A stretch of DNA of 24,812 nt from Candidatus Heimdallarchaeota archaeon (GCA_019057375.1 DXJF01000096.1:1-24812); one strand, 5' to 3'; positions 1-24,812 are shown, numbered from the stretch's first letter. Notes: a model not told the origin generated them from the letters alone. Translations and numbers: made by a program.

Positions 1-285
1 ATGACAGAGATTTATTATGATCCTAGAGAGGGATATAAGATAATGCAAGAACTTACAGGAGTTCGTCCTGAATTCAGAGGAAAGGGATTAGGTAAAAGGC
101 TCAAAGCTCTGATGATTCTATACATAAGAGACACTTATCCTGATGTGGAAAGAATAATAACAGGGAATGCTGAAGCTAATGCACCAATGCTCTCAATAAA
201 TACAAGAATGGGATTCAAAAAGTACAAAGGCGGAGAAGGTTACAAGTTCAAAGTAGAAGACATTGCAAAGAGACTAGGATTGTAG
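1..285 (+). CDS. GNAT-family N-acetyltransferase, C-terminal part (probably 5'-truncated by the window edge)
   Basis: Acetyl-CoA-binding motif A (TGVRPEFRGKGLG) and motif B (NAPMLSINTRMGF). Confidence 0.85.
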   Translation: MTEIYYDPREGYKIMQELTGVRPEFRGKGLGKRLKALMILYIRDTYPDVERIITGNAEANAPMLSINTRMGFKKYKGGEGYKFKVEDIAKRLGL

Positions 286-346
286 CTGATTCTAAAAATC
301 CCTTATCTTTCCAAATGGCTTTTTTAATCAATAGAAAGAAGTAAGA

Positions 347-751
347 CTACTCAGACTGATTTCCACAGTTTGAACAGAATCTTACTTTTTGTTGCATCTT
401 CATCCCACAGTAAGAACAGAAGATCAGTTCATTATTAGTTCTGAAAGCTATTTCTTGTTGCCTTGCATATTCCTTCTCCTCTCTCTCAAAGAAAGGATTC
501 TTTGTAGGCTGGTAGGGTTCATATGTCTTTTGCTCAGTCTGATAACCCGACCTTTGCTCTGCTCTTCTCCTCCTAGAGTTGGAGGAAGCAGAAATAATGA
601 AAATAAATATCCCAACCCCTATAATAATGAATGGCCAATTCCAGATTCTAAGGTAACCAGTGTATATCCCTAGGAAAATTGCTATTCCTAATAATAAGAA
701 CATTATTGAAGCAAATCCACCTGTTCTATGTCTGTTTCTATGTGTGTGCAT
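347..751 (-). CDS. Membrane protein with two N-terminal TM helices and a C-terminal zinc ribbon
   Basis: Two hydrophobic segments, then CSYCG...CSNCG (CxxC-x10-CxxC). Confidence 0.75.
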   Translation of the reverse strand: MHTHRNRHRTGGFASIMFLLLGIAIFLGIYTGYLRIWNWPFIIIGVGIFIFIISASSNSRRRRAEQRSGYQTEQKTYEPYQPTKNPFFEREEKEYARQQEIAFRTNNELIFCSYCGMKMQQKVRFCSNCGNQSE

Positions 752-866
752 TTCTGTCTATGGTAATCTGTACATGGACTTTAATAAAGCAAACCAAATG
801 AAATCTAGAAATGATGCTTACTATAGCAAACTATTTTGAATATCTATTTAGCTAATCTTAATCTAA

Positions 867-1790
867 TTGATTTCCAAAATGATAAACTCCACATCCTTTA
901 AAAAAAATGAGGAGAGTATGTATGCAATGAGATATCAAAAACTATTGAGAATATTAGAAGTAGTTTTTCTATCATTTGCGATTATTGGTTCCACAACATA
1001 TTACTTTTCTCCAATGAGTATTGGTTTTCGAGATACTTCATTAAACGTTAGGAAAGGAGATAGTTTAATACTGACAATCGATGAATATGATTTAGATTTT
1101 ACAATAACTGGGAACACTTCATTATATCTGATAACTGCAGGAATTTTCCTCTATCCTTTTCTAGATGATAATTTTCAAGTTTTTGAGGAAGCTTCAACTG
1201 AAGAATTAAGTGAGAGAAATATAGAGCTATTTATTGGAAACACAACTAGCGATTTAATCTACAATTTCAATGTTCTCGAAAAAATAGATGATGATCATGT
1301 TTTAATAAACTTAGAAGATTTAGACATCAATTTTACATTATGGCTTGGTGAGTATTACAAAGCTCATAATGCTTTTGCTCACCCATATATGAATATAGGA
1401 TTAGTTATTAGACCCCTCACAAATCTTTCAATAAGCTACATTTATTGGAAACCTATTGCAATCTTCTCAAGCTCAACTACTAGAGAAGCATTAAACTGGA
1501 TGAGTAGAAAAACCCCTCAGATTGCGAATTTTGAAGTGTATAAGCTAAATAAAAATCAATTCTTTTCTCATTCAGGAACTTGCACAAGTAGCCATGAATG
1601 GAACTTTGATGCAAATACAACTTGGTCTTTGTTCCCAAATAGAAATAAAATTCAATATGTGACAATAAAAGACGTAAACTTGCAAAACTGGAATGAAATT
1701 TACTCAAATGTTACAGTAGAAGTTAACGCTAATCTCAACTGGATATTCAATTTGACTTTACAACTTGAATGGCAATATGGAGGAAACTAG
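867..1790 (+). CDS. Hypothetical protein with an N-terminal signal/TM anchor; likely true start is ATG 918 or 927
   Basis: 307-aa ORF; hydrophobic ILEVVFLSFAIIG segment; GAGGAG at 909-914 before ATG 918; Asn/Thr/aromatic-rich body. No family recognised. Confidence 0.65.
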   Translation: MISKMINSTSFKKNEESMYAMRYQKLLRILEVVFLSFAIIGSTTYYFSPMSIGFRDTSLNVRKGDSLILTIDEYDLDFTITGNTSLYLITAGIFLYPFLDDNFQVFEEASTEELSERNIELFIGNTTSDLIYNFNVLEKIDDDHVLINLEDLDINFTLWLGEYYKAHNAFAHPYMNIGLVIRPLTNLSISYIYWKPIAIFSSSTTREALNWMSRKTPQIANFEVYKLNKNQFFSHSGTCTSSHEWNFDANTTWSLFPNRNKIQYVTIKDVNLQNWNEIYSNVTVEVNANLNWIFNLTLQLEWQYGGN

Positions 1791-1792
1791 AT

Positions 1793-2449
1793 ATGAAATT
1801 TGACAATATCACTTATATTTTATATTCTTTAGTTGGAATTGAATTAATAATAGGTCTTATTTTAAAAATGTATATACTAGTTCTAGTATGTTTAGTATTT
1901 GCATTCATCGCAGGTAGTTTTAGAGCTTTAAGTCTTATTAAATTTAAGAAGAAGATTCAAAGAAAAATGGACTGGAAAGATGTACGTACACTCTTATACG
2001 ATCTGCTAACAGAAAAAAAGATTCTAATTACAGAAACAGCAAAGGAAACAACTCCTAAGGATGTTCCTCTTATAGATAACTTGGAAGATGTTAAAGATGC
2101 TACACTTCTAGAATACCAAGATCTGATATTAGATGTTAGAAATATTGGCTTAGATGGTATCTTATGTTTGATTTTTCTTATGCAGCAAGAACCATCTATT
2201 ACTTCAGTTAGAGTCATCAAGCGTGTTTTAAAAATACCTATTGTTTCCTTATACAGAAACCTACGAAAAATTCAAGAGAATGGATTGGTAACAATTCATT
2301 ACGTTACAAATCAACCAGAGAAGGCTTTTTACAGAATCACAGATGAGGGAATTTCGACAATTTTGCAATTGTATGAAATACTAGGTGGAGATATTGCTTT
2401 ACCTACTAGAAGTAAAATTGATAAATCCGTTGCTTCTGAATCAACTTAA
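1793..2449 (+). CDS. Membrane-anchored winged-helix (PadR/MarR/ArsR-like) protein
   Basis: GGAGG at 1779-1783 supports ATG 1793 (ORF track starts at 1769). Two N-terminal TM helices; C-terminal wHTH pattern SLYRNLRKIQENGLV...KAFYRITDEG. Confidence 0.7.
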   Translation: MKFDNITYILYSLVGIELIIGLILKMYILVLVCLVFAFIAGSFRALSLIKFKKKIQRKMDWKDVRTLLYDLLTEKKILITETAKETTPKDVPLIDNLEDVKDATLLEYQDLILDVRNIGLDGILCLIFLMQQEPSITSVRVIKRVLKIPIVSLYRNLRKIQENGLVTIHYVTNQPEKAFYRITDEGISTILQLYEILGGDIALPTRSKIDKSVASEST

Positions 2450-2521
2450 TTTACAACTAATAAGTAGTACTGAAATCCAGAAGCCTTTTATCCTTTTCTT
2501 CCATTTGAGCAATTGGTCAAT

Positions 2522-3055
2522 ATGAATTTATCTGAGATTGTTCTAAATAGATACAAACTTTTACAGAATTTTCGTCAGACAGTCTGGAAGGATTTAACTG
2601 ATTCTAGCTTCAATCAGGAGTGGTTTGTCACAAGACCATCTGAACATCAGTGGTCTATCGATGAGCTTCTTCGTCACATGTTAGCTTCAGAGGTAAGATA
2701 TATTCAACAGAGCATAGACGATTCCATAGAACAACACCCTGTAGGAGTTCCAGCTCAGTGGGTAGGGAACATTTTCTTCAGACTTGAAGAGAAGGAACAT
2801 ATGAATTTTGAAGAGTTAAAGGAAATGTTTCCTGAGGTTGAGAAAAAATCTATCGAAATATTTGAGAAATTAACTGAAGATGATTTCGGAAAAATAGTAA
2901 AAGCTCCATGGGGGCAAGAACTTCCCTATTATGATTTGTTAGAAGTCTTCTTTGCTCATGAACACAATCACAGAGGGCAAGTGAAATTCTTGATTACCTA
3001 CTATAGGGGGCCTCCTGAATTTGAGCAAAAAGATGAAAATGTAAACTATGGTTAG
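2522..3055 (+). CDS. DinB/YfiT-like superfamily protein
   Basis: WSIDELLRHM N-terminal motif and HEHNHRGQ C-terminal His motif. ATG at 2522 (ORF track starts at TTG 2513). Confidence 0.8.
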   Translation: MNLSEIVLNRYKLLQNFRQTVWKDLTDSSFNQEWFVTRPSEHQWSIDELLRHMLASEVRYIQQSIDDSIEQHPVGVPAQWVGNIFFRLEEKEHMNFEELKEMFPEVEKKSIEIFEKLTEDDFGKIVKAPWGQELPYYDLLEVFFAHEHNHRGQVKFLITYYRGPPEFEQKDENVNYG

Positions 3056-3073
3056 ATTGGAGGAAAAAGAGAG

Positions 3074-4552
3074 TTATTTATTCTTCTTGGTTTTCTTAAT
3101 CGCTCTAAATCCAGTAAATAGACCAACCAAGATTCCTAGACTGAAAGTTATCCCAGTTCCAATAAAGAAGTGTAACCCATTTTGTGATAAAGCTGAGCTA
3201 ATTATCACCATAACTATTCCACTAAAGAAATCTATATTCCCTTCTAAAAAATCTAGAAAAGATCCGATTGCTTCAAATCCTTCTCCTTTGCCTTTCATTC
3301 TAATTATCGTATCTGTTATGATTAACCCTGCTAATCCCCAGATTGCACTTAAGTTGCTTAAACAAAAAGTTTGGTTTGGACTAAGTAAGTAAAACATTGC
3401 ATTTCCTAAGAAACCAAATCCAAGATATAGTGTTGGAAGTACCCATATTGGAGAAGTTCTCTCCACCCTTCTTCCATAAACGAACAAACACCATAGAAAG
3501 GTTATCAGAACGATAATTCCAGAATAAATCTGTAACCCTGGTATAGAAGATAGAAAACTAATGTCATCTAAAAAAGAAGATCCATAGGTATAGAAAACGC
3601 TCGCAAAGATATGCCAGATTCCACTACTCACCACGTCACCATTGTTCTGAGCTGAGAGCACTTCATACCCTCCTTGCATTGAAAAGATGACTATGAAAGT
3701 AACAATGTATGCTCCTATAAACGAAAGTGTTAACCAGTAATTCCTGAAAGTGAGTTTAATGAAAGGAATTATTTTCTTATGTATAAAACCTGTTTTAGGA
3801 TACTTATACCCTAACTTTTTAGCCATTTCATAGTCTTTTTGAGCCTCATCAAATCTACCCATTTTTGCATATACTTCGGATCTTGTTTTATAGAAAACAT
3901 TATTTGAAGAATCTAGTTCTATCGCTTCATAAAGATAATTGATAGCATCTTTCAATCGTTCTTGTTCTGAATAGATTATGGCTATATTAGCATGAGCCCA
4001 GCTATTTTTGTTGTTGAGCTTAATTGCATCCTCAAAATCATAGATAGCTTTATCGTATTCTTTGAGATACATTCTTGCACCACCTCTATTATGGAAAAAT
4101 TGGTCTTCAGATTGATCATATTGTAGTGCTTTGTCAAAATTCTCTAGAGCTTTTTCCATCTCCATTCTTTGATAGTAAATTACACCTATATTTTCATATG
4201 CCCAAGCATAATCAGGTTTAAGTTCAATAGCTTTTTCATAACTCTTTATTGCATGATCAAACTTTTTTGTACTGAAATAAACGTTTGCCAAATTATGATG
4301 AAACAGAAAATTACTATCGTCAAGTTCAATAGCTTTTTTGAGATCTACGAGAGCTTTACCAAATTTGTTCTGATCGAAGAACATCCTCCCTCTGTTACCT
4401 AAAGCTCGAGCATTAGAAGGATCAAGTTCTACAGCTTTGTTAAAACTGGTAAAGGCTTGGTCTTTGTCTCCCTTCTTATAAAACACTATACCCTCCTCAA
4501 CAAGTTTCTCAGCATCTTGACTCATTTTCATACTCTGTTGACTATTTAACAT
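3074..4552 (-). CDS. TPR-repeat protein fused to a C-terminal rhomboid-like membrane domain, probably catalytically inactive
   Basis: Seven consecutive ~34-aa TPRs (e.g. ARALGNRGRMFFDQNKFGKALVDLKKAIELDDSN), then about six TM helices with rhomboid-like landmarks: WHIFASVF, LFVYGRRVER, YLGFGFLGN, SAIWGLAG. Confidence 0.75.
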   Translation of the reverse strand: MLNSQQSMKMSQDAEKLVEEGIVFYKKGDKDQAFTSFNKAVELDPSNARALGNRGRMFFDQNKFGKALVDLKKAIELDDSNFLFHHNLANVYFSTKKFDHAIKSYEKAIELKPDYAWAYENIGVIYYQRMEMEKALENFDKALQYDQSEDQFFHNRGGARMYLKEYDKAIYDFEDAIKLNNKNSWAHANIAIIYSEQERLKDAINYLYEAIELDSSNNVFYKTRSEVYAKMGRFDEAQKDYEMAKKLGYKYPKTGFIHKKIIPFIKLTFRNYWLTLSFIGAYIVTFIVIFSMQGGYEVLSAQNNGDVVSSGIWHIFASVFYTYGSSFLDDISFLSSIPGLQIYSGIIVLITFLWCLFVYGRRVERTSPIWVLPTLYLGFGFLGNAMFYLLSPNQTFCLSNLSAIWGLAGLIITDTIIRMKGKGEGFEAIGSFLDFLEGNIDFFSGIVMVIISSALSQNGLHFFIGTGITFSLGILVGLFTGFRAIKKTKKNK

Positions 4553-4664
4553 ATAAATCTAGTGCAGAAATATATTATATAGTGAAAGAAGGCATCAACA
4601 ATGATGTCAAACATGCTTTTAGGTGTATTTTAAAATAAATTCTTGTCTCTAAATTTAACCGATA

Positions 4665-5210
4665 CTATCTATTTTTTCCTATTCTTGGTATTGGAACCCA
4701 TTTTGGTACATCTTCTTTATATTTTTCAAACTCCTCCTCAAATTGTTCTGTTAGCAGTTTCTCCTCATGTGACGCTATGAAATCATAAAATATGACAATA
4801 ATCACAAGTAAACCCAAGGAAGCTAATGATAAAGTAATTACTGTAAGTCCTAAGTACAGAAGAATGGTTCCAAAATAAACAGGATGTCTTGTATATTTGA
4901 ATACTCCAGTTTTGATAACTTCAGGAGGGTCTCTAACTTCTCCAAAAATCTGTCTTAAACCCTTGTAAGCTAAGAAAGATGAGAAAAGAAGTATTAAGCC
5001 ACCTATTGGAGCACTGACATAAATTGGGATATATTCAGATAGAAATGTCGAAAATCGAAGATAAAAGGAATCTATTCCCCACAAAACGGTGAAAAGAGCT
5101 AAGAAAATTATTTGCCCGATATCACCATATTTGTATTCGCCTGAGAGATCATGTCTGTCCTCGTAACGATGATGTTTATGAGCTTCGGTTTTACCTTCTT
5201 TATCATCCAT
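4665..5210 (-). CDS. Isoprenylcysteine carboxyl methyltransferase / phospholipid methyltransferase (ICMT/PEMT) family membrane protein
   Basis: GVFKYTRHPVYFG motif, HEEKLL...FEEEFEKYKEDVPKWVP C-terminal motif, several TM helices. Confidence 0.85.
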   Translation of the reverse strand: MDDKEGKTEAHKHHRYEDRHDLSGEYKYGDIGQIIFLALFTVLWGIDSFYLRFSTFLSEYIPIYVSAPIGGLILLFSSFLAYKGLRQIFGEVRDPPEVIKTGVFKYTRHPVYFGTILLYLGLTVITLSLASLGLLVIIVIFYDFIASHEEKLLTEQFEEEFEKYKEDVPKWVPIPRIGKNR

Positions 5211-5269
5211 TAAAAAGAACTAACCTTTGCTCTATTTAACTGTTAGGAAAAATAGCATATTGTTTTTCT

Positions 5270-5331
5270 TGGTCACTGAGTGAGCACTTTTTCCCACTAC
5301 CCTCTAATTGAGTGACCAGTTAGTGTTAACA
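5270..5331. promoter_or_regulatory. Nested inverted/direct repeat element upstream of the small ORF (candidate operator or structured leader)
   Basis: TGGTCACT (5270-5277) and AGTGACCA (5311-5318) form a perfect 8-bp inverted repeat; TCACT-G-AGTGA palindrome at 5273-5283; TGAGTGA direct repeat at 5277 and 5309; TGTTAACA palindrome at 5324-5331. Confidence 0.35.
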
Positions 5332-5344
5332 TAGGTGCAAAAAA

Positions 5345-5467
5345 ATGGCAGAAAAAGTTAAAATTGAAAAAACTGAAAACAAATACGAACAAATTTACAG
5401 AGAAAGAACTAGAAAGGTTGAAACAAAAGCAATCGGCTACCTTAATGGTCACACCTTTACCTACTAA
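5345..5467 (+). CDS. Small 40-aa hypothetical protein MAEKVKIEKTENKYEQIYRERTRKVETKAIGYLNGHTFTY (not in ORF track)
   Basis: ATG 5345 to TAA 5467, translated by hand; AGGTG SD-like motif at 5333-5337; fills an otherwise empty intergenic gap. Confidence 0.55.
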   Translation: MAEKVKIEKTENKYEQIYRERTRKVETKAIGYLNGHTFTY

Positions 5468-5494
5468 CTTTTCTTTGTTATCTTTCTGAATTCT

Positions 5495-7126
5495 TTATTT
5501 TATTCTTGAAGGATTTAGTAGAACTTTCATTTTAGATCTATTAGTAAAGTAGGAGATTAGAGGGAACATGATTCTGGCTGTTCTTTGCCATGGTTTGAAT
5601 CTTTTACTGATATGTTTTCCTACATTCATTCCTGAAAAGAAACAAGGTGCAACTCCACCTCCGTCTATGTTTGCACCAGCAAGAAAAAGCTTCCTTATTG
5701 GAGGTTGAATCTTGATATTTAATCCTCCCATCTTTGGACCATACCATGCTCCTTGGGTATTTAGTGAAAATCGTTCAAATGTCAATGGTGTTGAAACTAG
5801 TTTTAGAGTTATATGTTCAGATAAGTCTGGAATCAAATTCTCAGCTAGTTTAATCAACATATCTGCATAATTCTCTTTTGTTCTCTTATACTTTTCAGGA
5901 TCATTTTTGTTCCATTTATGAGCCCAGTTATAAGGAGCAAATGATAATAAGATAACAGAAGATTTACCTTCATTTAGTAAATCGGAATCTATTTTTGAAG
6001 GTATTCTAATCAGTACTTCTTTGGGGTCAAAGATACCATTTAAAGTATTTTTAATAAGTTTTTCAGCATCCACGTTATAAGCCATGTGAGAAGGATAGCC
6101 TTTAAGCTCTTTATCCAAGCCTAAGAATACAGCAAAACCAGATACGGATTGATCTTTCTTAAGCACTTTTCCAAGATAAGAATTTGGAAACTTTTTCATA
6201 TTGACATATTCAAAGACTGTCCTCTTGAGATCAGCATTTGAAATTATCCATTTCCCATGAATTACTGTCCCATCCTTTAATCCTACTCCAATAGCTTTCC
6301 TTCTTTTAGTAAGAATCTGAGTTACTCTTTTTTTGTATTGTATTTCTCCTCCACGTTTAACAAATGTTTCAGTTAAGCCTTGAGCAAATGCAAACATCCC
6401 ACCTTTTGGGTAATAATGCCCATTAAAGATTGGAGAAAAGAATGATACTGCAGCAGATACTGCTTTTATATCTTCAGGAGGTATTCCATACCATAAACTG
6501 TAAATTGCAAGTACTTTGATTAATTCTGGATCACTAAAGGAGTCTTCTAAGAATTTTTTGTAAGATTTCAAAGCCAATTTACGCATTGTAGGACGACGAA
6601 AAACTATTTTTATTAATTCTCTAAAAGAAGGCTCCAAACCATCCTTTATAGAAGAGTCATACTCTTTTTGTAAAGCTATTATGATTTCAAAGAATTTTAC
6701 TATTTCCTCCTCACTATCAGGAAAATTTCTGATAAGCTCTTGTTGATATCTATCAGGATCAGGATAGAGAGCAATTGATTTATCTTCATAGTGAAGAACT
6801 TCTATGGGATCAATAGAGAGATACTCTAATTTAACACCAAGTCCGTCTATTGCTTTTCTAAAGTTTTGATTTTCTCCAGCAAATACTAAACCTTCTGCGC
6901 CTGAATCAAAGTAGTAACCTTTTCTTCTAAATCCACTAATATACCCACCTGGGGCATTGTGTTGCTCAAGAATTAAAGTATTTAATTCAGGTCTAAGAGT
7001 TTGTAAGGTAAGGCCTGCGGATAAACCGCCAACTCCAGATCCAATAATTATAACATCGTATTTAGCAGGAGATTCAGACATAGTATCTTGTTTCTCCCGC
7101 ACTGGGTCATTCATAAAGTACAGCAT
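5495..7126 (-). CDS. FAD-dependent oxidoreductase, phytoene desaturase / retinol saturase family; start may be ATG 7114 or 7081
   Basis: N-terminal Rossmann motif IIIGSGVGGL, EQHNAPGGY, FDSGA, YYPKGG, STPLTFERF and LFLAGA...GGGV motifs. Confidence 0.85.
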   Translation of the reverse strand: MLYFMNDPVREKQDTMSESPAKYDVIIIGSGVGGLSAGLTLQTLRPELNTLILEQHNAPGGYISGFRRKGYYFDSGAEGLVFAGENQNFRKAIDGLGVKLEYLSIDPIEVLHYEDKSIALYPDPDRYQQELIRNFPDSEEEIVKFFEIIIALQKEYDSSIKDGLEPSFRELIKIVFRRPTMRKLALKSYKKFLEDSFSDPELIKVLAIYSLWYGIPPEDIKAVSAAVSFFSPIFNGHYYPKGGMFAFAQGLTETFVKRGGEIQYKKRVTQILTKRRKAIGVGLKDGTVIHGKWIISNADLKRTVFEYVNMKKFPNSYLGKVLKKDQSVSGFAVFLGLDKELKGYPSHMAYNVDAEKLIKNTLNGIFDPKEVLIRIPSKIDSDLLNEGKSSVILLSFAPYNWAHKWNKNDPEKYKRTKENYADMLIKLAENLIPDLSEHITLKLVSTPLTFERFSLNTQGAWYGPKMGGLNIKIQPPIRKLFLAGANIDGGGVAPCFFSGMNVGKHISKRFKPWQRTARIMFPLISYFTNRSKMKVLLNPSRIK

Positions 7127-7144
7127 GTAACGAAAAAATTTTGA

Positions 7145-8011
7145 TTAAATCTGCTCCCAAAACTCTTTATCAGGATGTTCTATCTTTTCCACAAATCGTT
7201 TATCGTTCCAACAGAAATCGCAATAGGAATTCCCCATCATTATTGACCTTTCCCTAGTTAATATAAATTTTTCATTCATCCTTTTAGTTCTATGAAAATC
7301 AGGATAACATTCAACTATGTATGCAAATTCTCTTTCAAAATCCTTGTCAAAAGATTTCAAAGCTTCCTCGCTCATGCATCTAGTAATTTTCATCCCCATC
7401 TTCCCTTCTTGAATTTTGAAAGTAGTGAAATCATGTGTTTTATCACTCTCTCTCTCATAGAGGGCTAGTATTTCTTCTACCATTGTTAAAGGAGGGGGTC
7501 TTGTTTCTGTAATTTCATATTCTGAATCGACAAATTTTTTGAAAAACTCTGAAGCTTCTTCTATAGGCATTATTTCTTTGAACGTAACAGCCATCAAATA
7601 CTGAGGAATCATACTTCCCCGCATTTTATCGAAAAGTGTGATTCTCATCCTTCGGACAGATTTTCCTTCATAATACTTGTGAAGATTGAGAGAAATCTTT
7701 GTCACTTCAATCATCTTATTTCTCAAGAGTCTAAAGAAATCAACAAGAAGCATCTTACCATCTTTCTCTTTCAATCTATAATTTCTCAGAAGTGCTGATA
7801 GAGCAGAAGAAACTTCTTCTTCTTGTTTTATTATTTTTGAAAGTCTGTTCCCTAAAGCTCTGATATAAGGTAAGAAGAAATCAGGATGATTATTAACTAA
7901 ATATTCCAAAATAGAGTTTAGACGCATGAGAACTCTATTGACGAAATTCTTCAAATGGAAATCCACTTCATGATTTTCATCATAATTAGCATTCTCAGAG
8001 CGAATAATCAC
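7145..8011 (-). CDS. L-2-amino-thiazoline-4-carboxylic acid hydrolase-like family protein
   Basis: C-terminal ITRCM...ECYPDF...LTRERSIMMGNSYCDFCW Cys pattern of this family; GTG start. Confidence 0.7.
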   Translation of the reverse strand: MIIRSENANYDENHEVDFHLKNFVNRVLMRLNSILEYLVNNHPDFFLPYIRALGNRLSKIIKQEEEVSSALSALLRNYRLKEKDGKMLLVDFFRLLRNKMIEVTKISLNLHKYYEGKSVRRMRITLFDKMRGSMIPQYLMAVTFKEIMPIEEASEFFKKFVDSEYEITETRPPPLTMVEEILALYERESDKTHDFTTFKIQEGKMGMKITRCMSEEALKSFDKDFEREFAYIVECYPDFHRTKRMNEKFILTRERSIMMGNSYCDFCWNDKRFVEKIEHPDKEFWEQI

Positions 8012-8063
8012 AGATATTTAGTAGCTGTAACATTTATATTTCTTTTCTGTCTCTAACAAGAAT

Positions 8064-8414
8064 CTATTTTTTAGATTTCAGAGCTTCTTTTCTTACAAAA
8101 CTAATAGATTCTTCTATTAATCCTAATTCTTCTCCGAATCTTTCAGGATCATCTTTTGTCAAATGAACCCATTGTCTCATCTTATTCCCTAAAGGAGCGA
8201 AAAAATCGAATCCATCTTCATTATCTATCAATTGTTTACATCTCTCTTCAGGAAGTTTTAGAACTAATCCTGATTCAAAGACACTAGCAAATAACTTTCC
8301 TATAACATAGTAACCCGGAAGTCCAAAAGCATTTCCTGGATATACATCAGGATTATCGAGAATTATTGGATCTATTATCTCTTTCAAATCTTCATCATAA
8401 GTAAGCTTAGGCAT
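8064..8414 (-). CDS. TfoX-N / MmcQ-YjbR-like small protein
   Basis: FGLPGYYVIGKLFA, LVLKLP and KMRQWV motifs. Confidence 0.6.
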   Translation of the reverse strand: MPKLTYDEDLKEIIDPIILDNPDVYPGNAFGLPGYYVIGKLFASVFESGLVLKLPEERCKQLIDNEDGFDFFAPLGNKMRQWVHLTKDDPERFGEELGLIEESISFVRKEALKSKK

Positions 8415-8526
8415 AGAAATTTGTTTTTTTTAATACTATTTAAAACTAGAGTAATTCTAATAAATATCACATTTGAAGCGATACCTTACACATAATTTTT
8501 ATCTATGATTAAGTTTATACTTATTC

Positions 8527-9687
8527 ATGAACCCGAAACCTAAAAGAATCGGAATGAAGAATCAGCTTAAACGATTTCGCTTACCCCTACTCATATTTAT
8601 GCTATTCTGGGCTGCAGGAGTGCTTACTCTTTATTTCCTTGAAACAGACAAGAGCTTTAAATATTTAATACTGGTATCAATTGGAGTTAAACAGGGTGTG
8701 TCTACTTCTGATTTCGTAGGGTTTTATCAACTTCTCTGGCCAATTATGTTCGAATTGTTGATTCTAGGTTTTCTACTTAGTGTCTTGCTTGAATTTTATA
8801 GTTACAATCCCGAAGCTCGTTCCCTAAAACTAGCTAAAAGCAAAAAGAATCATTCTGTAATATTAGGATATAATCATTTAGGGGAGAGGATTGTAGACTA
8901 TCTGAGAGAAAATAAACAGCCTTATGTAGTAGTTGAAATATTGCAGGAGAGAGCAGATGATATGATTTTTGCAGGAGAACCAGTTATTGTAGGTGATCAT
9001 ACAGAAGAAATTGTTTTGAAATCTGCAGGTGTTCATAAGTGTAAAGAAGTTTTTTGTGTTACAACCAAACTTCGTAATGCTTTAATTGCTGCTAGCAAGA
9101 TTCGAAAAATCAATTCTGAATGTAATCTGTACATGAGAGTATTTAATGAGCATTTTAGACAAAATCTTGATGCTGAACCTTACAATGCTTACACTTTTTC
9201 AATTTCAAATTGGGCAATGGATTCTGTCAAAAAATGGAGTGAAAATATGAAAGGTAAAGCTCTCATTCTTGGGCAAGATACACTTGTTCAGAGAATTTTA
9301 ACTTACTTTGGCGAAAGTTTGAAGAAAGAAATAATTGCTATTCATCCAGAAATTGAACCTGATTTGTACTCAGAATATCCTAATGTTTTAGTTCTTCAAG
9401 AAAACGCAAAATATCTTGAGAGTCTTGAAGATTTATGTGGAATGGAAGAAATTTCTCAAGTTTACATTTGCTGGAATAATGAAGAGTTGTTTTCTGATGC
9501 AATCATTCTGACAATGGAACTGAAGAAAAAGTATCCAGAAAAGGAGATCTTTGTTCGAATATTTGATGAAGAATTAGCTGAACTTGCTAAAGGAATTGGG
9601 GCGACTACATTCTCCACTTCAGCATATGCCTTTAAAATGCTTCAAAAAGAAGTTGAACTAAATTCAGGAGTGTTTCAAGATAAATAA
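8527..9687 (+). CDS. Two-TM protein with tandem TrkA-N/RCK domains (potassium-channel-family-like architecture)
   Basis: Two N-terminal TM helices; HSVILGYNHLGERI (RCK Rossmann-like), VIVGD...L..AGV, and a second RCK-like unit KALILGQD...IFVRIFD. Confidence 0.75.
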   Translation: MNPKPKRIGMKNQLKRFRLPLLIFMLFWAAGVLTLYFLETDKSFKYLILVSIGVKQGVSTSDFVGFYQLLWPIMFELLILGFLLSVLLEFYSYNPEARSLKLAKSKKNHSVILGYNHLGERIVDYLRENKQPYVVVEILQERADDMIFAGEPVIVGDHTEEIVLKSAGVHKCKEVFCVTTKLRNALIAASKIRKINSECNLYMRVFNEHFRQNLDAEPYNAYTFSISNWAMDSVKKWSENMKGKALILGQDTLVQRILTYFGESLKKEIIAIHPEIEPDLYSEYPNVLVLQENAKYLESLEDLCGMEEISQVYICWNNEELFSDAIILTMELKKKYPEKEIFVRIFDEELAELAKGIGATTFSTSAYAFKMLQKEVELNSGVFQDK

Positions 9688-9702
9688 AAGAAGAAAGCAT
9701 TT

Positions 9703-10254
9703 TCAATAAGTTATTTTTTTCTTGCTTTCATAGTACATAGATATAATTTCAATTATATTATCAGGCTCATAACTATCTTCTGAAGTTTCATAGAACTTGT
9801 TAATTCTAATAACAACTTTGTCATCCTTTGTCTTTACTATGCACAACCTCTGTGTTCTATTTCCTTCCTCTTTACCAATCAATTCAATATCTAGAATATC
9901 TTCCCACCTGAAGTACTTTTCATTACCTTTTCTAGATTGAATTACCAGACCACTTTTTGTAAAAGTATATACGTTTTTGTCAGCGGACATTCTTGTAACA
10001 ACTCCTATAATTAAGAAAAGAATACCTACTGAAGTAAAAAAAATCCCAAAGGCAAATGCTAGATAAACTAATACTGTGTCTATAAAATAACTTGTTACTA
10101 TTGCTACAACAAGTCCTGGTATAGTAAATGCTAGAGTTGGTTTTAGTATTCTGACAAAAACTGAAGGTTTTAGTTGAACTCTATCTAGCTCATCTAGTAA
10201 ATCTTTTTGCATATCTGCAAATGATTCTTTGTTTGTCTCGATTGAAGGCATCAT
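9703..10254 (-). CDS. Hypothetical two-TM membrane protein with a PH-like C-terminal domain
   Basis: Two hydrophobic helices followed by YTFTKSGLVI...FRWEDILDIEL, a beta-rich pattern typical of prokaryotic PH-like domains. Confidence 0.55.
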   Translation of the reverse strand: MMPSIETNKESFADMQKDLLDELDRVQLKPSVFVRILKPTLAFTIPGLVVAIVTSYFIDTVLVYLAFAFGIFFTSVGILFLIIGVVTRMSADKNVYTFTKSGLVIQSRKGNEKYFRWEDILDIELIGKEEGNRTQRLCIVKTKDDKVVIRINKFYETSEDSYEPDNIIEIISMYYESKKKITY

Positions 10255-10304
10255 ATAATTTTGTGAGATACGTAGTTTTAATTGTTTCTAGTTAAAAGTT
10301 AACC

Positions 10305-10703
10305 ATGGGACGAAAGGTAACTAAAACCGATAAGGAATGGAAGGTTAAATTAACTCCAGAACAATACAATATTTTACGTCTTAAAAGCACAGAACAACCA
10401 TTCACAGGAGAATACTGGAATCACAAAGAGAAGGGTATTTACAAATGTGCAGGCTGCGGAACTACACTTTTTACCTCAGAAACAAAATATGATTCAGGTT
10501 GTGGATGGCCCAGCTTCTTTGAACCAGAGATGGAAGAAAATATTGAGAAAGAATTGGATCTATCCAATGGTATGCGTAGAATAGAAGTTCTTTGTAAAAA
10601 TTGCGGAGGACATCTAGGACATCTTTTCGATGATGGCCCCCAACCAACTGGTATACGCTATTGTATCAATTCTGTATCAATTGATTTTGAAAAAAAAGAG
10701 TAA
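10305..10703 (+). CDS. msrB: Peptide-methionine (R)-S-oxide reductase MsrB
   Basis: TEQPFTGEY, SETKYDSGCGWPSF, GHLGHLFDDGP and RYCINS motifs; two CxxC zinc pairs. Confidence 0.97.
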   Translation: MGRKVTKTDKEWKVKLTPEQYNILRLKSTEQPFTGEYWNHKEKGIYKCAGCGTTLFTSETKYDSGCGWPSFFEPEMEENIEKELDLSNGMRRIEVLCKNCGGHLGHLFDDGPQPTGIRYCINSVSIDFEKKE

Positions 10704-10709
10704 AAATGA

Positions 10710-11273
10710 CTAGAGTATCTTAAAGAACTCTAGTGCAAAATTTTCGATTTGGTCCCAATCTCTTAGATCGTTATAAGAATCGTCTTCAGCTTTTTCTCCA
10801 GTAGTTTGTTGGGAAGCTACTTTTAATAATTTTTTTTCTAACCATCCCATTCTAGATGTTTCTGTAAAGTCCATTAATCCACCAAAAGCATCATAATAAT
10901 CAATACTTAAACCTAGTTTTTCAGTTGCATCTTTGGTATATTCAACTTTAACTTTTTCATATGATTCAGGATTAGAAGCATAGCCTGAACACACAAAGAA
11001 ACCCTTCTTTCCTATAAAAGAATTTAATTGATCTATATTGTTTCCTACAAACTTCTTAACATCTTTTGTCCATTGCCCAATTTTAATACTTGACCCAATA
11101 AGAATTCCATCATAGTTATTGAAATCAGGTATTTTGTCACTTGGTAAGTCTTTGAGATTGTAAACTTCAGCTTGAAGCCCATTTTCTCTTGCTAATTCTG
11201 CTATTTTTCCTGCAACTCCTTCTGTCGCACCGTATCTAGTTCCATAGAAAATCAGTATCTTTTTTTCAGACAT
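10710..11273 (-). CDS. Flavodoxin-domain protein (Flavodoxin_5 / HemG-like)
   Basis: YGTRYGATEGVA FMN-binding loop, IGSSIKIGQW, DLRDWDQIENFA C-terminal motif. Confidence 0.85.
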   Translation of the reverse strand: MSEKKILIFYGTRYGATEGVAGKIAELARENGLQAEVYNLKDLPSDKIPDFNNYDGILIGSSIKIGQWTKDVKKFVGNNIDQLNSFIGKKGFFVCSGYASNPESYEKVKVEYTKDATEKLGLSIDYYDAFGGLMDFTETSRMGWLEKKLLKVASQQTTGEKAEDDSYNDLRDWDQIENFALEFFKIL

Positions 11274-11426
11274 TCATACCACCAACAGGTTCTATAATCC
11301 GTATAATACTTTAGAACGACAAGTCTTTAAAACTTAACCATAAATCTGTCTGATGATTGGGGTGTTAATGACTAAAGAAGCAAAATTTGTAAAAATTTAA
11401 AATAAAGTGCGAAAAAGAAAATCATA

Positions 11427-12257
11427 ATGTCTCGTAAGAAGGAAAAGAAAGTTGTTCTACTAACTGGAGCTTCAGGTGGGATAGGTACTGTTACAGCAGC
11501 ATTATTGCTTTCTAAGGGATACATAGTTTATGGAACTACCAGAAATCTGAATAGTGCACCAAAAACGTCCTATCACCAATTACAGCTTGATGTTCAAGAT
11601 GAAACTTCTGTGAAAGAATGCGTTCAAGAAGTTGTGAATAAGGAAGGGAAAATTGATATTTTGATCAATAATGCAGGTTATGCACTCTGTGGGGCCCTAA
11701 AAGATTTAAGTATGGATTTATTGAAAGATAGTTTTGAAACCAATTTATTTGGAGTTCATAGGATGGTACAAGAAGTTGTTCCTATTATGATTAAACAAGG
11801 GCAAGGAAGAATCATCAATATGGGTACATTTGGTGGACGTTTTGGGTTACCTTTTCAAGGAATATATAGTGCTTCCAAAGCTGCTTTAGCTATTTATTCA
11901 GATACTCTAAAAATTGAATCACACAGAGACAACATCAAAGTCGCTTTAATTGAGCCTGGAGATACTAGAACAGATTTTAACGCAGGCAGAAAGTATACAG
12001 AAGGGTTTGAAAATGATCCAGATGCTCAAAGAGCTGTTGAAATCATGCGTAAAGAGGAATTAAAGGGAATAAAAACAGAAAAAGTAGCGAAATCAGTTCT
12101 AAAAGCAGTAAAGGCAAGAAATCCTAAACCAAGATATACAATGGGGTTTCAACCGTTCTTTTTTGGAATTTTAATTAGATTGTTCCCATATACATTGCAC
12201 AGTTTTATTGCTAGGTTGTATTATAAAGTTCCAAAAAAAAGAAAGGAAAGTAATTAA
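11427..12257 (+). CDS. Classical short-chain dehydrogenase/reductase; candidate 3-ketodihydrosphingosine reductase
   Basis: TGASGGIG, NNAG, catalytic YSASK, IEPGDTRTDF. The SDR call is firm; the specific substrate is inferred from resemblance and context. Confidence 0.9.
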   Translation: MSRKKEKKVVLLTGASGGIGTVTAALLLSKGYIVYGTTRNLNSAPKTSYHQLQLDVQDETSVKECVQEVVNKEGKIDILINNAGYALCGALKDLSMDLLKDSFETNLFGVHRMVQEVVPIMIKQGQGRIINMGTFGGRFGLPFQGIYSASKAALAIYSDTLKIESHRDNIKVALIEPGDTRTDFNAGRKYTEGFENDPDAQRAVEIMRKEELKGIKTEKVAKSVLKAVKARNPKPRYTMGFQPFFFGILIRLFPYTLHSFIARLYYKVPKKRKESN

Positions 12258-12302
12258 GAAATTTAGAAGCATAAATTTCTCATTAGAGACAGTTTCAATG
12301 CA

Positions 12303-12376
12303 AAATTTATAATTAAGCTGGTAGATTCTTACTTCGTTATAGGTTAAAGCTTGTCTGTAAAAAAACTGTTATGGAG
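12303..12376 (+). promoter_or_regulatory. Candidate TATA box and ribosome-binding site for the SPT-like gene
   Basis: A-rich stretch then TTTATAA at 12306-12312; GGAG at 12373-12376, 8 nt before ATG 12385. Confidence 0.3.
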
Positions 12377-12384
12377 ATAAAATA

Positions 12385-13596
12385 ATGGCTCAATTTTACA
12401 AAAAATGTGACAGATATTTGCGTTTTGGAGAAGCTACTTTATTAAAAAAAACTGGAATCTATCCTTATTTTCATCAAATAACAGGGGAACAGAATCCAAT
12501 TGTTCAAATGGATGATAATGAAGTGATAATGTTAGGCAGTAACAATTATCTAGGCATGACTTCTCATCCTAAAGTTAAGAAAGCAGCACAAAAAGCTATT
12601 GAAGAGTATGGTGTTGGCACAACTGGATCAAGATTACTAAATGGAACCATGGATATACACATTGAACTAGAAGAACGGTTAGCAAGATTTGTCGGAACTG
12701 AAGATTGTCTAGTCTTTTCTACTGGTATGCAAGCTAATTTGGGAGCCATATCAGCAATGATATCAGATAAAGATGAATGGGTGCTTTCTGATCAGCAAAA
12801 CCATGCGTCTATAATCGATGGAATCAAGCTTGCAAAAATGAAATCCTCTAATAAAAGAATTTACAAACATAATGACATGGAAGATTTAGAAAAACACCTC
12901 AAAGAAATACCAAAAGGGAAGGGATTAATTGTTACAGACGGTGTTTTCTCCATGGAGGGAGACATTGTAAAACTAGATATTCTCGTAGAATTAGCGGAGA
13001 AATATGGAGCAGGAGTTTATGTTGACGATGCTCATGCAGTTGGTGTGATTGGTCCTCATGGGAGAGGGACAGCGGCACACTTTGATCTAGTCGACAAAGT
13101 TGGAATTACTATGGGAACTTTTTCCAAAAGTTTCGCCACTATTGGAGGGTACATAGCAGCAAGTAAAGCAGTATGTAATTGGCTAAAACATAAAGCCAGA
13201 TCATTCATTTTTTCTGCTAGTCCACCCCCAGCAAACTGTGCTACTGTCATAGCGGTTCTAGATATCATTGAGAAGGATGAATCCTTCAGAAAAAATGTCT
13301 TATCAGTTGCTGGTAGAATGAGGGAAGGATTAATTGATGTTGGATTTAATGTAGGTGATTCTTCTACAGCAATTGTTCCTTTAATTGTTGGAGAAAGAAG
13401 AAAAACCATGAAATTCTTCAGAGATTTATTTGAACACAAACCTCGAGGAATATTCTCCAATCCAGTTGTTTACCCTGCTACAGCAAAAGGCGAAGAATTA
13501 ATTCGCTCCTCTTATATTGCTACAATGACAAATGAGATTGTAGACGAAGCCTTGCATATTTTTGAGGATGTTGGAAGAAAGATGAAAATAATATAG
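12385..13596 (+). CDS. spt: PLP-dependent alpha-oxoamine synthase, serine palmitoyltransferase-like
   Basis: GSNNYLG, GSRLLNGT, NHASIIDG, DGVFSMEGD, DDAH, PLP-lysine motif GTFSKSF, FIFSAS, ELIR, and N-terminal GIYPYF. The family is certain; SPT versus BioF/KBL rests on motif comparison from memory. Confidence 0.7.
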   Translation: MAQFYKKCDRYLRFGEATLLKKTGIYPYFHQITGEQNPIVQMDDNEVIMLGSNNYLGMTSHPKVKKAAQKAIEEYGVGTTGSRLLNGTMDIHIELEERLARFVGTEDCLVFSTGMQANLGAISAMISDKDEWVLSDQQNHASIIDGIKLAKMKSSNKRIYKHNDMEDLEKHLKEIPKGKGLIVTDGVFSMEGDIVKLDILVELAEKYGAGVYVDDAHAVGVIGPHGRGTAAHFDLVDKVGITMGTFSKSFATIGGYIAASKAVCNWLKHKARSFIFSASPPPANCATVIAVLDIIEKDESFRKNVLSVAGRMREGLIDVGFNVGDSSTAIVPLIVGERRKTMKFFRDLFEHKPRGIFSNPVVYPATAKGEELIRSSYIATMTNEIVDEALHIFEDVGRKMKII

Positions 13597-13763
13597 CACT
13601 TTGAATAAGTCATTGAAATAGATAGATTTTCCCAAACTGATAAGAAGAATGACTGAAAATAACTAATAATAAACTCAATTCCCTAGAAAGACTCTAGTAT
13701 AGTTTAGAAATATGCGTGAGTTTTAACTCAAACTTTATTAATTTTAATATAAGAAGTTACAAG

Positions 13764-14186
13764 ATGACTGAAGAAACTAAGAAAAAGAAAGGTGGAGTTA
13801 AGTACATTATTATTTTTAACGTGTTGATCTTTATAGGGGGCATAGTTACTGGTTTAGTGTTCATCTTCACATCGATATTCCCAGATTTTGATTTAGATAA
13901 ATTGTGGACTGGTAACTACATCATCTTTGGTACTATTGGTTTTATGATGTTCATTCTCATGCCAACAATGGTTATTTCCCTAACTCGAAGGAGAAAGACT
14001 GTTTTCTCTTCACTTCAAAGTATGAAATTCTCGCAAATTGGTCCGTATGCACCAGGATACAAACCTTCTGGTATGAAGAAATCTCGATTCTGCGAGTATT
14101 GTGGGTATGAGGTCAAAACTGGGGAAAGAGAATGTCCAGAATGTGGTGGTCCAGTTCAGAGTATAAAATCAAGTTATATCTCCTAA
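13764..14186 (+). CDS. Two-TM membrane protein with a C-terminal zinc ribbon
   Basis: Two TM helices, then CEYCG...CPECG. ATG 13764 is preferred over the GTG at 13716 used by the ORF track. Confidence 0.75.
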   Translation: MTEETKKKKGGVKYIIIFNVLIFIGGIVTGLVFIFTSIFPDFDLDKLWTGNYIIFGTIGFMMFILMPTMVISLTRRRKTVFSSLQSMKFSQIGPYAPGYKPSGMKKSRFCEYCGYEVKTGERECPECGGPVQSIKSSYIS

Positions 14187-14323
14187 CTCGATTACATTCT
14201 TTTTTATTAACTTAATAGGTTAATAGGTTTTTTGTCAAAGACCTTACTACTCATCTTCATCCCAGAAATTCATTTGTTTTTATAAAATTGCTAAATTTAT
14301 CTCCTTTAACACAATCAATCATT

Positions 14324-14992
14324 TTATAATAGAACTATGCTTCTAACCATATCTGCACAATCTTCTATTAAATCAGAAGCTTCTTCTAAATCCTTTATTG
14401 CGTGATCAAGTATAATCAAAGAACCAGCTGGTACAGATTCTGTAGAGAAAGCTATTTCATATTTCAATTCTCCATATTTTATATCAATAGCTGACTCGAT
14501 TTTGTCCACTTTAGTAATTATTTCTAGCAGTTCAGAATGTTCAACCTTGAACATTGAATCAAAAACTTTGATGAATCCTTCCATTTCCTCAACAAGCATA
14601 TCGAATATAGAACCAATCAGTTTGTTGATTCCTTCAGGAAATTCACGATTTATTAGAAGCAGAAGGTTCTTAACCCCTCGCTTTGCACTCCCTGCTGCTT
14701 TATCTGCTGTTCTCACAAAGCTCATCAAATCTGATCTGACATAATCGGGTGTCTCTCCTTCTGTTAGCATACTCACAATTTCTGCCTCTACACCATCAGC
14801 TGTTCTTTCCTCTTGATAAATTATCTCAAACATATTCTTAGCTGCAGTTTCATCTTTTTCTTTCCAAAAAACATAGAAATCTTTGGATTTGGTTATACAA
14901 CTATTGACATGAATTAAATGGTCTCTAATTCTATCGAGAACACGAGAAGATCGCCTTCTACTTAACCACTGTTTAAGTTCATTAGTGTTCAT
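14324..14992 (-). CDS. DUF47 family protein (PhoU-like putative phosphate transport regulator)
   Basis: All-helical; EERTADGVEAEI, RSDLMSFVRTADKAA, IESAID, and LEEASDLIEDCADMV duplicated acidic motifs. Confidence 0.85.
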   Translation of the reverse strand: MNTNELKQWLSRRRSSRVLDRIRDHLIHVNSCITKSKDFYVFWKEKDETAAKNMFEIIYQEERTADGVEAEIVSMLTEGETPDYVRSDLMSFVRTADKAAGSAKRGVKNLLLLINREFPEGINKLIGSIFDMLVEEMEGFIKVFDSMFKVEHSELLEIITKVDKIESAIDIKYGELKYEIAFSTESVPAGSLIILDHAIKDLEEASDLIEDCADMVRSIVLL

Positions 14993-15073
14993 TCTTTTGC
15001 ACCTCTTATAACAGAAGAATCATCAATACTAGCTATAGTAGTCGAATTAATAACTCTATCTGATTTCTTCTTT

Positions 15074-16174
15074 TTATTCATTATTTTCCTTCTCCTTCTT
15101 TGGAAATATTCTATAATCATCCTTATCTGTAGCAACCAACACTTTGCTATTTTTCCGTAGGGGAATTTCTTTACCTATCAAATCTTTAGCCTTAAAGATC
15201 GTTCCAAAAATAGAAATGTTTAATTCATTAAATTCCCCAACACATCTTACATCTAGAAGTGTAGCTTCGAAGATATTATGATAATTAAGATTCTTCTTTT
15301 CAGTTAATGGAAACACATCTATTAACTCACTTGGAATCAAGGCTATTGCCTCTTCCCCCTTCTTTAAATCAGTAGCTATGTTAATTCTTGATTCATCAGA
15401 TAGAACAAGGAATTTTTCTCCTTTGGAAACATCAATCTTCCCTTCAATAGTAGAACTTTCTCCGAGGAATTCAGCAACATAGAGAGAGTTAGGATGATTG
15501 TAAACCTCTTCAGGAGTACCGATTTGAACTATCTTTCCATTCTTAAAAACAGCTATTTTATCCGCGACTCGCATAGCTTCCTGTGTATCATGAGTTGCAT
15601 GAATACAAGTAATTCCAAGATCCTTAACTAATTTGCGTAATTCAACTTGAAGTATTTCTCTAATTTTTGCATCCAAAGCTCTGAGAGGGTCATCCATGAC
15701 AAGTATATGAGCATCTGAAACAATAGCTCTAGCTAGTGCGACACGTTGTTTTTGCCCTCCACTTATCTCATCTGGAAAATTGGATTCCTTTCCTGATATA
15801 TTCAATAGGGCTAATAATTCCCTAGAAACTTTTCTTGACACAATCAAATCAAGATCTTTGACAATAGGTCCAAATAGAATATTAGACTCAACCGTCATTC
15901 GTGGAAATAAGTTATATTCCTCAAATACAAAACCAACATTTCTATCTTCAGCTGGAATGTGAGAAACATCCTCATCATCAAAGAGAATAGAACCTCTTGA
16001 AGGAGTAAACAAACCAGCTAGAAGATACATCGTAGTCGTTTTTCCAGAACCAGTTGGACCAAGAACAGCTAAATATTCTCCATCATCTATTGAAAGATTA
16101 ATATCTTCAACTCCTCTTCTCTCTTCATAATATTTTGTTGCTTCTTTCAATTCTACTTTAACCATTCTTATCAC
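15074..16174 (-). CDS. ABC transporter ATP-binding protein (MalK/PotA/CysA type with TOBE-like C-terminus); Walker B Glu replaced by Asp
   Basis: Walker A GPTGSGKT, signature ISGGQKQR, Walker B ILVMDD, H-loop HATHD. Confidence 0.92.
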   Translation of the reverse strand: MIRMVKVELKEATKYYEERRGVEDINLSIDDGEYLAVLGPTGSGKTTTMYLLAGLFTPSRGSILFDDEDVSHIPAEDRNVGFVFEEYNLFPRMTVESNILFGPIVKDLDLIVSRKVSRELLALLNISGKESNFPDEISGGQKQRVALARAIVSDAHILVMDDPLRALDAKIREILQVELRKLVKDLGITCIHATHDTQEAMRVADKIAVFKNGKIVQIGTPEEVYNHPNSLYVAEFLGESSTIEGKIDVSKGEKFLVLSDESRINIATDLKKGEEAIALIPSELIDVFPLTEKKNLNYHNIFEATLLDVRCVGEFNELNISIFGTIFKAKDLIGKEIPLRKNSKVLVATDKDDYRIFPKKEKENNE

Positions 16175-17274
16175 ATCTCCAGTGCAGAAGCTATACCTTC
16201 TTTGGGATAATCAAAACATCTTGTTATTGAAGGCTCGATGTTAACTCTAACGTTTTCATTTTCTTTGAAATGAATAGGGTGTTTTGCATGTATTTTTGCT
16301 TCTATAATTTGTTGATTCTCTAGTTTGATTCTTACTCGTCTTAATAAACCAAGAAACTGATCTTCTATGACTATACCAGGCAGCGAATTAGATAGATCCT
16401 TAGTCGAAATTTGTTCCACTTGGAAAAATTCTCTTCTTACAGCTACTGCTGCTCTTTTTCCTTTTTTTACTCCCATATTTTTGACTTTGATAATAGATTG
16501 ACCAATCCTTACTTCAGCTTCTTTTTTGGTATCATCAATAACTACTCCCTCAAGGAAATCTGATTCACCTACAAAAAATGAGGTAAATAGATGATTTGGG
16601 TGGTAGATCAAGTCAGTAGGTGTTCCTAATTGAATAAGTCTTCCTTTATTCATTACAGCTACTCTGTCACTAATTGTGAGAGCTTCTGCTTGATCGTGAG
16701 TTACATGAATAGCAGTTAGTTTTTCCCTTTTAACTAAATCTCGTAGGAATAGTTGGAATTCCTCTCTTATCTTTTGGTCTAGAGCACCTAAGGGTTCATC
16801 CAATAGAAGAACTTTTGCTTCAGAAGCTAGAACTCTTGCTAGTGCTGTTTTTTGCCAATCTGGAGCTGAAAGAGAATCAGGATATAGTTCTGCTTTATCC
16901 CCTAATCGAACCGATTTGAGAGCTGTTTCAACTAAAGATTCTATTTCCTTTTTACTTCTCCCTCGTACTGTTGGTCCATAAGCAATGTTTTCTCTAACAG
17001 TCATATGTGGGAATATTGCAAAATGTTGGAAAACAAATCCAATGTTTCTATCTTGAATTCGAACATTTTCCATAGGCTGACCATTAAAGAAAATTTGACC
17101 CTTGGTAGGTAAGATTGTTCCTGCAAGTAATCGTAAAACTGTTGTTTTTCCACAACCAGAAGGGCCTATCAATGAGACGTATTCTCCATCTTCTATGATG
17201 AAACTTAGATCCTTAACAGCTTCTACACTTTTTCCAAATATCTTCGTAACATCTTCGAATCTAATCTCACTCAT
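16171..17274 (-). CDS. ABC transporter ATP-binding protein (MalK/PotA/CysA type); degenerate signature motif
   Basis: Walker A GPSGCGKT, Walker B LLLDEP, H-loop HVTHD; signature reads LSAPDWQK. Overlaps the neighbouring genes by 4 and 8 nt. Confidence 0.92.
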   Translation of the reverse strand: MSEIRFEDVTKIFGKSVEAVKDLSFIIEDGEYVSLIGPSGCGKTTVLRLLAGTILPTKGQIFFNGQPMENVRIQDRNIGFVFQHFAIFPHMTVRENIAYGPTVRGRSKKEIESLVETALKSVRLGDKAELYPDSLSAPDWQKTALARVLASEAKVLLLDEPLGALDQKIREEFQLFLRDLVKREKLTAIHVTHDQAEALTISDRVAVMNKGRLIQLGTPTDLIYHPNHLFTSFFVGESDFLEGVVIDDTKKEAEVRIGQSIIKVKNMGVKKGKRAAVAVRREFFQVEQISTKDLSNSLPGIVIEDQFLGLLRRVRIKLENQQIIEAKIHAKHPIHFKENENVRVNIEPSITRCFDYPKEGIASALEM

Positions 17275-18991
17275 TTTTGGCCCTCCTTGTTATTCTTCTT
17301 AGTAAGAGCAACATTGCAAATGAAATGATTATTAGTATTGTAGCTGCAAATGCTGCAGCTGGAAAGGTTGATGCCTCGAAGAAATCAACTAGTAAAACGG
17401 GTATTGTTCTCTCTGTTCCCATTGTAATTATTGTTGCTCCAGTTTCACTCATTGACCTTGTGAAAGTCATTATAGCTGCTGCTATTAATCCACTCTTGAG
17501 GAAAGGCAAAGTTACTTTTCGGAATGCCGTGAATTTTGATGCTCCAAAAGCCGTAGCTGCTTCATCATACATCGTAGGAATGGCATCAAATGATCCAATT
17601 AGTGGTCTAACACAATACGAATATGAGAATGAAACATGTGCAATTATAATCATGAAAAATCCTGGTGAAAGCAAATGCATACCATTTGATCCCCATAAGA
17701 AGAAAATGCTAAAACCTAGAGCTGAACTTGGGATTACTAAAGGTATGTCAATCAATAAATCTAGAAAACCTTTCACTTTTTTCTTCTTCATTTTGGATAC
17801 CATTAGAGCCATAGGAGTAGCAATAACTAGATTGATCAGAGTAACAATGAGAGCTATCTCTAGAGACGTGCCTAAAGCATGCAGAATTTCACCAATCTTC
17901 TGATCAGGAGCTTGAAATACTTGATAAATCATCCCAGCCGTCGGGTCTCCAGAAAATGGAGATTTACCCCACCATTGAAACAAATAGATAATCACAAACA
18001 AAGCTGGAATAAATACAAAGATGAAGAACAAAAATAGTGCCATTCCGTCTCTTGTTCTTGTAACTTTTTTAGAGCTAAGTTTTCTTTCAAATTTAGGAAA
18101 TACTTTACCCCATGGAAGACCAACTTTTCTAGCAAAAAGCCTTACAAGTGCTAGTAGAGTTAAACTGATTAAAATAAGAATTAGCGCAAGAAATGCAGTA
18201 GTTGGAATCTTTAATCCTTTCATCCAGCTCACTATAACAACAGGAGCGGTCTGATAAACACCACTCACTATCAATGTTGCTCCAGTTTCTCCTAGTGATC
18301 GAGTAAAAGCAAGAACAGTTCCTGCTAATAGTCCTTCTTTAACCATTGGTAGCGAAATCATTCTTGCAATTGTAAAAGGAGAAGCTCCTAGAGTCTTCCC
18401 AGCTTTTTCTAGATTGAGATCCAAATCGGTGATAATCCCTTTAATCGATCTTGTGACATATGGAAAAGTAAAAGCAACGTGCGCCAGTATTATTAGCAGA
18501 GTACCTTGTGAAACAAACCCCACTTGTGAGTTAAATAATCGTGATAAACCGTTATTAGTACCCCAGAAGAGGTAAATTGAGAACCCTAAAGCACTTGTTG
18601 GAACAGCCATAGGCATATCTACCAATGTATCTAGAATGTTTTTACCTCGGAATTCATATCTAGCCAAGATCCAAGCAATAGGTACTCCAACTATGATATC
18701 AAAAACAGTTACAACGGCAGCTACTTGAAGCGACAATCCTATTGATCTCATCATCATAAGGAATGCTTCGTTTCCCAATATTGGATCATTAAATACTGTT
18801 GTATTGATTTCTTTCCAGTTAATAAGAATCTGAAGTAGTAAATACAAAATTGGTCCGAGAACAATTAGAACAAAGATCAATACGGTGATAATCGTTCCAA
18901 AACTAAGAACAGTATTCTTAGATAACCATTTCTCCGCTTTGAGTAGAGTTCTTCTCATCTTAACTTCTACATCTCGTTGTTCTGAAACCAT
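17267..18991 (-). CDS. ABC transporter permease with two fused TM domains (CysT/CysW/ModB-like halves)
   Basis: Two internal repeats, each with P.[AV][IV]P.SALG, an EAA-type loop (EKAGKTLGAS; DEAATAFGAS) and FTRS[LM][GS]ETGAT. Confidence 0.9.
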   Translation of the reverse strand: MVSEQRDVEVKMRRTLLKAEKWLSKNTVLSFGTIITVLIFVLIVLGPILYLLLQILINWKEINTTVFNDPILGNEAFLMMMRSIGLSLQVAAVVTVFDIIVGVPIAWILARYEFRGKNILDTLVDMPMAVPTSALGFSIYLFWGTNNGLSRLFNSQVGFVSQGTLLIILAHVAFTFPYVTRSIKGIITDLDLNLEKAGKTLGASPFTIARMISLPMVKEGLLAGTVLAFTRSLGETGATLIVSGVYQTAPVVIVSWMKGLKIPTTAFLALILILISLTLLALVRLFARKVGLPWGKVFPKFERKLSSKKVTRTRDGMALFLFFIFVFIPALFVIIYLFQWWGKSPFSGDPTAGMIYQVFQAPDQKIGEILHALGTSLEIALIVTLINLVIATPMALMVSKMKKKKVKGFLDLLIDIPLVIPSSALGFSIFFLWGSNGMHLLSPGFFMIIIAHVSFSYSYCVRPLIGSFDAIPTMYDEAATAFGASKFTAFRKVTLPFLKSGLIAAAIMTFTRSMSETGATIITMGTERTIPVLLVDFFEASTFPAAAFAATILIIISFAMLLLLRRITRRAKNE

Positions 18992-20241
18992 TAGCTTTCT
19001 CTCCTCCTTTTTCTAATAACAACTAGAATAACTAAAACACCAAAAATCAATGAAAAGTAAGCAAAAGGATTCATTCCAAGTTGCCAATATTCAGAATAAT
19101 TGGCTTGTTCAAGGGTAGTAGCTCGGGTTTTTAACCACAAATCAGGAACTCGGTCTAAGATTTCTCCATCAGTTGGTACATCAAATCGAGGAATTGTAAG
19201 GTTTAAAGAAACACCATTCTCTGGATTGAAGACATTTTGCATTTCTGAAATTACGTCTGTATCATTTACTAGAGTTTCATTTCCTGGTCTGAAACCAAAT
19301 GGAATTGCTTTCTGCTGATTTTCTTTTGATAACAAAAATGCTTCAAACTCTTGAGCTGCAAAACGTTCTTCAGGAGTAACCCAAGAAGCATTCAAAATTG
19401 CCATGGGATGATCACTCCAAAGAGTTCCTTCTTCGGGATAGATGGCCACAAGATTATCTCCCCATTTAGAGAAGGCTTCTCCATCCTTTGCTGTTTCAAT
19501 AATGAGATTCTCATAGAGTATCATTGCATTAATTGCTGAAGGCCCTAACTGGACAGCTTGCTTAGCTAAAAATCCAGTAGAAGTACCATATAACACAGCT
19601 TTTGATTCAACTTTTTCTAGCCAAGCTTGAATAGTAGTATTTTGAAGATCCTCAAGAGTTATTTCATCAGGTTGTTTTCCACTTGCTGCCGTAATCTCAA
19701 GTAAAACAGCCATATATCCAGAGTTAGATTCTTGAGCGGAAGTGTGGGCCAATTTCAATTCAGTATCTGCTAAGTCATAAAGATCAGCCCAAGAAGTAAA
19801 ATTATTTTCATCTCTATAACTTTGCCAAGTGCCTATTATAATTGGTGAGGCTACAAGAGATTTTACCTGACCAAAATCTAAGATTTCAGTTCCGAATTTC
19901 CTATCCCACGCCCAATCAAGTAACGGTACCCAAATCATTGCAGCAGGACTCCAAATCGTAGGTTTACTTTCTCCTGCTAAAATGGAAAGCATAGATGTTC
20001 GAGTTCCTTGAACTTCAAATTGTAACCTTACGGTTAATCCAGGATTCCTTTGAGCAAACCAATCAGGAAAATCGGGAGCAATGGAATTAATCCATCCTTT
20101 TTTCTCACTTGTATAGAGAACACTAAGAACAATATCGTCCTTATTCCCTCCGAATTGAACCTGTCTAACAACATCAAGAGCAATAATTGAGAGTATGAGA
20201 ATTATGATGAAAACTATTGTAGGAACCTTCCGTTTAGCCAA
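18991..20241 (-). CDS. Periplasmic-binding-fold substrate-binding protein with N- and C-terminal TM anchors
   Basis: TTG start with GAGGA upstream; motifs YTSEK, WSPA, SPIII, HTSAQESNSG, STGFL, IYP.EGTLWSDHP, GFRP; hydrophobic helices at both ends; stop overlaps the permease start by 1 nt. Confidence 0.8.
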   Translation of the reverse strand: MAKRKVPTIVFIIILILSIIALDVVRQVQFGGNKDDIVLSVLYTSEKKGWINSIAPDFPDWFAQRNPGLTVRLQFEVQGTRTSMLSILAGESKPTIWSPAAMIWVPLLDWAWDRKFGTEILDFGQVKSLVASPIIIGTWQSYRDENNFTSWADLYDLADTELKLAHTSAQESNSGYMAVLLEITAASGKQPDEITLEDLQNTTIQAWLEKVESKAVLYGTSTGFLAKQAVQLGPSAINAMILYENLIIETAKDGEAFSKWGDNLVAIYPEEGTLWSDHPMAILNASWVTPEERFAAQEFEAFLLSKENQQKAIPFGFRPGNETLVNDTDVISEMQNVFNPENGVSLNLTIPRFDVPTDGEILDRVPDLWLKTRATTLEQANYSEYWQLGMNPFAYFSLIFGVLVILVVIRKRRRES

Positions 20242-20363
20242 GCTGAATCCTCATCACATTTTTTTTGGTGTTTTCCGAGATAGAATAGATACACTCCTTA
20301 ATAAAATTACTTGAGGTAAGAAGTAAAAAAGTCAAGTGAAATTGTGCATCGGAGAGGCTTAGT

Positions 20364-21212
20364 TTAGCTTAAGCTACGCATCATATTTGTTACTCCTGCA
20401 GAGATAAACATTAGAGCTTGAAATGTCTTATAAGCCTCCACCATATCGCTTGATGTAAATTCCACTGTCAATGCATCCAACCTTGTTATAAAGGGTAAGT
20501 ATGTTATAGCATCTGTTTGTTGAGTGTCTCGTAAAGTTAGTTTTACTTTGATAGGTTTGTTTGTAATTAATGGTTTTACTTTGTTCTCATTTACATTAAT
20601 CACAGCTTTGTTTACAGCTGATCGAAGATCTTTCTCAATTACTTTCATACTAGGACTCTTTGCTGAGAGTCTGCTAATAGATTCTTTTAATGCAACTGAT
20701 TCTACCCAAGGAGTCAGTGTTTTAACATCATCTTCAATTAGCTGTTTATCTCCAGCCATGAAAATTGTAGGTATTCCTAAGTCACCAACTGTATAAGAAT
20801 TCAACAAATATTCACTAACTTCTACTCCATTAATTTCTAGCTTGTGAACACTTCCACCACTATATGTGTGGTCAAATGTAGAATTTACTGTTCCAAATTT
20901 TGAATGATATCCTAGAAATAGAGCCACATCACATCCTTCTGAGCCAGCAACCATGCTAGTTGGTCTTAAACTACCTCGAACAATTTCAACATATTCAGGT
21001 AAATCATCAATTAGTAAATTAACCATTGGTCCATGACTATCAGCAATGATGATTTTCTCGAAACCATTCTTATGAAGCTCTTCAGCAACTATCAGCGTAA
21101 TCTCAGTTGCAATTTTTCGTGCTTCTTCATACAAAGATCCTTTGATATTTAACTGACCAAGAATAACCACATAGGGCATTCCTTCTAAATCAACAGAAAT
21201 GAACGCTTTCAT
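20364..21212 (-). CDS. dppA: D-aminopeptidase DppA, peptidase family M55
   Basis: FISVDLEG, DSHG, GYHS and DHTY metal-ligand motifs. Confidence 0.9.
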   Translation of the reverse strand: MKAFISVDLEGMPYVVILGQLNIKGSLYEEARKIATEITLIVAEELHKNGFEKIIIADSHGPMVNLLIDDLPEYVEIVRGSLRPTSMVAGSEGCDVALFLGYHSKFGTVNSTFDHTYSGGSVHKLEINGVEVSEYLLNSYTVGDLGIPTIFMAGDKQLIEDDVKTLTPWVESVALKESISRLSAKSPSMKVIEKDLRSAVNKAVINVNENKVKPLITNKPIKVKLTLRDTQQTDAITYLPFITRLDALTVEFTSSDMVEAYKTFQALMFISAGVTNMMRSLS

Positions 21213-21305
21213 TTTAATTCAAATAACAAGAAAATACTAATTTAAAGAACTTTTCTCAATTTGGAGTGAAATTCTTATACTTAGAAAGCATATATCAGAA
21301 ATTCG

Positions 21306-22172
21306 GTGATTTCAATGAAAACTGAAATAACATGTGTGTATGATCGAAAGACAAATCCAGGAATATTCTCAAAATTGAGTCATGGAGTATCGTTTTACAT
21401 TAAGTCTGGAAATGACCACATTATGTTTGATCTGGGTTTATTTGGGAATTACTTGATAAGGAATATGCGTTCTCTAAAAATCGACCCAAATATAATCACA
21501 AAAATAGTGATTTCACATGGCCATTCTGACCATATCGGTGGTCTTAGATTGTTCTTAAAGAACAGAACAAATAATAATCAAATCCCCATTTATGCTCACA
21601 CAGATTTCACTGAACCGAAACGAGCTTATAAATTTGGTATTAGACTGTGGAACGCAGGTTTTTACGAAATAGATGAAGAGCTTGAAACGAAAATTAGGTA
21701 TGAACTTAGTAAGCAATCAATTAAAGTGACAGAATTTCTTTCTACAACAGGAGAAATATCTCTAGAAGAAAGAGACGATATACAAAATGTTTCCAATTTG
21801 TTTGTGCACAAAGTTGATGGCAAATGGGATTTAGATCCAGTACTTGATAACACGTCTATGTTTCTTAAAACAAAAGAAGGAGTTGTGTTAATCTGTGGGG
21901 ACTGTCATTCCGGTTTAACAAATACAATTAGGAAAGTTGAGAAAATATCTGGAGATAATGTAGTAACTATTATTGGAGTAATTCATATAATTTTTTCAAA
22001 AAAGGAGAAGATTCAACAAATAGCTGATAAACTAATGACAGATTATAAAGACATTAATTTCCACATAAATCACAGTGTTGGAAGCAAGGTCTTCAAGATC
22101 TTACAAAGAGAACTAGGCAAGGAAAGAGTACAATATTTTCCTGTTGGTAAGAAACTAATTTTTGAAAGTTAG
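21306..22172 (+). CDS. Metallo-beta-lactamase-fold hydrolase (COG1237-like); start GTG 21306 or ATG 21315
   Basis: HGVSFYI, MFDLG, ISHGHSDHIGG (HxHxDH), LICGDCHSG. Confidence 0.85.
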   Translation: MISMKTEITCVYDRKTNPGIFSKLSHGVSFYIKSGNDHIMFDLGLFGNYLIRNMRSLKIDPNIITKIVISHGHSDHIGGLRLFLKNRTNNNQIPIYAHTDFTEPKRAYKFGIRLWNAGFYEIDEELETKIRYELSKQSIKVTEFLSTTGEISLEERDDIQNVSNLFVHKVDGKWDLDPVLDNTSMFLKTKEGVVLICGDCHSGLTNTIRKVEKISGDNVVTIIGVIHIIFSKKEKIQQIADKLMTDYKDINFHINHSVGSKVFKILQRELGKERVQYFPVGKKLIFES

Positions 22173-22185
22173 AAAAGAAGAGGGA

Positions 22186-22855
22186 TTATTGTCCTACTTC
22201 ATTAAGAATTGAGGTCATCAATTGTCTAAAATTAGCATTTTCTCGAAGACCTACATTTGGATCATTTGCTGCCACTACATTTAATATAGCAATATCTGCT
22301 CCATTAAAGTAAGCTTTTCTGACACCGTTATATTCAAGTCCTTCTGCAGCAGAAATCAGACTACCAAATTTAGATCTTATTTTTGCTATATTCTTGTATC
22401 GTATGATGTTCTTTTTGTTGCTTTCTTCGTCTCTACCCTTGTGTATTACAACCACATCAGGTTTAGTTTGCATTGGAAGCATTTTTCTCAAAGGATTTTC
22501 TACACCGAGCATATCAATCATTGAAAACATATTGTGACTCCACAAAAATCAACAAAGAAATCAAGTGTTTCTACTGGGTTGAACCCATTAAGGTAGCAGC
22601 ATTAGCTCCATCCGCAGCAGAGAACATTACCTCTTTAGCAGCTCCGTCAGTAGCTTTGATATCAGCTACAATCAAACCTCTCCACATACGACGAATTAAG
22701 CTTACTCCTGCCATACCTGTCCTTTTTATATATGGAGTACCTGCTTCAATAATGATTCGAGGGTCATACGGTATTTGAGGTAGAATATGTCTTACTTGAC
22801 GTGTTGAGTGATTGAAAGCGATTTGCACATATCTCTTCAGAGTTCTTAAACTCAA
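22186..22855 (-). pseudogene. 3-hexulose-6-phosphate synthase / OMP-decarboxylase-barrel (HUMPS, Fae/Hps-type) gene interrupted by two -1 frameshifts; either a pseudogene or consensus errors
   Basis: 5' part has IEAGTPYIK and VADIKATD (DxKxxD); 3' part has MIDMLG, PDVVVIHKGRDEE and FNGADI. A bridging frame at 22577-22542 reads PVETLDFFVDFC. Confidence 0.8.
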
Positions 22856-22870
22856 AAGTATTCGCTTCTT

Positions 22871-23641
22871 CTATTTCTTACCTGTAACTTTCTTAGCAAC
22901 TTCAGTTAAATCACTAGGCAAGAAAATAACTATTTTTTCACTAGGATCTTGAGCTATATCTCTGATAGTTTGAAGAGTTCGTAAATGAAGAGCACCTTTA
23001 TCTTTAGAAAGCTTGCTTGCTGCTTCTGCGAGATTTGCAGCTGCACGAAGTTCTCCTTCAGATTGAATAATTATTGCTCTTTTCGCTCTTTCTGCTTCAG
23101 CTTGTTTAGCAAAAGCTCTTTTCATTTCAGCAGGAAGTTCGAGTTCTTGAATCTTAATACCTTTGATATCTATACCCCATTCATTTGTCTCTTTATCAAC
23201 GATATTTCGTATATCTTGAGCGATCTTATCTCTTTCAGTTAGAACTTGATCGAGTTCCATAGTTCCCATTGTATCTCTTAGAGCTGCTTGAGTATATTGT
23301 CTAACTGCAAATACATAATTCTCAATCTTAATAACGGCATCTTCTGGACGTTCTACTTTGAAGTAAACTACAGTATTTGCAACTACAGGTATATTGTCTC
23401 TAGTAATAACTTCCTGTCTTTGAATATCTTGAGTTATAATACGTAAATCCACTTTCCTTGCAGATTCTACTAGAGGTATGACATAAACAAGTCCAGGTCC
23501 TATTGTTCGTTTGAATCTCCCTAATCGGAATACAACAATTCTTTCATATTCAAGAATTATTCTAATTCCTGATAAGACAAAAAGGATTAGTAGAAATGCA
23601 ATAACTCCCGCAATTATACCAAACCACCATATTTCAGCCAT
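22871..23641 (-). CDS. SPFH / band 7 (stomatin-like) membrane protein
   Basis: N-terminal TM, ERIVVFRLGR, VDLR, EVITRDN, WGIDIKGIKIQ, AKQAEAER...RA, LRTLQT. Confidence 0.95.
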   Translation of the reverse strand: MAEIWWFGIIAGVIAFLLILFVLSGIRIILEYERIVVFRLGRFKRTIGPGLVYVIPLVESARKVDLRIITQDIQRQEVITRDNIPVVANTVVYFKVERPEDAVIKIENYVFAVRQYTQAALRDTMGTMELDQVLTERDKIAQDIRNIVDKETNEWGIDIKGIKIQELELPAEMKRAFAKQAEAERAKRAIIIQSEGELRAAANLAEAASKLSKDKGALHLRTLQTIRDIAQDPSEKIVIFLPSDLTEVAKKVTGKK

Positions 23642-23758
23642 TTGTTTTTTCTCCGAAAATTTAACTAAAGAAATATTAGAGGAACGTTATTTAACAGTTT
23701 TTACCCAGAGGAGAAAAAACTAATTAGGTTAGTAAGAATACTGTAGTATGATGTGAAC

Positions 23759-24106
23759 ATGAATCTAGTTGAAAGCTATCGTTTTGGGAAAATAAAAGTG
23801 CATGGAAAATCGTACTCCTCAGACCTGATTATATTCCCCGATTCAATTCATTCAAACTGGTGGAGAAAGAAAGGACATTTACTACATCTTGAAGACTTAG
23901 AAATACTGAAAGATGTAGAAATAGATTTTCTGGTCATAGGAACAGGTTCATTTGGAAAGATGAAAGTTCCAGAAGAAGTCATAATTGAACTAAAACTAAA
24001 GGAAATAGATGTGATAATCTGCAAATCAGCAGAAGCAGTTGAGAGATATAATAATCTAGCTAAAACAGGAAAAAATATTGCTCTTGCCATCCACTTAACA
24101 TGTTAG
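23759..24106 (+). CDS. Mth938-like (DUF498/AAMDC) protein
   Basis: FGKIKVHGKSYSSDLII, WWRKKGH, VIGTG..G, A...YN and terminal HLTC. ATG 23759 (ORF track starts at GTG 23753). Confidence 0.9.
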   Translation: MNLVESYRFGKIKVHGKSYSSDLIIFPDSIHSNWWRKKGHLLHLEDLEILKDVEIDFLVIGTGSFGKMKVPEEVIIELKLKEIDVIICKSAEAVERYNNLAKTGKNIALAIHLTC

Positions 24107-24180
24107 TATTGGAAGGAAATTAACCCAAAAAAGATTCTGCAAGAGAAATGAAAAAATAGTTTTTGAAATTGATGATTAGA

Positions 24181-24507
24181 TTATTCAGGAATTTTTGTTG
24201 GTAGATCTGGGTCATCATCTTTAGCTGGAAATATTTTTCCACCTCGACCTAAAGAGATTTGTTTCTTATCTTTGAACATCTTACACCAACCTTCTGTTAT
24301 AGAAACGACTTGCTGGACTTTGTATTCTTCTCCAGTTTTTGCTCCCCATAAAGTCAATGTTGTTGTTCCTGTCTCATCAGCAACTAATAAATCCCAAACA
24401 TGCAAAACACGATCTCTGGATTGAACTTGTCTGGGGCCGTCTATTGAAAGAATTCGTACTTTTAACTCATCAAAATTTGCGTCTGGTTTTAATTCTTCTA
24501 CTTTCAT
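24181..24507 (-). CDS. Single OB-fold ssDNA-binding protein (archaeal SSB/RPA-like)
   Basis: MKVEELKP, LLVADETGTTTLTLWG, I..GWCKMF, QISLGRGGKI. ATG 24507 (ORF track starts at GTG 24516). Confidence 0.85.
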   Translation of the reverse strand: MKVEELKPDANFDELKVRILSIDGPRQVQSRDRVLHVWDLLVADETGTTTLTLWGAKTGEEYKVQQVVSITEGWCKMFKDKKQISLGRGGKIFPAKDDDPDLPTKIPE

Positions 24508-24605
24508 GTTAACCACTCAAGAACTTTTATCTATTATAGTTGAATTTGGTCAATTTTAAGTTTAACCCTTGTTAGTTAATGATGTGGTTTTGTCATCTTG
24601 TCATG

Positions 24606-24740
24606 TTGACAAGAAAGTTTAATATCTTTCTTAGAGGTCATCATATAGAGTTATGCAACTGTTCTATACTCACTCTGAGCGGATACATCACATATCCTCC
24701 TACCCCGTTCGCTGTGCGTTTAGGCACGGCTTTCGGATCG
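24606..24740 (-). ncRNA. Putative TnpB omega-RNA (reRNA) scaffold overlapping the tnpB 3' end; 5' boundary uncertain
   Basis: Cluster of minus-strand stems: GCCGTGC-CTAAAC-GCACAGC, GGATA-n7-TATCC, CTCA-GAG-TGAG, TATAGA...TCTATA and the terminal hairpin. Location matches known TnpB reRNAs. Confidence 0.5.
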
Positions 24741-24811
24741 CTTTTTACTAAAATATTGTACGCTGCATTAACATCAGCATTGATTAAATGTCCTTGAGCT
24801 GAACAAAACAA
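24641..24811 (-). CDS. tnpB: C-terminal end of TnpB RNA-guided endonuclease (IS200/IS605 family), truncated by the window edge; not in ORF track
   Basis: Hand translation: LFCSAQGHLINADVNAAYNILVKSDPKAVPKRTANGVGGYVMYPLRVSIEQLHNSI-stop. INADVNAAYNI is the RuvC-III motif; the LF.S..G..INAD pattern matches the TnpB branch lacking the distal zinc-finger Cys pair. Confidence 0.85.
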   Translation of the reverse strand: MFCSAQGHLINADVNAAYNILVKSDPKAVPKRTANGVGGYVMYPLRVSIEQLHNSI

Positions 24812-24812
24812 T

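Follow-up and report, generated by a model that had tools for sequence, protein, structure and literature searches.

A reductase gene and a synthase gene lie side by side in a Heimdallarchaeaceae genome

We analyzed a 24,812-nucleotide stretch of DNA from Candidatus Heimdallarchaeota archaeon (here referred to as the window), within which an initial annotation had proposed a pair of adjacent genes as a sphinganine synthesis module. Both open reading frames were confirmed at the positions given below, on the plus strand and with a gap of 127 nt between them. The features considered here are the following:

11427..12257, plus strand, classical short-chain dehydrogenase/reductase (SDR), 276 aa (Pfam adh_short, 147 bits)
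12258..12384, plus strand, A+T-rich spacer of 127 nt between the SDR and AOS genes (read from the sequence)
12385..13596, plus strand, alpha-oxoamine synthase (AOS) that is like serine palmitoyltransferase (SPT), 403 aa (family profiles, tree, and residues)
13716..14186, plus strand, predicted membrane protein of small size, with a pair of hydrophobic helices and, at the C terminus, a zinc ribbon (from the translation)

The contig is native DNA of the Asgard family Heimdallarchaeaceae, so that the archaeal host presumed for the gene pair was borne out: the genome contains an archaeal SSU rRNA, and ∼17 kb of the window is collinear with four independent Heimdall MAGs at 70 to 97% protein identity. 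Contamination as the source of the contig was ruled out because its synteny with several Heimdall MAGs is extended. In Pfam scans of the window we found no bio or tdh genes, in agreement with the earlier remark that bioA, bioB, bioD, and threonine dehydrogenase (TDH) genes are absent from it.

The spacer between the two genes begins, directly after the SDR stop codon, with a perfect 8-bp inverted repeat (GAAATTTA, 6 nt, TAAATTTC; 12258-12279). Further downstream it contains a TATA-like AAAATTTATAATTA at 12302-12315 and a GGAG at 12373-12376, 8 nt ahead of the AOS ATG. Judged from these elements, the AOS gene may have a separate promoter.

The synthase groups with SPT-like enzymes

When AOS was compared with the NCBIfam models, its top match was SerpalmtaseCFB (NF047600, the Bacteroidota-type SPT) at 456.3 bits, followed by TIGR01825 (414 bits), KBL (399 bits), and BioF (368 bits). 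The top score misses the curated equivalog cut-off of 640 bits for NF047600; by the same model, true Bacteroidales SPTs reach 674 to 700 bits and many bacterial “SPT-like” proteins reach 487 to 575 bits. The lead of AOS over the next family is just 42 bits, compared with roughly 80 to 125 bits for the bacterial SPT-like proteins that we scanned. AOS also falls short of the cut-offs of two KBL profiles (399 bits with a cut-off of 460 and 320 bits with a cut-off of 493) and of the BioF profile (cut-off of 426 bits), and an HMM of alpha-type SPTs gives only 290 bits. The best match in the PDB is the SPT of Sphingobacterium multivorum (336 bits), ahead of ThAOS (280 bits) and KBL (255 bits).

The motifs on which the initial annotation had built its assignment could all be read directly from the translation, namely, GIYPYF (residues 24 to 29), NHAS (139 to 142), GTFSKS (244 to 249, with Lys248 as the PLP lysine), and LIR (372 to 374). 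Taking the residue roles in S. multivorum SPT from PMC10196870, we found that all active-site residues are retained in AOS save Ala79 and Met271, which are replaced by Thr80 and Ile275, respectively. The PLP-binding and catalytic residues His138, Asp210, His213, Thr241, Ser243, and Lys244 correspond to H140, D214, H217, T245, S247, and K248 of AOS, the serine-contacting residues Asn52, Gly80, and Ser81 correspond to N53, G81, and S82, and the C-terminal Arg corresponds to R374. In the wall of the acyl chain, Tyr27 and Phe28 are kept as Y28 and F29, and Phe83 is exchanged for Leu84. Positions 79/80, which are Cys-Ala in SPT and Ser/Thr-Thr in archaeal AOS, contact the substrate pocket together with the site of the Phe83-to-Leu exchange. 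YPYF (26 to 29), GSRLLNGT (81 to 88), T113, Q116, FSKS (246 to 249), and NP (359 to 360) are invariant in all 47 archaeal rows of our alignment; SPT-like rows have the same residues at these signature positions, while KBL and BioF differ, and the proposed value of GTFSKS as a marker of SPT-like enzymes against KBL and BioF holds in this alignment.

To place the enzyme in its family, we used a maximum likelihood tree (model LG+C20+F+G4) with references other than alpha- and deltaproteobacterial or eukaryotic SPTs. The archaeal AOS sequences form a clade (support of 100/100) that is nested in an SPT-like clade (97/96). The latter includes the Bacteroidales SPTs scoring above the NCBIfam cut-off, whose genes adjoin a DAG-kinase-family gene, and its characterized members come from Bacteroidia and Sphingobacteriia only. 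Located outside the SPT-like clade are KBL, TIGR01825, BioF, HemA/ALAS, cysteate acyltransferase, and the two other AOS paralogs of the genome. A grouping of the archaeal clade with KBL was rejected by the AU test (delta lnL of 65, p of 0.005). The family profiles, the best PDB match, the tree, and the AU test thus all favor the earlier view of the synthase as SPT-like and not BioF or KBL. As the stem of the archaeal clade is long (0.43), substrate drift within this clade is possible. We regard AOS as a candidate long-chain-base synthase that would use an amino acid, probably L-serine, and a long-chain acyl thioester.

The reductase is a candidate 3-keto long-chain-base reductase

The resemblance of SDR to the 3-ketosphinganine reductase of Bacteroides, noted initially from its motifs, was retained in part. 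Its top NCBIfam match is indeed KdsR (NF049977, 229.5 bits), but this score misses the curated cut-off of 400 bits and is nearly tied with the generic oxidoreductase family PRK06179 (222.3 bits). The NF049977 profile has a narrow reach: Bacteroides thetaiotaomicron alone of the control genomes exceeded the cut-off, and the best KdsR scores in SPT-bearing Bacteroidota outside Bacteroides were 205 to 223 bits. Because the KdsR score of SDR is marginal, its role is assigned mainly from gene context, with SDR as a candidate reductase of 3-keto long-chain bases (3-ketosphinganine type).

SDR contains TGASGGIG, N106, YSASK, GLPFQGIYSASK, EPGD, and a hydrophobic C-terminal tail. Of the motif pattern that had been ascribed to it, GLPFQGIYSASK, EPGD, and the tail are present, but “E.EE..G” is only approximate, the actual residues being RKEELKG. 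From TGASGGIG and Arg39, we infer that the enzyme probably prefers NADPH. The usual catalytic Ser of SDRs is a Thr in the window protein (Thr134, in NMGTFGG), and either Ser or Thr occurs among its orthologs. A hydrophobic C-terminal tail is common to the window SDR and the AOS-adjacent SDRs of Thermoplasmatota and Desulfocicer.

Within its genome, the window SDR is the reciprocal best match of the SDR from the Thermoplasmatota operon described below (201 bits, with the next protein at 120 bits). Resolution in the tree of SDRs is poor. The SDR of Thermoplasmatota joins a bacterial SDR and not the Heimdall SDR. The best KdsR-like protein of Prevotella is found in the Heimdall SDR sub-clade (SH-aLRT of 94). 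A tblastn search of PLSDB with SDR returned only generic “oxidoreductase” genes at 38 to 41% identity and no ortholog of BT_0972, the 3-ketosphinganine reductase of B. thetaiotaomicron.

Linkage and co-occurrence of the two genes

The order of SDR followed by AOS is repeated in related Heimdall MAGs with gaps of 118 to 160 nt. Conservation of the pairing across Asgard archaea, as considered in the initial annotation, extends to six genomes of the genus, but the adjacency stops there, and AOS itself is patchy, occurring in 22 of 251 sampled Asgard genomes (and in 6 of 251 sampled Thermoplasmatota genomes). In closed genomes of the family, no linkage of SDR and AOS is seen. Members of the subfamily to which the window SDR belongs also adjoin SPT-like AOS genes in Thermoplasmatota, in Clostridia, and in a Desulfobacterota MAG (Desulfocicer), where the gap between the two genes is from a few nt up to ∼20 nt or the genes overlap. 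From the recurrence of these arrangements, we conclude that the pairing of SDR and AOS is more than chance. The Thermoplasmatota operon has the order long-chain fatty-acid-CoA ligase, AOS, SDR. In two other Heimdall genera the gene for this ligase is located directly upstream of AOS, and in other archaeal lineages PlsY or a conserved GNAT adjoins it.

Among the 251 sampled Asgard genomes, SDR was present in 12 of the 22 that carry AOS versus 5 of the 229 that do not, and five AOS-bearing genomes of another family are without a close SDR ortholog. A type I fatty-acid/polyketide-type megasynthase is encoded in 19 of the 22 versus 29 of the 229, and an ortholog of the operon ligase is found in 15 of the 22 AOS-bearing genomes, being restricted to the two families richest in AOS.

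The genome under study encodes both of these additional functions. The acyl-CoA ligase that the initial annotation had suggested looking for was found on a separate contig (C104, 9525-11237), as an ortholog of the long-chain fatty-acid-CoA ligase of the Thermoplasmatota operon, and a megasynthase of the above type is also encoded (on C147). In addition, the genome contains a KBL-like AOS paralog (C106), whose upstream neighbor is a metallo-beta-lactamase-fold protein and not TDH, and a GalE-like threonine dehydrogenase (C135). A search with one query found no BioD homolog in this 89%-complete genome. The housekeeping functions of the AOS family are hence either served by other genes or missing their partner enzymes.

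Proposed pathway and alternative explanations

With an SPT-family enzyme and a reductase of the second-step type encoded side by side, a sphingosine-like base is probably made. On balance, we favor with modest confidence the view that the pair provides this archaeon with steps one and two of sphingoid long-chain-base synthesis. As suggested by the family placement and residues of AOS, the PLP-dependent, homodimer-type enzyme would condense a long-chain acyl-CoA with a small amino acid, L-serine being the most likely one, to give a 3-ketosphinganine-type 3-keto amino alcohol with release of CO2 and CoA. As judged mainly from the gene linkage, the adjacent SDR, presumably membrane associated, would then turn this product into a sphinganine-like base by reducing its 3-keto group, with NADPH as the probable cofactor. 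The acyl-CoA would be supplied by the long-chain fatty-acid-CoA ligase encoded elsewhere in the genome, and the acyl chains may come from the cell’s own megasynthase or from the environment. A wider proposal is more tentative, and we consider it somewhat doubtful as a whole: Heimdallarchaeaceae and a few Thermoplasmatota lineages would produce sphingoid bases and, with the GNAT that adjoins AOS in some lineages, possibly also their ceramide-like N-acyl derivatives, from chains built by the megasynthase and activated by the ligase, as native components of some archaeal membranes. Homology-based SPT calls have failed before, as for Npun_R3567 of Nostoc, a protein that did not cluster with SPTs (PMC8895605).

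It is unlikely, but deserves serious attention, that the pair makes a related but different product derived from an amino ketone. This could be a 1-deoxy or other non-serine long-chain base (from alanine, glycine, threonine, or cysteate) or, instead of a precursor of membrane sphingolipids, a diffusible signal or secondary metabolite, following the logic of CqsA plus a reductase or that of fumonisin and sphingofungin. The amino acid specificity of AOS enzymes is not readable from sequence, and pocket positions 79/80 and 84 are unlike those of the characterized SPT, but the residues that bind the hydroxyl and carboxylate groups of serine in S. multivorum SPT (Asn52, Gly80, Ser81, His138, and Ser243) are all kept. 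The sister family CFAT takes cysteate on the same scaffold (PMC13692747), and at one Thermoplasmatota locus a sulfotransferase gene lies beside the ligase-AOS-SDR operon; the archaeal AOS clade, however, falls within the SPT-like clade and not the CFAT clade, and a CqsA-type HMM scores far lower than the SPT model (222 versus 456 bits). The accessory, patchy occurrence of AOS in Asgard and Thermoplasmatota genomes is usual for specialized metabolites. That no ceramide synthase was identified would also fit with such a product, although the search of the genome with Pfam TLC/LAG1 (eukaryotic ceramide synthase) was uninformative, its control likewise being without a match anywhere.

It is clearly improbable that the two genes are neighbors with no pathway in common, with SDR a general oxidoreductase acting on some other substrate and AOS perhaps still a long-chain-base synthase. 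The near tie between the KdsR and generic family scores and the unspecific annotation of the closest named SDR relatives fit with such an arrangement, but AOS-linked SDRs have EPGD, LPFQG-YSASK, and the C-terminal tail in common. The 127-nt spacer with its TATA-like element suggests separate transcription, adjacency is restricted to a single genus, and five of the sampled genomes have an SDR ortholog but no AOS; against this, members of the SDR subfamily lie directly beside SPT-like AOS genes in Thermoplasmatota, Clostridia, and Desulfocicer, and SDR is strongly enriched in AOS-bearing Asgard genomes. Finally, it is very improbable that AOS is a housekeeping enzyme, either KBL (glycine C-acetyltransferase) or BioF, that was wrongly scored as SPT-like. 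Even though many database sources call AOS homologs “8-amino-7-oxononanoate synthase” and the two HMMs still give 399 and 368 bits, AOS stays under both cut-offs with both scores lower than its SPT score, lies outside both clades (with the KBL grouping rejected by the AU test), lacks their signature residues (its motif being FSKS, not LGKA), and has no tdh or bio neighbors in the window, while elsewhere the genome encodes a distinct KBL-like paralog as well as a GalE-like TDH and gave no BioD with the one query used.

Comparison with known long-chain-base pathways

Bacteroidota-type SPTs (S. multivorum, PDB 3A2B/8GUH; Bacteroides and Parabacteroides, NF047600) are, like AOS, of the soluble single-chain homodimer type with ∼400 aa, and they have the same YPYF, GSRxLNGT, TFSKS, and NP signatures and PLP/catalytic residues. 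Their identity to AOS is 42 to 48%, and AOS belongs to the separate, long-stem archaeal clade. The SPT gene of Bacteroides neighbors a DAG-kinase-family gene, whereas the AOS of the window neighbors an SDR in an archaeal host. BT_0972, which was shown by coexpression in E. coli to convert the 3-keto base to sphinganine (PMC9278070), is like SDR a classical enzyme of ∼270 to 280 aa with a Gly-rich NADPH motif and YxxxK; the two were compared via the NF049977 profile rather than by direct sequence, and the catalytic Ser is a Thr in SDR. In Bacteroides the BT_0972 gene lies apart from the SPT gene, whereas the window SDR adjoins AOS.

The Caulobacter-type ceramide pathway, described by Stankeviciute and colleagues in 2022 (via PMC11334938), reportedly comprises spt, bcerS, and cerR together with a dedicated ACP and an acyl-ACP synthetase, with N-acylation preceding reduction and acyl-ACP serving as the acyl donor. 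As in the archaea, the cluster combines an SPT gene with genes for an AMP-forming acyl-activating enzyme and a reductase. CerR, however, is of a different family from SDR, the archaeal cluster is without an ACP gene, and the donor enzyme is an acyl-ACP synthetase, whereas the archaeal ligase resembles a long-chain fatty-acid-CoA ligase.

In the capnine pathway, too, a long-chain-base synthase with this scaffold, CFAT (PDB 28EH, PMC13692747), acts ahead of an SDR ketoreductase (PMC11211663). CFAT forms a separate long-branch clade (100/100) and has the lysine motif TFAKS; 28EH scores 222 bits against the window AOS compared with 589 bits against a true CFAT homolog. Eukaryotic SPT (LCB1/LCB2, SPTLC1/2) and KDSR (TSC10/FVT1) share the predicted two-step chemistry, and the reductase also has a hydrophobic C-terminal tail, but eukaryotic SPT is a membrane heterodimer with small subunits, whereas AOS is a single chain of the soluble type. 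The score of AOS to human SPTLC2 (187 bits) is below its score to KBL in the PDB (255 bits), the two being compared by score only.

Origin and significance of the module

Since bacterial SPT-like enzymes surround the archaeal AOS clade in the tree, gain of the module from bacteria, followed by patchy spread among sediment archaea, is the most likely history as judged from the sequences. The initial annotation had connected the pair with the archaeal-to-eukaryotic membrane transition. This link is unsupported by descent, since AOS scores higher against bacterial SPT (336 bits) than against SPTLC2 (187 bits) and has no special affinity to the latter, to which a Bacteroidales SPT scores 219 bits. 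Descent of eukaryotic SPT from the archaeal AOS clade is likewise not supported by these comparisons.

Eukaryotes and some bacteria are known to have sphingolipids. In the searchable literature we found no report of archaeal sphingolipids or of an archaeal SPT/ketoreductase gene set. In a metagenome survey from 2024, none of the Spt-like proteins reported for Black Sea MAGs were archaeal (PMC11334938), and a study from 2026 linked eukaryotic sphingolipid metabolism with Asgard archaea only through a statistical association at the pathway level (PMC12872458). Should the module make sphingoid bases, Archaea would have their first sphingolipid-type pathway. Amino lipids derived from fatty acyl chains would then be built by some archaea that also have isoprenoid ether membranes, close relatives of the eukaryotic host lineage among them. 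This would bear on how mixed membranes can exist, and sphingoid bases used as biomarkers in sediments would need a different interpretation.

A conserved small membrane protein next to the synthase

The open reading frame at 13716..14186 gives weak Pfam matches to Zn_Ribbon/DZR, and the start of its product is likely Met17 at position 13764. Homologs of this small membrane protein adjoin AOS also at four other loci (L005, L007, L008, and L009), making it a conserved neighbor of the synthase. At a further locus (L013), from which SDR is absent, the homolog is located directly upstream of AOS.

Native status of the SDR-synthase gene pair

We focused on the adjacent reductase (SDR) and alpha-oxoamine synthase (AOS) genes, which the initial annotation had read as a serine palmitoyltransferase (SPT)-like and a KDSR-like gene forming a candidate sphinganine synthesis module in an apparent archaeon. 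Both ORFs were recovered as annotated, co-directional and separated by a spacer of 127 nt, and are listed here with two further genes of the window:

11427-12257, + strand: SDR, 276 aa (Pfam adh_short, 147 bits)
12385-13596, + strand: AOS, 403 aa (Pfam Aminotran_1_2, 199 bits)
13716-14186, + strand: small Zn-ribbon protein; two hydrophobic helices, zinc ribbon (CxxC...CxxC) at the C terminus
4665-5210, - strand: PEMT/ICMT-family membrane methyltransferase

The translated synthase carries all of the motifs attributed to it, namely, GIYPYF (positions 24-29), NHAS (139-142), GTFSKS (244-249), and LIR (372-374). The SDR contains TGASGGIG as well as the previously described GLPFQGIYSASK, EPGD, and hydrophobic C-terminal tail, but matches the pattern E.EE..G only approximately; a Thr (in NMGTFGG) occupies its usual catalytic Ser position, where orthologs have Ser or Thr. 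In agreement with the initial annotation, Pfam scans found no bio or tdh (threonine dehydrogenase) genes within the window. A perfect 8-bp inverted repeat (window 12258-12279: GAAATTTA, 6 nt, TAAATTTC) lies directly 3' of the SDR stop codon and may form a weak A+T-rich hairpin or serve as a binding site.

The genome assembly (GCA_019057375.1; 3.47 Mb, 159 contigs, 89% complete, 5% contaminated) has an SSU rRNA for which the archaeal model is the best scoring. The closest homologs of the AOS (81-88% identity) and of the SDR (69-82%) come from organisms named Heimdallarchaeota or Heimdallarchaeaceae, and synteny with four independent Heimdall MAGs (protein identity 70-97%) extends over ∼17 kb of the window, a block of genes for TrkA-like, MsrB, flavodoxin, SDR, AOS, small Zn-ribbon membrane, PhoU-like, and ABC importer proteins. 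These three lines of evidence identify the host as an Asgard archaeon, as had been considered, and the pair is therefore native to the lineage; a binning artefact as its source is ruled out by the homologs and the synteny.

Placement of the synthase among SPT-like enzymes

Among NCBIfam models, the AOS scored best against the Bacteroidota-type SPT (456 bits, below the curated equivalog cutoff of 640 bits), followed by TIGR01825 (414 bits), glycine C-acetyltransferase (KBL; 399 bits), 8-amino-7-oxononanoate synthase (BioF; 368 bits), and ALAS (275 bits). Among solved structures, the S. multivorum SPT (336 bits) ranked ahead of ThAOS (280 bits), KBL (255 bits), and Sphingomonas-type SPT (228-236 bits), with cysteate fatty acyltransferase (CFAT; 222 bits) and human SPTLC2 (187 bits) lowest.

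Labeled AOS references were drawn from chromosome pieces misfiled in a plasmid collection and from further genomes. The SPT references, from Parabacteroides (684 bits) and Bacteroides finegoldii (700 bits), are each adjoined by a DAG-kinase-family gene, a neighbor that BT_0870 of B. thetaiotaomicron also has. The others were KBLs adjoining tdh, one BioF from a bio operon, one HemA, and one TIGR01825 member and one KBL each above its own cutoff; CFAT was represented by homologs with 589 bits to PDB 28EH. In a careful maximum-likelihood tree of 71 rows (LG+C20+F+G4), the window AOS falls inside an archaeal clade (support 100/100) whose members are labeled Heimdall, Loki, and Thermoplasmatota by their sources. 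An SPT-like clade (97/96) takes in this archaeal clade along with the true Bacteroidia SPTs and numerous SPT-like proteins of bacteria, and leaves outside KBL, TIGR01825, BioF, HemA, CFAT, and two other AOS paralogs of the same genome. The tree check, among bacterial and archaeal sequences, thus separated the synthase from KBL, BioF, and HemA. Constraining KBL, TIGR01825, and the archaeal clade to group cost 65 lnL units and was rejected by the AU test (p-AU 0.005). Together with the best HMM and structure matches, these results make the proposed SPT-like rather than BioF- or KBL-like assignment computationally well supported, even though the score is below the equivalog threshold.

We also mapped the AOS onto the S. 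multivorum SPT, using the residue roles given in PMC10196870. In that enzyme, Asn52, Gly80, Ser81, His138, and Ser243 hold the carboxylate and hydroxyl of serine, and the acyl-wall residues include Tyr27 and Phe28 (PMC10196870). All of these are retained in the window AOS, as are all PLP and catalytic residues. Ala79 is replaced by Thr, Phe83 by Leu, and Met271 by Ile. In a set of 115 sequences, YPYF, GSR[LF]LNGT, T113, Q116, TFSKS, and NP show little or no variation within the archaeal clade and all SPT-like rows, whereas KBL, TIGR01825, and BioF differ at these positions, which bears out GTFSKS as an SPT-type mark. Given that SPT and CFAT, the characterized tree neighbors, are both long-chain-base synthases, the predicted chemistry of the AOS is bracketed. 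The most likely function would be to make a sphinganine-like long-chain base out of long-chain acyl-CoA, a prediction to which we give slightly better than an even chance.

Linkage of the reductase to the synthase

From sequence alone, the assignment of the SDR to KdsR (3-ketosphinganine-type reductase) is weak: KdsR is its top family (229.5 bits) but stays below the cutoff of 400, with a generic oxidoreductase family close behind (222 bits). The KdsR model is narrow: outside Bacteroides, the best matches of SPT-bearing Bacteroidota reach only 205-223 bits. It is mainly the linkage to the AOS that carries the KDSR-like call, this context being stronger evidence than the score. Within the genus, the pairing is conserved: six of the sampled genomes have the SDR-then-AOS order. 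In Thermoplasmatota, an SDR of the same subfamily lies 6-15 nt after the AOS, and the window SDR is the reciprocal best match, within its genome, of this operon SDR. Clostridia and one Desulfocicer MAG show the same SDR pairing with their own SPT-like genes. The AOS-linked SDRs have in common LPFQG-YSASK, EPGD, and a hydrophobic C-terminal tail ending in YYK.

A tree of the SDRs joins those of Heimdall to the best KdsR-like protein of Prevotella and to Clostridial AOS-linked SDRs (SH-aLRT 94); the Thermoplasmatota operon SDRs group with the Desulfocicer SDR, not with the Heimdall SDRs (SDR genes of loci L131 and L138 versus L085). The AOS partners of the Thermoplasmatota and Heimdall SDRs lie in one single archaeal clade. 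Given this split grouping, the reductase partner was probably recruited or replaced more than once and seems to have been exchanged.

Ligase, co-occurrence, and acyl-chain genes

The Thermoplasmatota operon starts with an AMP-forming ligase; long-chain fatty-acid-CoA ligases make up all nine of its best NCBIfam families. A strong ortholog (646 bits) is encoded on another contig of the window's genome (C104:9525-11237), and in two other Heimdall genera the gene immediately preceding the AOS encodes the same ligase. The AOS occurs in 22 of 251 sampled Asgard genomes, mostly from two Heimdall-class families, and in none of those sampled from the two largest Asgard families (0/59 and 0/54); among sampled Thermoplasmatota, it is found in 6 of 251. 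SDR orthologs are present in 12 of the 22 AOS-bearing Asgard genomes versus 5 of the 229 others, and ligase orthologs, limited to the two AOS-rich families, in 15 of the 22.

A search for carrier proteins brought up a further locus of the genome:

Contig C147, ∼14038-25696 (L152:1039-12697): megasynthase locus, a carboxyltransferase gene followed by a 3385-aa ORF

The Pfam domains (enoyl reductase [NMO], KS, AT, ACP, KR, PKS-type DH, and phosphopantetheinyl transferase) mark this ORF as a type I fatty-acid/polyketide-type megasynthase, here encoded by an archaeon. The KS-AT portion occurs in 48 of the 251 Asgard genomes, closed ones included (19/22 with the AOS versus 29/229 others). The megasynthase offers an endogenous source of acyl chains, to which the SPT-like enzyme might conceivably be linked.

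The KBL-like AOS paralog of this genome falls together with a haloarchaeal AOS that adjoins a GalE-like dehydrogenase; a GalE-like threonine dehydrogenase is also encoded in the genome, and BioD was not found there with one query. Housekeeping functions are therefore either provided by other genes or missing. On contig C106, a DAGK_cat/YegS-type lipid kinase gene lies ∼0.8 kb from the KBL-like paralog, with a GtrA-like membrane protein between them (L146:6618-7874 and 8650-9690). In Bacteroides, a DAG-kinase-family gene adjoins the SPT gene.

Other genes neighbor SPT-like genes elsewhere. In one Heimdall MAG, a PlsY-type glycerol-3-phosphate acyltransferase gene (L136:5097-5759, +) is directly upstream; weak PlsY-like matches occur in the window's genome on contigs C128, C65, and C16. 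In another archaeal subclade, a conserved GNAT acetyltransferase of ∼205 aa adjoins the SPT-like gene in divergent orientation (L137:5210-5836, -; L151:7725-8345, +; L012:5223-5864, -) and is a candidate for N-acylation or N-acetylation of the base; the window's genome contains no ortholog of it. A sulfotransferase gene (L138:2885-4012, -), located among nucleotide-sugar genes and in divergent orientation upstream of one Thermoplasmatota ligase-AOS-SDR operon, may point to a product modified by sulfation or glycosylation. In five related Heimdall loci, one of them without the SDR, the small Zn-ribbon protein is encoded next to the SPT-like gene. Locus L013 has a homolog of the PEMT/ICMT methyltransferase (53% identity) no more than 5 kb from its SPT-like gene.

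Origin of the archaeal synthase

Bacterial SPT-like lineages surround the archaeal AOS clade in the tree, and the rows closest to it are a Promethearchaeum MAG and an unclassified MAG of a bacterium. Human SPTLC2 is matched more weakly by the window AOS (187 bits) than by a Bacteroidales SPT (219 bits); for the window AOS, KBL is the better match (255 bits). The nesting and the low SPTLC2 score favor acquisition from bacteria, with subsequent spread among sediment archaea. The suggested bearing on the eukaryotic membrane transition gains nothing from descent: these scores, and the nesting in a tree of bacterial and archaeal sequences, lend no support to a descent of eukaryotic SPT from the archaeal clade.

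In the literature searched, we found no paper combining serine palmitoyltransferase with Asgard. A Black Sea study detected Spt-like proteins in no archaeal MAG (PMC11334938), and a 2026 Nature paper associates eukaryotic sphingolipid metabolism with Asgard at the pathway level, its main text giving no gene-level detail (PMC12872458). A 2026 preprint gives Asgard sisterhood only for GBA2, SGPL1, and SGPP1. Additionally, MAGs labeled by NCBI as "uncultured Hyphomicrobiales bacterium" (L018, L025, L057, and L075) carry Ignavibacteria/Chlorobi-like SPT-like genes; given that the L018 class shares genomes with the Bacteroidota-group sample, this label looks wrong.
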